From an uncultured cyanobacterium (lineage in GTDB: Bacteria > Cyanobacteriota > Cyanobacteriia > PCC-9006 > JAAUQQ01), in assembly GCA_963718615.1 (NCBI GenBank), contig OY970368.1, positions 1 to 64,000 on the forward strand: DNA of 64,000 nt. The letters are read 5' to 3'. The translations under genes were made by a program, and so were the position numbers. The number at the start of each line of letters is the position of its first letter. Position 1 is the stretch's first letter. This document shows, one piece after another, positions 1 to 64,000 of the stretch. A model generated the notes under the pieces. That model saw only the letters and a list, made by a program, of their open reading frames with translations, ran no database searches and was not told the DNA's origin.

Positions 1-12306: not shown

Positions 12307-13349
12307 ATGACTCACACGTTCAAACGGATAATGCTGTACGGAATGGTTTTTTTCTTGGTCCTTGCCTCCTGCGTTTTCATTCCCGCAGGAGCTCTCACCA
12401 TCACCCAGTCGGATTCTGCGGCTTCAACATCTTCTGCGATTGCGAACGGAGACCCGGTTAATATCAAAGGGATAGCAACCGGCCACCCGCAGAACGGGCT
12501 CCAGGTCTGGCTGATCGGGAACAATTACCTGAAAGTATCGACCATATCGGTCAATGACGACAACACCTTCACCTATGAATTGAAAGATACCGATACCCGG
12601 AACCTTGCGGGTGGCCAGTACTATGTTGTTGTGCAGCACCCGATGATGAACGGGCAGTTCGATATTGTCTACAATTCGGCTACCGGGGAAATTACCAACC
12701 GGCAGCTGGGAAACGGTATGACCATCTTCCAGCTCTCGGGATCCGGCAGTCTCCAGAGCCCGAACGGGGCGCAGGCGCTGATCCAGGCAATCAGCAGCCA
12801 GAATATTGACGATACGTTCACGACATTCACGTTCGGGGTCAACCCCCCCTCTGCGCTGATCAACCCGATCGGCGATCATTACGTGGGAGACTCATTCACC
12901 ATTGGCGGTTCCACCAACCTGGCAGTCGGGGACAATCTCCAGGTCGAGATAACGTCTTCATCGTTTACCCCTTCGAAGAAAACATCTGATGGTGGATTCT
13001 CCGGGACCGCAAAGACAGTCCAGGTCCAGCCGGGAACCGGCGGGAAGAACCAATGGTCGTTACCGGTAGATACCGCCGCATTCAAACCGGATGAATACCT
13101 GGTCAAAGTCTCCGGTGTTCTCGTGGATGCCACCGACTCAACCACGTTCCGGCTCCTAAGCGGCCGGTTACCGTGCAGGCAACTGCCCCGGTCGTAACCG
13201 CAACAACACCCGCCCCCCCGGTTGCAACAACAACTCCCGTTCCAGTGGCAACAACGCTTCCGGTAACACAGAAATCGCCTCTCGCGGCATGGGCAGCGAT
13301 CGGTGCCGGCCTGCTGGCGTTGGGCATCCTGAAGATGAAAAAAGAGTGA
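12307..13349 (+). CDS. archaeal cell-surface protein with Thr/Pro linker and C-terminal anchor (frameshift ~13170)
   Basis: Signal peptide, YYVVVQHPMMNG and GSTNLAVG blocks; the shifted frame continues ...TLPVTQKSPLAAWAAIGAGLLALGILKMKKE-stop. Confidence 0.7.
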
Positions 13350-13357
13350 GCCGGTAA

Positions 13358-14787
13358 TTACCAGCCAAGGAAGAGGGACTTTGTCCGGGAATACTGGTCA
13401 AGGGCATCCTGCCCGTTCTCCCGGCCGATCCCGCTTCCCTCCACGCCCCCGAAAGGAACTTCGGGGGGTATGGTCAGGTGCCGGTTGACCCAGACGATAC
13501 CGGCATGGACTTCATCGAATACTTTTCTCGCGGTATGGAGGTTGGCAGTCCAGATCGATGCGCCAAGCCCGAACCGTGAATTGTTAGCGTCCCGGATCGC
13601 GGCATCCAGGGTGGAAAACGTCATGACCGGAAGCACCGGCCCGAAGATCTCCTCAGTCACCAGCGGGGATTCCGGGGATACGTCCGTCACCAGGGTCGGG
13701 CGGTAAAAAAATCCCTGCTCGTACGCTTTTCCTTTCAGGGCGCACCCACCGGCAACAACCTTCCCGTCATTGTTCCCGCGAACGGTCTCGACCGCATCCT
13801 CTATGAGTTCCCGCTGCACGCTGCTGTTGAGAGGCCCCATATCGATCTTCGGCCCGAGACCGTTCCCAACACTCAGGGCATTGGTGCGTTCTTTGAGTTT
13901 CCTGATAAACACTTCAGAAACCGCTTCCTGGACGTACAGACGCTTGACCGCGGTGCAGGTCTGCCCGGCATTGTAGAACCGTCCCCGGATCGCGCCTTCA
14001 ACGGCCCGGTCAATATCAGCATCGTTCATGACGATCATCGGATCGGACCCGCCCAGTTCCAGAGTGACTTCTCTGAGATGATGGGACGAGACTCCTTAAC
14101 TCTCATGCCGGTAGCACAGCTGCCGGTAAACGAGATCTTCCGGATGCCCGGGTGCCGCACCAGGGCCTCACAGGCCTCCCCGCCGCTTCCCGTGATGACG
14201 TTGAGTACCCCGGGCGGGAGACCCGCTTCATCGAGAATCTTTGCGAGCCGGAGATTCGCAAGGGGGGTAGTGGAGGCAGGTTTCAGGACAAGGGTGTTTC
14301 CGGCAAGCAGGGCTGGTCCCACTTTCCAGCCCATGATAAGGACCGGCAGGTTCCACGGGATGATCGCAGCGCAGACACCGAGCGGTTCGCGGACAACGAG
14401 GCAGTCACCAGCCGGGCCGAGCCGGATGGTTTCGCCGGACTGGTGCGCAGAGATCCCGGCATAGAATTCGAGGATATTGGCAAATCCCCGGACTTCATCG
14501 ATCGACTCCCGCAGGGGTTTTCCCTGTTCCTCGGTCAGGAGCCGGGCAAGATCCTTGTGCTGTTCCCGGACAATCCCGGCAGCCCGGTACAGGATCATGC
14601 CACGCTCCCGCTGGGTCTTCTTCTTCCAGCCGTCGGATGCTGCATCGGCTGCTTCAACCGCCCGGTCCACATCCTCTGCCCGGCCCGCGGGCACGCGGTC
14701 GACACGTTCACCGGTTGCCGGGTTCTTTACCTCGATCCACTCCTCATCCAGAGACGCGGTTTCCGTTCCCCCAATCCTCATAAGCAT
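13358..14787 (-). CDS. NAD(P)-dependent aldehyde dehydrogenase (frameshift ~14085)
   Basis: IIPWN, LKPA, FTGS, LELGG, NAGQTC, EEIFGPV and PFGG motifs across two ORFs. Confidence 0.92.
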
Positions 14788-14875
14788 GATAATCTCCCAT
14801 CCTGGCGGCGCCCGGGTCCGCCCGTTATGAAATACATGGGTATGTACGCCTATAAAGGTCCCGCCGGGGCAGGAC

Positions 14876-15299
14876 CTAGGAATTGTTTTCCGGGTTCCGG
14901 ATGTATTCCATGCCCTCTGCGTACGCGTTTTTGCCGGTGAACGTTGCAACCGTGTGTTCCCCGTCGCTGGCAACAATGACCGGGACATTCTTTTCGACAA
15001 GGAAAAAGAGTTCGAGGAACTCGCATTCTTCGATCTTGAGCCCTTTTACGAGCACCGACGCGGGCTCAAGATCCATGCGCTCCTGCGCAAGGTCCGCCGG
15101 CATCACCCGGAAAAAATAATAAAAGGCCTGCCATGCATTGAGGAGATCGGAGACGAGCAGACTCGGACCGGATTTGTTCGTCGAGCCTGTCCATCATGTT
15201 TGCAAGACAGGCAACATTCTCTTCGCAGGACTCCAGCAGTTCGTCGGCCGCTGCCACGAGCGCAGGATAGGGAATCTTTGACGGACTACTCATTGACAC
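14876..15299 (-). CDS. hypothetical protein (probably one gene split at an A/T run ~15112)
   Basis: Two overlapping short ORFs, 15066-15299 and 14876-15106, flank a homopolymer. Confidence 0.45.
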
Positions 15300-15397
15300 T
15301 CATTGGATGTTCAGGGAAAAATCACTTCCGGCTGCCCGGCCGGAAATTGGGCGCCATAACAAAAACCCTTATTCCGATCCGGGGGATATGAATACAG

Positions 15398-15670
15398 GTG
15401 AAAGATGAGGAAGCGGACTGGCAGATCTATCACCTTATCCCGGAAGGTTCTGCCACTACGGCCGGGGAACTGGAGAGGAAAAGCGGCCTGGATGCGGCAT
15501 CCGTTGCGGCATCCTTAAAACGGCTCGAACGATCCTGTCTCGTAGAACGCTCGGGCGATACGATCCGTATGCTGAATTTCGGCGAAGCGCTCCTCAAAAA
15601 CCAGGTAAAATATGAAAAAGGTCTGCCGTTCACGATAGAAAACGGCGTCATCAGGGCAAGGAAGGACTAG
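15398..15670 (+). CDS. small winged-helix HTH protein
   Basis: T.GEL..KSGL....VAASLKRLE...LVER pattern; first gene of the operon. Confidence 0.65.
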
Positions 15671-15671
15671 C

Positions 15672-16202
15672 ATGCCAGAACAGGAAACCGTAATTCTGAG
15701 AATCGGCCACCGGCCCGAGCGGGACCAGCGCGTAACTACCCATGTAGGCCTGACCGCCCGGGCGCTTGGGGCAAAAGGAATGTTCCTTGCCGCGTCAGAC
15801 AAGGGCGTTGTCCAGAGTATTGCGGATGTCGTGGATCGCTGGGGCGGGGAGTTCTTCTGCGAGGATAATATCAAATGGCGCTCCTGCATCAAGGACTGGA
15901 AAGCATCCGGCGGCACCGTTGTCCACCTCACCATGTACGGCCTCAACCTGCCGGACATTATCGGGGACATCCGGCCCCACAACCGGATCCTCGTCATTGT
16001 TGGCGCCGAGAAAGTCCCGGGTGAGATCTATGGCCTGGCCGATTACAATGTCGCGGTCACCGGCCAGCCCCACTCCGAGATCTCGAGCCTGGCACTCTTC
16101 CTCGACCACCTTGCATCGGGAACCGGGCTTGCCCACGAATTTCCCGGCGCAAAAATCAGCATCATCCCCTCCAAAGCAGGAAAACAGACGGTGGAACGGT
16201 GA
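15672..16202 (+). CDS. trm56: archaeal tRNA (cytidine56-2'-O)-methyltransferase
   Basis: [40 protein letters not shown] and QPHSE motifs. Confidence 0.95.
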
Positions 16203-17275
16203 AAGGGCGGGTGCTCGTTGCCGGGTTTTCAACCCGCCATGTAGCACAATCGGCCCACAATGCCGGGTATGATGTCTGCACGGTCGATCATTTCTGCGAC
16301 CAGGATCTTGCCTGGTACACAAAGGACCAGGAGAGGTTCGAGGATCTCGCGGATCTACCCGATGCCATCGACAGCATCTGCCGGCGCAATACATTCGATC
16401 TCTTTATTCCGACATCCGGGGCAGAGAGCCTGGAAATCCCGCTGCCTCTCTGCGGGACACCGCCTGCCACCATTGCAGCTTTCATGGACAAGCTGGATAC
16501 CCAGCATTTTTTTGAAGCACACGATATCCCCGTCCCCCGCATACTCCCGGCAAACGAATATCCCGCCATGATCAAACCGCGCCGGGGAGCCGGCGGGTGG
16601 CGGAATGCGGTAATCGAGAGCGAACCGGCGATGGCCGCGTGGGAATCGCTCTACCCCGGTGTCCCGTATATCCGCCAGGAGATCGTAGAGGGCGTACCTG
16701 CCAGCGTCTGCTGTGTTGCCACGGGAACAGATGCAATGGCGATTGCCGCCAACGGGCAGATCCTCAGGGGAAAAGGAGAATCTGCGTTCGGGTTCTCCGG
16801 TTCGATCACGCCGTTTTCCGATCCCTCCTCAGGCCGTATGATCGCACTTGCCGAACGCATCGCTGCCCTCAGCGGGTGCCGGGGCACGATCGGGATCGAT
16901 TTTGTTATCAGCAACGGGATACCGGTTGCCATCGAGATCAATCCCCGGTTCCAGGGCACGGTCGACACGGTCGAAGGGGCGTACGGGTGCAACCTTTTTG
17001 AGTGCCATGTCAATGCCTGCGCCGGCATCCTGCCACCGGCACGACCCCGGTTCCGGCAATTCGCGGTACGGAGCATCCTCTTTGCCGGGCGCGACATGAC
17101 GGTCCGGGCCGATCTCCGGCAGTTCCGGGATTTTGCAGCCGACATCCCCTGGCCGGGAACCGTTCTCGAAGAAGACCAGGCAATCGTGAGCGTGTACGGG
17201 TGGGGAAATACCCATACCGAAGCGATGGCACTGCTGGATAAGCATATTACTACCATCCGACAATATATGCGCTGA
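16199..17275 (+). CDS. ATP-grasp domain protein
   Basis: [21 protein letters not shown] and EINPRFQG motifs. Confidence 0.88.
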
Positions 17276-17796
17276 TGGATCCAACGGAAGACTTGATCAA
17301 CGATCCCGCAATACGTGCCTACCTTCACCGCCTTGTTGGCGATGAGGGTCTCAATCTTCTCGAACGGTTTCCCAAGGACGGGGAGCACAGCGATGAAGAA
17401 CTGGCAGCAAAGACCGGGATCAACCTAAATTCGGTCCGGCACACGCTCTATACGCTTTACGAAAAACGCCTGGCTGAATACCACCGGATCAAGAACAACG
17501 AGACCGGCTGGCTCACCTACCTCTGGCAGCTCCGCACCGATCATATTTACGATGCTATCCGCGAAGACATGGGGCTCGTGCTCGAAAAACTCTCCCGGCG
17601 CGAGCGGTTCGAGGAAGAGAACGACTTCTACATCTGCAAGGACTGTCACCTCATCTTCACGTTCCCGCAGGCCATGAATACGGATTTCAAGTGCCCGGAC
17701 TGCGACCAGCCGATGGGCCATTTCGATAACGAGATGCTCTTAAAAGCGCTCACCCACCGGATCCAGGATATCCGGAAATCCCTGGGTCATGCCTGA
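17275..17796 (+). CDS. tfe: archaeal transcription factor E (TFE alpha)
   Basis: SDEELA..TGINLNSVR..LY.LYE..LA.Y, GWLTYLW, and zinc ribbon CxxC...CPDC. Confidence 0.95.
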   Translation: MDPTEDLINDPAIRAYLHRLVGDEGLNLLERFPKDGEHSDEELAAKTGINLNSVRHTLYTLYEKRLAEYHRIKNNETGWLTYLWQLRTDHIYDAIREDMGLVLEKLSRRERFEEENDFYICKDCHLIFTFPQAMNTDFKCPDCDQPMGHFDNEMLLKALTHRIQDIRKSLGHA

Positions 17797-18289
17797 CCGG
17801 ATACAACACTACGAAAATATTCTGCGCGAGGCCGGGTGCAGTGCAAAAGTTATCGCCCACTGCCGGGCAGTAACGGACTGCGCACAGGAATATGCTGCAC
17901 GGAACCCGGATGTTGACAGGGAGCTGGTACTTGCGGGTGCCATGCTCCATGATATCGGCCGCAGCATTACCCATACAATTCACCATGCACAGGACGGTGC
18001 GGATCTCCTGCGCAGCCGGGGATTCCCCGAAGAGCTGGCCCGGATTGTCGAATGCCATACCGGGGCCGGTCTCACGGCCGACGAATGTACGATCCTCGGG
18101 CTCTCGCCCCGGGACTGCGTGCCGGCAACTACGGAAGAGAAGATCGTTGCGCACGCGGACAACCTGATTGCCGGCAAACACCGGGTATCGATTGAGGAGA
18201 GTATCGGGTCGGCCATTCACCTTCCAAAAAAAGCCCGGACGCGGATGTACCGGCTTGCACGCGAAGTTGAACTGCTGTGTAGCGGATAA
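17789..18289 (+). CDS. HD-domain protein (HDIG)
   Basis: HC, LHDIGR, HA..G, HTGAG and EEKIVAHADNL motifs; usual neighbour of tfe. Confidence 0.9.
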   Translation: MPDRIQHYENILREAGCSAKVIAHCRAVTDCAQEYAARNPDVDRELVLAGAMLHDIGRSITHTIHHAQDGADLLRSRGFPEELARIVECHTGAGLTADECTILGLSPRDCVPATTEEKIVAHADNLIAGKHRVSIEESIGSAIHLPKKARTRMYRLAREVELLCSG

Positions 18290-18371
18290 GCACACGCTTG
18301 GTATTCCCCGGCCGGTTTTTCCTGGTCGGGTGGATCTTTTTCCGGGCGGTTTTCCCCGGGGCAAAACATGC

Positions 18372-18917
18372 AAGTCCGGATTTCCCCATGAACTGCTCGG
18401 GGGCCATGTATGGCGGAGAGCCGATCCGCGTCGTCGCGTAGGGGACGTCCTGGAGCCAGGCGGACGTGCCGAAATCCGTGATTTTGACCTGGCCCTCCTC
18501 GGACACGATGATATTCGAGGGGCGCAAGTCCCGGTGGATGATCTTGTTTTTATGAGCGTGCTCGACGCCGGCGGCCAGCTGTTTCATCATGTCGATCGCC
18601 GTGGCGATCTCCAGAACTTTTTCCTTCTGCAGGATTTTCTCCAGAGTCCGCCCGCGGACGTATTCCATAACGAAAAAGAAAACCTTATCGACTTTTTCCG
18701 CGGCGAGCAACCGGACGATGTTCGGGTGGTCCAGGACGGCCTGGAGGCGCGGCTCCTTCAGGAGCTTGTAAAGTTCCACCGATTGCTTGTGGGGAACCTT
18801 GATCGCGACCTTGATGTCGAGCCAGATGTCCTTGGCCAGAAAAACCGAGCCGAACCCCCCGCTGCCCAGCGAGCGGATGATTTCATATTTTCCGATTTTC
18901 TGACCCTGGAGAAACAT
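18372..18917 (-). CDS. Hanks-type Ser/Thr protein kinase, 3'-truncated at the junction
   Basis: LGSGGFGSV, VAIK, HRDLRPSN, DFG and YMAPE motifs. Confidence 0.88.
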
Positions 18918-19236
18918 CTTTCACCAGTTCCATTCGTGGGCGAAGACGGTCAGAACGGCAGACCGCCGTTTCCGCCCGGAGAATCGTCCGCCCGAGGCTC
19001 ACCGGCTCAAATCCCGCTTTCCGGATCGTCGTTTCCTCGTTCCCGCTCCATCCGCCTTCCGGCCCGACAAGGACCGCCGCCTCCGCGGGCGGGTCACCGC
19101 CTTCGCTCCGCAGGAGCTTTAGGCTCGACCCGCCGTTTTCGCTCAAAAAATAGCGCCGCCGGACCAGACACGCGGAGAGAAATTCGTCCAGCCGGACCGG
19201 GGCGTCAATAACCGGAACATGCGCCGCCGGGGGTAC
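18910..19236 (-). CDS. rsmE: 16S rRNA m3U1498 methyltransferase, C-terminal fragment with errors
   Basis: VGPEGGWS and VSLGRTILRAETA motifs. Confidence 0.75.
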
Positions 19237-19308
19237 CGCACAAAGCCCGGCAACCTTCAAAAGCTTTATCAGCTCTATATATTCGCCCTGTATTGGTATT
19301 TTCAACAA
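19237..19308 (-). CDS. S4-like RNA-binding protein (YaaA/YbcJ type), N-terminal fragment
   Basis: IPIQGEYIELIKLLKVAGLC after a GGAG RBS. Confidence 0.6.
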
Positions 19309-19321
19309 AACAAATAACTCC

Positions 19322-19738
19322 TTATTTCTTCTTATCAAGCCCTGCTTTTAAAATATCCCCGAACGTGCCAAAAGACTCATTTTTTTGTTTTTCATATCCG
19401 AGATTTCCTCATATTCATCATCCTCAGCAATTACTTTTTCATTTTCCTGAACTTCATCTGAACTCATAACCAGTGAAATCCGTTTTTTTTTCTATTTCAA
19501 GCTTTTCGATTTTGACATTTATTTCCTGTCCCATCTTCAACACATCACCGGGGTGATTGATTCTTTTACCACCCCCAAGCCTTGAAATATGGATCGAACC
19601 ATCTATTCCGTGCTCAAGCGTTACAAAAGCACCGAATTTTGCTAAACTTAAGAATTACCCTGTATGACATGACCCGTCACTGTACTTGGTGAGAACACAC
19701 TCCCAAGGATCCAGCTACTTTGCCCTGAGTGAAAAAGA
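19322..19738 (-). CDS. rpsA: 30S ribosomal protein S1, C-terminal fragment with indels
   Basis: Manual translation gives LAKFGAFVTLEHGIDG, IHISRL, RINHPGDVLKMGQEINVKI, KRISL and SFGTFGDILKAG; not present in the ORF track. Confidence 0.7.
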
Positions 19739-19739
19739 C

Positions 19740-20363
19740 ATAGATGCGGAAGCCGTAGACGACGCGCGCCACGACATCGCGGCCCTGATCGTCGAGTCCG
19801 AGCCAATTGTAGTTGCCGATCGCGTGGTAGCGCGTGAGCTGCTCGGGTGGCGCGTCGCAGAGCGGAGCGTCGAGGCCCAGGGTGGCGGCGCGGGGTAGCC
19901 GAGGCACAGGCCCTCGAGACCCTTGCGCCCGGGATAGTCCTTGTTGATCGTGTCGTAGGAGTAGCTCGATCGGCCGCCACGTCGCGCCAGCCGTTCTCGG
20001 TGATCTCCTTGAGTATCTCGGGCTCCTTGAAGTCGGTCACGGCGAGGAAGCCGCCGAACTTCGATTTCGGATAGTCGACGAGACGGGCCAGCGGATCTCA
20101 CCCTTGTAGCTCATGACGATCGGGCGGTCGTTGGCGAGGAATTCGGCGCACATCGAGATGCCGAACAGGCTCAGGAAGACGATGAGGCTCCAGTAGCCGC
20201 GCCGGTTCGCTTTGAAGTTCGACCAGCGGCGAGCGTTGATGGGGCTAGCCGAAAGCGGTCGCGCCAGCGCTGTCCAGCGCGCCAAGCCAGTACGGGGCCG
20301 GCGTTTGCTCCTCGGGAGGGGGCTGGTTTTGCGGCAGCGGAGTTCGATCGCGCGGGTGTCCAA
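19740..20363 (-). CDS. yejE: peptide/microcin C ABC permease YejE-like, partial and error-rich
   Basis: NARRWSNFKANRRGYWSL, AEFLANDRPI and NWLG.DDQGRDV.ARV.YGFR. Confidence 0.7.
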
Positions 20364-20366
20364 GCC

Positions 20367-21052
20367 TCAGACCTCCCGGCTTTCGAAATCGATGCGCGGG
20401 TCGACGAGCGTGTAGATGAAGTCGGAGACGAGGTTCACGACAAGGCCGAGATAGCGAGAAGATGCAGAGCGTCGCGAAGACGATGGGGTAGTCGCGCGTG
20501 GTGGATCGACTCGTACGCCAGGAGTCCCAGGCCGTCGATCGAGAAGATCGACCTCGATGAGCATCGAGCCGGCGAAGAAGATGTTGATGAAGGCGCCGGG
20601 AAGCCCGGCGATGACGAGCAGCATGGCGTTGCGGAACACGTGGCCGTAGAGGACCTGGCGCTCGCTCAGGCCCTTGCTGCGCGCCGTGCGCACGTAGTCC
20701 TTGCGGATCTCGTTGAGGAAGGAGTTCCTGGTGAGCATCGTCAGTGACGCGAAGCCAGCGATGACCATGGCGGTGACCGGCAGCGTGAGGTGCCAGAAGT
20801 AGTCCAGGATCTCCTGGTCCCCGCGAGCAGAGAGCCGTCCCGTGGGAGACCAGGCCGCGCAACGGGAAGATCTTCAGGTACTGCCCCCGGCGAACAGGAC
20901 GATCAGCAGGACGGCGAAGAGGAAGCCGGGAATGGCATACGGGCGATCACGAGGACGGTGCTCGACGACGTCGAACTGCGCGCCGTCGTCGCACGGCCTT
21001 GGCGATGCCGAGCGGGATCGAGATGAGGTAGGTCAAAACCTCGTCCACAGTT
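20367..21052 (-). CDS. yejB: peptide/microcin C ABC permease YejB-like, partial and error-rich
   Basis: LTMLTRNSFL.EIRKDYV.TARSKGL, YGHVFRNAML and DPRIDFE. Confidence 0.72.
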
Positions 21053-21059
21053 CACCTCC

Positions 21060-21614
21060 GAAAGCGATCGAACCCGACAAACCACCGCAATAAAGCCATC
21101 CCCCGGCTGACAAGTCGCAATTCGACGTTGCAAATGGTGGTGCAATCCAATCCGGTTGAGCAAATTGGTCAGAGGATCAATGTAAGCCGCTCGGCTGAGA
21201 TTTTCGGCGGTATTGCGGAGTTCTGTGAGATAGGGCTGGGCAAGGGCGGTTTGCTTCTTGAGGCGGGTGGCGATCGCATCCAGCAATTCTTGACGCTTAA
21301 ACGGCTTGGTGGAATAGTCATCCGCCCCCAGGGTCATGCCTCGACGCAGATCCGAGCGAGCGACTTTTCCGGTCAAAAGATAAAGGAATACTGGCCGTAA
21401 TCGGTTCCCGTTGCAGAACCTCTAGGACTTGAAAGCCATCGGGACCCGGCATGAGAATATCGCACAAAATCATATCCGGCAGCATCTCCCGAGCCAACTG
21501 GACGCCGGTTTTGCCCTCCGCCGCTGCCAACACCTCAAAGCCCTGCTGTTCGAGGACCTTGAGAATTTGAGTCCGGATAGTGCGATCGTCCTCAATAACC
21601 AGGATTGTCTTCAC
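21060..21614 (-). CDS. response regulator receiver fused to the start of a GGDEF/EAL-type output (truncated, frameshift ~21385)
   Basis: ILVIEDD, LCDILMP, GADDY.TKPF and YIDPLTNL.NR. Confidence 0.75.
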
Positions 21615-21812
21615 GGCTTGACCTTCGGCAGATGGCGATGCGGTTGTGGACGCAGGAATTTCGTAAACCTGTCCCTCGGAGCTCCGAGAAAGGTCCTTGT
21701 TTTACCTGCCTTAGGATGCCCGTATGACTGCTGGGATGCTCAGATCTAGAGCGGCTGCACCGAAGGGGACCCTAGGTGGGATCCGGTAAGTCAAACAGTT
21801 CTTGGTTGGTCT

Positions 21813-22254
21813 CTAAAATTTGCCCGAGCAACAGGCCGCTCTCTGGCCGAGCATTTCCAGGCTGAGCTCTTTGAGGGTGGTGTAGGTGTGGTAACAGGTT
21901 TTTTGCATATTGAACGCCCGCATGATGGTTTGAAACCAGAGCATGAGGCGATCGCGCAAGGTCTCTTCATCGTCTAGGAGCATGGCCAAGGCCGAAAACC
22001 GCAGCACCCAGGTGGTGTCTCGCTGCCAGTTGCGGATGGTGTTTTTGTCCCAGGAGGCGAAAATTTCGGGATGGCGCGATCGCCAACCGCATATAAGTTT
22101 TTTGCATCAGCTCCCGCTCCTGCTGTCGGAGGGCCTGATAGGCGCGCAGCCGAGCAGGAAAGGACTGGGCATAATCTTCGAGAAACTGGAGTTCGGCATC
22201 GGTGGCATAGCGCCCTTCGGTGGCCTGAAGCAGGGCACGGGTCTGGCTGAGCAT
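21813..22254 (-). CDS. cyanobacterial globin-like/phycobilisome-domain protein (frameshifted)
   Basis: EGRYATDAELQFL and LRFSALAMLLDDE..LRDRL.LWFQTIM. Confidence 0.65.
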
Positions 22255-22335
22255 GGCAGGAATGGGGCAGGCGAGAATGGGTGCAGTATAGCTTGGGCAG
22301 AGGATATTACTAAGGTTCCCACAGACAGAGCGGGG

Positions 22336-24601
22336 CTAAAGGCCCGTTTGAATTTCTTCAAAGGGACGACTGCCGCCTTCCCAATTGAAGTCGCTAATCC
22401 GGAAGGAAACAGAGCCCACTTCGAGAACTGGATTGTATTGAAATAAGACTCCGTAGGCGCGGCGGCTCCATTCCAGAGTGTAGTTGGTGCTGAGAGCTTC
22501 GCGATCGTTGAGGCTCAGGCTGGTCTGGACACCGAACCGTAGCGGAGCCGTAAACCTGTTGGCGCAGTCCCAGGGAAAGCACTTGGGTATCGGCGATGCG
22601 ATCGAACTGGAATGGAGACTCATCCCCCCGAATCGCTTGGCTATAGACGACGTTGACAGCGGTATAGTCAAGCCACTTTTTGGAGAAATGACCAAATTCG
22701 CCATTCAATCCGAGCGTCGTGGTCAAAGACTCCTGAGTTTCACCATTGCCATAGGCACTGTATAGTCCCGTGATGCCAGCAAAGGTTGAAACATTAGGGG
22801 TAATGGGAACGGGCGTATAGCGTAACCCTTGGTCTGGGGTAGCGGGGAGTGCTTGGCCACGCCAGAGGGAAAATCCTCGATTGAGAGAGGCACCTAGCTG
22901 ATAGCGATTGAGCGTGACGCGGTTGTTCTCACGAATAGGGTCAAGGAGATCGGCTCGGTCTGTATCCGCTGTAATGCGCTGAACTCCGGCTTGGTAGTTG
23001 GCGACAATCCCGGTTTTCCCCAGGACAAAGTTGGGCGACTGGAGCACGGCACCATAGCTTTGTTGCACCGTCCGAAATCCCAGGGAGCCGTTGTAAATCC
23101 GTCCGCGATAGGTGTAGTCCAAATCCAGCAGGTGACGACCTAAGTTTTGGCGTAGCAGGGCACGGGCGCGGGTCTTGTCGCCCAGTTCGCTGGGGTCAGC
23201 GGTGGTGAATGTCGCGTTGCCGGTAAAGGTGGTGCCAGGACGGAGATTGGCCCGCACATCGGCCCGCAAACCGTAGTTTTTGGGTGAAAACACATTGCCC
23301 CCCTCCTCGAACAGCGCCCGCTGGAGATAGAACTGGGGCGTTAGGTTAATGCGGAGTTTGTCCGTCGAAATGGGTTCAAAGCTGCGTTCGGCAAAGAGAC
23401 CACCGCGATCGCGCCCATCAAACCCAAAGGTCACCAGCCCATCATCCCGAGGCCGCCGGTCAATCACAATGCGGTTGCGGAACGTCGGAATCGCCACCTT
23501 ATCTTCAAACACATAGCGCGGTTTTTCCGCCACAATCTCATCCACCAAAGGACTTAAGGCCCGCACCCGCACGGACTCCGCCCGCAGCTTAAACTGGGGG
23601 GGCGAAAAGGGGTCATTGGTGAGATTCACCGTATCCGCTTCCCAGCCCCCCGGCACGAGCCGCAGCTCATCCGCCTCGAAGCGCCAGCGATTGACCTCTC
23701 CTTCCTGGCGAAAGCCACTGACCTGGAGCGGCAGCGCGATCGTATCGGAGGGTTTGATCGCTGAACTATCGGGATTATCCTCGTTTTCATCCCGAAAACT
23801 GCTGAAATTGGTTTGAAACCCCGTGACGATTGTAATTGCACCGGGATTGGTGACATTGCGGGTGGGTTCCGTTTGGGTGAGGCGATCGCTCGGCGGTGCC
23901 ACAAATCCCCCCTCCGTTCCCCCCTGGTCAAAATCTAGATCCGGGCCAGAAGAGGGAGAGTAAAGCGTGCCCGAGGCGGCAAGAACGCGACCGGTTTCCT
24001 GGGTGATGTTGTATTCGATGCGATCGCCCCGCAGCCGCTGCTGCCCACGGACTAAAGCCGCTTCTCCATCGGCGACGACAATTCGACGGGTGAGATTAAT
24101 CTGGACGCGATCGCCACTCAGGAGACCCCCCTGAAACCGCATTTCCACATTGCCCTCTGCGATCACCACCTGTTTCTGCTGGTCAAAGCTTTGATAATCC
24201 GCCGTCAGGGCGACCACTCCGGCCTCGTCTAAGGCTTGCTGTAGGAGCGGTCCTTCAATCCCTGTTTCTCCAGGGACTTCGAGGGAAGGGCGATCGCCCG
24301 TCTCTTCCACCGGATTGCTCGGCGGGGTTGGAGCCTCTAAAACCGGTTCTGCTTCTACTGGCACCGCATCCAGTTGCCGTTCAACGGGCTCTAGGTCGAG
24401 GGCAACCCCTTCTGAATCTATCGCAAAAGATTCGACGGGAACGTCTGGAATTTTTGGAACTTCGACTGAAACGTCTGGAACTTGGTCTAGAACTTCGTTG
24501 GGAACTTCAGCAAAAGATGGCCCTTCGCTGACGACGCGGACTTCCGCCGGAACCGCCACCTCAATGGGCGGGATTGCTGGGGGCTGTGCGGGATACGCCA
24601 T
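22336..24601 (-). CDS. DUF3769 / LptD(OstA)-like outer-membrane protein (frameshift ~22548)
   Basis: OstA-like ADYQ..AEGNV, TNDPFSPP, DGRDRGGLF and YRGRIYNGSLG; the C-terminus continues in ORF 22336-22704. Confidence 0.8.
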
Positions 24602-25024
24602 AGCGGTGGAAGAAGCAAGGGTCGTAGAAAGGATGATAGTCACAGCGCTAGCAGCTTTGCTCAAGAAAAATCGGTGGACGCATAGCACCCACCGACTCAA
24701 ATAGCGCTGGATTTGACAAGAGCGCTAGGAACCGGTTCGAATCGAGTTCAGCAGCCTGCTGGGTTTGACCCCATGGCGATCGCTGCCCAGCTCAACCGAA
24801 ATATTCCCTAGCCGTTGTCTTCCAGATCCTTACGATTCGGGGTCCGGGAGGGGTCACTAGACAGAAAGCCAAACATGAACAGTAGAACGAAAAAGGCAAC
24901 CGTGATGTAAACCGTGATTTTTAGAGCAACCATATTAAAAATTCTCCGACAGATTTTGGGCGCTCAATTGCCACCCTCTAGCACAGACAGTTCAATCATC
25001 ATACCGAACTTCACGGAGCATGCA

Positions 25025-27028
25025 TCAGTTTGGGCTTTTTCGTTTATGGAAGAGGCTCTGTATCCAGTGCCAGAGGCGACTGAGGGATTGCTCTATCCAA
25101 AGCAAAATTCGGTCTAAGCGCTCTAGAATCCACTCCAGGGGGTGCTTAATATATCCTGTGACGATTGCGGTGGTCTCAATGTAGGACGCTTTCCAGGTTG
25201 GGGTTGTTCCAGCCGCTCGGGTGAGATTGGGCTGGTCTTCTGGTGGCAGTGCCTTCGACTCAGAGGTTCCCACAGCGGCTTCTGTCACAGCGACTCCTGT
25301 CACAGCGGCTCCTGTCACAGCGGTCGTTGCCTTTCCTGGGGAAACAGCAGGGGGTGAAGCTGCTGTGACAGCGAGATTAGCGGGTTTTGCCCCAGAATCT
25401 GCCGGCAAATGTCCGGCTGGCCCAGGTTGAGGAGCCAGGGATTGAGGCGCTAGGGATTGCGGGGAGGGGCGCTGGGTAAAGGGCAAACGAAAAGAAAAAA
25501 GTGTTTTGAAGAACGCAGACCGTTGGGGCGCGGGTTTTGGCGTCAGCGGAGCGGGTTTGGCCTGGGCTGCTTGATCTTGAGCAACTTGATCCTGGGCAAT
25601 GAGGGCTGCGATCGCCACCTCGGTCAAAGGCCCCTGGGTTAATGACTGGGTTACTGACTGGGATAACGGCTGGGAGAGGGATGAATTGGGATTGGCGATC
25701 GCCATCGCAGACACCGTCCCATTGGCGGAATTCTCAGCCTCAAGCACAGCCGAGGACTTGACCGTGACCGCTGGTCCTAGGTTTGCCCTGGCTTCAAGTC
25801 CATTCTCAACAGTCCTCTGATTCCCAACTCCAGCTCCCGCAACTCCATTCCCTAATTGCTCCTCCCCAAATCGCACCCCAAAAAACGCCGCCGCAGAACG
25901 AATGATATTTCCCAGCCAAGTGGGATCGACCTGCTCAAAATAGGTTTCTTCCAAACCATAAAGCGGCGCATCGACCTTCTCTAGGGCAGCGAGGGCAAAG
26001 GCTTGACGTTGTTCTGATGTCCAATCTGGTGTCCAATCGGGAAGGGGAAGTTGAGCCAGTAGCTGCTCAATGCCTGACTCTAAGCCGCCTGACTCCAAGC
26101 CTCCTGACTCCAATAAGCCTGCGGGAGGGAGCTGAGCTTCTTGGAATAAATTGATGCTTTGAGCTACGGGGCTTCGCTGTATCCAACCCATGGTCTGATT
26201 GAACCAGCGGACGACGGGAAAGAGGTGGGGGCGATCGCTACTCGGCGGCGGTAGGGGGTGTTGCGTTTGCTGCTGGCGACGCAGGTAGAGCCGACGGCGA
26301 TAGGCAAAGGCGGCGACTTCCTGGACGATCTGTTGCTGAAGCTGCCACTGCTGCTCTGCTTCTAGATGGACGATGCGGTTTTGGTTATCGACGAGGATGA
26401 GTTCGCGGTTGTCAAGTTGGTTGGCAATGCCCCGGATGTAGGTGGTGAGGCTGGGGGTTGGTTCGGAGGAGGTTGCCGATGCCAATTCTCGGGTAGGAAG
26501 TTCTTTGGCGGGAATAGGAGCGATCGCCTGCTCCCTGGGCTGCAACTCCCTGGACTGCGACTCAAACGTTTCCCATAATTGCGCCGTTGACGGCGAGGAA
26601 GACCTACTCGCTCCAGTAACTTGGGCAATGTCGGCAACTTCGGCAACTTCAGTAACTTCAGTAACTTGGGCAATTTCGGCAACTGGAGCGGGAGGCAATG
26701 GAGCGGTTAGGGCGATCGCCCCCTGGTCTGCCAATCGCTGGGCAACGTTCAAGACTTTCTGAAGTGGACTATCCGCCGCTTCCGCTGGGCCAGCGTTCGA
26801 TGCAGCGGCAAAGTTGGCTTTGGGGCTGGCTCCCCCTGTTCCCATCTGGCGACCCACCACACGAGCGGCCTGAAACGCCACATAGAGGGGATAGAGCACC
26901 ATTTGGGCACCCCAAACGAGGCCCGTACGCACCTGGCGGAAGCCCTTGGCGGCTTGGGACTGGAATTTTTGCGATCGCTCTAACACAAAATTGAGCAATC
27001 GACTCTTGTAGCGACCCGAAGCAGTCAT
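25025..27028 (-). CDS. cyanobacterial hypothetical protein with low-complexity linkers
   Basis: 667-aa ORF with conserved-looking GRYKSRL, IRGIA..L..R.LILVD.QN and GYIKHPLE blocks. Confidence 0.75.
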   Translation of the reverse strand: MTASGRYKSRLLNFVLERSQKFQSQAAKGFRQVRTGLVWGAQMVLYPLYVAFQAARVVGRQMGTGGASPKANFAAASNAGPAEAADSPLQKVLNVAQRLADQGAIALTAPLPPAPVAEIAQVTEVTEVAEVADIAQVTGASRSSSPSTAQLWETFESQSRELQPREQAIAPIPAKELPTRELASATSSEPTPSLTTYIRGIANQLDNRELILVDNQNRIVHLEAEQQWQLQQQIVQEVAAFAYRRRLYLRRQQQTQHPLPPPSSDRPHLFPVVRWFNQTMGWIQRSPVAQSINLFQEAQLPPAGLLESGGLESGGLESGIEQLLAQLPLPDWTPDWTSEQRQAFALAALEKVDAPLYGLEETYFEQVDPTWLGNIIRSAAAFFGVRFGEEQLGNGVAGAGVGNQRTVENGLEARANLGPAVTVKSSAVLEAENSANGTVSAMAIANPNSSLSQPLSQSVTQSLTQGPLTEVAIAALIAQDQVAQDQAAQAKPAPLTPKPAPQRSAFFKTLFSFRLPFTQRPSPQSLAPQSLAPQPGPAGHLPADSGAKPANLAVTAASPPAVSPGKATTAVTGAAVTGVAVTEAAVGTSESKALPPEDQPNLTRAAGTTPTWKASYIETTAIVTGYIKHPLEWILERLDRILLWIEQSLSRLWHWIQSLFHKRKSPN

Positions 27029-27107
27029 GGTGTGATCCTCACCGCCGCGATGATGCCAAAATTGTAACGCTGCGCCTTCCCTCTTCTCAGCTCTCTACCA
27101 ATTCTCT

Positions 27108-30100
27108 ATGGTTGCAACCGCTCTCCCGGCCCTTGCCTGTGCCGATCTGTGCCAACGTCTGCGGGCTTTTAGCCAAGTTAATCTTCAGGCACAGTGGCGG
27201 GTCTATCGGGATGATTTGCCCATCGCTCAGGCGGTGCAGCCAGACACCTGGAAAACCTGGGAAATCCCGCCGCTCAACGATCGCCAACACATTGCCTGGG
27301 ACGCGGGAAAGCAAGTCCTCTGGCTGGGCCAAGTTTTCACGGTGCCCGCGAATCTCCAGGGCTACACCGTCCTCGACCATCAGATTCGCTTGGACCTGAC
27401 CTGGTGGGCTGACCATGCGCAAATTTTTGTAAACGGGGTGTTGGTCCAGGAAGGCGATCTATTTGATTGCGTGACGAAGTTGCGGTTGGCAGACCGGGCG
27501 GTGCCGGGGGAGGTGTGGGCGATCGCCCTCCGTCTCACCAGCCCAGGACATGATCGGGGAGCCTTGGTGTTGTCCCAAATTCGGTTTGAGGCGATTGGCT
27601 TAGGCGATCGCGATTGTCCCGAACCTGGTTTTGTGGCTGATGAATTGATGGTATTGGGGCGCTATTTGCAAGGCTTTAAGCCCGAAGCCATGGGGGAATT
27701 TGAGGCGGCGTTGGAGCCTTTGCAGGGGCTTGAATCTGGGCTTGGATCTGGGCTTGGATCTGGGCTTGAATCTGGGGAACAGATTGTTGCGGTGTTGCGA
27801 GCGGTGCGCGATCGCCTCCTCCCCTTCTCCCCCTTCCTCAAACAGCGGCAAGTCTCCCTCCTTGGCCATGCCCACCTCGATATGGCTTGGCTCTGGCCTG
27901 TGGCAGACACTTGGGAAGCGGCGGAGCGAACGTTTGTATCCGCGTTGCAATTGCAAGAGGACTATCCCGAACTGATCTTTGGTCACTCTAGCCCAGCCCT
28001 TTACGCTTGGTTGCAGGTGCATCGTCCTGAGCTCTGGCAGCGAGTTAAAACTGCAATTAATCAAAACCAATGGGAAGTGATTGCAGGGCTTTGGATTGAG
28101 CCAGACTGCATTGTGCCCAACGGCGAGTCGTTGATCCGGCAAGTGCTTTACGGCCAGCGCTATGTTGAACAGCAACTTGGCGTCAAAAACCGCATCGCTT
28201 GGCTTCCGGATTCCTTTGGCTTCTGCAACCAACTGCCGCAAATTCTCACCCAGGGGGGCATTAACTACTTTGTCACCGAGAAACTGCTGTGGAACGACAC
28301 AACGGAGTTTCCCTATCAACTTTTTGAATGGCAATCCCCCGACGGCACCCGCATCACCAGCTATATGTCCGCCCGGATTGGCACCCAAATTGACCCCGTT
28401 CAGATGGCAGAATATGCCTGCCAGTGGGAGCAAAGTACAGGAATTGCAGAATCTCTTTGGTTGCCGGGGGTCGGGGATCATGGCGGTGGACCGACACGAG
28501 AAATGCTGGAGACGGCGGCACGGTGGGGGCGATCGCCCTTTTTCCCTCGCCTTGAATTTGCCAAAGCCCATGATTATTTGGATCGAGTTAGAAATACATC
28601 GGGGTTACCGGTTTGGAATCAGGATTTATATTTGGAATACCATCGCGGTTGTTATACCACCCACGCCGATCAAAAACGCTATAATCGACGGGCTGAAGCA
28701 TTGCTTTATCAGGCAGAATTATTTGCATCGCTGGCAACGATCGCAACGGGTGCTTCCTATCCCAAACAATCTTTAGAAACCCTTTGGAAGACGGTCCTGT
28801 TTAACCAGTTTCACGACATCTTGCCAGGTTCTTCGATCGCCGAGGTGTTTGTGGATGCCAATCGGGATTGGGAGGTTGTGATGATCGAGGGGCAAGGAAT
28901 TTTGGAGCGTGCGCTGGGGGCGATCGCCCAGCACATTCAACTCCCTAATCCACCCCTTTCTGAGGCAATTCCCTTCATGGTTTTCAATCCATTGAATTGG
29001 GAGCGTTCAGAGATTCTTGAGATAGAGATTGGAGCAGAAATCTTTGGAAAAGAGGTCATTGGAGAAGAGTTAAAAGATTGGGAGGTTTGCGATCGCAATG
29101 GTCAACCCCTCTCCACACAACCTACAAAGCGCGGCACCCGATTGATCGACAATTACACCATTGCCGGCGTCGGCTATGAAACCTTTTGGTTAACCCCCCG
29201 TAGGGACGAACTGCGTTCGTCCAATGCAGGGTTGATGGATTGGGGCAGGACGAACGGCGGTTTGTCCCTACGGAATGGGATTTTGCGGGTGGAGATTGAT
29301 TTAGAAACGGGGGATTTAATTAGCGTTTTTTCTGAAATTCTCGATCGCGAACTGCTCAGTGCTCCTGGCAACCAGCTCCAAGCCTTCCGCGACCAGGGCC
29401 AATATTGGGATGCCTGGAACATTGACCCAGATTACGCCAATCATCCCTTAGCTGGCAGCGAATTAATCAGCATTGAACCTATTGAACAGGGACCTCTCGA
29501 ATGGCGTACACGGATAATCCGTCGCATCAGCAACTCCATCTGCAAACACGACTATATCCTGCACAAAAATTCAGACACACTGGTGATCGAAACCGAAATT
29601 GACTGGCAAGCAGATCAGGTGCTGCTCAAAACAGCATTTCCGCTAGCCCTAGAAGCCAGCAACGCTACTTACGAAACGCCCTGCGGTACGATTTGCCGGA
29701 CCACTAAACCCCAAACTGATGCGGAGAGGGCTCAGTGGGAAGTCCCCGCCCTGCGCTGGGCCAATTTAACCGATGATTCTGGCGCATGGGGGGTGAGTTT
29801 GCTCAATGATTGTAAGTATGGCTATGACGCTCAGCCTAATCAACTGCGGTTGACCCTGTTGCGATCGAGCAATTGGCCCGAAGTGGGGTGCGATCGCGGC
29901 CTGCAAAAAATGACCTACGCCCTCCACGCGCACAGCGGTACCGTCAACCATAGTCAAACCGTCGAGCGGGGCTACGAATTACAAATACCCTTACAAATCC
30001 ATGTCCCATCCTCTGCGTCTGAGGTAAGAACGCTCTCTAGCCAAGGCACTTTGCTCAATCTCGGCTCCAATAGCCTTGTTCTCTCTGCGCTGAAACAATC

Positions 30101-30389
30101 GGAAGATCATCCTAATCAATGGATTGCCCGATGTTATGAAGCCAAAGGACAAGTCGTAACGCTCAGGTTGTCCAGCGATTTGGGGATACAAGCCCAAGAA
30201 CAACGAGACGGCCTGGAGGAGAAGATGGCGGACGAGAACGCGATCGCTCGATTCGCTCCTGAGGTTTCCCCATGGGAGATTCTCACGTTTAGTTGGGAAG
30301 ACTACGGTGTCGGTGAGGGCAACGGCGAAGCAGAAGTGGGTGGGTACCCGAAAGTTGTAGAAGGCTTTGCCGGAGGCATTGGGATCTAG
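27108..30389 (+). CDS. alpha-mannosidase, GH38
   Basis: GHAHLDMAWLW, WLPDSFG, GVGDHGGGPT, LYLEYHRG, NQFHDILPGS and LNDCKYG motifs. Confidence 0.95.
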   Translation: MVATALPALACADLCQRLRAFSQVNLQAQWRVYRDDLPIAQAVQPDTWKTWEIPPLNDRQHIAWDAGKQVLWLGQVFTVPANLQGYTVLDHQIRLDLTWWADHAQIFVNGVLVQEGDLFDCVTKLRLADRAVPGEVWAIALRLTSPGHDRGALVLSQIRFEAIGLGDRDCPEPGFVADELMVLGRYLQGFKPEAMGEFEAALEPLQGLESGLGSGLGSGLESGEQIVAVLRAVRDRLLPFSPFLKQRQVSLLGHAHLDMAWLWPVADTWEAAERTFVSALQLQEDYPELIFGHSSPALYAWLQVHRPELWQRVKTAINQNQWEVIAGLWIEPDCIVPNGESLIRQVLYGQRYVEQQLGVKNRIAWLPDSFGFCNQLPQILTQGGINYFVTEKLLWNDTTEFPYQLFEWQSPDGTRITSYMSARIGTQIDPVQMAEYACQWEQSTGIAESLWLPGVGDHGGGPTREMLETAARWGRSPFFPRLEFAKAHDYLDRVRNTSGLPVWNQDLYLEYHRGCYTTHADQKRYNRRAEALLYQAELFASLATIATGASYPKQSLETLWKTVLFNQFHDILPGSSIAEVFVDANRDWEVVMIEGQGILERALGAIAQHIQLPNPPLSEAIPFMVFNPLNWERSEILEIEIGAEIFGKEVIGEELKDWEVCDRNGQPLSTQPTKRGTRLIDNYTIAGVGYETFWLTPRRDELRSSNAGLMDWGRTNGGLSLRNGILRVEIDLETGDLISVFSEILDRELLSAPGNQLQAFRDQGQYWDAWNIDPDYANHPLAGSELISIEPIEQGPLEWRTRIIRRISNSICKHDYILHKNSDTLVIETEIDWQADQVLLKTAFPLALEASNATYETPCGTICRTTKPQTDAERAQWEVPALRWANLTDDSGAWGVSLLNDCKYGYDAQPNQLRLTLLRSSNWPEVGCDRGLQKMTYALHAHSGTVNHSQTVERGYELQIPLQIHVPSSASEVRTLSSQGTLLNLGSNSLVLSALKQSEDHPNQWIARCYEAKGQVVTLRLSSDLGIQAQEQRDGLEEKMADENAIARFAPEVSPWEILTFSWEDYGVGEGNGEAEVGGYPKVVEGFAGGIGI

Positions 30390-31024
30390 GTCGGATTTGG
30401 CGATGCGAAGGCATTGGGCAGCGTAGTTTTGCAGGATTGGAGAACAGGGATCGCGCATGACTTTAATCGAGAGAATAATCGGATTTCATAGATGAGCTGT
30501 GTGAGCAACATCTGGTTTTGTCGTGGCACTGTGGAGAATCGTGCAGAGATAGTCATTGTCCATAGAAGCCCTGTATCGCTTGAGTTTGAGTGACTTTTGG
30601 AAGCTCTTCTCCTGGGATAATAGGTTGAGCGCTAAACGCCTCAGCAACGAGAAGTTGCGCGGACGGTTTCCCTTGCGAATGCGCGAGGCATCCTCGCGAA
30701 AAACCACATCCAACACCCAGTGAAGCTGGTTCTCAATCCCCCAGTGGGAACGAATCGCTCTTGCCAAGACTGAGGCTTGCGCCTCGCAGCTTGTGAGGTA
30801 AAAGTGAACCTCACGGGTCGTTTTGTTCCACAGCACTCGTTCGCGGCGTACTACCACGATGCTGGCGAGTCCTTCCCACTCGCCCAGTTCAGGCCAATCG
30901 GGCAACTCGCTGATGTCGATCGCCCAGACTTGGCGGGTCTCATCGCGCCCATGAAGTGAAGTGACCCCCAAAACCTGAACAGAAGCGAGAGAGAGTAAGC
31001 TAAAGTCTAGGAGGCAAAAGGGTC

Positions 31025-31327
31025 ATGGCAAAAAGACAGAGAAATTACAGCAGCGAGTTCAAGGCCAAGGTGGTACTGGAAATGGTCAGCGGCCAGCGGT
31101 CGCCGACGGAGGCAAGTCGAGCTCATAAGGTCCATCTATCAGTGCTATGCCGGTGGAAGAATGAATTTCTCAAGCAGGCCCATCGAGCATTTGAAGGGAA
31201 AGAATCAAATGACGAAGCCTCAGAGAGAATAAGCGAATTAGAAAGAATGATAGGTCGATTGACAATGGAGCTAGAAGTGTCAAAAAAAGCTTCGGATGTG
31301 TGGAACCTGAGCGGAAACGGAAAATGA
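31025..31327 (+). CDS. IS3 OrfA
   Basis: RNYSSEFKAKVVLE HTH and leucine zipper; slippery A7G at 31282-31289. Confidence 0.9.
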   Translation: MAKRQRNYSSEFKAKVVLEMVSGQRSPTEASRAHKVHLSVLCRWKNEFLKQAHRAFEGKESNDEASERISELERMIGRLTMELEVSKKASDVWNLSGNGK

Positions 31328-32169
31328 TAGAGGAGTTCAAGGAAGACTATCCCATTCAAATTATTTGCGATGTGATTGGATACAGTCGAAGCCGATATTA
31401 CTACAAGCCGAATTCAGAGAAAGAAGATGAAGACGAAAAGCTCAGAGTAGCGATTATCGAAGTTGCAGGAAGATATCCGACTTACGGTTACAGACGGATA
31501 ACGAAACAACTTCAGCGAGAAGGATGGAGTGTCAACCATAAGCGAGTGAGTCGTCTGATGAGGCAGTTAGGTCTACTAGCTCAAAAGCGGGTGAGGCGGA
31601 AGCGAACGACGAACAGTGTGCATGGCTATCGGCGTTATCCAAATCTGGAGAAAGGGCTGTTGGTAATGCGTCCTGAGCAGGTGTGGGTGGCGGACATCAC
31701 CTATATCCGCTTGAAGGAGGAGTTTGTCTATCTGGCAGTGGTGATGGATGTATTCACCCGCAGTATACGAGGATGGCACCTGGATAAGACAATGGAGAAG
31801 AGCTTGACGATAACAGCACTGGAGAAGGGATTGATGAAAGCAATTCCCGAGATACATCATTCAGATCAAGGGGTGCAATATGCAGCGAATGACTATGTAA
31901 AAATGTTGGAAGAACACAACGTTAAGATTAGTATGGCAGCAGTCGGGAAAGCCTGGGAGAATGGATATGCGGAAAGATTAATGAGGACGATCAAAGAAGA
32001 AGAAGTAGACCTATCAGAATACCGAAACTTTAGTGAGGTCTATGAGCGAATAGAAGAGTTTCTAGAGGAAGTGTATATGAAGAAAAGAATCCACTCGTCA
32101 TTGAGCTATTTGACACCGGCTGAATTTGAAGAAAAGTGGATGCGCGGGCAACAGAATGCAGAAGTGTGA
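31300..32169 (+). CDS. IS3 OrfB DDE transposase (-1 frame)
   Basis: YGYRRI, WVADITYI, HHSDQG.QY, ENGYAER and HSSL.YLTP. Confidence 0.93.
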   Translation: MEPERKRKMIEEFKEDYPIQIICDVIGYSRSRYYYKPNSEKEDEDEKLRVAIIEVAGRYPTYGYRRITKQLQREGWSVNHKRVSRLMRQLGLLAQKRVRRKRTTNSVHGYRRYPNLEKGLLVMRPEQVWVADITYIRLKEEFVYLAVVMDVFTRSIRGWHLDKTMEKSLTITALEKGLMKAIPEIHHSDQGVQYAANDYVKMLEEHNVKISMAAVGKAWENGYAERLMRTIKEEEVDLSEYRNFSEVYERIEEFLEEVYMKKRIHSSLSYLTPAEFEEKWMRGQQNAEV

Positions 32170-33606
32170 TAAAAGTAAAATAACTCTCGCTTAGGCCAGA
32201 TCTTTCTGTCCAAAGGAAGGGGTTCACTTCAAAGCGTTTCCTGACTTTGGGCAAAGTCGAATTCGATTCCCTCCCACTGGTTCGCCTCTGCGGCCTCGAC
32301 CCAGTCTTTGACCAAGCCGTAGAGATTCGCGTGATTGGCCTTGAGCGTTAGGACATAGTCTGCCCCCTTGCCCCGAATCTGCTTGGCAATCGCCTTTTGA
32401 GTCCCCATCGCATCAATCGTTACGATACAACCGTCCAGGGCGAGCATGTCCAGCAGCTTCGGAATCGCCGTGATCTCATTCGACTTTCTGTCCACCGGCA
32501 TTTGACCGAGCACCAAACGATGCTCGCTGGCCCAGGCACTGACTTGATGCAGCGCTTTGAGCCTCTGGTTGCGGTCATAGGAGCCCCGTTGCGTTTTGCC
32601 ATCCAAGGCAATCAGCTTGGCACTTCCCCCGTAGCTCACCAGCAGCTCCTGCACCCATTGCCGGAATCCCCGCTCGAAGGCGTCCGCATCAAGATGCTCA
32701 AACACCCGCTCAATCGTATCGTGGGACGGAATACCGAACGGTAAGTCCAGAAAGCTTTCCAGCCACTTTTGTTTGCTACGTCCGTACACTTCTATCTCCT
32801 CCCAGTGCTCCGCCCCGCACAACACTGCCAACAGCGAGATTCCGATAATTGATAGCAGAGGATGCCAGTAACGCCTATCACGCCTGGGGTCTTTGAGTCC
32901 CTCGAATGCTTTCAGCCAGCCGCCCGGCGGCTGGCAACCTTCCCAAGACGGCTCTTTCCTAGCGGCCTGGAATCCTTCTGGCTTGACGCCAGCAACTTTG
33001 GGGGGATTCAGCATCTGCAAGTACCTATAGGCTTTACTCTCTCAGCTTTCCCTCTCTGACTCTCTCATCTTTTTCTCTCTGCTAAAGTGATGCGTTCGCC
33101 CTGGATTGGAGAAGTGAGGTTGGCGAATTCGGCGAAGTGGAAATGGGCTTCGCCGCGCATTCCGAGGCCGGGTTTGAAGTTGATAATTTTGGCGATCCTT
33201 CGGAGCTTGGCGAAGCCAATCGCATTAAAGTTCCGACCGGCTTGGATGATGGCTTGGATGGCGTTGTCATTGAGGGTGGAGTAGTGGCGATCGCCTATCT
33301 GAATATTCTGGCCTTGGCCGATGTAGATGTTGTATTTGCCGTCGAGTTGCTGGACGGTTTCGGGGCTGCGGCTGAGGTATTGACGTAGGATGGCTAGGTC
33401 GGTCGGGGTTGGGTTTCCGGTTTCGATGCGTTGCAAGATTTGCTTGAGTCCATCGGGGAGGAGCATCGGATTTTGGGGCTGCTGGGAATAAGGTTTCTGG
33501 TTTGAGTTTTATTGTAGTTTGGGTGCTGATTATTACGCTGTTGGGGGGGGGTGAGGCATACTGAAGGCAGTTCAGATTTGCCCTCCTTAAATTTTTCTGA
33601 AGCCCT

Positions 33607-36600
33607 ATGGCGACGCCGGATGAGCTATTGCTTTTGGTAGACCGCATTCTCAGCATGGTTGGGGATGAGGGAATTGAGTTGGAGCGGTTGCAACGGATGG
33701 AGGGTGGGCAGGGGGTGATTCAGTATGTTGTCCAGATTGGGAAGTACAACACGAATGTGGGGCAGGGTGAGGGGATTGAGATTGGCGATCGCCTGGATCG
33801 CTCAATTCTAGAAGAAATTCGAGATTTGTTGCGATCTCAACTCGCTCCACCACCAACCGAAATTGACTGGCAGCAGGTGAGCCGATCGCTCCTCAATCAG
33901 CAAATCCAGCGCCTGACCACGAACCCGCTGACCCATGCCGAGGGCATTGCCTATCGGACAGAGCAGGTGTACGTGCCGCTGGGGTTGGTGGAGCGCAAGC
34001 AGGTGTCGCGTCGCCGGGAGGATGTGTCGCCGGAGCAAGGCTCGTTGCTGTATGAGGAGACGGAGATTATCCAGAAGTTTGAGCAGGGGACGTTTCTGGA
34101 GCAGGTGTTGCGGCAGGGGCAGAGTCCTCGGAGTGGGGGGCGACGGATTGCGGTGATTGGGGAGCCGGGAGCGGGGAAGACGACGCTGTTGCAGCAGATG
34201 GCCCGGTGGGTGGCGGAAAATATTGAGGGGGCGATGGCAATTTGGGTGTCGTTGGCAGATTTGCAGGGGCGATCGCTGGAGGATTATCTGCTGGAGCAGT
34301 GGTTGCCAGCAGCGGTGCAGCAGCAGGGACGGGCGGAGGCTTCGACCCAGGTAAAGGATGCATTGGTGGCGCAGTTTCGGGCGGGGCGGGTGTGGCTGTT
34401 GCTGGATGGGGTGGATGAAATGCCGGTGGCGGCGGGCAATCCGTTGAGTGAGATGGAGCGGCAGGTGCGGTTGGGGGGCTTATTGGCGCAGGCGCGGATC
34501 GTGTTGACTTGTCGGTTGAATCTATGGGATGGCGATCGGCATGCGCTGGATACGTTTGATGTGTATCGGACGTTGGAGTTTGCTTATCCGGGGCAAGTGG
34601 AGCAGTTTGTGGAGCAGTGGTTTGGGGCGTTGCCAGAGGCGCAAGTGGGGCAGGCGGAGAAGCTGTGTGAGGCGTTGCGGCAACCGGGGAAGGAACGGCT
34701 GCTGGATTTAGTGAAGAATCCGCTGCGGTTGACGCTGTTGTGTTTCAACTGGTATTTGGGGGAGGGGACGCTGCCGGAGACGAAGGCGGGATTGTATGAG
34801 CAGTTTGTGGCGGATTTCTATGAGTGGAAGCGTGAGCGGTTTCCGACGACAGCGGCGCAGCGGCGGCGGTTGAATGCGGCGTTGGGGGAGTTGGCGCGGG
34901 AGGCGATCGACAAGGAGGAAACGCGGTTTCGGCTACGGCATGACTTTGTGTGTGAGTTTTTGGGTGAGCCGGATGAACCTGATTCGTTGTTTCAGATAGC
35001 GTTGCGGTTGGGCTGGCTGAATCAAATCGGAGTGGATGAAGAAAATCGGCGAAAGGCGGTGTATGCGTTTTTTCATCCTACGTTTCAGGAGTATTTTGCG
35101 GCGTTAGCTATCAGGAATTGGGATTTTTTCCTGCCCTATGAACACAATAACGTCTCTCCCAAACCCATAGAAGGTAAAGACTATAGGATATTCGATACCA
35201 ACTGGCAAGAAACTATTCTAATGTGGAGCGGAAAATCACAGGAGTACGACAATAGAAGGGCATTTATCAAAGCTCTGATTGATTTTCAAGGCGGATGTAG
35301 CAATTTTTACTCCTACAGGGCATATTTCTTGGCTGCAATTGTTGCATCACAGATCGGCGAGCAAGAGTTATCCAAAGAAACTATAATAAATTTGATCGAT
35401 TTGAGCTTCTTCACTAGATTTGAGCCAACAGCAGATGCTGATAAATACTGGCTGCATTGTCCAGTTCAAGAACAAGCAAAAGAAATACTGCAATTCACGA
35501 AGCGGAGTATTGCGATTGACGAACTAATTCAAGCAATAGACATAACAAGCAATTTATATAAACAGAATGACCTGGCTGAATTGATGGGTAAAATCAGCCT
35601 GAAACATCCCAGAGCCATTGAATTTTTAACTCAATTAATGAATCGCTCTGAACATAAATTTTCCACTGTGGATATAGCAAAGAGTCTATGGCTTGTCGAT
35701 CCAGGAAATCTCAACGCAGTCAATAAATTTATTGACTTGCTCAGCCCTGAAGAAGAAAACATGGTGTCAAGCCGCGCTGCTCAGGTAGTAGCGAGTAATA
35801 ATATTCAATCTCCTGGAATTATTTCTGCTTTAATTAACTTGGCCAAAAAAGACGGAAATGACTTCACCCTCAGTTCACAAGAAGTTTTGAGAGGATTAGA
35901 GAAATTTGGAATCCGTAATAGATCTATAATTGACACTGTGATTAATTTAATTGATATAGCTAAAATTGATAAAAGTCATGAAAATCAGCGCGCCCTAATT
36001 CGAACTCTTGGAGAAATTGGATTGGAAGATTTAAAGGCATTGAGCTATCTAATCAATCTACTGGATAAAGTTGATGATGAACCTTCTCGGTGGTTGATTG
36101 CTGACAGCATCGGAAGAATCGGCAATAAAAGTCCGAAAACAATCTCTATTTTAACTAATTTAACTTCTGAATGCGAGCATGAATGGACTCGCCAACAAGC
36201 GGCTGAAAGCCTTCTGAAAATTGTGCCCGATCATCCTGACGCATTGAATTTACTTGTAGATTTATTATATGTTACAAAGAATTGGCGGACTCAGCATCGA
36301 ATAATCCGAAGCTTAGAGAAAGTAGGTTGCGGAAAGAGATTGGCAATTGAAAATCTAATTAGATTTGTTGACCAACAGTTCGATCAACGTAGTTGCAATG
36401 AACATTGTCTTTATATTTGCGAACAAGCTGCTGAAGTTCTAGGAAAAATAGATCCTGGCAATGAGAAAGCTACTCACATTTTGATTGAACTACTCAATAA
36501 TGAGGATAATAAACCAGGCACTAACAGAAATATCATTTGGAAACTGGGAGATATTGGAAAAGGCAATATCAAAGCAGTCGAAGCTTTAACTCATTTTTTT

Positions 36601-36876
36601 GAAAAAAAGTATAATGTCGAAGACTCTTTTGTCAAGTACTTGCATCAGAACAACATTTCATCTATACCTAGAAGTCTATGTAAAATTATGTCTATTGAAT
36701 CTTATCAATTAGTGATTCAGCATTTAAAAATATATCTATCTGAAGAATCGTACAAGGACGATTTTGACCGATTTAAATCTGCTTATGAGGTAGTTTGGCA
36801 CTGCGCTCAAAGTATGAGCTATACCGACTTTTATAGCGCATGGCATAGTGTTTATTCAGGGATGGAGCAAAAGTAG
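33607..36876 (+). CDS. NACHT NTPase with EAD10-like N-terminus and HEAT-like C-terminal repeats
   Basis: GEPGAGKTT, LLLDGVDE, LTCR, NPLRL and FFHPTFQEYFAA; repeated AA..LG.I helices. Confidence 0.92.
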   Translation: MATPDELLLLVDRILSMVGDEGIELERLQRMEGGQGVIQYVVQIGKYNTNVGQGEGIEIGDRLDRSILEEIRDLLRSQLAPPPTEIDWQQVSRSLLNQQIQRLTTNPLTHAEGIAYRTEQVYVPLGLVERKQVSRRREDVSPEQGSLLYEETEIIQKFEQGTFLEQVLRQGQSPRSGGRRIAVIGEPGAGKTTLLQQMARWVAENIEGAMAIWVSLADLQGRSLEDYLLEQWLPAAVQQQGRAEASTQVKDALVAQFRAGRVWLLLDGVDEMPVAAGNPLSEMERQVRLGGLLAQARIVLTCRLNLWDGDRHALDTFDVYRTLEFAYPGQVEQFVEQWFGALPEAQVGQAEKLCEALRQPGKERLLDLVKNPLRLTLLCFNWYLGEGTLPETKAGLYEQFVADFYEWKRERFPTTAAQRRRLNAALGELAREAIDKEETRFRLRHDFVCEFLGEPDEPDSLFQIALRLGWLNQIGVDEENRRKAVYAFFHPTFQEYFAALAIRNWDFFLPYEHNNVSPKPIEGKDYRIFDTNWQETILMWSGKSQEYDNRRAFIKALIDFQGGCSNFYSYRAYFLAAIVASQIGEQELSKETIINLIDLSFFTRFEPTADADKYWLHCPVQEQAKEILQFTKRSIAIDELIQAIDITSNLYKQNDLAELMGKISLKHPRAIEFLTQLMNRSEHKFSTVDIAKSLWLVDPGNLNAVNKFIDLLSPEEENMVSSRAAQVVASNNIQSPGIISALINLAKKDGNDFTLSSQEVLRGLEKFGIRNRSIIDTVINLIDIAKIDKSHENQRALIRTLGEIGLEDLKALSYLINLLDKVDDEPSRWLIADSIGRIGNKSPKTISILTNLTSECEHEWTRQQAAESLLKIVPDHPDALNLLVDLLYVTKNWRTQHRIIRSLEKVGCGKRLAIENLIRFVDQQFDQRSCNEHCLYICEQAAEVLGKIDPGNEKATHILIELLNNEDNKPGTNRNIIWKLGDIGKGNIKAVEALTHFFEKKYNVEDSFVKYLHQNNISSIPRSLCKIMSIESYQLVIQHLKIYLSEESYKDDFDRFKSAYEVVWHCAQSMSYTDFYSAWHSVYSGMEQK

Positions 36877-36924
36877 ACTTAGGATAAAATCTTGTTGAAA
36901 AATTTGACGCGTAAAGACATTACT

Positions 36925-39237
36925 CTACTCAACTTTTTTATGGTTGCGTTTTTCGATTTCAGAGATCGGCAACAACAATGTCTCTTCAATTTCCTTTTTT
37001 ATATTGTCACTCAATTCAAAATCTTCATTTAGGCAGTCAATCAAAAAAACATTAGCATTCCAATATAGCTTAATTCTTGCCTTGTTGGAATCCGTAAAGT
37101 TCCAATCATGAGCAATATCACAGTATGAAACTATTATCTTTCTAAATTTTTCGATAAAATCCGGCTGATTTTTATTCCACCAGTCATCATCAAATGATCT
37201 ACCATCAAAAACACTAGAAGGAACTTGATATAGCAACTCTTTTAAAGCCTGCTTGAGATTTAAACTATAGTTTAAACTTAACCCAAATCCAAGGAAGATA
37301 TTTGAGCTTTGTTGCGTCGCTTTAACTATATCGAGATTTAGGCCAAAAGCCTTATCTAATGAATTATTGACATCAATAGACTGATCCATTTGGAGAATTT
37401 TATTAATACTGCTAACAAGACTGCCATTGAATCCGTGAGGCGTCTCAATGTATGATTCAAAATCAACAGCTAAACGCAAATAAAATGCTCTTGCCATCGT
37501 TTTTCTAATGGGATTATTGAATTGACTAGATTTATTGTTTACCCACGTTAAAAACTGTTGATAAATATTTTCAGTACGCAAAATAGAATCGATTTCTTGC
37601 TTCATAGAATTTAGCAAAGTATTAACAGCTTGAGGGGTCATGGAACATCCTAGCAAGAAGATTTGCTTCCAATGAATATCTACAATATGCTTGGCTAAAT
37701 TCTTCCAATCCGCTCGAGCGCAAAACCACTTTGCTACCAAATACTCCTGAAAAGTCAGGTGAGAAAACGACCAAAGTCCCTTCGCCCTCTCAATAAGCAA
37801 TCCATGTTGCTGCGAGATCGCCCTCAACACCCCCCGACTCTCCCGCACCTCAATCCCCAAAAACTCCGCAATATACCCCTCAATCTCCGCCTGCTCAAAC
37901 AACACATACTGCGCTTGCTCAAACTTCTTCACCGCCAGATAGCCCAATAGCTCCAACTTCCGCTCCACCGACAAATCGCGATAAATCTCATCCCGCTCAA
38001 TCTCCCGCGCCCTGTCCCACTGCTCCAGCAATAGCTCCAACCCCTCCTCATAGAGCTTAGAACGCTTCGAGTAAAACTTCCCCGTCTGCTGAAACACCGC
38101 ACAGGTCAAACTCAACAAAATCGGGGTAATCGCCAATTCCCGAATCGGCTTGTTCTCCTCCCGAAAAAGCTGATCCAGAAATGCCTTTCCCTTTGCCTGT
38201 CCTACGGTGAGATCCCCGCAAACCGTCTGAAACCAATGCTCCGAAAATGCCCTCACCTGCGGATCATTAAAATCCGCCACCTCCACAGCATCAAACCGCT
38301 CAAACCGCGACTCCTGGCTCTGCGTCCGGCAGGTCACAATCACCTGCACCTGAGGATAGTCCCGCGCAAACCGCTTGATTTGCTTAACGATCGCCTGCCC
38401 ATCCGCCCCCGTCACCTCATCCAACCCATCCAGCAGCACCAGCGATCGCCCCGCCTCCAGCACTAACTGAACCTCTACGGCTGATAACCGCCAGCACCGC
38501 TCCAGATACCGCTCCACCACATAGTCCAGCGATCGCCCATCCTCCACAAACTCCCGCAGCCGAATCAACACCGGAATCCGGTGCGCCTGCAAATTGCCCG
38601 CATTACACTCCGTCACCACCCGCTGCAAATAGGTCGTCTTCCCCGAACCCGGCTTACCCACCACCATCAGGTTCGTATTCCTGTCCAACACCTCCAGCCC
38701 CGACACCCGCTGCCGTTCCTTACCCAACCCCATCCGATCCAAACTGCGATAGCCAGGATTCTGGCTGAAATCTTGCCACAGGTCAGCCAACTCCGATCGG
38801 CGATTGCTGCTCACCTCCTCCAAAATATTCACATCCACAAACAACTCCCCCAACGGTACCCAATGATCCACCCCCCAGAGCGGCATCGTGCCATGCAAGC
38901 GTTGAATGTCATCGTGGAGGCGCGATCGCACCTGCTCCACCAAATCATCGATCGCTGGTAATTCCGCAGTCGCCGATGGCAACGGTGGGGCCAATTGCTC
39001 CCGGATGGCTTGGGCGATCGCTCGGATCTGCTCATCGGTTAGAGTAGTGCGATCGCCAATATGCACTTGCCCCAAAGCTTTTTCGATGTTGACGACGTAC
39101 TTTCCCAGTTGAATTTGACCAGAATTATCACCAGAAGTCAGCCAGAGTTTTAGGCAAGCAATATCATTCGCTGTTAAGCTTCCTTGCTCCAGGTGCGACA
39201 GGATTAAGTCTAGATTCATCGGCTGATTTGAGGTCAT
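36925..39237 (-). CDS. NACHT NTPase with EAD10-like N-terminus and C-terminal helical domain
   Basis: GKPGSGKTT, LLDGLDE, VTCR, TPILL, FSHLTFQEY and terminal Y..AN..L.DCL...IEETLLLP. The ATG at 39237 lies 1 nt after the caspase stop. Confidence 0.92.
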   Translation of the reverse strand: MTSNQPMNLDLILSHLEQGSLTANDIACLKLWLTSGDNSGQIQLGKYVVNIEKALGQVHIGDRTTLTDEQIRAIAQAIREQLAPPLPSATAELPAIDDLVEQVRSRLHDDIQRLHGTMPLWGVDHWVPLGELFVDVNILEEVSSNRRSELADLWQDFSQNPGYRSLDRMGLGKERQRVSGLEVLDRNTNLMVVGKPGSGKTTYLQRVVTECNAGNLQAHRIPVLIRLREFVEDGRSLDYVVERYLERCWRLSAVEVQLVLEAGRSLVLLDGLDEVTGADGQAIVKQIKRFARDYPQVQVIVTCRTQSQESRFERFDAVEVADFNDPQVRAFSEHWFQTVCGDLTVGQAKGKAFLDQLFREENKPIRELAITPILLSLTCAVFQQTGKFYSKRSKLYEEGLELLLEQWDRAREIERDEIYRDLSVERKLELLGYLAVKKFEQAQYVLFEQAEIEGYIAEFLGIEVRESRGVLRAISQQHGLLIERAKGLWSFSHLTFQEYLVAKWFCARADWKNLAKHIVDIHWKQIFLLGCSMTPQAVNTLLNSMKQEIDSILRTENIYQQFLTWVNNKSSQFNNPIRKTMARAFYLRLAVDFESYIETPHGFNGSLVSSINKILQMDQSIDVNNSLDKAFGLNLDIVKATQQSSNIFLGFGLSLNYSLNLKQALKELLYQVPSSVFDGRSFDDDWWNKNQPDFIEKFRKIIVSYCDIAHDWNFTDSNKARIKLYWNANVFLIDCLNEDFELSDNIKKEIEETLLLPISEIEKRNHKKVE

Positions 39238-39238
39238 A

Positions 39239-40522
39239 TCAATTCTGCGATCGCCCCACAGAAACCATCTGAACATTGTGGATAGAGCAGTTAGGAGGCT
39301 CTTGCTCCGCCGATCGTTTCACCCAGACCATCTCGCAATCCGGATCTGGGCACACATACTTCACGGCTTGAAATGCTTGTGGCTGGGTGCTCCCAACAAT
39401 TTTATTACCCATCACTTTATCCCCACCAACTTTATCGCCCGCAACCTTATCACCAGCCACATAATCGCCCTGGGGACTATAGTTATCGCCAATATGGCCT
39501 GTAAAGTGTCCAGTACTGATGTTGTATTTGCCTCGCTGCTCAACATTCTGGCTTCCAAAGGAGTTGCCGCTACCTGTGACGATCGTTGAATCTGAGGCAT
39601 TACCGCCGATCGCTACCGATCGTTCGCCCGAAGCGAGAACCTGCGTCTGAGGCTTAGCCGCAGGAGTAGTCGTTTGCATCGCATCCCAGCCACCGGAAGG
39701 TAAACCCTTGCCCCCTTGAAGTAGCGCGATCGCAAATCGTTCCGTGTCTCGCATTTCAAAGCGTGGAGTTTGCTGCTGCTTCATTGCCGCTGCTGTGGTA
39801 GGGACAGTTTTCCCCAGGTGGTTCGCTAAGTCAAAGACGGTGACTTCTGTTGCACCGGCCTGACTTGCCGCACCTTGTAGGGCTTCAATCAAGTGGTAGG
39901 TGTAGACGCTCATGGCATTGTCCGGTCGAACCCAGGACTTCTCCTTGCCCCGGCAGGAGGTGAACACGACCCGTCCTTCTCCCTGTTGGAGTGCGTCGAG
40001 CATCCCTTTGGGGTCAGCGGTGGGGATGATGCCTTTGGGAAGTCGAGGCAATTCGGCCTTATCTTTAGCGGAGGCCATTCCCGCTGCATGGCAACAGTCG
40101 AGGATGACCAATAGGCGTTTGGCCTTGATGGCTTGCAAGGCTTGATTAAAGTCATCGGCAGGCAAAGCTGTATCCCGCCAGTCATAGGCATCAAAATCGT
40201 GAGGTACAAGGTAATAACGATCGCTGGTTTGTTCTAGCCAGCCATGCCCAGAGTAGTAGACAATGACGGTAGCTTCTGGGTCAGTGGCAACACGATCGCG
40301 CAGCCAAGTGAGATTGTTAAGAATTGCCGATTTGGTTGCCTGCTTGTCATGCAGCAGCCGGACATGTTGATCATTATCGGGATAGGCACAGAGGACGGGA
40401 CTGACTAGAATTTGACGTAGGGCCTGCATATCCTGAACGGTAACGGGGAGGGAAAGTTTGGGATCAGCGCATTGCCCTACGCCAATGAGCAGTGCATATC
40501 CATGATTAAAACGCTCAGTCAT
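39239..40522 (-). CDS. caspase-like peptidase (C14) with a multi-motif low-complexity tail and Zn ribbon
   Basis: ALLIGVG, YYSGHG (His) and LDCCHAAG (Cys); C-terminal CPDPDC...CSIH. Confidence 0.9.
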   Translation of the reverse strand: MTERFNHGYALLIGVGQCADPKLSLPVTVQDMQALRQILVSPVLCAYPDNDQHVRLLHDKQATKSAILNNLTWLRDRVATDPEATVIVYYSGHGWLEQTSDRYYLVPHDFDAYDWRDTALPADDFNQALQAIKAKRLLVILDCCHAAGMASAKDKAELPRLPKGIIPTADPKGMLDALQQGEGRVVFTSCRGKEKSWVRPDNAMSVYTYHLIEALQGAASQAGATEVTVFDLANHLGKTVPTTAAAMKQQQTPRFEMRDTERFAIALLQGGKGLPSGGWDAMQTTTPAAKPQTQVLASGERSVAIGGNASDSTIVTGSGNSFGSQNVEQRGKYNISTGHFTGHIGDNYSPQGDYVAGDKVAGDKVGGDKVMGNKIVGSTQPQAFQAVKYVCPDPDCEMVWVKRSAEQEPPNCSIHNVQMVSVGRSQN

Positions 40523-40551
40523 TGCTCTAATCCCTTGAAAAATCACATTTT

Positions 40552-41054
<503 letters not shown>

Positions 41055-41458
41055 TTTCTCCCATTGGTATCGCGATTGGTGTATTCAGTAGTCACTGATT
41101 TTGGTGCAGGTGAATTCTCTGGTTTGGCAAGTATCAACCGATCGCCCAAAGGTTCGATTTTACCAGGGACTTGAGACACGCTTGACCCGCTACGAGAAAT
41201 CCGCCCCTTTGATAATATCGCAGAAATTATGAGCACTTCCGACAGAATCATCTGTTAGACAATGCTGCCAAAACCATCCAAGTTGCTGATCTTGGATGGC
41301 TCTTACAACATCCTCCTCCAGAAGTTGTGCAACGGGCCTATCGCGATGGGCTGCCTACTGACCCCAAGATAAATTTTTAACAACTTTCCGGAAACTTTTG
41401 CTGGCCAAAGTGAATCCTATGAGAATAGGAGTTTAAATCTTCGTCCCACAGACAGACG

Positions 41459-42007
41459 GTGAGCATCGTGGTCGCACAACACAGTTCAGGTCAGCCCAAG
41501 GTGAGCAAAGCGGAGCAGGCTATTCCGCCGCAAATTGTTGCAGTTCACTGCCAACAGTCCCCCGCCCCTGGGGCTGTGCCTCATTCGCTTAAGCCTCCCA
41601 AACAAACCAAGGAACGCCTGGTCGCCAAATTTACCCAGGATATCGGCGGTGTTGCTAGCTACTGGAACCATATTCCGGCGGCGGAGCTGCGGGCGCTGGA
41701 TGACGTTTTGCAGGAACATCCCGAGGTGAAGGGGGCGATCGCCAACCTCATCCAACAACTCCAGGACGCCAAACAAACCAATACGCGGGTCAACCAGCGC
41801 AACTTTGGCCTCAATCAAACCGCCGCCAAACACGAGCGTACCGCTGACCGTCTCACCCAGGCCAATGCTCAATTAGAAAAAGAAAAGAACGAACTGATTA
41901 AACAAATTCATAACCTCGTTGCAACACTGACAAACTACGAAAACAGCGAACTGCGCCAAGCTGTCATTCGCGTGCGTAACTTCATTGCAGGGATGATCCA
42001 GCCATGA
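41459..42007 (+). CDS. hypothetical coiled-coil protein
   Basis: Heptad-rich C-terminal half; ATGA overlap with the next gene; start codon uncertain. Confidence 0.65.
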   Translation: MSIVVAQHSSGQPKVSKAEQAIPPQIVAVHCQQSPAPGAVPHSLKPPKQTKERLVAKFTQDIGGVASYWNHIPAAELRALDDVLQEHPEVKGAIANLIQQLQDAKQTNTRVNQRNFGLNQTAAKHERTADRLTQANAQLEKEKNELIKQIHNLVATLTNYENSELRQAVIRVRNFIAGMIQP

Positions 42008-42423
42008 CCCCCAACCCCATGACCCCCAACCCCATCACCCGAAAACACCTACGTGCCCTCGGAGCCAGCGACTACCTCGCCAAGCGCCTCACCCGTGACC
42101 TAGCCCCTACGGGCCGAGTCGGACGAGCCAACATCTATGCACCAGCAACTGTTTTAAGCTCGATTCAAAATTTACAACATAATCAACGGATCAAACCAAC
42201 CACTCGCCAGGTTTTAGCTCAGTTGGAAACCGCCTTGCAAAAGACCCAAATCCCAGCCGACGATCCCCTCGCGGCGGCGATGGCGAAAGTTGCAGAAGCC
42301 AATGCTAGGTTTGAGGCAACGGCGCAGCAGGCCCGCAAAGTTTCCCAGGAATTTGATACCTATCGCCGTCAGCGGGGTAAGGATTTTAAGCCGAGCAACA
42401 ATGTCGTTAGTTTTTCGATTTAG
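42004..42423 (+). CDS. hypothetical protein, possible N-terminal DNA-binding fold
   Basis: ITRKHLRALGASDYLAKRLT...GRVGRANIY; helical C-terminus. Confidence 0.7.
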   Translation: MTPNPMTPNPITRKHLRALGASDYLAKRLTRDLAPTGRVGRANIYAPATVLSSIQNLQHNQRIKPTTRQVLAQLETALQKTQIPADDPLAAAMAKVAEANARFEATAQQARKVSQEFDTYRRQRGKDFKPSNNVVSFSI

Positions 42424-42499
42424 TAACTGGATTTTAACGACTGGATTGAGGGCTGAATGCTAGACGATTTTACGAGCTTGAAGTGAGTAGCTGAAACCT

Positions 42500-42928
42500 A
42501 TGGCCTTTGAAGACCTAGAGGCGATCGCCCGAAAAATCCACGCTGCCAATCAAAGCTTTCAACAAACTGCTAAAGATGCCTATCTCTACACCAGACAGCA
42601 CCATGCGGACCCTAAGTACGAAGCCTTTCGCACTAGTGATGAGGGTCGGGTTTGGAAAGCGCAAAAGCTGAAGGAATATGGTCATCGCTGTCCCGAATGC
42701 AATGGTCTAATGAATGATAACAACGCCACGATTGACCACAAATATCCTCGGCGGTACTACCCTTGGTTGGCCTGGGAAGTTGATAATTTCTGGTTGCTTT
42801 GTCGCCGTTGCAATAGAGCCAAAAGCGATAAGGAATGGTCAGTTTATCTGGCAGAGGTGCAAGAACGGCGGGGAGCAGTGGTAGTGCAGCGGATTCTCAG
42901 CTATGCTCCTGCATTGACGGTTTCTTGA
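42500..42928 (+). CDS. HNH endonuclease
   Basis: CPEC, TIDH.YP and N..LLCRRCN..K. Confidence 0.88.
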   Translation: MAFEDLEAIARKIHAANQSFQQTAKDAYLYTRQHHADPKYEAFRTSDEGRVWKAQKLKEYGHRCPECNGLMNDNNATIDHKYPRRYYPWLAWEVDNFWLLCRRCNRAKSDKEWSVYLAEVQERRGAVVVQRILSYAPALTVS

Positions 42929-43515
42929 CGGTTTCTTGACGGTCTCTTGATGGTCTAAGGGTTTGGCGATCGCCCCACCATGATTGCTCCAAACTGAGCA
43001 TTCCAAACCTAGAATTCCAAATCTAGAATTCCAAATCTAAAGATAATTTTCTCGCAATATATACACCGTAACCGTAATAAGCTTTGTATTTTTCATACAG
43101 CGCTATTTCTCGGCGTTCCGCTTCTACAATCGCGCGGGCTTCCTCACTATGACCGTTTCGACTAAGAAAATCCTCGAAGCTGGACTGCATCGGCCCATAA
43201 TAGTTATCTAACCAGCAATATTCTGGCAGAACAAAATAACCCATAGGCGAATAGCCATTGTCCTCAAGGACCTTAATCTTTGAGGATGCCAGGTCGATTT
43301 CGGGATATTCGCTCTCCCAATGGTTTTGCAGTTCCGCAGGGCGAGCCTTAGTCGTCCAGGTAATCTCTGAGGCAATCAGGAGCCCTCCGGGCTTCAGGTA
43401 GCGTTTCCACTCTGCCACGCCCCTGGCAAAGCCAATGTTATAAATTGCGCCCTCAGACCAAATAACGTCAAACGCCTCAGTTTCAAAGGGGAGGTTGTCC
43501 ATGGAAGCGCAAAGA

Positions 43516-43661
43516 TTGACGCTCTCCCCCCAACCCTAACGGGTATGGTCGGAGATTCCTGTTTCTTCGCCTCTTAACTAGATGCAGCACTGTGACTACA
43601 CCCCCGTCAGACCGACTCCGCAGGCAGTTTGGTTTTCAGTCCACGGTGCGCCCCACCGCAG
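43516..43661 (-). ncRNA. putative TnpB omegaRNA (reRNA) scaffold
   Basis: GCGGTGGGGCGCACCGTG hairpin, GCCTGCGGAG and terminal GGAATCTCC...GGAG..GTCAA resemble tnpB 3' ends. Confidence 0.55.
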
Positions 43662-43935
43662 ACTTTGAACAAGTACAAATCGAGTTTGATATGTTCAACC
43701 CTTACGCACAAAGTTTTACCCAAGACACGATTCAGTCTTGGAACCCCATACTCTGTTATCTAGGTTCAGCTCATTGAGCGTGACGCATTACCGTGACTTC
43801 GCTCAGTACGATTGTACCGGAGAAGATTTTTTGTTGTTCGACTGGATATTCGCGATTTGCTCCCTATCGGTCGCGTGACCCTTCACCACCAACCCAGCCC
43901 GCGAGGCTATGGTTGGAGCACTGCGAAGATTTCTG
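43516..43935 (-). mobile_element. non-autonomous IS200/IS605-family element (PATE-like), no transposase or tnpB ORF
   Basis: Inserted 3' of CTAC with no TSD; left-end AGTG guide plus hairpin; right-end GAAT guide plus hairpin plus TCAA. Confidence 0.85.
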
Positions 43936-44300
43936 GTAGTAATTTTCTCCGCCACGCCCCCATGCTGCACTCTAGTTTCCAGAACATCAAGAAAGTCTTG
44001 AAGAAAGTCTACAGCCGTAATTTTGGCATTGAGCAAATTCGCTAACACTAAGGTTGAAGCTCCTGTACCGCAACCAATATCGGCAATTTTCAACGGCGCA
44101 TTGCGATCGACATCCGCAAGGGCGATCGCCTTCTCTGTGGCGTCATCGCCTCCTGGACCTTGACGATTAGCATTTTTATGGAGGTCTATAAGCAATTGGA
44201 ATTCATCCACTTGGGAGTCCTCTTTTAGGGATCGTCATCATGCCCAAAGGAATGGTTCGCTGGCAAGCCATTGAGCACACAAAGCCAATCAATGCTGCGT

Positions 44301-45008
44301 TCACGCTCCAATCGCTAGAACGAGCCGTTTTACGGCGTCTATATCCTTATTTCCTGGCGATCGCCCCTTCCCCGTCCCATCCCAACATTCCACCCCACTC
44401 GACACATCAATCCCATTCGGCGAAAGCAATGACAAGGCTTCCGCAATATTCTCCGGATTCAAGCCCCCGGCCAAAAGCCAAGGGCAAGCGGGCCGAAACT
44501 CTCGCAGCCATTGCCAATCGATCCGATGACCTGTGCCACCAAGGAGCTTGGGATCGTAGGCATCGAGTAGGAGCGTGTCGACGATCGCCCCAAATTCCCG
44601 TGCTTGGTCCAAATCCTGGGGCGATCGCACCCGAATCGCCTTAATCAGCTCCACCGCCGGCAACGCCGCCCGCACAGTCTGGCAAATCTCCAAGGACTCA
44701 TCCCCATGGAGCTGCACGCCGCTCAGCCTGCCTTCTGTAACGGTGGCCTGAATCGTTTCCAGATCCGCCTGGGCAAAGACGCCGATGCGCTGAGGCATGG
44801 GCCGTTCTGGGGATGAATCCTGGTCTGAGTCCTGGTCCAAGACTGCTACGATCTGGGCAATCCGCGACGGTTCGATGTAGCGAGGGGAGGGTTTGACACA
44901 GATAAATCCGAGGGTGGAAATGCCGAGCTGGGCGATCGCCACTGCCTGCTCCGGTAGGGTAATCCCACAGATTTTGATACGGATTTTAGTACAGGAGTCC
45001 GAAGTCAT
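44301..45008 (-). CDS. trpF: phosphoribosylanthranilate isomerase
   Basis: IKICGIT, VQLHGDE, LLLDA, GGTG, LAGGL and IDVSSGVE. Confidence 0.96.
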   Translation of the reverse strand: MTSDSCTKIRIKICGITLPEQAVAIAQLGISTLGFICVKPSPRYIEPSRIAQIVAVLDQDSDQDSSPERPMPQRIGVFAQADLETIQATVTEGRLSGVQLHGDESLEICQTVRAALPAVELIKAIRVRSPQDLDQAREFGAIVDTLLLDAYDPKLLGGTGHRIDWQWLREFRPACPWLLAGGLNPENIAEALSLLSPNGIDVSSGVECWDGTGKGRSPGNKDIDAVKRLVLAIGA

Positions 45009-45082
45009 TCGTTCCAGGGGTTCGTTATGGTGAGGGTAGACCGAATTTTGAATCGCTTTTTATCCTTTCTCCCCATTCTCCT

Positions 45083-46303
45083 ATGCAATCCGGCTTCCGC
45101 ATCGGTTCGGTGTTTGGCATTCCGCTCCAGATCCATCCCTCTTGGATTGTGATTGTGGCGCTATTGACCTTCTCGAACGGCTGGGACTGGCAACTGGCCT
45201 ATCCCAGTTGGGGTGGGCCGCTGGCTTGGGGGATGGGGTTCCTGGCGGCGCTGTTGTTATTTGGCTCGGTGCTGCTCCATGAGCTGGGCCACAGCCTTAC
45301 GGCCCGCGCCCAGGGGATCCAGGTGAATTCGATTACGCTGTTTTTGTTTGGCGGCATTGCTTCGATTAATCGGGAGTCCAAGACGCCGGGGGAAGCCTTT
45401 CAAGTGGCGATCGCCGGTCCTGCGGTCAGCATCGTTCTCTCGCTGCTGCTCTTTGGTCTGGCGACGATTTTACCCGCTCAAAATCCGGCTCAAGTGCTCG
45501 CGGCGGAGTTGGCCCAAATTAATTTGGTCGTAGCGCTGTTTAATTTGATTCCGGGGTTGCCGCTGGATGGCGGGCAGGTGTTTAAGGCAGCGGTGTGGAA
45601 GGTGACGGGCGATCGCTTCAAGGGCGTTCGGTGGGCGGCGAAGTCGGGGCTGATTTTGGGCTGGGGGGCGATCGCCCTCGGTCTCTTTACCTTGCTAGCG
45701 TTCCAAAGCGGCAGTGGCATTTGGCTGATGCTCCTGGGCTGGTTCGGCGTACAAAATGCCCAATCCTACAGCCGTCTGACGACGCTCCAAGAAAGCTTGG
45801 TCACAACCAAGGCCAGTGATGCAATGACGCGTCAGTTCAAGGTGCTCGACGGTCAGCTCAGTGTGGACTCGTTTATCGAACTGTATTTCCAAGCCTCGGC
45901 TCAGGATGGAGCAAAACTGCCGGTGCCCTACTACGCGGCTACGGATGGACGCTACAACGGCTTGCTCAAGGTCAGCGCCTTGCAAGGGGTAGAGCGCAGC
46001 CAGTGGCAAACGCGCCAGCTTCTAGAATTTGCCCAGCCCCTCAGTGAAATTCCGAGTGTGACGGAGGAAGAAACAGCACTGCGGGTCATTCAGAAAATGG
46101 AAGGGGAAAATCTCAGTTTCATCACGGTCCTGACGCCAGCGGGGGCGGTTGCGGGGGTGATTGATCGGGGGGATTTGGTTCAGGCTGTGGGGAAAACCCT
46201 AGGCCTCAAGTTCTCTAGTGAGGATATTCAACGGATTAAGCTGGACGGGAGTTATCCGTCGGGGTTGCAGTTGGGGGCGATCGCCCAGGCCACCGATCCC
46301 TAA
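45083..46303 (+). CDS. site-2 protease (M50) with CBS-like C-terminus
   Basis: HELGH, LFLFGG, AGP and FNLIPGLPLDGG. Confidence 0.93.
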   Translation: MQSGFRIGSVFGIPLQIHPSWIVIVALLTFSNGWDWQLAYPSWGGPLAWGMGFLAALLLFGSVLLHELGHSLTARAQGIQVNSITLFLFGGIASINRESKTPGEAFQVAIAGPAVSIVLSLLLFGLATILPAQNPAQVLAAELAQINLVVALFNLIPGLPLDGGQVFKAAVWKVTGDRFKGVRWAAKSGLILGWGAIALGLFTLLAFQSGSGIWLMLLGWFGVQNAQSYSRLTTLQESLVTTKASDAMTRQFKVLDGQLSVDSFIELYFQASAQDGAKLPVPYYAATDGRYNGLLKVSALQGVERSQWQTRQLLEFAQPLSEIPSVTEEETALRVIQKMEGENLSFITVLTPAGAVAGVIDRGDLVQAVGKTLGLKFSSEDIQRIKLDGSYPSGLQLGAIAQATDP

Positions 46304-46456
46304 ATTTTCTGGCTTGATACTGTGGGTTAGGGAGTGCGCTAGACATGTGGGTGGACACTGTGCCCGGTTAGCAAGAGCGATGGTTTTAGATGAACAATCC
46401 AAAGGTTTAGACCACCACTGATATATCCTGACCCCTTTAGGACTACCAACCTCAGC

Positions 46457-46864
46457 TCAAGTCAGCCCCTCCCAGTCCTCAAGCTGTAACCCACCGACAC
46501 GGTCAAACTCTCTTGTGTTGTGAGTCACTAAAGTTAGATTGTTCGCTAACGCGATCGCCGCAATCTGCAAATCATAGGAACCAATCGGAGTCCCTGCACC
46601 TGCGAGTTGTGCCCGAATTTGGCCAGCCAAAACAGCTGCCTCATCCTCAAACGGCAGCGAGATAAACCGTGACAAAAAAGTCCGCTGTCGCTCTAGTGTC
46701 CGTTGTGGGTTATTGCTCCGACAAGCACCATAAAACAGCTCAGCTTTGACCACAGAGCAAACCGCGATCTCGTCAGTAGGCGTCGCCAACAAGCGATCGC
46801 GCACCGATTCTGAACGACCATTCAAATACACCACGCAAACATTCGTATCCAGCAAATAGCGCAT
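46457..46864 (-). CDS. vapC: VapC PIN-domain toxin
   Basis: YLLDTN, AEL..G, DLQIAAIA and LVTHNTREF. Confidence 0.93.
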   Translation of the reverse strand: MRYLLDTNVCVVYLNGRSESVRDRLLATPTDEIAVCSVVKAELFYGACRSNNPQRTLERQRTFLSRFISLPFEDEAAVLAGQIRAQLAGAGTPIGSYDLQIAAIALANNLTLVTHNTREFDRVGGLQLEDWEGLT

Positions 46865-46866
46865 CC

Positions 46867-47112
46867 CTACTCAAACGCCCCCGCCAAATCCCCATCGAGC
46901 CCATCCAAAATTCCCGCATCGTCAATGCTGATCTCATCATCCGCGCAGATGCCATAGAGATCTTCTAAGGGTAAAACGTCAACCGGACCCGCTGACGCAG
47001 CTTGATAGATCACCATGACCTCGACATCTCGATCAGTGAGCCCAACTGGAATCTCAAGATGCAGAATGCCATCTTGCCCGACCCGTTGGCGTACTTTAAT
47101 GCTTTCCATCAT
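46867..47112 (-). CDS. putative antitoxin
   Basis: Small ORF 2 nt upstream of vapC with an acidic C-terminus. Confidence 0.75.
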   Translation of the reverse strand: MMESIKVRQRVGQDGILHLEIPVGLTDRDVEVMVIYQAASAGPVDVLPLEDLYGICADDEISIDDAGILDGLDGDLAGAFE

Positions 47113-47298
47113 AGCTGCTTCCTCCTAATCAATTTCCCCACCAATTCCTTGCAGGCTAGTCCTTTTAATCATCGATTTCATCTTCCGTGACAGGCGGGGT
47201 CGCAGGCGGGGTCGTTGTCGTTGCAGTTATGGGGCGGCCTAGAATCGGATATCCCCTAGCCTAACAGCCGTGGATGATGGCGTAGCCGAGTTTTATCC

Positions 47299-47940
47299 CT
47301 AATCCCTCAATTCCCCAAGCTGACGCCTTACCCAAGTCCGAAATACCTTCACCAACGCTAAGTAATCCATCGTTTTCGCTTGCTGCAAGAAGCCTGCAAT
47401 GTCCGGAATGGGCAAATCCGCAAAAAACTGACTCCTTTGCGCCGTCACGTACTGGCCCTCCTGCAACTGCTTGATCGCTAAAGACAGGCCGTCGTAGATC
47501 CAAACCTCGCTCACCCCCAAATTTGCATAAACTTCAAGGCGATTTTTAGAGCTGCTCGTCAGATCAATTTCAATCACCAGGTCCGGAGCAGGGTCTTCTG
47601 TCAAATCCAAACGGTCCTTGCCCCGCACCGCAGCAATGCGTCGAATATAAAAACACTTATCCGGTTCCGCCCCACTCAGCTCTGGTCGTTTCAAGGTCGT
47701 TGACCCGAGGGGGTAGAGTTCAAGCTCAGTCTCCTCCGCCAGGGTTTCAACAAATCGACCCAAGACTTCTTTGCCCAGTTCATGTTCAGGGGAGGGGGCC
47801 ATAATTTCCAATCGTCCACAGTTGTAGGTCAGGCGAAGACGGCGATCGCTCAGCTCCGACAACAGTGCTTCATAGGTTCGCCAGCTAATCCCAGAGAGAG
47901 AAATTGACTCGGTGGCAGAGGGGAGCAGGGTTGCAGTCAT
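47299..47940 (-). CDS. Uma2-family endonuclease
   Basis: ISW..Y, LEIM.P..EHE, EPD.CFY, PDLVIEID and LGV.EVW. Confidence 0.92.
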   Translation of the reverse strand: MTATLLPSATESISLSGISWRTYEALLSELSDRRLRLTYNCGRLEIMAPSPEHELGKEVLGRFVETLAEETELELYPLGSTTLKRPELSGAEPDKCFYIRRIAAVRGKDRLDLTEDPAPDLVIEIDLTSSSKNRLEVYANLGVSEVWIYDGLSLAIKQLQEGQYVTAQRSQFFADLPIPDIAGFLQQAKTMDYLALVKVFRTWVRRQLGELRD

Positions 47941-47991
47941 GGCCCAAGGCAATGGAATGGATCAACCGCCTTTAACTTAGCATTTCGTTCC

Positions 47992-48792
47992 TTAGCGTTT
48001 CGAGGCTGAGCAGTTCGAGCGATCGAGAATGGCCTGCACCTCCGCCCAATCCCCTGGGGTTAACTCCCGCCGTTCAAACGCCACATCCCAACAATCCGCC
48101 GCTGCTGTCACCAGAGCCTCAATAATTTGCTGCCGACCGGCTTCTCCCTGGAAAGACTTGGGTAATTCAGGGACCTCAGGCAATTCAGGGAATTCAGGCA
48201 AAGACCTGCTGCCACCAAAGACGCTTTGCAGCAGCGCTGGGTCTGGGTTGAGCCGCATCGAACCATGCTGAAGCACCGCCCCCGCTCGCCAAAGCTGCGC
48301 GCTGCCAATGAACTTAGCTCCATTCTCCAAGACCAAATCCGCCCCCGTCGCCGTGCCAAAGCAGTTGGGATTGTGGATGTAGCCCCGACCGGCGCTGCCA
48401 TAGCTAAGCGAAACGCCCAGCCGCTGCCAGCCCTTTATCAAAAATTCACAAATCTGGGCGTAAACCGCCGTTCGTTTGCCCTGGAAGCGATCGCTCACCA
48501 CTCCATAGGTCAAATCTCCCTGGTGCAATACTGCCCGTCCGCCACTAGGCCGCCGCACCAGATCGATCGGTCGGTCCTGCCACACTAATCCAGACCAATG
48601 GTCCGGCCAACGTCGCTGGTGGTATCCCAAGGAAATCGCCGCCGGTTGCCAGCCATAAAACCGTAGCGTTGGTGGCATTCGTCCCGCCAAATGTTGCTCC
48701 AAAAGCCAAGCATCCAGCGCCATTTGTACTGCACCGGATGCTTCGAAGTAGGGGATGAATTGGTAGCGATCGCCCATCAGGAATGCGTTCAA
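47992..48792 (-). CDS. lipoate-protein ligase A family protein
   Basis: MALD, PTLRFY.W, SLG, RRPSGGRAVLH, K.IGSAQ and LQHGS. Confidence 0.9.
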   Translation of the reverse strand: MNAFLMGDRYQFIPYFEASGAVQMALDAWLLEQHLAGRMPPTLRFYGWQPAAISLGYHQRRWPDHWSGLVWQDRPIDLVRRPSGGRAVLHQGDLTYGVVSDRFQGKRTAVYAQICEFLIKGWQRLGVSLSYGSAGRGYIHNPNCFGTATGADLVLENGAKFIGSAQLWRAGAVLQHGSMRLNPDPALLQSVFGGSRSLPEFPELPEVPELPKSFQGEAGRQQIIEALVTAAADCWDVAFERRELTPGDWAEVQAILDRSNCSASKR

Positions 48793-48829
48793 CCCATTGA
48801 CGGCCTAGACCTTCCTAGACGCCTAACGC

Positions 48830-49309
48830 CTAGCCTCCTAACTCCGCCTTCAGCGAAGCCTGATACTCATCCGCCAGCGAGGCCACGATCGTAATCGCCC
48901 GAGAGGTTTCCCCCGCAGACAGCTCTGCCAGGGTTCGGCTACTGACCACCACAATTTTGTCGTTGAGTAATGCAAACCGGGCTTCTAAGGTCGTCGTCCA
49001 GTTGAGTTCCAGCAATCTTTGCAGGAGCGACGCAGGCACCGGGCTCGGCATTTCCAGTAGACCCGCCCACACCGTCAGCGTATCGTCATCCGTGAGGCCC
49101 GTGAGCTGTACAAAAACCTCAACCTGACCGTAGCAAAACTTCCACAGATAACCTTCCTGCGCATGGCTCACCATGGCAGAGCCCTCTTTTTCAAGGCTGG
49201 AAATCACTGTTTCAATCATCTCGATGTAGCCAGGAGCGGCATCAGCCTGCTCTGAGGACATCTCTTCCGCACTTTCTAGCTCAGGGGTATGGAGGGGCAT
49301 AGCAATCAT
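48830..49309 (-). CDS. YbjN-domain (T3S chaperone-like) protein
   Basis: IETVI..L, WKF.YG.VEVFVQL and LLELNW..T.EARF. Confidence 0.8.
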   Translation of the reverse strand: MIAMPLHTPELESAEEMSSEQADAAPGYIEMIETVISSLEKEGSAMVSHAQEGYLWKFCYGQVEVFVQLTGLTDDDTLTVWAGLLEMPSPVPASLLQRLLELNWTTTLEARFALLNDKIVVVSSRTLAELSAGETSRAITIVASLADEYQASLKAELGG

Positions 49310-49344
49310 CTCTCAGCAAAGGCTCAGCGAACTCTCAGCCAGCT

Positions 49345-49680
49345 TTAGGCAGACGCAGGCAACATAGAGGCTTCAAAAGCAGCACGGCTCTCAAAAACAT
49401 CGAAGGCCTGATCCATCCCGCTTAGCTCAAATACCATTTTAATCTGGGCATTGGGGCCACAGACACAAAACTGACGTCCCGCCGCCCGGACGCGCTTCAA
49501 AATAGAAACTAAAACCCCTAGCCCCGAGCTGTCCACAAAAGTGGTGTCACTCAGATCGATTAATACAACGGGAGAGGCCCCACCCAACAGGTGGTCAACC
49601 TCTGCCCGCAGTTCATCAACCCGCGTGCCATCCAGAATACCAGCGGGGCAAATTACGTCAAATAGAGCGCTCACAGACAT
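49345..49680 (-). CDS. STAS anti-sigma-factor antagonist
   Basis: FVDSSGLG.L and FELSGMD. Confidence 0.9.
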   Translation of the reverse strand: MSVSALFDVICPAGILDGTRVDELRAEVDHLLGGASPVVLIDLSDTTFVDSSGLGVLVSILKRVRAAGRQFCVCGPNAQIKMVFELSGMDQAFDVFESRAAFEASMLPASA

Positions 49681-49827
49681 CTATCTTTAAACCCTAAAGC
49701 ATCAAATTTAAAGCCGTCATCCCAGCGAATCTTGATTGAAGGTCGCTTAATTAAGATACTACCCAGAAAAAATTCGTATCTCTCGTGCTTCAACGTATTT
49801 TCAATTACGGCGGAGTCAGGGTTGGGG

Positions 49828-50322
49828 TCAGGCCAGGAGTTCAAAAAAACCATCATCCAGCTCATAACCGAGGAGTTGGGTCATGCTCTTGATCCGGACT
49901 TTCCCTTCAATACCTTGATTTTGCAGCCACCCATGCAGCAGAAACACCCGTTGCATTACCCAAATTTCTAGCGCTTCAGGATTGTATTGGATTCCCTCCG
50001 TGGGATGAAATTGATGCGGAACCAGCATGGCCACGTAGCGACCTAACTCTCCGCCCTTCCAGTCCAAAAAAAACGGTAGCCAAGGATACCGAGCATCAAG
50101 ACGAATAAACCATAGCCTGATCTCTGGGATTTCAGACCATTCACGTGGATCACCAGGCTCCTGGGGATAGTCAATGGCAAAGGTCAAGCAGTTTTCCGTC
50201 AGGGATCCATTGTGAACTCCCTGAAAAACCTGAAGGATCGATTCGGCGATCGCCAAGTCAAGGCGCTCAAGGGTAGGGGCGTCAAGGGCGATCGAGGTCA
50301 GCATAGCGATATCAAACACCAA
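49828..50322 (-). CDS. crr6: CRR6-family NDH-1 maturation factor (DUF1817)
   Basis: DPRE.SEIPEIRLWFIRLDA.YPWLP and AMLVPHQF...EGI.YNPEALE. Confidence 0.88.
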   Translation of the reverse strand: MVFDIAMLTSIALDAPTLERLDLAIAESILQVFQGVHNGSLTENCLTFAIDYPQEPGDPREWSEIPEIRLWFIRLDARYPWLPFFLDWKGGELGRYVAMLVPHQFHPTEGIQYNPEALEIWVMQRVFLLHGWLQNQGIEGKVRIKSMTQLLGYELDDGFFELLA

Positions 50323-50527
50323 GGAGAGCCTATTCAGGGTAGCCTAACTCGGCTTAACACAATACACGACTCACAGGTCACAGCCAGCCAGCCACGGTCA
50401 GCAAATCAAAAATCGCGAACAGCAAATTGTAGACCCTGGTGAAAATAGATCTGCTACTTAAGATACGATTCAATGCAATCCGACAAGATTGAATAAATAG
50501 GGGTTAAACCATCGTCAAATTTAAACT

Positions 50528-50881
50528 TTATTTAAGCTGAGTAACGGAGGGATAAGATACTTTTCGGGGGGAGTGAGTTGAACGATCGCTTCTAATTCTT
50601 TCCGACAAAGAATCTGAAAACGAGTCTGACAACGACTCCGGCAAGGCCTCAGACATTTCTTCCAAGGAAAAGGGTCCCACCAAGAGGGGAGAATCCAGCT
50701 CTTCTGAAATCGGAACAGCAAAGGGAGGCTTAGCAAGCGAACAAGCTTGCCAAACGCTTTGAACCGGTACACCAAGCTGATCACAGCTCCCGCCCCGGCG
50801 GCCTTCTGGCTCGTAAAAGCGGCAATATTGACATCTGGAAACGAGGTTATTTTGCGCTTGCATTGGCTTTGGCGCTGGCAT
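50528..50881 (-). CDS. cyanobacterial Cys-rich hypothetical protein
   Basis: CQYCRFYEPEGRRGG.C..LGVPV...W.AC. Confidence 0.75.
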   Translation of the reverse strand: MPAPKPMQAQNNLVSRCQYCRFYEPEGRRGGSCDQLGVPVQSVWQACSLAKPPFAVPISEELDSPLLVGPFSLEEMSEALPESLSDSFSDSLSERIRSDRSTHSPRKVSYPSVTQLK

Positions 50882-51373
50882 GAGGATTAATAGTTAAGGC
50901 CCTTCGGCGCTCCGTCTTCTATGATGAATCAACCTGAGTAGGAAGACTCCATCACTTAAGAGTTTCTAAAGGCCTGACGATACTCCTATTCTAGACAGTT
51001 TTTTGAGTGAATTTTGACTTTAGATTTTCTTTCGTTTTTCGTTATATTTGGCAATACGAAGTATCTTTAAGAGAATGCAACAGTCTAGTGAAATAGGGAC
51101 TCATTTCTACGGGTTTTTAACCAGGATCAAGGGGGCTCAAAGTGAGCGATCGCCTCAAAAACGAATCTTTCAACAGGATTTCAGATCCAATTTCCGTAAT
51201 TTTAATGAGGCAAGACTCCCCTAAATCAGACAAAAGACGGAACCCTTCAGCGTCAAGAAACTTCAAGATTTTTCAAGCCTTCACTACTGCCGGGATTAAA
51301 AGCAGGTGCTGAAATGAGTGACTTCTGCCGATAGAGCCCAAGTACTATTTCAAGCATCATTTCAAGCATCATT

Positions 51374-51973
51374 TCAAGCACCATTGGGCTGATTGGCCCG
51401 CATGTCCGCTTGCCACTTCTGGGTAGCACAAAAAGCACATTGGGACCAACGCTTTAACTCGCCGCCAGGGGTCGGACATTGGCAGCGAGGACAGAGGGGA
51501 AGGGCTTGATTTTGCCGGGTCTGACGCTCTGCCCAGCGCTGAAACCCGTGAGTTGGCCGTAGATCCGTAAGGAGGAGGGGGGAATCCTCGGGGGCGGGCG
51601 GGAGGCGGCTGGGATGCTGTTGCCACCGCAGTTGCTCCTCCTGAGATTGCAGACGACGGGCAGGATCCGTGGGGGAATTGTGCCACTGGGCGGTGGAGAA
51701 GCGAATGTCCTTGAGATTGAGCGATCGCAATTGTACGTTTTGGTTGAGCTTGGTCAACAGCCGCTGGCGCTCAAAGCTGAGATTTTGCGCCCAGACCGCA
51801 GCTGAGGTTGCCACTTGCAGGACTTGACGCTGAATCCCCAATGGACGAGAATGCGCCGCAACGGTTTCACCCACGAGGATAGGCCAAGCCTGGAGTAAAT
51901 ACTGAAAACTGCGCTGCTGGTCCCAAACCGGAGCCGCGCCAAACTGATTCAAAATGTGGTCTAACTGCTGCAT
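51374..51973 (-). CDS. DUF721/DciA-like protein with Zn ribbon
   Basis: W..LVG..VA.HSRP, L.VATS.A.WAQ.L and CPRC.CP...CAFC. Confidence 0.85.
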   Translation of the reverse strand: MQQLDHILNQFGAAPVWDQQRSFQYLLQAWPILVGETVAAHSRPLGIQRQVLQVATSAAVWAQNLSFERQRLLTKLNQNVQLRSLNLKDIRFSTAQWHNSPTDPARRLQSQEEQLRWQQHPSRLPPAPEDSPLLLTDLRPTHGFQRWAERQTRQNQALPLCPRCQCPTPGGELKRWSQCAFCATQKWQADMRANQPNGA

Positions 51974-52226
51974 ATTGCTCTCTTCGCCTGACCCTGGGAC
52001 CCAGGGCGATCGCCTAGTCTCCTCTCCTGCCCCCCTTTCTATTGTGACGGAGAGAACCGTAGATCAGGAAAATCAGGAGGGAGATGACAAATTCCCAAGG
52101 TCTGATATACTCTGGCAACCTAAATTCCCGCAATTCCGGGACAAGCCATTCCGGAGCACAATGTTCCAGCCCTGATTTCTGTCGACCGTTCTTTTATTGA
52201 GCGTCTTTAGCGAGCGCAACCCCGCA

Positions 52227-53699
52227 ATGAGTTTTTCTTCTGCCACGCCCCTGCTCATCAAGCCTGACCCTACTCTCAAAGGAGGGCTACAAGCGGTCCT
52301 CCGCAGCCTCGATGTCCAGCTAGAGGACGAACTCACGCGCTATCGGCGACAGAAACGCAAGCTCGCCCAGGCGGAAACTTCCTCTCCGTCCGAGCGTCAA
52401 CCCCGTCCAACTCAGGTGACAACCGCACGAGAGGCGATCGCCGATTTGAATGCGATCGCGGCCCAAGTCCCAACCGCGTCAACCCCGGCCATATCCGCGA
52501 CAACGGCTCAGCCCCAGCCTGCAATCACGACCCTTGGCAGCCTTGGCAATGTTCCCCTCCACTCCAGCCTGGTCAAAGTTGCCGAGCCCCGCGAAGCCTC
52601 TGCTCAATCTCATCCTCCGAGCCCGACGAGTAGCGGTGTTAGTACGAGTACAGATAGTCAGAATAAAGACAGTCAGAGCAAAGACAGTCTGGGTGAAGTG
52701 CCGGTCGATGACTATTTTGCCTCTTCCGCTGCGCTGCTTGAAAGTTTGGCTGCCGAGGAAGAGTTAACCGCCAACGCGGGCGATCGCACCACCGCCCCAA
52801 ACGCAACCAGCCCCTTCCTCGACAAAATGATGACTCCCGCCGGGGTCGGGGCGTCTTTGCTGCTCTTGCTGGGCAGCGCCACAGCGGGCTATTTGATCCT
52901 CCATCCGGAAAGTCTCGACCATCTGCACCTCGCAGCGCTCCTACCGGATCCCACCATCAACGCGGGGGCTCCAGCTTCGACATCCTCGGTCCAGCCTCAG
53001 GTTGTCAATCCCAAGCTTCCCCCCGGTTCACCGGATTTGAGCCAAAAGGAATTTGTCGACCTCAATCTCAGCAACCTCAGCATCATCGACCCCAATGGTG
53101 AACTAAAGCAGTCACCCATGCTCACCTCATCGGCGTTGCCTTTGGCGATCGCCCCCCAGCAATTCATGATGGCTCCAGGGGGTCTTGGGCAAGCTGGGAT
53201 AGCTGCCGGGATATCTGCCGGGACACCTGCGATCGTTCCCCCAAGCCCAAACCCAACGGCCCCTCAATCCGGCCTGCTCTCCAATCTTGCCAATTCGGTC
53301 GCCGGTCAATCTCCAGTCCAAGTCGCGACGCCCATCCCGCTGCCTTCGGTCATTCCCCCAGCCCCCACGGCAGCGTTGCCCCAATTGCCCTCTATCCCCC
53401 CGGCAGCCCCAGTTCAGCCCGCTCCACCGGCACAGACCGCTAGTCCAGCGGCTCCAAAAGCCGTGACAACGCCAAAAGCCGAGGGCAAAGCTCAGGGACA
53501 AACCTACGTAGTTTTTGCCCCCTACACCAGCGACCTGACCCTCAGCCAAATTCAGCAAATTGTCCCGGATGCCTATCTCAATGACACGGAGTCTGGCACT
53601 CAAATCCAGGCAGGCGTGTTTGAGGATGCCGACACCGCGAACTCCCTGGCCGACCAACTACAGCGGGAAGGGATCGAGGCCTCGGTCAGCCGCCGCTAG
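52227..53699 (+). CDS. membrane-anchored hypothetical protein with SPOR-like C-terminus
   Basis: LDVQLEDEL.RYRR, one TM segment, Pro-rich linker and IQAG.F.....A..L...L...GI.A. Confidence 0.75.
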   Translation: MSFSSATPLLIKPDPTLKGGLQAVLRSLDVQLEDELTRYRRQKRKLAQAETSSPSERQPRPTQVTTAREAIADLNAIAAQVPTASTPAISATTAQPQPAITTLGSLGNVPLHSSLVKVAEPREASAQSHPPSPTSSGVSTSTDSQNKDSQSKDSLGEVPVDDYFASSAALLESLAAEEELTANAGDRTTAPNATSPFLDKMMTPAGVGASLLLLLGSATAGYLILHPESLDHLHLAALLPDPTINAGAPASTSSVQPQVVNPKLPPGSPDLSQKEFVDLNLSNLSIIDPNGELKQSPMLTSSALPLAIAPQQFMMAPGGLGQAGIAAGISAGTPAIVPPSPNPTAPQSGLLSNLANSVAGQSPVQVATPIPLPSVIPPAPTAALPQLPSIPPAAPVQPAPPAQTASPAAPKAVTTPKAEGKAQGQTYVVFAPYTSDLTLSQIQQIVPDAYLNDTESGTQIQAGVFEDADTANSLADQLQREGIEASVSRR

Positions 53700-53770
53700 G
53701 GCTCCCGGATCGCGACCGAAAGAACAGGCCATAATGGAGCCAGTCAAACGCAAAGCGCGGGCGTGAAACT

Positions 53771-54481
53771 ATGGGCTTGATGGATCGGATGGGGCGGGTC
53801 GTACGGGCACAGATTACCCAATGGGTGGTGCAGGCCGAAGATCCGGAGCGATTGCTCGAACAAACCGTTCAGGAGATGCAGGATGATTTAATCCAGCTTC
53901 GGCAGGCGGTGGCTCAGGCGATCGCCACCCACAAACGCACAGAACGTCAGTTTATCCAGGCCCAAGCCCACGCCGACGAATGGCATCGTCGTGCCCATCT
54001 GGCTCTCCACAATGGCAACGAAGGACTGGCGCGGGAGGCTCTGGCCAAGCGTCAGTTTTACTTGACTACAGCCAAGACCTTAGGAGAACAGTTGCACCAA
54101 CACCGGGCAGTGGTAACCCAGATCAAACAAAGCACCCAGCACATGGAGCTGCAATTGGCCGAGGCCAAGACCAAAAGAGATATGTATCTGGCACGGGCTC
54201 GGTCTGCCCAGGCGACAAGCCGCCTCAAGGAGCGGTTGACCCCTGACAATCCCCTCGGGACAGCGGCGGTGTTTGAGCGTATGGAAGCCAGGGTTTTGGA
54301 GCTAGAGGCCGAGGCGGAGTTAATTCAGGAACGGGGGCGCGATCGCCTCACAGAGCAATTTAGGGTTTTAGAAGAGCAGCAGACGATCGATCAGGAACTC
54401 GAAGCCCTGCGCCATCAGCCCCCACCGGCCAGTGGGATAACCGAACTCAACGAGTCCGCATTCCGGAACTCGCCATCCTGA
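53771..54481 (+). CDS. pspA: PspA/IM30 family protein
   Basis: AEDPE..LEQ...M..DL, coiled coil and FERME. Confidence 0.9.
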   Translation: MGLMDRMGRVVRAQITQWVVQAEDPERLLEQTVQEMQDDLIQLRQAVAQAIATHKRTERQFIQAQAHADEWHRRAHLALHNGNEGLAREALAKRQFYLTTAKTLGEQLHQHRAVVTQIKQSTQHMELQLAEAKTKRDMYLARARSAQATSRLKERLTPDNPLGTAAVFERMEARVLELEAEAELIQERGRDRLTEQFRVLEEQQTIDQELEALRHQPPPASGITELNESAFRNSPS

Positions 54482-54538
54482 GGGTGAAGCGACTAAACTA
54501 GAACGTAACTGCTTGCTACAGGATTAAAACTTACCGTC

Positions 54539-55315
54539 ATGGGACTCTTTGACCGTATTAGCCGCGTTGTCCGCGCCAACTTGAACGACATTGTGAGTAA
54601 GGCTGAGGATCCGGAAAAGGTCCTTGAGCAGTCCGTGATTGATATGCAAGAAGACTTGATTCAGCTTCGGCAGGCGGTGGCCCAGTCCATTGCCAGTACG
54701 AAGCGAACCGAGCAGCAGTATAACCAAAATCAATCCCAAGCCAATAGCTGGCAGCAACGGGCTCAATTAGCCTTACAAAAGGGCGATGAAACCTTAGCTA
54801 GACAGGCCCTTGAGCGGAAAAAAGGCTACGCCGACACCGCCAATAGCCTCAAAGTTCAGCTCGATCAGCAAAGTGGTCAGGTGGACACGCTCAAACGCAG
54901 CCTCATTGCCCTAGAGGGCAAGATTTCTGAGGCGAAGACCAAGAAAAATATGCTCAAGGCCCGTGCCCAAGCGGCCAAGGCCCAAGAGCAACTGCAATCG
55001 GCAGTGGGCAACCTGGGGACGAGCACTGCCATGGGTGCCTTTGAGCGCATGGAAGAGAAGGTGCTCAACATGGAAGCGCGAGCCCAGGCGGCGGGCGAGC
55101 TGGGTAGGGCCGATTTGGAAAGTCAGTTTGCGAGCCTGGAAGCCGGTAGCGATGTGGAAGATGAGCTTGAAGCCATGAAGCGTCAGCTCAGCGGTGCCTC
55201 TCCGGCCCAATCGGCCTTACCTGCGGCGGAAACCCCGATTACGGATACCCCTGCCCAATCCTCGGCGGTGGATGCGGAGCTCGAAGCGCTTAAGCAACAA
55301 TTGGATAATCTTTAG
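54539..55315 (+). CDS. vipp1: Vipp1/IM30
   Basis: MGLFDRISRVVRANLN and the C-terminal extension VDAELEALK. Confidence 0.92.
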   Translation: MGLFDRISRVVRANLNDIVSKAEDPEKVLEQSVIDMQEDLIQLRQAVAQSIASTKRTEQQYNQNQSQANSWQQRAQLALQKGDETLARQALERKKGYADTANSLKVQLDQQSGQVDTLKRSLIALEGKISEAKTKKNMLKARAQAAKAQEQLQSAVGNLGTSTAMGAFERMEEKVLNMEARAQAAGELGRADLESQFASLEAGSDVEDELEAMKRQLSGASPAQSALPAAETPITDTPAQSSAVDAELEALKQQLDNL

Positions 55316-55413
55316 GGGATTTAGTGGATAATCCCTAGAAGCATCCTAAAGAAGCTGTTCTGTGGGGGTCGGAATTTCCGACCCCTTAGTTATTTTTCGC
55401 GCCTCAGCTTGAT

Positions 55414-57207
55414 CTAATATTGGCTGCCCGATTTGCGATGATTCAGTGCCGTCACGCCATTCGCTTCCAAAACACTCCCAGCCTCCGTCAATGCATAGAG
55501 CAACCAATGATCTCCACAATCCATTCGGTCTTTCACCGTGCATTCTAAATAGGCCAAGGCATCTTTCAAAAAGGGGCTCCCATTTTCTGCCCAGTCCCAC
55601 TCAATTCCCTCAAACCGATCCACGCCGGGACGAGGGGGCTTTTGGAAGTGTCGTTGCAACTGCGTATTGCTTTGTTTTAGAACATTAATGACAAACTGGG
55701 CACCGGGTTCTTCTAAGGTTTCCGGAAACCCTTCCTTCGGGACCGTCACCGTCACAGCCGGTGGACTAAAGGCCGCCTGGGAAATCCAAGCGGTTAGCAG
55801 CCCTAATTTTGTATCCTGCTTGAGTGCTGCTGTCAGCACGCAGAGTGACCCCGTCACCCGACCTACGGCTTGACTGGTGCGATCGCTCTTGCCCTCCACC
55901 GCCATTTGCCGAGGCGTCACGGCCTTTTTCTTGGCCCGCTGCACAGCGAGAACGAACTGCTCACCCGCATCCTCACACTGCTTCAAAACCTCATCCGTCG
56001 GCGCAAATTTGACGCGAATCGTCTCGAACCCCAGTTGATAGCCAGCGTCTTGGAATTTGCTTTCGAGCATGTCCACCGCCTCACCGCTCCAGCCAAAGGA
56101 CCCAAAGACTCCGGCCAGCTTGGTTTTGTTAGCGGTCGACAGAATAATGCCCAAGGCCGTCTGAATTTGGGTCGGGGCATGGCCTGCCAAGGTTGGAGAA
56201 CCCACGACAAAACCATCACAGCGCTCGATCGCCCGCTGAATTTCCTCGGGGCTGGAAAACTCACAGTTGACGGTTTCCACCGACGCCCCGGAATCCGTGA
56301 TGCCCTTGGCGATCGCCTGACCCACCGCCGCCGTGTTGCCATAGGCCGACGTGTATAGCACCGCCACATGGACATCCAAGGACTGCTGCTGTTCGCACCA
56401 CTGGCGATAATCCATTTTTAGGCGGCTGAGGCTATTGCGCACCATGGGGCCATGGGCCGGGGCATAGACCTTGGCGCGAAGGGGTAGCAGCCCTTGCAAC
56501 GCCGCCTCAACCTGTCCGGCCTGGGCCGCATGAATACTATTGAAGTAATAGCGTCGATCTTCAGAAAAATCGCGCCAGTGCTCGTCAAAGACATCCTCTC
56601 CACACAGATGTGCCCCAAAGAATTTGTCGGTGAAGAGAATCCGCGACGCCGGGTCGTAGGTACAGAGCATATCTGGCCAGCGGGGCGTCGGCACAAAGAA
56701 AAATTGCAGTTCGTGCCCCTCGCCCAAGTCTAGGGTGTCCCCGTCGCGCACTGTGCGGATTTTGCTGTGAAATTCCTCCGGCAGCGTCTCCATGAGGGTA
56801 TTCGCCGCTGGCTTCGAGCAGACCAACGTCGCGTAGGTGGCCACCTTCAACAGCTTTTGCAGCGTCACCAAGCGATTGGGATTCACATGGCTCAGGATGA
56901 TGTAATAGAGCCGTTGATAGTACTGAAGCTCCTGAAGTTCATCCAGGAATACGTCTGTAAACGACTCTCCCGGCGGATCCAGCAGCGCCACCTCCCGCGC
57001 CTGAATGAGATAGGAATTAGCGGTGGTTCCCCGCTGACGGGCGTACTCGATTTCAAATTTGAGGCGATCCCAGGTGCGCGATCGCAAAACCAGCGTTTCT
57101 GCGCCGATCGAAGCAACCTGGACATCACGCTGTTTTTGGGGAGTGGAGGGAGCTACGGTCATAGCGGCACCAATGGGGGTGAAGACATCTTGCTCTGATC
57201 GTGCCAT
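55414..57207 (-). CDS. flavodiiron protein, Flv1/Flv2 type (non-canonical iron ligands)
   Basis: Beta-lactamase, flavodoxin and flavin-reductase domains; SHVNPNR in place of H.EPDH. Confidence 0.9.
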   Translation of the reverse strand: MARSEQDVFTPIGAAMTVAPSTPQKQRDVQVASIGAETLVLRSRTWDRLKFEIEYARQRGTTANSYLIQAREVALLDPPGESFTDVFLDELQELQYYQRLYYIILSHVNPNRLVTLQKLLKVATYATLVCSKPAANTLMETLPEEFHSKIRTVRDGDTLDLGEGHELQFFFVPTPRWPDMLCTYDPASRILFTDKFFGAHLCGEDVFDEHWRDFSEDRRYYFNSIHAAQAGQVEAALQGLLPLRAKVYAPAHGPMVRNSLSRLKMDYRQWCEQQQSLDVHVAVLYTSAYGNTAAVGQAIAKGITDSGASVETVNCEFSSPEEIQRAIERCDGFVVGSPTLAGHAPTQIQTALGIILSTANKTKLAGVFGSFGWSGEAVDMLESKFQDAGYQLGFETIRVKFAPTDEVLKQCEDAGEQFVLAVQRAKKKAVTPRQMAVEGKSDRTSQAVGRVTGSLCVLTAALKQDTKLGLLTAWISQAAFSPPAVTVTVPKEGFPETLEEPGAQFVINVLKQSNTQLQRHFQKPPRPGVDRFEGIEWDWAENGSPFLKDALAYLECTVKDRMDCGDHWLLYALTEAGSVLEANGVTALNHRKSGSQY

Positions 57208-57697
57208 GAATCGCGAGCGACGGGGAGAGGAGATGGCGACGACGGGGAGCCCAGCGGACCGGCCAAACCTCTAGGGAAGGCCTCGCGCAAATACTGAGGT
57301 GCATGTAATTTAATTTTCAAAGTCATTCAAATAAAAACAACTATTCCTCAGCAGAAACAATTTAATTCATACAAAGTTCAGAATTATTCAGGCTGCGTTT
57401 TGGGTTTTGAAAAACCAGGCCTATATTGCCATTAACGGTTGACTACTCTGTGCTTTTACGGAATTAGTTGAAATCCTGCGGAAAAAATATTTTTAATTTA
57501 ATACTTGAAGCTTAAGTGAAGTCGCGGAGATCAGTGGCCAGTGTATTTTTTGCACAGTAACATCACTGACAAGGAGTCACGAATGAGCTGAATTGATTCG
57601 GTCAATTAAGCCCCATTGAGATTAAGCCTAAATCGGTGTGTTTTTGCCGCTGTCACATGAACTGGGCGATCGCGGTTAACTTTGAGCGAAGGAAATT

Positions 57698-60598
57698 ATG
57701 AGTACTACTAATTCCACAGAAAATTCCACAGAAACAACGCTATTGATTGGTGATTTAGACGGCTTAGATTGGTCTGCTATTTTGAACGATTTATTCGTTA
57801 GCTTGGGGCAGCTAGGGGGACTTAATGGACTGGCGATCGCAGCGAATTTGCCTGGACAGGTCTTGACTTCAACAACAGACACAGTACCCACAATCCCCTC
57901 ACCAGGCAGTTCAACAACCGTTGCGACGACTGCCCCCCTGGCCGTCAATACAATCCCTGAAATTCCTGGACTACCGGCCATTGACTATCCCAATTTAGTT
58001 ACCAGTATTTTGGCTGGGCTGGGATTACCGCCGGAGGTTTTGGCCCTGATCGATGCAGGCGCGGCGCTAGAACTCTGGAGTAATCCCCAGCTATTGTCCT
58101 TGCTGAGTGAGAATCCAGATCTATTAGGATTTCTCGCTGCGAATCCCGATCTAGTCAGCTTGCTAGGAGAAATTCCAGGCGTTTTAGAGTTTGTTTCTGC
58201 AAACCCTGATCTCTTAAATTTCCTCATTGCTAATCCAGAGCTTTTAGGAGGTCTCTTAGAAAATCCTGACCTGCTCAATCTGGTTTTTGAGAATTCCAAT
58301 CTGCTTGACTTAGTGATTGCCAATCCGGGATTGCTGAGCCTTGTACAGGCCAATCCCGATGTTTTGACATTGCTCACATCTAATGCCAATTTGTTGGGCC
58401 TAGTCACGCAAAATCCCCAGGTTCTTAGTCTGATCACTGCCAATCCTAGTTTATTGGGCTTAGCGACCCAAAACCCTCAGTTACTCGGTGCAATTGTTAC
58501 TAATCCCAATCTCTTAGGGGTAGTACAACAAAGTCCAGAATTATTGGGTGCGATTGTGGCCAACCCCAGCCTCTTAGGACTGGCTCAGGATCCACAATTG
58601 CTTAGCTTTATCGCCGCCAATCCGTCCCTCTTACAGGGCTTGGCGAGCGGTACGTTGAGCCTGAACGATGCTTTAGCGCTGCTTAATTCTCAACAACAAC
58701 CCGTTGACCCGCAACCTGTCGACCCGCAACCCGTCGACCCACAACCTGTCGACCCACAACCTGTTGATCCGCAACCCGTCGACCCGCAACCTGTTGATCC
58801 GCAACCTGTTGACCCACAACCTGTTGATCCGCAACCTGTTGACCCACAACCTGTTGACTCTCAGCTCCTAATTTCTCCAGAAACTCAGCCGTCAGATCCG
58901 CTCCCCAGCACCCCATCTAGCGAGACTCCGGTCACCGACCCGGTTTCTCCGCCCCAAACGGAGAGTCTTGTAACGCCAACGGTGCCGACTCTGGATATTC
59001 TGGCCCTAGTGGGCAGCATTTTGGAAGGCTTTGGCGTTCCCCTAGAACTCCTGACCAATAGCCTTGACCCCAACACCTGGCTGAATTTGCTAGATACCCC
59101 CGAGATTGTTGATACGCTCCTAGATGGCAGTTTGGGCTTAGACGAGATCCTCAATTTGCTCAATCTCACCCCTGAACCTCCGGTGATTCCCCCGACCGAG
59201 CCCCCATCGCCCCCCGTGGTTCAACCGCAACCTACAGCGATCGCAGGGTCCGGCGATCTCTACGGAACCAGTGCTCCGGAAGCATTCACATCCACCGGCA
59301 ACAACGTCACGATTGTGGCGGAGGAAGGCCAAAACACCGTCAATGCAACTGGCCAAAACGTCACAGTCTATGGCGGAGCGGCGGCGGATACGATCAATAT
59401 CGTCAACGGCACCGTGTTTGCGGGCGAAGGCGTCAACGCAGTGACTGCAACCGGTGGTCCGAGTGTTGTCTACGGAGGAGCCGCTGCGGACACCATTCGG
59501 CTGGCCTCAGGCAATAACTTTGTCTTTGCGGGCGAAGGACAGAATAACGTGGTCACCGGCAATGGTAACGATACGGTTTACACCGGGGCTGCGGCAGATG
59601 TGATTGTGACTGGCGGGGGCGACGACCAAATCTATGCTGGGGAAGGTAACAACTACATTGATGCTGGCACAGGATTAAATACGGTCTACAGCGGCTCCGG
59701 GGCTGACACCTTTGTGCTCAATAGTGGAGGTGCAACTAAGGTCATGAGCTTTGGTGGGGGCGATCGCGTCTTCACCAACGGATTGTCAGTCACCACCCGC
59801 GTGGTCAACGGCAGTACGATTATTCGGTCTGGTAGCAATGACCTGATGCAGTTGGTCAATTTCACAGGGTCTGTGAATTTCGTCACGACGACATCAACAC
59901 CTGGTGGAACCAGCAGCAGTGGAGCCAGCGGTGCCGCTAGTAGTGCCAGCAACTCTAGTGGTACAACGCTTACAGGCTCCAGTGGTCCAGACAACTTCAC
60001 GATCGCTGTCGACAATGTCACTGTGCTAGCAGGTGAAGGCCAAAACACAATCACCGCAACGGGCCGAAATCTGACGGTCTATGGAGGGGCCGCAGCGGAT
60101 AGCATCACGATGGTGAACGGTACGGTTTATGCCGGTGAAGGGCAAAACACCGTTCTGGCTAGCGGGGGGTCCAGTACTGTCTACGGGGGTGCGGCGGCGG
60201 ATCGGATTAGTCTAGCATCGGGCGATAACCTGGTCTATGCCGGTGAAGGGGTCAATACCATTCAAACCGGCGGGGGCGATGACCTGATTTTTGCGGGCGC
60301 AGCGGCGGATACGATCCGCTCGGGCGGGGGCAATGATGTCATCTACGCAGGAGATGGCAATAACTTCATCGATGCGGGCTCGGGCTTCAATCAGGTCTAT
60401 AGCGGTTCCGGCGTGGATACGTTCGTGCTGAATGGCAGCGGCATGACTCAGTTGATGAGCTATGGTGCGGTCGATCGCATCCAAACCAACGGACTCACTG
60501 CCGCTAGCCGCGTGGTCGGTGCAGACACTTTGATTAGCGCCAATGGAGTCGATGTGATGACGCTGAGCGGGTTTACCGGGGCGGTGAACTTCATCTAG
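57698..60598 (+). CDS. large secreted-type repeat protein (NPxLL decamers, QPVDP linker, two RTX-like blocks)
   Basis: 966-aa ORF, no signal peptide, GG.ND.IYAG.GN Ca-binding-like repeats at the C-terminus. Confidence 0.85.
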   Translation: MSTTNSTENSTETTLLIGDLDGLDWSAILNDLFVSLGQLGGLNGLAIAANLPGQVLTSTTDTVPTIPSPGSSTTVATTAPLAVNTIPEIPGLPAIDYPNLVTSILAGLGLPPEVLALIDAGAALELWSNPQLLSLLSENPDLLGFLAANPDLVSLLGEIPGVLEFVSANPDLLNFLIANPELLGGLLENPDLLNLVFENSNLLDLVIANPGLLSLVQANPDVLTLLTSNANLLGLVTQNPQVLSLITANPSLLGLATQNPQLLGAIVTNPNLLGVVQQSPELLGAIVANPSLLGLAQDPQLLSFIAANPSLLQGLASGTLSLNDALALLNSQQQPVDPQPVDPQPVDPQPVDPQPVDPQPVDPQPVDPQPVDPQPVDPQPVDPQPVDSQLLISPETQPSDPLPSTPSSETPVTDPVSPPQTESLVTPTVPTLDILALVGSILEGFGVPLELLTNSLDPNTWLNLLDTPEIVDTLLDGSLGLDEILNLLNLTPEPPVIPPTEPPSPPVVQPQPTAIAGSGDLYGTSAPEAFTSTGNNVTIVAEEGQNTVNATGQNVTVYGGAAADTINIVNGTVFAGEGVNAVTATGGPSVVYGGAAADTIRLASGNNFVFAGEGQNNVVTGNGNDTVYTGAAADVIVTGGGDDQIYAGEGNNYIDAGTGLNTVYSGSGADTFVLNSGGATKVMSFGGGDRVFTNGLSVTTRVVNGSTIIRSGSNDLMQLVNFTGSVNFVTTTSTPGGTSSSGASGAASSASNSSGTTLTGSSGPDNFTIAVDNVTVLAGEGQNTITATGRNLTVYGGAAADSITMVNGTVYAGEGQNTVLASGGSSTVYGGAAADRISLASGDNLVYAGEGVNTIQTGGGDDLIFAGAAADTIRSGGGNDVIYAGDGNNFIDAGSGFNQVYSGSGVDTFVLNGSGMTQLMSYGAVDRIQTNGLTAASRVVGADTLISANGVDVMTLSGFTGAVNFI
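58697..58861 (+). repeat. 15-bp coding tandem repeat x11 (QPVDP)
   Basis: CAACCYGTYGAYCCR units counted directly; the last unit ends TCT. Confidence 0.95.
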
Positions 60599-60655
60599 TC
60601 AGAGAATCTAGTCACAGACGACTCTGTCCAATTTTGTAACGTCAACTCAAGCTTT

Positions 60656-60712
60656 GCCCTTGATGATCTCGGATGCTGAAGGCAGCGATCGCGATCGGTC
60701 AAGGGCTTTTTT
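60656..60712 (+). terminator. possible terminator between convergent genes
   Basis: GCCCTTGA...TCAAGGGC followed by T6. Confidence 0.45.
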
Positions 60713-60748
60713 ACCGAGGTCTATTACCGAAGTCGAAATCACCCGCCG

Positions 60749-62416
60749 CTAAATCACCACATCCACCTCCCGACCCCAGGCCAGCGCTTGCCGCACCGCA
60801 GCATCGGCATTAACCATCCCACTGCCGGTGTAGAGGTCGTAGCCAGGGGTGCTCAAATCCACGGCGGTTTGGCTGAGAATTTGCTTCACCTCCGCTGCGG
60901 TCAAGGTCGGATTGGCACTCCACACCAGCGAAGCCACGCCCGTGACGTTCGGCGTAGCAGCAGAGGTACCGTTGAACAAGGTCTGAGTCCCAAAGCCCTG
61001 CCAGCCCGTGTTGGCGGCAATCACCTCCGATGGACCCATCAGCGTCAACCCCTGACCGTACTGCGAGCCCCAGAAATCTGAATATTCGATGCGATCGCCC
61101 GGTGTACGCTCATTGCCAAACATATCCGTCTCTCCCCAGGACGCCCCCACCGCAATCACATTGTCGTAGGTTGCCGCCAAGAATGCCGGGGAAGATAATC
61201 CTTCAATGCCCAAATCCCCATCGTTCCCAGCGGCGATGACAAACAGCACATTGGGATGACTGGCGACAACGGCCTCAAAGGCTGGGTCAAAGCTTTCATT
61301 AAAGCTCTGGGGCACCCCCAAGCTCATGTTGATCACCAACTGCTGTCCTTGGCTGGCGGCCTCGTCGATCATCACCTGGGTGGCTTCCGCCAAGCTCAAA
61401 TCCCCCCATTCACCGCCCAAAACATCGATATTAAACACGGGGGATTGCCAATTAATTCCGCTCATTTGTTCGCCATTATTGCTATTGGCAGCGATGATGC
61501 TTTGCACAGCGGTGCCGTGGCTGTAGCCCCCTAGATAGGACTCATCTCTGGCCTGACTGCCCAGGGTATCCGTCGGGCGCAGGTCGGTGTGGGTTGAGCC
61601 AAAGCGGTAAGTCAAGCCCGTGTCTTCAATGCCCACCAGAACCTGATCGCTGCCGGTGGTAAATCGCCAAGCATTGTGAACGCCCATCATGTGCAGATTC
61701 CACTGGTCCCCAAATAGCGGATCATTGGGTTCGACAAACAGGTCCAGCGTCAAATCCCCAAAGATGACGCTGTCGATGCCCTCGAAGAGCACTTGGGAAC
61801 CGTTGTCGAAGGCGATCGCATCAAACACCCGCGCTCCATTGCCTGGATCAAACACCACCCCGCTTGTGGCGCTGGCCGGATTGAAGCTCACCGCTGAAAA
61901 CAAAAAACTGGAGAGGTCGAGGGTATCCCTTGCTCCTTCACCAAAGTCAACGTTGCCGTTACCGGACACCAGCGTCAGCGCGACCGTAGGGTCGATCGTG
62001 AAGGTGTCGGCGCTGAGGGTCCCGCTCCAAGCTTGGAAGGTAGGGGCAGCGTCCGTTGCGATCGCCTCAGTCTCTGCCGCTGGACCGACGAGTTGGGTGG
62101 AGTTGCCCAAGAGAGAATCTAGCGATGAGGACCGGTTTTCTAGGGTTGCTTGGTTTTCTGGGGTTGGAGGCAGGAGGCGATCGCGCAGGATTCCCGTCAG
62201 GTCCTGGGCATCTAGATCGCCTCCCATTGAACGTTCTTGCCAGCCCCTCCAAACACTCGCCGCCTCCGCAAAGAGCAATCCCTGGGGAGCATCCAGCGGC
62301 TGATTCAACATCCCATAGGGATTGGCAGAACGATCGGGGGTTGAAAAATCGCGGGTCGAAAAATCGAGGTTAGCTGGGCTCAAACTGGCCCCGGCCCAAT
62401 CCAAGGTTTTCAGCAT
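60749..62416 (-). CDS. S8 subtilisin-like serine protease
   Basis: Triad EDTG, SHGT and NGTSAATP; INMSLG and AAGNDG. Confidence 0.92.
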   Translation of the reverse strand: MLKTLDWAGASLSPANLDFSTRDFSTPDRSANPYGMLNQPLDAPQGLLFAEAASVWRGWQERSMGGDLDAQDLTGILRDRLLPPTPENQATLENRSSSLDSLLGNSTQLVGPAAETEAIATDAAPTFQAWSGTLSADTFTIDPTVALTLVSGNGNVDFGEGARDTLDLSSFLFSAVSFNPASATSGVVFDPGNGARVFDAIAFDNGSQVLFEGIDSVIFGDLTLDLFVEPNDPLFGDQWNLHMMGVHNAWRFTTGSDQVLVGIEDTGLTYRFGSTHTDLRPTDTLGSQARDESYLGGYSHGTAVQSIIAANSNNGEQMSGINWQSPVFNIDVLGGEWGDLSLAEATQVMIDEAASQGQQLVINMSLGVPQSFNESFDPAFEAVVASHPNVLFVIAAGNDGDLGIEGLSSPAFLAATYDNVIAVGASWGETDMFGNERTPGDRIEYSDFWGSQYGQGLTLMGPSEVIAANTGWQGFGTQTLFNGTSAATPNVTGVASLVWSANPTLTAAEVKQILSQTAVDLSTPGYDLYTGSGMVNADAAVRQALAWGREVDVVI

Positions 62417-62694
62417 CGGTAAGTTGTGTGAGCATGAAGGACACAGTCTCCAAGCAAGCAGAGATCTCGATGGGTCTCTCTGCGGCCTGAGGCACTGAGC
62501 AACTGCCTGTAACAGTGCTTACCAGTTCATCGCTCGGAAGGTAGGATTTTATTCATTCATGGAGTAAATGGATCAATTTTGAAGAGGTGGATGTTCTCCT
62601 AGGGCAAACATCGCTCGTCGCAGATTCATAACCCCCAAGCGATTCATCCTCAATTCACTGACCGTAGCCCGTCCCGTTGGGCTAACATCTTAGC

Positions 62695-64000
62695 CTAGGG
62701 CTCGACGAGCGCCGTGGCGATCGCCCGACTTCGCTCCAGCAGCCGAGGCAAATCTATCGTCCTGAGCTCCCCTTGATCCACCACCTTGCGTCCGTTGATA
62801 AAGCTATAGTCCACTTGGGGTGGTTGGCAGAGCACCAGCGCCGCGACGGGGTCCTGCCCACTGCCGGCAAAATGCAGGCGATCAAGATTAAAGGCCACAA
62901 AATCCGCCGCCATTCCAGGGGCTAAATAGCCCACATCCTCCCGGCCTAAGACCTTAGCCCCCCCTCGGGTCGCCAGTTCCAGAGCTTCGCGCGCGGTTAG
63001 GGCTGCCGCATTACCTTCGCGGACGCGGGCCAGCATCAGCGCCATTCGGGCTTCGTTAAGCAAGTGCGTGGCATCATTGGACGCCGCCCCATCGGCCCCC
63101 AGGCCGACCGCAACCCCCTGGTCAAGCATTTTACGAATCGGGGCAATGCCGCTGGCAAGGCGACAGTTGCTGCAGGGACAGTGGGCAACACCAGTACCGG
63201 TTTGGGAAAATTTGGCGATCGCCCCATCGCTCAACTGCACACAGTGGGCATGCCAAACATCGTTGCCTAGCCAACCTACAGACTCCGCATAATCGCCAGG
63301 CGTCAGACCGAACTTTTCTAGGCTATAGGTCACATCCGTGGGGTCTTCCGCGAGATGGGTATGCAACCGCACACCGGGATAGGCGCGGGCCAAGGCGGCT
63401 GATTCTCGCATCAGATCCTGGGACACCGAGAAGGGTGAGCAGGGAGCCAGAACAATGCGGGTCATGGCATAGCGATCGGCATCGTGATAGGTCTCGATCA
63501 ATCGCTGGGAGTCTTTGAGAATGTTGGCTTCCCGCTCCACCAAGCTATCCGGCGGCAGTCCGCCCTGACTTTCTCCGACACTCATGCTGCCCCGACTGGC
63601 GTGGAAGCGCAGGCCGATTTCGCGAATGGCTTCGATTTCATCGTCGAGGGTGCAGTCGTTGGGAAAAAGGTAGAGGTGATCGCTGGCGGTGGTGCAGCCG
63701 GACAGGATTAGCTCAGCGGCGGCAAGCTGGGCGCTGACGCGGACGCCCTCGGCGGTGAGGTTAGCCCAGATGGGATACAGCCCCTGAAGCCAGTGGAACA
63801 AATCGCAGTTTTGAACCGCAGGAATGGCGCGGGTGAGGGTTTGGTAAAAGTGATGGTGGGTGTTGATGAGACCGGGGATAACGACGTGGCGATCGCCCAA
63901 GTCCAAGATTTCGTCTGCCTGATCCGGCAACTCGATTGTAGGACCCATTTGCTCGATGACGCGATCGCGAACATAAAGAGCCCCGTGACGAATTTCAGTT
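62695..64000 (-). CDS. 8-oxoguanine deaminase-like amidohydrolase (start lies beyond the window end)
   Basis: PGLINTHHHFYQTLTR, SGCTT..DH.Y, APCSPFSV, HTHLAE and LG.DG.ASND. Confidence 0.9.
   Translation of the reverse strand, partial: TEIRHGALYVRDRVIEQMGPTIELPDQADEILDLGDRHVVIPGLINTHHHFYQTLTRAIPAVQNCDLFHWLQGLYPIWANLTAEGVRVSAQLAAAELILSGCTTASDHLYLFPNDCTLDDEIEAIREIGLRFHASRGSMSVGESQGGLPPDSLVEREANILKDSQRLIETYHDADRYAMTRIVLAPCSPFSVSQDLMRESAALARAYPGVRLHTHLAEDPTDVTYSLEKFGLTPGDYAESVGWLGNDVWHAHCVQLSDGAIAKFSQTGTGVAHCPCSNCRLASGIAPIRKMLDQGVAVGLGADGAASNDATHLLNEARMALMLARVREGNAAALTAREALELATRGGAKVLGREDVGYLAPGMAADFVAFNLDRLHFAGSGQDPVAALVLCQPPQVDYSFINGRKVVDQGELRTIDLPRLLERSRAIATALVEP

Follow-up and report, generated by a model that had tools for sequence, protein, structure and literature searches.

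The caspase gene and the two NACHT genes of this locus probably form an EAD10-coupled NLR-caspase conflict system, acting in anti-phage or programmed-cell-death immunity. Most likely, a shared adaptor motif would dock the caspase onto activated sensors. We hold sensor-caspase coupling of some physical kind to be highly likely, its probable form being ordinary docking rather than amyloid templating. The evidence comes from domain architectures, from a caspase tail homologous to the EAD10 core, from the confinement of EAD10 to this locus within the genome and, in other genomes, from neighbouring genes and co-varying motifs. The wiring principle is already described and thus not new; the locus is a clear example of it.

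Four ORFs in the window (the whole stretch of 64,000 nucleotides analysed) carry a shared motif of ~18 amino acids (Table 1), and the translations at all four positions match exactly the peptides quoted in an earlier, sequence-only reading of the window by a model. When all six frames of the 6,095,823-base genome are scanned, the pattern GKY-x(9-14)-[IV]GD[RN] has four matches, all within 33287-39532; because it was built from these same four copies, the informative part is its absence elsewhere. With a looser pattern there are 15 genome matches, of which the 11 outside the locus are unlike the motif. Across the 6.1-Mb genome, EAD10 exceeds the Pfam cut-off three times, each time within this locus; only two weak matches come in addition, one of them in the caspase tail. 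Across the locus, Pfam reports NACHT in two proteins and Peptidase_C14 in one, as the sequence-only reading had proposed; of the four motif-bearing ORFs, three receive an EAD10 match. In those three (the remnant, NACHT1 and NACHT2; E 7.9e-21, 2.8e-11 and 4.6e-15, respectively), the motif is the beta core of a full EAD10 domain (PF19954). The proposed identity of the motif with EAD10 therefore stands for these ORFs; in the caspase it is sub-threshold and extends to the core only.

Table 1. Features of the locus (positions in the window)
Feature	Position	Strand	Evidence or remarks
Nested insertion sequences: ISAs1-like (30445-30956 + 32232-33103) split by IS3-like (30957-32231)	30445..33103	.	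Pfam DDE_Tnp_1_assoc/DDE_Tnp_1, rve/HTH_21
5' remnant of third EAD10-bearing gene; EAD10 33239-33463, motif 33287-33340	33104..33466	-	Pfam EAD10
NACHT1, 1089 aa: EAD10 33607-33837, NACHT NTPase 34141-34623, HEAT repeats, NCC-H 36760-36846	33607..36876	+	Pfam: NACHT E 1.2e-14, HEAT_2 2e-24, NCC-H 7.3e-15
B-type core of NACHT1 EAD10, GKYNTNVGQGEGIEIGDR	33739..33792	+	Translation
NACHT2, 770 aa: EAD10 39004-39228, NACHT NTPase 38227-38670, NCH2 helical domain 36967-37257	36925..39237	-	Pfam: NACHT E 4.8e-18, NCH2 1.5e-25
B-type core of NACHT2 EAD10, GKYVVNIEKALGQVHIGDR	39049..39105	-	Translation
Caspase (Peptidase_C14), 427 aa, ATG 40522	39239..40522	-	Pfam Peptidase_C14 E 1.7e-20; PADLOC 'caspase' 2.2e-22
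Zinc-ribbon-like Cys-Cys...Cys-His module, caspase C-terminus	39254..39370	-	Conserved in 23 aligned orthologues
B-type EAD10 core, caspase tail, GKYNISTGHFTGHIGDN	39482..39532	-	Translation; motif of the sequence-only reading
A-type EAD10-like core, caspase tail, GERSVAIGGNASDSTIVTG	39572..39628	-	hhalign vs A-type EAD10

Each NACHT protein begins with an EAD10 adaptor, continues with a NACHT NTPase and ends in a further region (HEAT plus NCC-H in NACHT1, NCH2 in NACHT2). The Walker A and B motifs can be read in both translations (GEPGAGKTT and LLLDGVDE in NACHT1, GKPGSGKTT and LLDGLDE in NACHT2), and Pfam finds no enzymatic effector domain in either protein. Because EAD10 is confined to this locus and the NACHT proteins lack an enzymatic effector domain, the natural reading is that both sensors use the one caspase. 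NACHT1 is convergent with NACHT2, which forms an operon with the caspase: read directly, the junction has the caspase stop (TGA, 39241-39239), one base, and the NACHT2 ATG at 39237. A start at ATG 39276 would lengthen the NACHT2 ORF and make it share 38 nt with the caspase. This longer ORF was rejected; the EAD10 match begins at residue 17 there, versus residues 1-4 in relatives. The start is therefore likely at 39237, which upholds the 1-nt gap claimed earlier.

The caspase has both catalytic residues intact, His in YYSGHGW and Cys in LDCCHAAG, and in an alignment both (His93 and Cys144) are invariant across 27 relatives; the start Met is the same in orthologues. AF2 models the caspase domain (residues 1-284) with confidence, and Foldseek matches this domain best to that of MALT1 (E 2.5e-10). 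Residues 385-423 form the zinc-ribbon-like module, modeled with two strands at pLDDT 60-88. No Pfam family matches this module at threshold (best zf-CGNR, E 0.15), and caspase paralogues have TIR or CHAT, or nothing, in its place. Between these two confident parts, the tail (285-384) has pLDDT <50 and is predicted to be disordered.

The shared motif lies in this tail. Pfam EAD10 scores the B core at 12.6-13.7 bits (E 0.067-0.14, profile positions 33-62), below the cut-off of 24.1 bits. When the caspase family is aligned with EAD10 by hhalign, the probability is 95.3% (E 2.4e-8, 33 columns); it is 97.6% (E 3.9e-12) in a biased variant for which tails were pre-selected with an EAD10 HMM. These alignments indicate that the tail is homologous to the EAD10 core. 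The caspase holds the beta core only; by Pfam's own threshold, it has no EAD10. A second EAD10-type core in the tail, of A type, is absent from the sequence-only reading. With 14 A-type EAD10 domains, hhalign gives the caspase alignment a probability of 97.7% (E 2.5e-12, caspase 265-322 matching EAD10 13-67). Over the whole genome, the A-type profile finds the caspase tail as its sole match (E 2.8e-8) and no A-type sensor. Among the 23 aligned zinc-ribbon-type orthologues, the A motif is kept in all 23 and the B motif in 16, so that the conservation expected of the B motif is found in most orthologues and is lost in seven. Thus the better-conserved motif is partnerless here, and the partnered one is less conserved.

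Gene order and motif similarity were then compared in a survey set of 80 related loci, 13 of which were left out where the caspase-ORF pattern failed. A custom-built EAD10 HMM matches in 48 of the 80, and Pfam EAD10 was found in every one of the 43 neighbour ORFs submitted. The further domains of these 43 are NACHT (13), NB-ARC (5) or another STAND-type ATPase (7), with 14 having none and one each having WD40, TPR-GreABC-PIN, GUN4 or a phycobilisome-like domain. Caspases of the same family often lie directly upstream of EAD10-bearing STAND genes; the co-occurrence of the genes thus extends to other genomes. For 16 of 68 caspase ORFs, a full EAD10 ORF on the same strand starts -13 to +119 nt from the caspase stop. 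A full EAD10 ORF lies within 3 kb of 25/35 caspases with a tail EAD10-core match versus 9/33 without (Fisher p 6e-4, for loci that are not phylogenetically independent).

The caspase tail motif and the EAD10 core of the neighbour also co-vary. In 20 non-redundant pairs, their summed similarity is 1019 versus 738 +/- 47 for shuffled pairs, and none of 20000 shuffles reaches 1019; the true partner ranks first in six pairs and in the top three in 12. The window's own caspase-NACHT2 pair scores 34 and ranks 13/20, showing no special similarity. The earlier proposal that both sensors converge on the caspase is favored by the restriction of EAD10 and the effectorless NACHT proteins; the co-variation supports coupling across the loci, but not for this pair in particular. 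In the loci examined, the caspase side consists of the core, sometimes with the preceding segment, never of a whole EAD10, and without the C-terminal helix; it therefore departs from the idea of the same domain on both partners.

These data bear on whether the genes are coupled at all. The caspase B motif could be a decaying vestige and the genes could simply cluster in a variable, IS-rich defence island. Some other regulator, if any, would then act on the caspase via its A motif or zinc ribbon, and the NACHT proteins would signal by different means. A B motif that is sub-threshold, divergent from the local sensors and lost in some orthologues would fit this, as would the partnerless A motif, the IS and defence-like genes on either side, and the lack of DNA-level conservation of the locus among the 30 relatives searched. 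We nevertheless consider it quite improbable, given the 1-nt gap, NACHT proteins with no effector domain of their own, EAD10 at this locus only, and the recurrence in other genomes of a caspase followed by an EAD10-STAND gene with co-varying motifs.

Orthocaspases of cyanobacteria favor basic P1 residues, and basic residues precede or begin the motif (R-G-K in the caspase tail). The motif might thus be a protease recognition site: close to its start, at conserved basic residues, the caspase would cut both itself, in the tail, and the sensors, in their N-terminal domains. This is very unlikely: the conservation spans 17-25 residues, mostly G, N, I and D, beyond any basic residue; some co-varying pairs have no K or R (for example, L036-L040); and loop length and the second strand co-vary as well (loci L017, L024, L042 and L078), which is unexpected for a cleavage site.

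For the docking of the caspase by the shared motif, we infer the steps of binding, oligomerisation and activation, as well as substrates and biological role, as follows. The C-terminal region of each NACHT protein would be the sensor region; on sensing a ligand, the NACHT NTPase would oligomerise and cluster the EAD10 domains. Their beta cores could then bind the matching core motif in the otherwise disordered caspase tail, and the caspase, thereby concentrated, would be activated by proximity and cleave cellular targets.

Alternatively, the contact could be amyloid-type templating, BASS- or HET-s-like, in which the EAD10 core would supply a single rung of a cross-beta or beta-solenoid fold. 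Sensors, once oligomerised, would nucleate this fold; one or more naked rungs of the disordered caspase tail would copy it, and the caspase would be polymerised and activated in a self-propagating manner. As in the NLR/effector amyloid pairs covered in the available part of Dyrka et al. 2020 (10.1101/2020.01.06.895854) and in Bab/Agp, as far as the accessible text goes (10.1101/2024.11.07.622273), a short G/N/I/V-rich motif recurs in the C-terminal part of the effector and in the N-terminal part of the NLR encoded next to it, by genes that are collinear and lie close together. On the effector, the motif is short and lies within a tail predicted to be disordered. The effector has two cores and each sensor has one; the two may be pseudo-repeats of the kind seen in HET-s and some BASS pairs (same source). 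In the cores, N (2.7x), I (2.5x), G (2.3x) and V (1.5x) are over-represented and L (0.28x) and P (0.09x) under-represented, a composition that resembles the bias in that source only broadly; BASS motifs beside a CHAT metacaspase domain are also reported there. The A-motif region is weakly like the YadA-head beta-roll repeat (E 0.0044, below the cut-off).

Even so, we regard templating as unlikely. The sensor motif lies ~40 residues inside a helix-flanked domain rather than at a free N-terminus, and EAD10 is treated as a globular alpha+beta domain by Pfam and Kaur et al. About 75 residues, including the predicted folded zinc-ribbon module, follow the B motif of the caspase, and K is enriched (1.4x), not depleted. 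No RHIM profile match was found at E up to 10, which gives the earlier description of the motif as RHIM-like no direct support. The effector is a caspase, unlike the Bell or Bab pore-formers in the available BASS descriptions. Overall, what the sequence-only reading observed is confirmed, and its interpretation is partly supported.

Among known systems, the docking arrangement is closest to the EAD-coupled NTP-dependent conflict systems of multicellular bacteria (PMC7159879; PMC8195603). The coupling principle was defined by Kaur et al. 2020 (PMC7159879), who in the portion available count EAD10 among the effector-recruiting EADs. Shared features are EAD10 N-terminal to a STAND (NACHT) core, an enzymatic effector that an adjacent gene encodes separately and that bears a homologous stretch, several EAD10 proteins per locus and a host that, judged by its closest relatives, belongs to a filamentous-type cyanobacterial lineage. 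Here, however, the effector has only the beta core (about 17-30 residues), sub-threshold in Pfam and in a predicted disordered tail, with two tandem cores (A-type, B-type) followed by the zinc-ribbon module. Kibby et al. (10.1101/2022.07.19.500537) named NCH2 and NCC-H and, in the accessible text, include 'adaptor' (EAD) N-termini among the architectures; their antiphage proteins likewise have NACHT modules with intact Walker motifs and such C-termini. The proteins tested in that text are mostly single-gene with fused effectors, whereas the effector here is in trans. An analogy with the animal apoptosome and inflammasome (CARD/PYD) is drawn in the available part of Kaur et al. 2020 (PMC7159879): the caspase is recruited in trans by a sensor of the STAND NTPase type, matching adaptors making the link, and one caspase can serve several sensors. 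The adaptor here is unrelated to the Death-fold, and proximity activation is presumed.

A third EAD10 gene was lost to an insertion sequence. The 'fourth gene' of the sequence-only reading is not an intact partner but a fragment truncated by the IS: in its ORF (33065-33466, minus strand), the last 12 codons and the stop (33065) lie inside the ISAs1-like element. Genome self-matches define the IS ends; the one at 33103 follows from identity with an intact copy that lies at genome positions 800324-801704. To the left of the IS, between the mannosidase stop (30389) and the IS end (30445), there is no trace of the rest of the gene. Insertion sequences and other defence-like genes flank the locus (Pfam, PADLOC, genome self-matches), and the remnant contains a 33-nt interspersed repeat at 33191-33223.

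Four ORFs lie between 33065 and 40555; the table collects coordinates of features in and around the locus. Two of the ORFs encode NACHT proteins (NACHT1 and NACHT2) and one encodes a caspase. The proposal under study is that of an NLR-caspase conflict system coupled by EAD10 (Pfam PF19954), in which both NACHT proteins dock on the caspase through EAD10 cores.

Coordinates of features in and around the caspase/NACHT locus
Feature	Coordinates	Strand	Content
ISAs1-like element, two parts	30445-30956 and 32232-33103		by identity to an intact copy at genome 800324-801704
IS3-like element	30957-32231		interrupts the ISAs1-like element
ORF1	33065-33466	minus	133 aa; sole Pfam family EAD10, E 7.9e-21
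Repeat of ~33 nt	33191-33223		immediately after the EAD10 domain of ORF1
NACHT1	33607-36876	plus	1089 aa; EAD10, NACHT, HEAT repeats and NCC-H (Pfam)
Low-GC block	~35000-37750		3' (sensor) halves of the convergent NACHT1 and NACHT2
NACHT2		minus	EAD10, NACHT and NCH2 (Pfam)
Caspase		minus	Peptidase_C14, E 1.7e-20 (Pfam); no other family at E up to 0.01
Caspase stop, TGA	39241-39239	minus	
Five-residue repeats	39416-39481	minus	caspase residues ~348-369; GDKV-type, short, after the B motif
B motif of caspase tail	39482-39532	minus	
A-type-like stretch of caspase tail	39572-39628	minus	upstream of the B motif
Hairpin plus T-run	40587-40569		terminator-like; between MNT-like gene and caspase
Nucleotidyltransferase (MNT-like) gene	40680-41054	minus	fourfold SVLP repeat near the N-terminus
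HNH endonuclease gene and two ORFs without significant Pfam family	42500-42928 and 41459-42423		just beyond the locus

NACHT1 and NACHT2 each combine an NTPase, with Walker A and Walker B intact in the translations, and a C-terminal sensor region, as is expected of bacterial NACHT (NLR-related) proteins; Pfam matches the NACHT domain at E 1.2e-14 and E 4.8e-18, respectively. As in EAD-coupled systems, an EAD is fused to the terminus of the core NTPase in both proteins, and both EAD10 matches exceed the Pfam cut-off of 24.1 bits (residues 1-77 of NACHT1, E 2.8e-11; residues 17-91 of the long NACHT2 ORF, E 4.6e-15). Because the domain begins at residue 17 of that long ORF, as against residues 1-4 in relatives, the likely start of NACHT2 is ATG 39237. 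The sequence-only reading had placed the caspase stop 1 nt from this start, and the junction does read so, with a single base between TGA and ATG. PADLOC recognises no system in NACHT1 or NACHT2, its sole match being a weak P-loop match to mad8 (E 5.8e-4). Counts of promoter-like sites (15, compared with 10.9 +/- 2.8 in shuffles) and terminator-like sites (4, compared with 8.6 +/- 3.4) are uninformative here, the exception being the hairpin-plus-T-run upstream of the caspase. When the locus DNA is compared with that of 30 relatives, short pieces are matched and no syntenic copy is found.

The four peptides by which the ORFs had been linked are exact translations, each at the position quoted for it. 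Over its full length (6,095,823 bases) and in all six frames, the genome contains the pattern GKY-x(9-14)-[IV]GD[RN] four times, always at the locus; the pattern was derived from these same four copies, and so the informative part of the result is its absence elsewhere. The Pfam EAD10 profile likewise gives three matches over its cut-off in the genome, all at the locus, and two weak ones (E 0.29 and 0.92), the weaker of which is the caspase tail.

On the effector side, ATG 40522 is the most likely start of the caspase, since its orthologues start likewise. His93 and Cys144 are intact, and both are invariant among the relatives aligned. In the AlphaFold2 model computed from the caspase alignment, the caspase domain (residues 1-284) is confident, as is a small module at residues 385-423 that has Cys-Cys...Cys-His spacing; the tail between them (residues 285-384) has pLDDT below 50. 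Searches of the PDB by sequence, with the caspase alone and with a family profile, return 0 matches, and therefore the fold was confirmed by a fold search: Foldseek places the MALT1 caspase domain first (E 2.5e-10), followed more weakly by metacaspases and caspases. The protein thus has the His-Cys dyad in a p20-like fold that is characteristic of Peptidase_C14.

Other parts of the protein vary among relatives. The GDKV-type repeats occur only in the closest orthologues (P0001-P0006), and the others have acidic linkers in their place. Further afield (P0007-P0047, P0066 and P0076-P0088), the ends are swapped on the same caspase module, which may carry a C-terminal CHAT, TIR or PF19960 domain or an N-terminal PF19971 domain. 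In a 569-aa ORF at a related locus (L006:982-2691), A and B motifs sit in the linker that joins the caspase to an additional region at the C-terminus, the tail being read to the start of that region; the matching protein, P0036, has TIR matches in Pfam.

To the sequence-only reading, the shared motif looked like EAD10. By the Pfam threshold the copy in the caspase tail is not, scoring 12.6-13.7 bits against the required 24.1 (E 0.067-0.14), with profile positions 33-62 alone matched. By profile-profile comparison it is homologous: hhalign aligns the caspase relatives (27 chosen by full-length similarity, plus four hand-picked short-tailed ones) with 41 EAD10 domains over 33 columns centred on the motif, with a probability of 95.3% and E 2.4e-8. 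A tail alignment pre-selected with an EAD10 HMM, and hence biased, gives 97.6% and E 3.9e-12. Two short-tailed relatives, P0031 and P0073, have a precomputed Pfam EAD10 match. The caspase stretch covers roughly positions 34-69 of EAD10 and lacks the C-terminal helix of the domain. Given this missing helix and the sub-threshold Pfam score, the caspase holds a partial copy of EAD10, not the full domain. Modeled alone with AlphaFold2, the EAD10 domain is predicted with low confidence (pLDDT 62.8, pTM 0.46) to have a pair of helices followed by two short strands and a last helix, which agrees with the alpha+beta character given by Kaur et al. (2020).

The caspase tail also contains a second core. 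EAD10 domains next to the caspase at some related loci have, in the same position between the helices, a core that differs from the GKY...IGD (B-type) one; we call it A-type. The A-type-like stretch of the caspase tail is recovered when the caspase alignment is compared with 14 A-type EAD10 domains (probability 97.7%, E 2.5e-12, 55 columns, caspase residues 265-322). In a search of the genome with the A-type EAD10 profile, this stretch alone is found (E 2.8e-8; the next matches have E 0.08 and 0.41); thus there is no A-type sensor in this genome. A-type EAD10 domains at eight related loci (L010, L011, L013, L014, L016, L021, L050 and L059) score 25-37 bits with the Pfam model, and so the current Pfam profile may under-detect this variant.

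The B motif had been expected to be conserved in caspase orthologues, and this holds in part. Among 23 aligned Zn-ribbon-type caspases (those with the C-terminal Cys-Cys...Cys-His module), drawn from 120 listed relatives, the A motif is kept in all 23 and the B motif in 16, with loss in the other 7. At six loci with a Zn-ribbon-type caspase, the motif types of the caspase cover the sensor types present: the sensors are B-type in the window, L012 and L015 and of both types in L016 and L050, while L018 pairs an A-like sensor with a caspase that lacks the B motif. Close relationships among several of the six loci make this a pattern rather than a statistic.

Scanning contigs with the caspase alignment yields 80 loci, mostly from cyanobacteria, with some from Chloroflexota and Planctomycetota assemblies. 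The expected co-occurrence in other genomes is borne out: a custom EAD10 HMM, built from the three copies in the window and 30 locus matches, has matches in 48 of the 80 loci. Pfam finds EAD10 in 43/43 of the neighbouring ORFs submitted to it. The domain is fused to NACHT in 13 of these, NB-ARC in 5, another STAND-type ATPase in 7, and WD40, TPR-GreABC-PIN, GUN4 and a phycobilisome-like domain in 1 each; in 14, nothing further is recognised. The TPR-GreABC-PIN fusion beside a caspase is at locus L014.

A caspase-ORF pattern recognises 68 ORFs, 13 loci having been dropped where the pattern failed. For 16 of these 68 caspase ORFs, a full EAD10 ORF starts between -13 and +119 nt past the stop on the same strand. 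Caspases with an EAD10 match in the tail have a full EAD10 ORF within 3 kb in 25 of 35 cases, compared with 9 of 33 for those without (Fisher p 6e-4, a value that ignores relatedness and short flanks). Some of these 9 have divergent tails that resemble the unusual core of their own neighbour (L010-L014, L036-L040).

Tails and cores also co-vary. When local-alignment scores of tail against partner core are summed over 20 non-redundant pairs of a caspase and its nearest EAD10, the total is 1019. Shuffling the partners gives 738 +/- 47, and in 20000 shuffles the observed value is reached 0 times; the A/B class split accounts for part of this signal. In 6 pairs the true partner is the best-scoring one, and in 12 it is among the top three. 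For the window's own pair, the score is 34 and the rank 13 of 20; thus the local pair is not specially matched. This rank, the absence of an A-type partner and the fact that 7 of 23 orthologues have lost the B motif all count against docking of NACHT1 and NACHT2 on the caspase through EAD10 cores.

The principle of EAD coupling is already published: Kaur et al. (2020, PMC7159879) define it and place EAD10 among the effector-recruiting adaptors, EAD10 was used to find the TPR-GreABC-PIN system (Kaur et al. 2021, PMC8195603), and EAD adaptors, NCH and NCC-H appear among the bacterial NACHT architectures of Kibby et al. (preprint, 10.1101/2022.07.19.500537). Literature searches on EAD10, on NACHT with caspase and cyanobacteria, and on amyloid signalling with caspase turned up neither an experimental study of EAD10 nor a description of a tandem A/B caspase tail, though figures and supplements of the EAD and BASS papers may already include such a tail, give caspase tails bearing the EAD10 core or identify that core with a BASS family. 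EAD adaptors are known as predictions from comparative genomics, and the locus offers a compact test case: it has a single caspase and two intact sensors, and EAD10 occurs nowhere else in this genome. The comparison contributes three testable details. What the effector carries is a minimal beta core, in a tail predicted to be disordered; two core types can stand in tandem on one caspase; and the core type tracks the sensor type of the locus. Together, these details let one ask whether bacterial NLR-to-caspase signalling works by ordinary docking or by amyloid-like templating, a question that bears on the origin of inflammasome-like signalling.

Templating of the amyloid type between the EAD10 cores of the sensors and the caspase tail strikes us as improbable, although several features recall it. 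The layout, with a motif in the C-terminal region of the effector and in the N-terminal region of the NLR, resembles that of the NLR/effector amyloid pairs described in a preprint by Dyrka et al. (2020, 10.1101/2020.01.06.895854), in which the genes are collinear and tightly spaced, as they are here, and the effector may hold pseudo-repeats; the same preprint reports BASS motifs adjoining a CHAT metacaspase domain. In composition, the EAD10 core (1236 residues from 55 distinct cores) has more N (2.7x), I (2.5x), G (2.3x) and V (1.5x), and less L (0.28x) and P (0.09x), than the long ORFs of this genome, and the A motif has a weak, sub-threshold Pfam match to the YadA-head beta-roll repeat. However, K is enriched 1.4x in the core, unlike in BASS; on the sensors the motif is buried within a helical domain, and on the caspase it lies away from the extreme C-terminus. 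The sequence-only reading had suggested that contacts through the motif are possibly amyloid and RHIM-like, and no support for RHIM is found: with Pfam at E up to 10, the four motif segments match neither RHIM nor any amyloid-motif family, RHIM (BASS3) being the one BASS profile covered.

A more specific form of the idea, which we likewise regard as improbable, is that EAD10 would be a capped templating module rather than an ordinary globular adaptor. The sensor would hold a beta rung between helices and the effector one or two naked rungs in a disordered tail; A and B rungs would serve as an address code wiring one caspase to two sensor classes, and an oligomerised sensor would nucleate an activating cross-beta or beta-solenoid assembly. 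If true, the locus would stand beside fungal HET-s/NWD2 and bacterial Bab/Agp signalling as their counterpart for caspase activation.

ORF1 was proposed as a fourth gene of the system. It does carry EAD10 and the motif, but it is a remnant cut by an insertion sequence, whose boundary at 33103 falls inside the ORF. Native DNA in its frame ends at 33104, and 12 further codons inside the insertion sequence lead to the stop. The insertion sequences are nested, with more copies of both the ISAs1-like and IS3-like elements elsewhere in the genome. Merely 55 bases separate their left end from the stop of a large glycosidase-like ORF, and so nothing further of the gene survives. That ORF1 is an intact protein consisting of EAD10 alone is ruled out by the boundary within the ORF and by the interspersed repeat that follows the domain; a shortened EAD10-only product could still be made. 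Copies of this repeat with 91-100% identity occur at several or many other places in the genome and in five relatives (G001, G003, G004, G005 and G006).

The base composition of the sensor genes is a mosaic. Their 3' halves form one block with GC 0.31-0.39 and GC3 0.24-0.33, in a genome with GC 0.523; the 5' halves have GC 0.52-0.63, GC3 0.52-0.82 and a coding-strand GC skew of ~0.43. This mosaic suggests a chimeric origin of the sensor halves, which may have been acquired or exchanged as one cassette. EAD10-STAND genes at other loci are mostly uniform in GC3, with a smaller drop in L038-L040 and L017.

Upstream of the caspase, the MNT-like gene has a strong PADLOC match to PDC-S09 (E 1.1e-39), and no HEPN partner is seen adjoining it. 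The HNH endonuclease gene and the two family-less ORFs fit a variable, defence-island-like neighbourhood.

What the first reader, a model, noticed from the sequence alone, without database searches (positions are those of the whole stretch)
35083..37752. Both NACHT C-terminal regions form one AT-rich cassette bounded by an in-frame 14-bp inverted repeat
Seen: in both convergent genes the sequence switches from GC-rich and HIP1-containing to AT-rich with no HIP1 noticed, just after the FQEY motif. TTTCAGGAGTATTT at 35083-35096 is exactly inverted at 37739-37752, in the same codon phase. Inference: C-terminal sensor domains are exchanged by recombination at this conserved motif, and inverting the 2.67-kb segment would swap the HEAT-like and helical tails between the two NTPases in frame, like a shufflon. 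Caveats: no recombinase is visible in the window, and conservation of the FQEY protein motif alone could produce the repeat.
Basis: partly seen in the sequence, partly recalled or inferred. Interest (0 to 1): 0.7.

Follow-up and report, generated by a model that had tools for sequence, protein, structure and literature searches.

The report
Swappable sensor tails on cyanobacterial NACHT genes
Two tail-to-tail immune-type NACHT genes each join a conserved GC-rich front half to an AT-rich sensor tail that is exchanged between cyanobacteria by recombination, and the small inverted repeat at the joints comes from a shared protein motif and is not a flip-switch.

Summary
TTTCAGGAGTATTT is exactly inverted at 35083-35096 and 37739-37752, in the same codon phase. 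GC3 drops from 0.70/0.67 to 0.33/0.33 at the FQEY motif of both convergent EAD10-NACHT genes, and no HIP1 site lies between the repeats.

In the window plus 80 related loci, head identity and tail identity are uncorrelated (r=0.08, 1957 pairs). Tails fall into discrete, deeply diverged types. Near-identical syntenic loci lose all homology 2-20 nt after FQEY and regain it 63-130 nt before the stop codon. AU tests reject two tail types as clades on the head tree.

"One cassette" and "shufflon" are not supported. Tails swap singly: two Nostoc loci differ in the B tail but share the A tail. The repeat is no longer in 12 same-locus gene pairs (median 8 nt) than in cross-genome pairings, 7% of which reach 14 nt. 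None of the 55 window ORFs scanned is a tyrosine or serine recombinase. No inverted configuration was found.

The head/tail GC3 step is family-wide (73 of 73 genes) and remains unexplained. This scan earlier noted similar GC-rich-core/AT-rich-specificity mosaics in restriction genes on other DNA. I rate this a new variant of a known kind (module exchange, as in Rhs C-terminal displacement).

The parts
33607..35094 (+). Gene A head: EAD10 adaptor domain plus NACHT NTPase module, ending in ...FFHPTFQEY. GC-rich (GC 0.58, GC3 0.70), with 2 HIP1 sites.
   Evidence: 82-84% DNA identity to heads in G199, G149 and G033
35083..35096 (+). Left arm of the 14-bp inverted repeat, the codons of F-Q-E-Y plus TT.
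35095..36876 (+). Gene A tail (593 aa): HEAT repeats plus the NCC-H end. AT-rich (GC 0.37, GC3 0.33), no HIP1.
   Evidence: the closest tails are metagenome proteins P0003 (74%) and P0004 (69%)
36877..36924 (.). 48-bp spacer between the two stop codons. The scan found no intrinsic terminator.
36925..37740 (-). Gene B tail (271 aa): helical region plus the NCH2 domain. AT-rich (GC 0.34, GC3 0.33), no HIP1.
   Evidence: the closest tail is P0123 of Nostoc cycadae at 59%
36933..36999 (-). Conserved 3' end of the NCH2 tail (...ETLLLPISEIEKR...). This is the downstream homology patch of the exchange unit.
   Evidence: 67 nt at 86.6% to L036; the C-terminal motif is conserved across the family
37739..37752 (-). 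Right arm of the 14-bp inverted repeat, the codons of F-Q-E-Y plus TT.
37741..39276 (-). Gene B head: EAD10 plus NACHT module, ending in ...SFSHLTFQEY. GC-rich (GC 0.55, GC3 0.67), with 6 HIP1 sites. A gene caller starts it at 39219 (764 aa, P0122).
39239..40555 (-). Caspase-like peptidase (Peptidase_C14) directly upstream of B on the same strand. It is the likely effector. Its C-terminal part gives only a weak EAD10-like match (E 0.13).
30489..33041 (.). IS remnants upstream of A: a DDE_Tnp_1 transposase split by an rve-type IS. These are the only recombination-type genes near the locus, and neither is an invertase.

Best explanation
The 2.67-kb AT-rich block is two separate sensor tails that lie back to back because the genes converge.

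Each gene is a bacterial NLR-like STAND NTPase with three parts: an N-terminal EAD10 adaptor, a conserved NACHT module ending at H-x-T-F-Q-E-Y, and a variable C-terminal sensor.

Across cyanobacteria the tails exist as discrete, anciently diverged allelic types. They are moved between genomes and swapped in by ordinary homologous recombination. The conserved head supplies one homology arm. The conserved 3' end of the tail plus downstream DNA, or the partner gene's head, supplies the other.

The apparent breakpoint at FQEY is the place where homology between allelic lineages ends. It need not be a cutting site. The 14-bp inverted repeat exists because both genes encode FQEY with the same common codons.

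Shown here: the mosaic structure, the incongruent head and tail histories, exchange of single tails, the fixed junction, and the family-wide step in composition.

Inferred: the recombination pathway (RecA-type after DNA uptake or plasmid transfer), the immune function, and that the tails are ligand sensors.
For: 1. Relatives keep both heads in the same convergent order at 82-85% DNA identity. The middle has no DNA match and differs in length: 1644, 1870, 2110 and 2168 bp against 2616 bp here. The alignments break at window 35102 and 37718.
2. In the window plus 80 loci (79 genes parsed), head identity against tail identity gives r=0.08 over 1957 within-clade pairs. 1920 of 1957 pairs have tail identity under 40%, while 1689 of 1957 have head identity of 70% or more. 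Of 49 pairs with heads 90-95% identical, 88% have tails under 40%.
3. Near-identical syntenic loci show clean replacements. L057/L060 are 94% identical over 3.97 kb up to 2 nt past FQEY, and homology resumes 63 nt before the stop. L061/L065 are 95.6% identical up to 5 nt past FQEY, and homology resumes 130 nt before the stop and continues at 94.5% downstream.
4. Within a tail type, tails do not evolve faster than heads. The tail is more similar than the head in 7 of 23 pairs, for example L064/L092 with head 81% and tail 93%.
5. The 61 B genes carry 47 tail types. AU tests reject both four-member tail types as clades on the head tree, p = 5e-8 and 2e-7.
6. Tail families cross head clades with the junction at the motif. 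A heads carry NCH2 tails reading FQEYFAA|K.FC in G033 and L076. A B head carries NCH2 plus TIR in L051. A B head carries a HEAT tail from a third NACHT clade in L076 and P0179.
7. The inverted repeat is not conserved. The longest exact run in 12 same-locus pairs has median 8 nt (range 5-14), the same as in 846 cross-genome pairings.
Against: No genome of the same species was available, so no exchange event is dated in this lineage and no donor is identified. The best matches to the tails are only 74% (A) and 59% (B) identical.

Simple homologous exchange does not explain the composition. Heads are GC-richer than their flanks in 71 of 73 genes and tails AT-richer in 71 of 73, in hosts of 33-51% flank GC. 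In this genome heads sit near the 98th and tails near the 2nd percentile of ORF GC3.

The conserved last 70 codons of NCH2 tails are barely GC-richer than the tail middle (0.31 against 0.27). A pure 'recombining parts become GC-rich' account therefore does not fit well.

Five of the eight AU tests that were needed did not finish. One further pair needed no test but is a clade with only weak support (58).

The immune function is assumed from family membership.
Confidence: 0.8

Rival explanations
1. Programmed, shufflon-like inversion. A site-specific recombinase flips 35097-37738 between the two 14-bp repeats and so swaps the HEAT and NCH2 tails between the two NTPases within a population.
For: The repeat is exact, inverted and in the same codon phase, so both products would be in frame. 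Natural A-head plus NCH2-tail chimeras exist with the joint within 3 codons of FQEY.
Against: Pfam found no tyrosine or serine recombinase in the 55 window ORFs scanned, and none in the 3 left out of that list. The repeat is not conserved among the 12 convergent pairs (median 8 nt, same as cross-genome pairings). No inverted copy of the same cassette was found in the 401 genomes searched or among the 80 fetched loci. In G033, the A-head/NCH2 chimera sits beside a B tail still 76% identical to that of G199, which means single replacement and not a flip. The HEAT tail on the L076 B head comes from a third NACHT clade.
Confidence: 0.03
2. In this genome both tails arrived together. One double crossover, with one exchange in each head, imported a whole 2.67-kb two-tail block from an AT-rich donor that had the same convergent pair.
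For: Both tails have the same GC3 (0.33) and lack HIP1. The convergent A/B arrangement recurs in 12 same-locus pairs, so such donors exist. One soil-metagenome contig (about 91% identical) runs from the A tail end across the spacer into the B tail end.
Against: The closest known relatives of the two tails are in different sources. Single-tail swaps are documented elsewhere. All tails of the family have GC3 of 0.19-0.42, so equal composition says nothing about a joint arrival.
Confidence: 0.2
3. There is no exchange. The tails diverged in place by very fast, AT-biased point mutation or targeted hypermutation under an arms race, while the heads stayed constrained.
For: Kibby et al. (bioRxiv 10.1101/2022.07.19.500537, passages read) describe the region C-terminal to NACHT in the bNACHT01 clade as rapidly diversifying. 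The tails are AT-rich, which is the direction of the usual bacterial mutation bias (recalled).
Against: Loci whose heads and both flanks are 94-96% identical have tails with 32-34% protein identity and no DNA match. Tail identities are bimodal: 1920 of 1957 pairs lie under 40% and 23 at 60% or more. Within a type, tails are as conserved as heads (7 of 23 pairs have the tail more similar than the head). Whole domain families differ between tails (HEAT/NCC-H, NCH2, NCH2+TIR). Pfam reported no reverse transcriptase in the 55 window ORFs scanned.
Confidence: 0.04
4. Rare evolutionary inversions between the short FQEY repeats, by RecA or illegitimate recombination and not programmed, are one source of the cross-clade chimeras such as A head plus NCH2 tail.
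For: The chimera joints read FQEYFAA|K.FC. That is A-type for 3 residues and then B-tail-type, which is where a crossover in the shared 14-31 nt would fall.
Against: No reciprocal product was found. No B head carries an A-type FAALAI...HEAT...NCC-H tail among the 66 B-clade genes classified. An 8-14 nt homology is below what RecA normally uses (recalled). Replacement from a paralogue elsewhere explains the same joints.
Confidence: 0.1

Closest known systems
Bacterial NACHT / NLR-related STAND NTPases with EAD adaptor domains (Kaur et al. 2020, eLife, PMC7159879; Kibby et al. 2022 preprint 10.1101/2022.07.19.500537)
   Same: The architecture is the same: an N-terminal effector-associated domain (EAD10), a NACHT module, and a C-terminal sensor (HEAT repeats, NCC-H, NCH). 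A caspase-like effector gene lies next door. Cyanobacteria are rich in paralogues, and the C-terminal region is more variable than the NACHT module (passages read).
   Different: In the passages read, those papers describe variability and domain assortments. They do not describe discrete tail alleles swapped at one fixed junction between near-identical loci, or a GC3 step at that junction. [quoted passage not shown] In these two clades heads 90-95% identical usually carry unrelated tails.
Rhs C-terminal displacement and CdiA-CT polymorphic toxin tips (Jackson et al. 2009, BMC Genomics, PMC2935791)
   Same: A conserved core ends at a short conserved motif. Beyond it lie discrete, conserved but unrelated C-terminal tips that are exchanged by recombination and not by mutation, and base composition changes at the core boundary (passages read). 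That the Rhs core is GC-rich and the tips AT-rich is recalled.
   Different: No displaced orphan tips lie downstream of the NACHT genes, and there is no immunity gene. The variable part here is a receptor and not a toxin. The replaced block is bounded on both sides by conserved coding sequence.
Shufflons and invertible segments (R64 shufflon with Rci; phage Mu G segment with Gin) - recalled
   Same: Inverted repeats lie inside coding sequence at the boundary between a constant N-terminal part and alternative C-terminal parts, in frame.
   Different: There is no recombinase, the crossover site is not conserved, both genes are complete in one fixed orientation, and no second orientation was seen.
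   Same: A specificity module flanked by conserved sequence is swapped by recombination. That scan note reports a GC-rich core with an AT-rich specificity part.
   Different: The protein family is different. Here the module is a presumed protein or ligand sensor of an NLR-like NTPase.
Fungal NLR domain assortment (Dyrka et al. 2014, PMC4986451; search listing and abstract start only)
   Same: Combinatorial association of NOD modules with different sensor and effector domains.
   Different: This is a eukaryotic repeat-based system. No fixed nucleotide-level junction or composition step is known to me from the abstract.

Membership tests
Bacterial NACHT (NLR-related STAND) NTPase | NACHT domain with a Walker A P-loop and a Walker B motif | tested here: met
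   Pfam NACHT scores E 1.2e-14 (A) and 4.8e-18 (B), both above the curated cut-off. GEPGAGKT / GKPGSGKT and LLLDGVDE / VLLDGLDE can be read.
Bacterial NACHT (NLR-related STAND) NTPase | Tripartite layout: N-terminal effector or adaptor, NACHT module, C-terminal sensor | tested here: met
   EAD10 at residues 1-77 (A) and 17-91 (B). HEAT_2 plus NCC-H on A, NCH2 on B.
Bacterial NACHT (NLR-related STAND) NTPase | Protection against phage or another invader | not testable with these tools
   Inferred from the family only (passages of Kibby et al.).
EAD-coupled conflict system (Kaur et al. 2020) | The same EAD is present on a neighbouring effector protein | tested here: inconclusive
   The C-terminal part of the caspase-like neighbour matches EAD10 at E 0.13, 12.7 bits against a cut-off of 24.1. 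A GKYN...IGD core is visible by eye. A caspase-like gene lies within the fetched DNA, which includes up to 5 kb upstream of B, in only 7 of 80 loci.
Shufflon / invertible DNA segment | A dedicated site-specific recombinase (Rci, Gin/Hin-type or similar) encoded nearby | tested here: not met
   None of the 55 ORFs scanned across the 64-kb window has a Phage_integrase, Resolvase or Recombinase match. Only DDE/rve transposases occur, at 30489-33041. The 3 ORFs not in that list (alpha-mannosidase, genes A and B) were scanned and show none.
Shufflon / invertible DNA segment | A conserved crossover-site repeat maintained at the DNA level | tested here: not met
   The longest exact run at the motif in 12 same-locus A/B pairs has median 8 nt (range 5-14). 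This equals the 846 cross-genome pairings.
Shufflon / invertible DNA segment | Both orientations present in a population or among close relatives | tested here: inconclusive
   No reads of the strain were found; one soil run holds 7% of the words. No strand-changing joint was seen in its contigs. No inverted copy was found in relatives.
C-terminal displacement type module exchange (Rhs-like) | A conserved core ending at a fixed short motif, followed by discrete unrelated tips | tested here: met
C-terminal displacement type module exchange (Rhs-like) | Core and tip histories are incongruent | tested here: met
   r=0.08. The AU tests give p = 5e-8 and 2e-7.
C-terminal displacement type module exchange (Rhs-like) | Displaced orphan tips retained downstream | tested here: not met
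   tblastn of all tails against the loci with their NACHT genes masked found only tails of unparsed or broken genes and short remnants of partner genes. No orphan arrays were found.
Diversity-generating retroelement target | A reverse transcriptase and a template/variable repeat pair | tested here: not met
   Pfam reported no reverse transcriptase in the 55 window ORFs scanned. No intragenomic DNA copy of the cassette exists beyond a 43-nt motif match.

The most novel reading that the evidence does not exclude
The tails form a pan-cyanobacterial library of sensor alleles that lives under a different evolutionary regime from the heads. One possibility is that the tails are kept in an AT-rich, largely plasmid-borne or Nostocales reservoir. 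Another is that the heads, used again and again as homology arms, are driven GC-rich by biased gene conversion while the never-paired tails drift to the AT-rich mutational equilibrium.

Either way, the GC3 step at FQEY, seen in 73 of 73 genes and in hosts of 33-51% flank GC, would be a standing footprint of a natural 'plug-in' junction for immune receptor specificity. It could be used directly to build chimeric bacterial NLRs.
Probability: 0.25. Interest if true: 0.7.

Novelty: new variant of a known kind. Interest (0 to 1): 0.45.

Why it matters
Bacterial NLR-like proteins are thought to be ancestors or analogues of animal and plant innate immune receptors. How they gain new specificities is mostly inferred from domain catalogues.

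This work gives nucleotide-level evidence for one route. Discrete sensor alleles are exchanged at one fixed junction between otherwise near-identical loci.

The junction can be tested directly by swapping tails at FQEY and measuring specificity. The family-wide step in composition is a simple marker for finding such exchange modules in other defence genes.

The work also removes a more exotic reading, a DNA flip-switch, that the sequence alone suggested.

Tried and rejected
- Intragenomic donor. tblastn and blastn of both tails and the cassette against the whole genome found no close copy. The best tail match was 30% protein identity, and the only DNA hit was a 43-nt motif match.
- Other NACHT genes of this genome. 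Of 21 NACHT hits, these two show the sharp GC3 step at FQEY. Most others are uniform, and a few (4841500-4843374, 1561680-1564394) vary along the gene without such a step.
- Reads. Only one run (X1, soil metagenome, kept as contigs) held 7% of the sampled words. Laid at 80% likeness it gave short contigs about 90-95% like parts of the heads and the A tail, and no joints. Parts without cover, such as 37060-37547, say nothing. This cannot test inversion in the strain.
- Metagenome loci. The first scan with the A tail found nothing. The second, with an alignment of four tails, returned only distant relatives at 24-38% and not the P0003/P0004 contigs. The DNA context and composition of the closest A-tail relatives therefore remain unseen.
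- L076 as a possible inversion product (A head with NCH2, B head with HEAT). Rejected because the nearest relatives of its B tail sit on the same B head (P0179, 90%) or on a third NACHT clade with ...HRTFLEYFCA heads.
- Orphan tail arrays. None found. The extra stretches of about 0.9 kb downstream of B in L060, L065 and L092 hold pairs of short unrelated ORFs that looked to me like toxin-antitoxin-type genes (by eye, recalled; no family search was run). They are not tails.
- Phage reservoir. No phage record matches the B tail. Plasmids carry full-length NACHT-NCH2 genes at about 30% identity in 30 records, 15 of them Nostoc. That fits a plasmid route but does not prove one.
- The idea that conserved parts become GC-rich. 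The conserved last 70 codons of NCH2 tails have GC3 0.31 against 0.27 in mid-tail, which is only weak support.
- Terminator in the 48-bp spacer. None found.
- Literature. Searches, and passages read, found no description of this junction or of the GC3 step in cyanobacterial NACHT genes. Supplements were not opened.

Full report
**Observation**

The 14-mer TTTCAGGAGTATTT occurs exactly twice in the window, at 35083-35096 (+) and 37739-37752 (-). Shuffles give 0.03 matches on average. The repeat extends to 31 nt at 84%.

Both arms are the codons of F-Q-E-Y, in phase, in two convergent genes.
- Gene A is 33607-36876 (+), 1089 aa, with EAD10, NACHT, HEAT_2 and NCC-H.
- Gene B is 36925-39276 (-), 783 aa, with EAD10, NACHT and NCH2.
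- A caspase-like peptidase gene (39239-40555, -) lies directly upstream of B.

GC3 is 0.70 (A) and 0.67 (B) before FQEY and 0.33 in both genes after it. The change occurs within about 20 codons. The interval 35097-37738 has 36% GC in a closed 6.1-Mb genome of 52.3% GC. Only 18 stretches of that genome have 2.6-kb windows below 38% GC. The genome has 1.44 HIP1 sites per kb, and none lies between 34269 and 38442.

**Is this particular to these two genes in the genome?**

Of 21 NACHT matches in the genome, these two show the sharp step at FQEY. Most others are uniformly GC-rich or uniformly AT-rich, and a few vary along the gene without such a step. No close copy of either tail exists elsewhere in the genome.

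Among 3341 ORFs of at least 250 aa, median GC3 is 0.59. Only 1.6% reach 0.70 and 2.3% fall to 0.33 or below. Heads and tails are therefore outliers in opposite directions.

**Relatives**

A DNA search of 61 and then 401 genomes of the same class found the heads but never the middle. 28 of 401 genomes matched at E of 1e-20 or better.

In G033, G199, G149 and G229 both heads lie in the same convergent order. Both heads are 82-85% identical in G033, G199 and G149. In G229 the B head is 85% and the A head 75% identical. The interval between the heads is 1644, 2110, 1870 and 2168 bp, against 2616 bp here, with no DNA similarity.

Pairwise alignment with G033 shows that identity ends at window 35102, which is 6 nt past the repeat, and at 37718. 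In G033 the A head carries an NCH2 tail in place of HEAT/NCC-H, and its middle is again AT-rich. Head proteins are 85% and 74% identical. Tails are 26% identical or less, or belong to another family.

**A larger sample**

A scan of one genome per species returned 80 loci with a B-type gene. With the window, 79 A- or B-clade genes could be parsed.
- Head identity and tail identity are uncorrelated, r=0.08 over 1957 within-clade pairs.
- 1689 pairs have heads at least 70% identical, and 1920 have tails under 40%.
- Tail identities are bimodal, with only 23 pairs at 60% or more.
- In 7 of those 23 pairs the tail is more similar than the head, so tails of one type do not evolve unusually fast.
- The 61 complete B genes carry 47 tail types.
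- AU tests reject both four-member tail types as clades on the head tree, p = 5e-8 and 2e-7.
- Two further pairs are already clades, one with support 99 and one with support 58 only. Five other AU tests did not finish.

**Event-level evidence**

- L057 and L060 are 94% identical over 3.97 kb up to 2 nt past FQEY. They are unrelated for 768 bp and homologous again from 63 nt before the stop codon into the downstream flank.
- L061 and L065 are 95.6% identical up to 5 nt past FQEY, and homologous again from 130 nt before the stop.
- In L042 and L046, two Nostoc species, only the B tail differs. Homology runs on at 94.2% for 5 kb through the spacer, the A tail and the A head.

G033 and G199 share the B tail (76%) but have A tails of different families. 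The unit of exchange is therefore one tail. On the 5' side it is bounded by the end of the NACHT module. For NCH2 tails the 3' boundary is the conserved end ...LLLPIAEIEKR. In the window that patch is 36933-36999, with 67 nt at 86.6% to L036.

The two tails look like one cassette only because the genes converge. B-type genes with no convergent partner have equally AT-rich tails.

**The inverted repeat**

Across the family, the FQEY codons are most often TTT CAA/CAG GAG/GAA TAT TT. In 12 same-locus A/B pairs the longest exact shared run has median 8 nt (range 5-14, with the window the longest). In 846 pairings of A and B genes from different genomes the median is also 8, and 7% reach 14.

Nothing indicates selection for identity of the two arms. 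The repeat is explained by the protein motif plus this genome's preference for CAG and GAG.

Pfam found no tyrosine or serine recombinase and no reverse transcriptase in 55 ORFs scanned across the 64-kb window. The 3 ORFs left out of that list had been scanned. Only nested IS transposases lie at 30489-33041.

The one public run with related DNA, a soil metagenome kept as contigs, gave no strand-changing joints. It cannot speak for the strain itself.

**Cross-clade tails**

NCH2 tails sit on A heads in G033 and L076. The joint reads FQEYFAA|K.FC, which is A-type for three residues and then B-tail-type.

L076 also has a HEAT tail on its B head, which at first looked like the reciprocal product of an inversion. 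Its nearest relatives are the same B-head protein in another organism (P0179, 90%) and proteins of a third NACHT clade with ...HRTFLEYFCA heads. It is therefore an import from elsewhere.

L051 has a B head with NCH2 plus TIR. No B head carries an A-type HEAT/NCC-H tail among the 66 B-clade genes classified.

**Composition**

- Head GC3 exceeds tail GC3 in 73 of 73 genes (means 0.52 and 0.28).
- Heads are GC-richer than their flanks in 71 of 73 genes, and tails AT-richer in 71 of 73.
- Head GC3 follows flank GC with r=0.69, and tail GC3 with r=0.45.
- The family mean GC3 profile is a step from about 0.5-0.6 to 0.25-0.30 within 20 codons of FQEY. GC at codon positions 1 and 2 changes little.
- HIP1 density is 0.99 per kb in heads, 0.78 in flanks and 0.12 in tails. 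By my estimate, composition alone predicts about a four-fold drop.

Neither "native head, foreign tail" nor "recombining parts become GC-rich" fits fully. The conserved 3' end of NCH2 tails is hardly GC-richer than mid-tail (0.31 against 0.27). Full-length NACHT-NCH2 genes occur on 30 cyanobacterial plasmids, 15 of them Nostoc, and on no phage record. An AT-rich plasmid or Nostocales reservoir is possible. The cause of the step stays open.

**How it most likely works**

By family (passages of Kaur et al. 2020 and Kibby et al. 2022 read), each protein is an NLR-like switch. The tail senses a signal of invasion. The NACHT module oligomerises on nucleotide binding. The EAD10 domain recruits an effector by like-with-like contact.

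Here the candidate effector is the neighbouring caspase-like peptidase. Its C-terminal part gives only a weak EAD10 match (E 0.13). A caspase-like gene accompanies the B gene in only 7 of 80 loci.

New specificity is gained by replacing the tail through homologous recombination in the conserved flanks, after transfer of DNA from another cyanobacterium. The mosaic structure and its incongruent history are shown here. The pathway and the function are inferred.

**Comparison with what is known**

The proteins are members of the bacterial NACHT family with EAD adaptors.

The mode of evolution works like C-terminal displacement of Rhs proteins (Jackson et al. 2009, passages read) and like exchange of specificity domains in restriction genes. 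It lacks displaced orphan tips.

It is not a shufflon. Two defining features were tested and not met, and one could not be tested.

Searches and the passages read found no description of this junction or of the GC3 step in cyanobacterial NACHT genes. Earlier notes of this scan report similar GC-rich-core and AT-rich-specificity mosaics in other defence genes on other DNA.

**Verdict**

Noticed in passing
window 33607-39276; L033, L036, L038, L040, L042, L046, L072, L076, L083, L086, L097; also G199 (L018) and G033 (L013/L034), where the contig end cuts the A head: An A-type and a B-type EAD10-NACHT gene lie tail to tail in 12 same-locus pairs from different cyanobacterial families, although the flanking genes differ. 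The pairing itself seems conserved and might mean that the two receptors work together.
   Followed up: partly
window 30489-33041: A DDE_Tnp_1 transposase gene is split into an N-terminal part (32232-33041) and a C-terminal part (30489-31022) by an rve-type IS (31213-32166). This is an IS nested inside an IS, directly upstream of gene A.
   Followed up: no
window 2851-4181 and 13361-15045: Tyrosyl-tRNA synthetase and an aldehyde dehydrogenase each appear as two overlapping ORFs that cover consecutive parts of the Pfam profile. These are frameshifts, either real or assembly errors, in a closed genome.
   Followed up: no
window 15639-18286: A run of ORFs with matches more typical of archaea (aTrm56, TFIIE_alpha), plus ATP-grasp and HD domains, inside a cyanobacterial chromosome.
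   Followed up: no
window 4201-9600: A second low-GC stretch (0.37) holds ORFs with MutS domain V, PD40/DUF5050 and Fic. It may be another imported island.
   Followed up: no
own genome G000:C1:2247558-2249777: A uniformly AT-rich NACHT-NCH2 paralogue (GC3 0.29-0.38 throughout). Its head is 62% identical to the B head but its tail only 23% identical.
   Followed up: partly
L051:4647-7982: A B-type head carries an NCH2 tail extended by a TIR domain, so an effector-type domain sits at the C-terminal end.
   Followed up: no
L060:7144-8053; L065:7146-8065; L092:7533-8489: Presence/absence differences of about 0.9 kb directly downstream of the B gene in Microcoleus loci. Each insert holds two short ORFs that looked to me like toxin-antitoxin-type genes (by eye, recalled; no family search was run). 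The L065 and L092 inserts are 97% identical.
   Followed up: partly
L041:7469-7708; L100:7269-7367: Short remnants of an A-type tail end (NCC-H) lie convergent to B with no intact A gene parsed there. This suggests the partner gene decays in some genomes.
   Followed up: no
window 35099 (run X1): Two soil-metagenome contigs follow the A head up to 35099 and then continue with unrelated, GC-richer sequence. Other tails appear to be joined at the same point in that sample.
   Followed up: no
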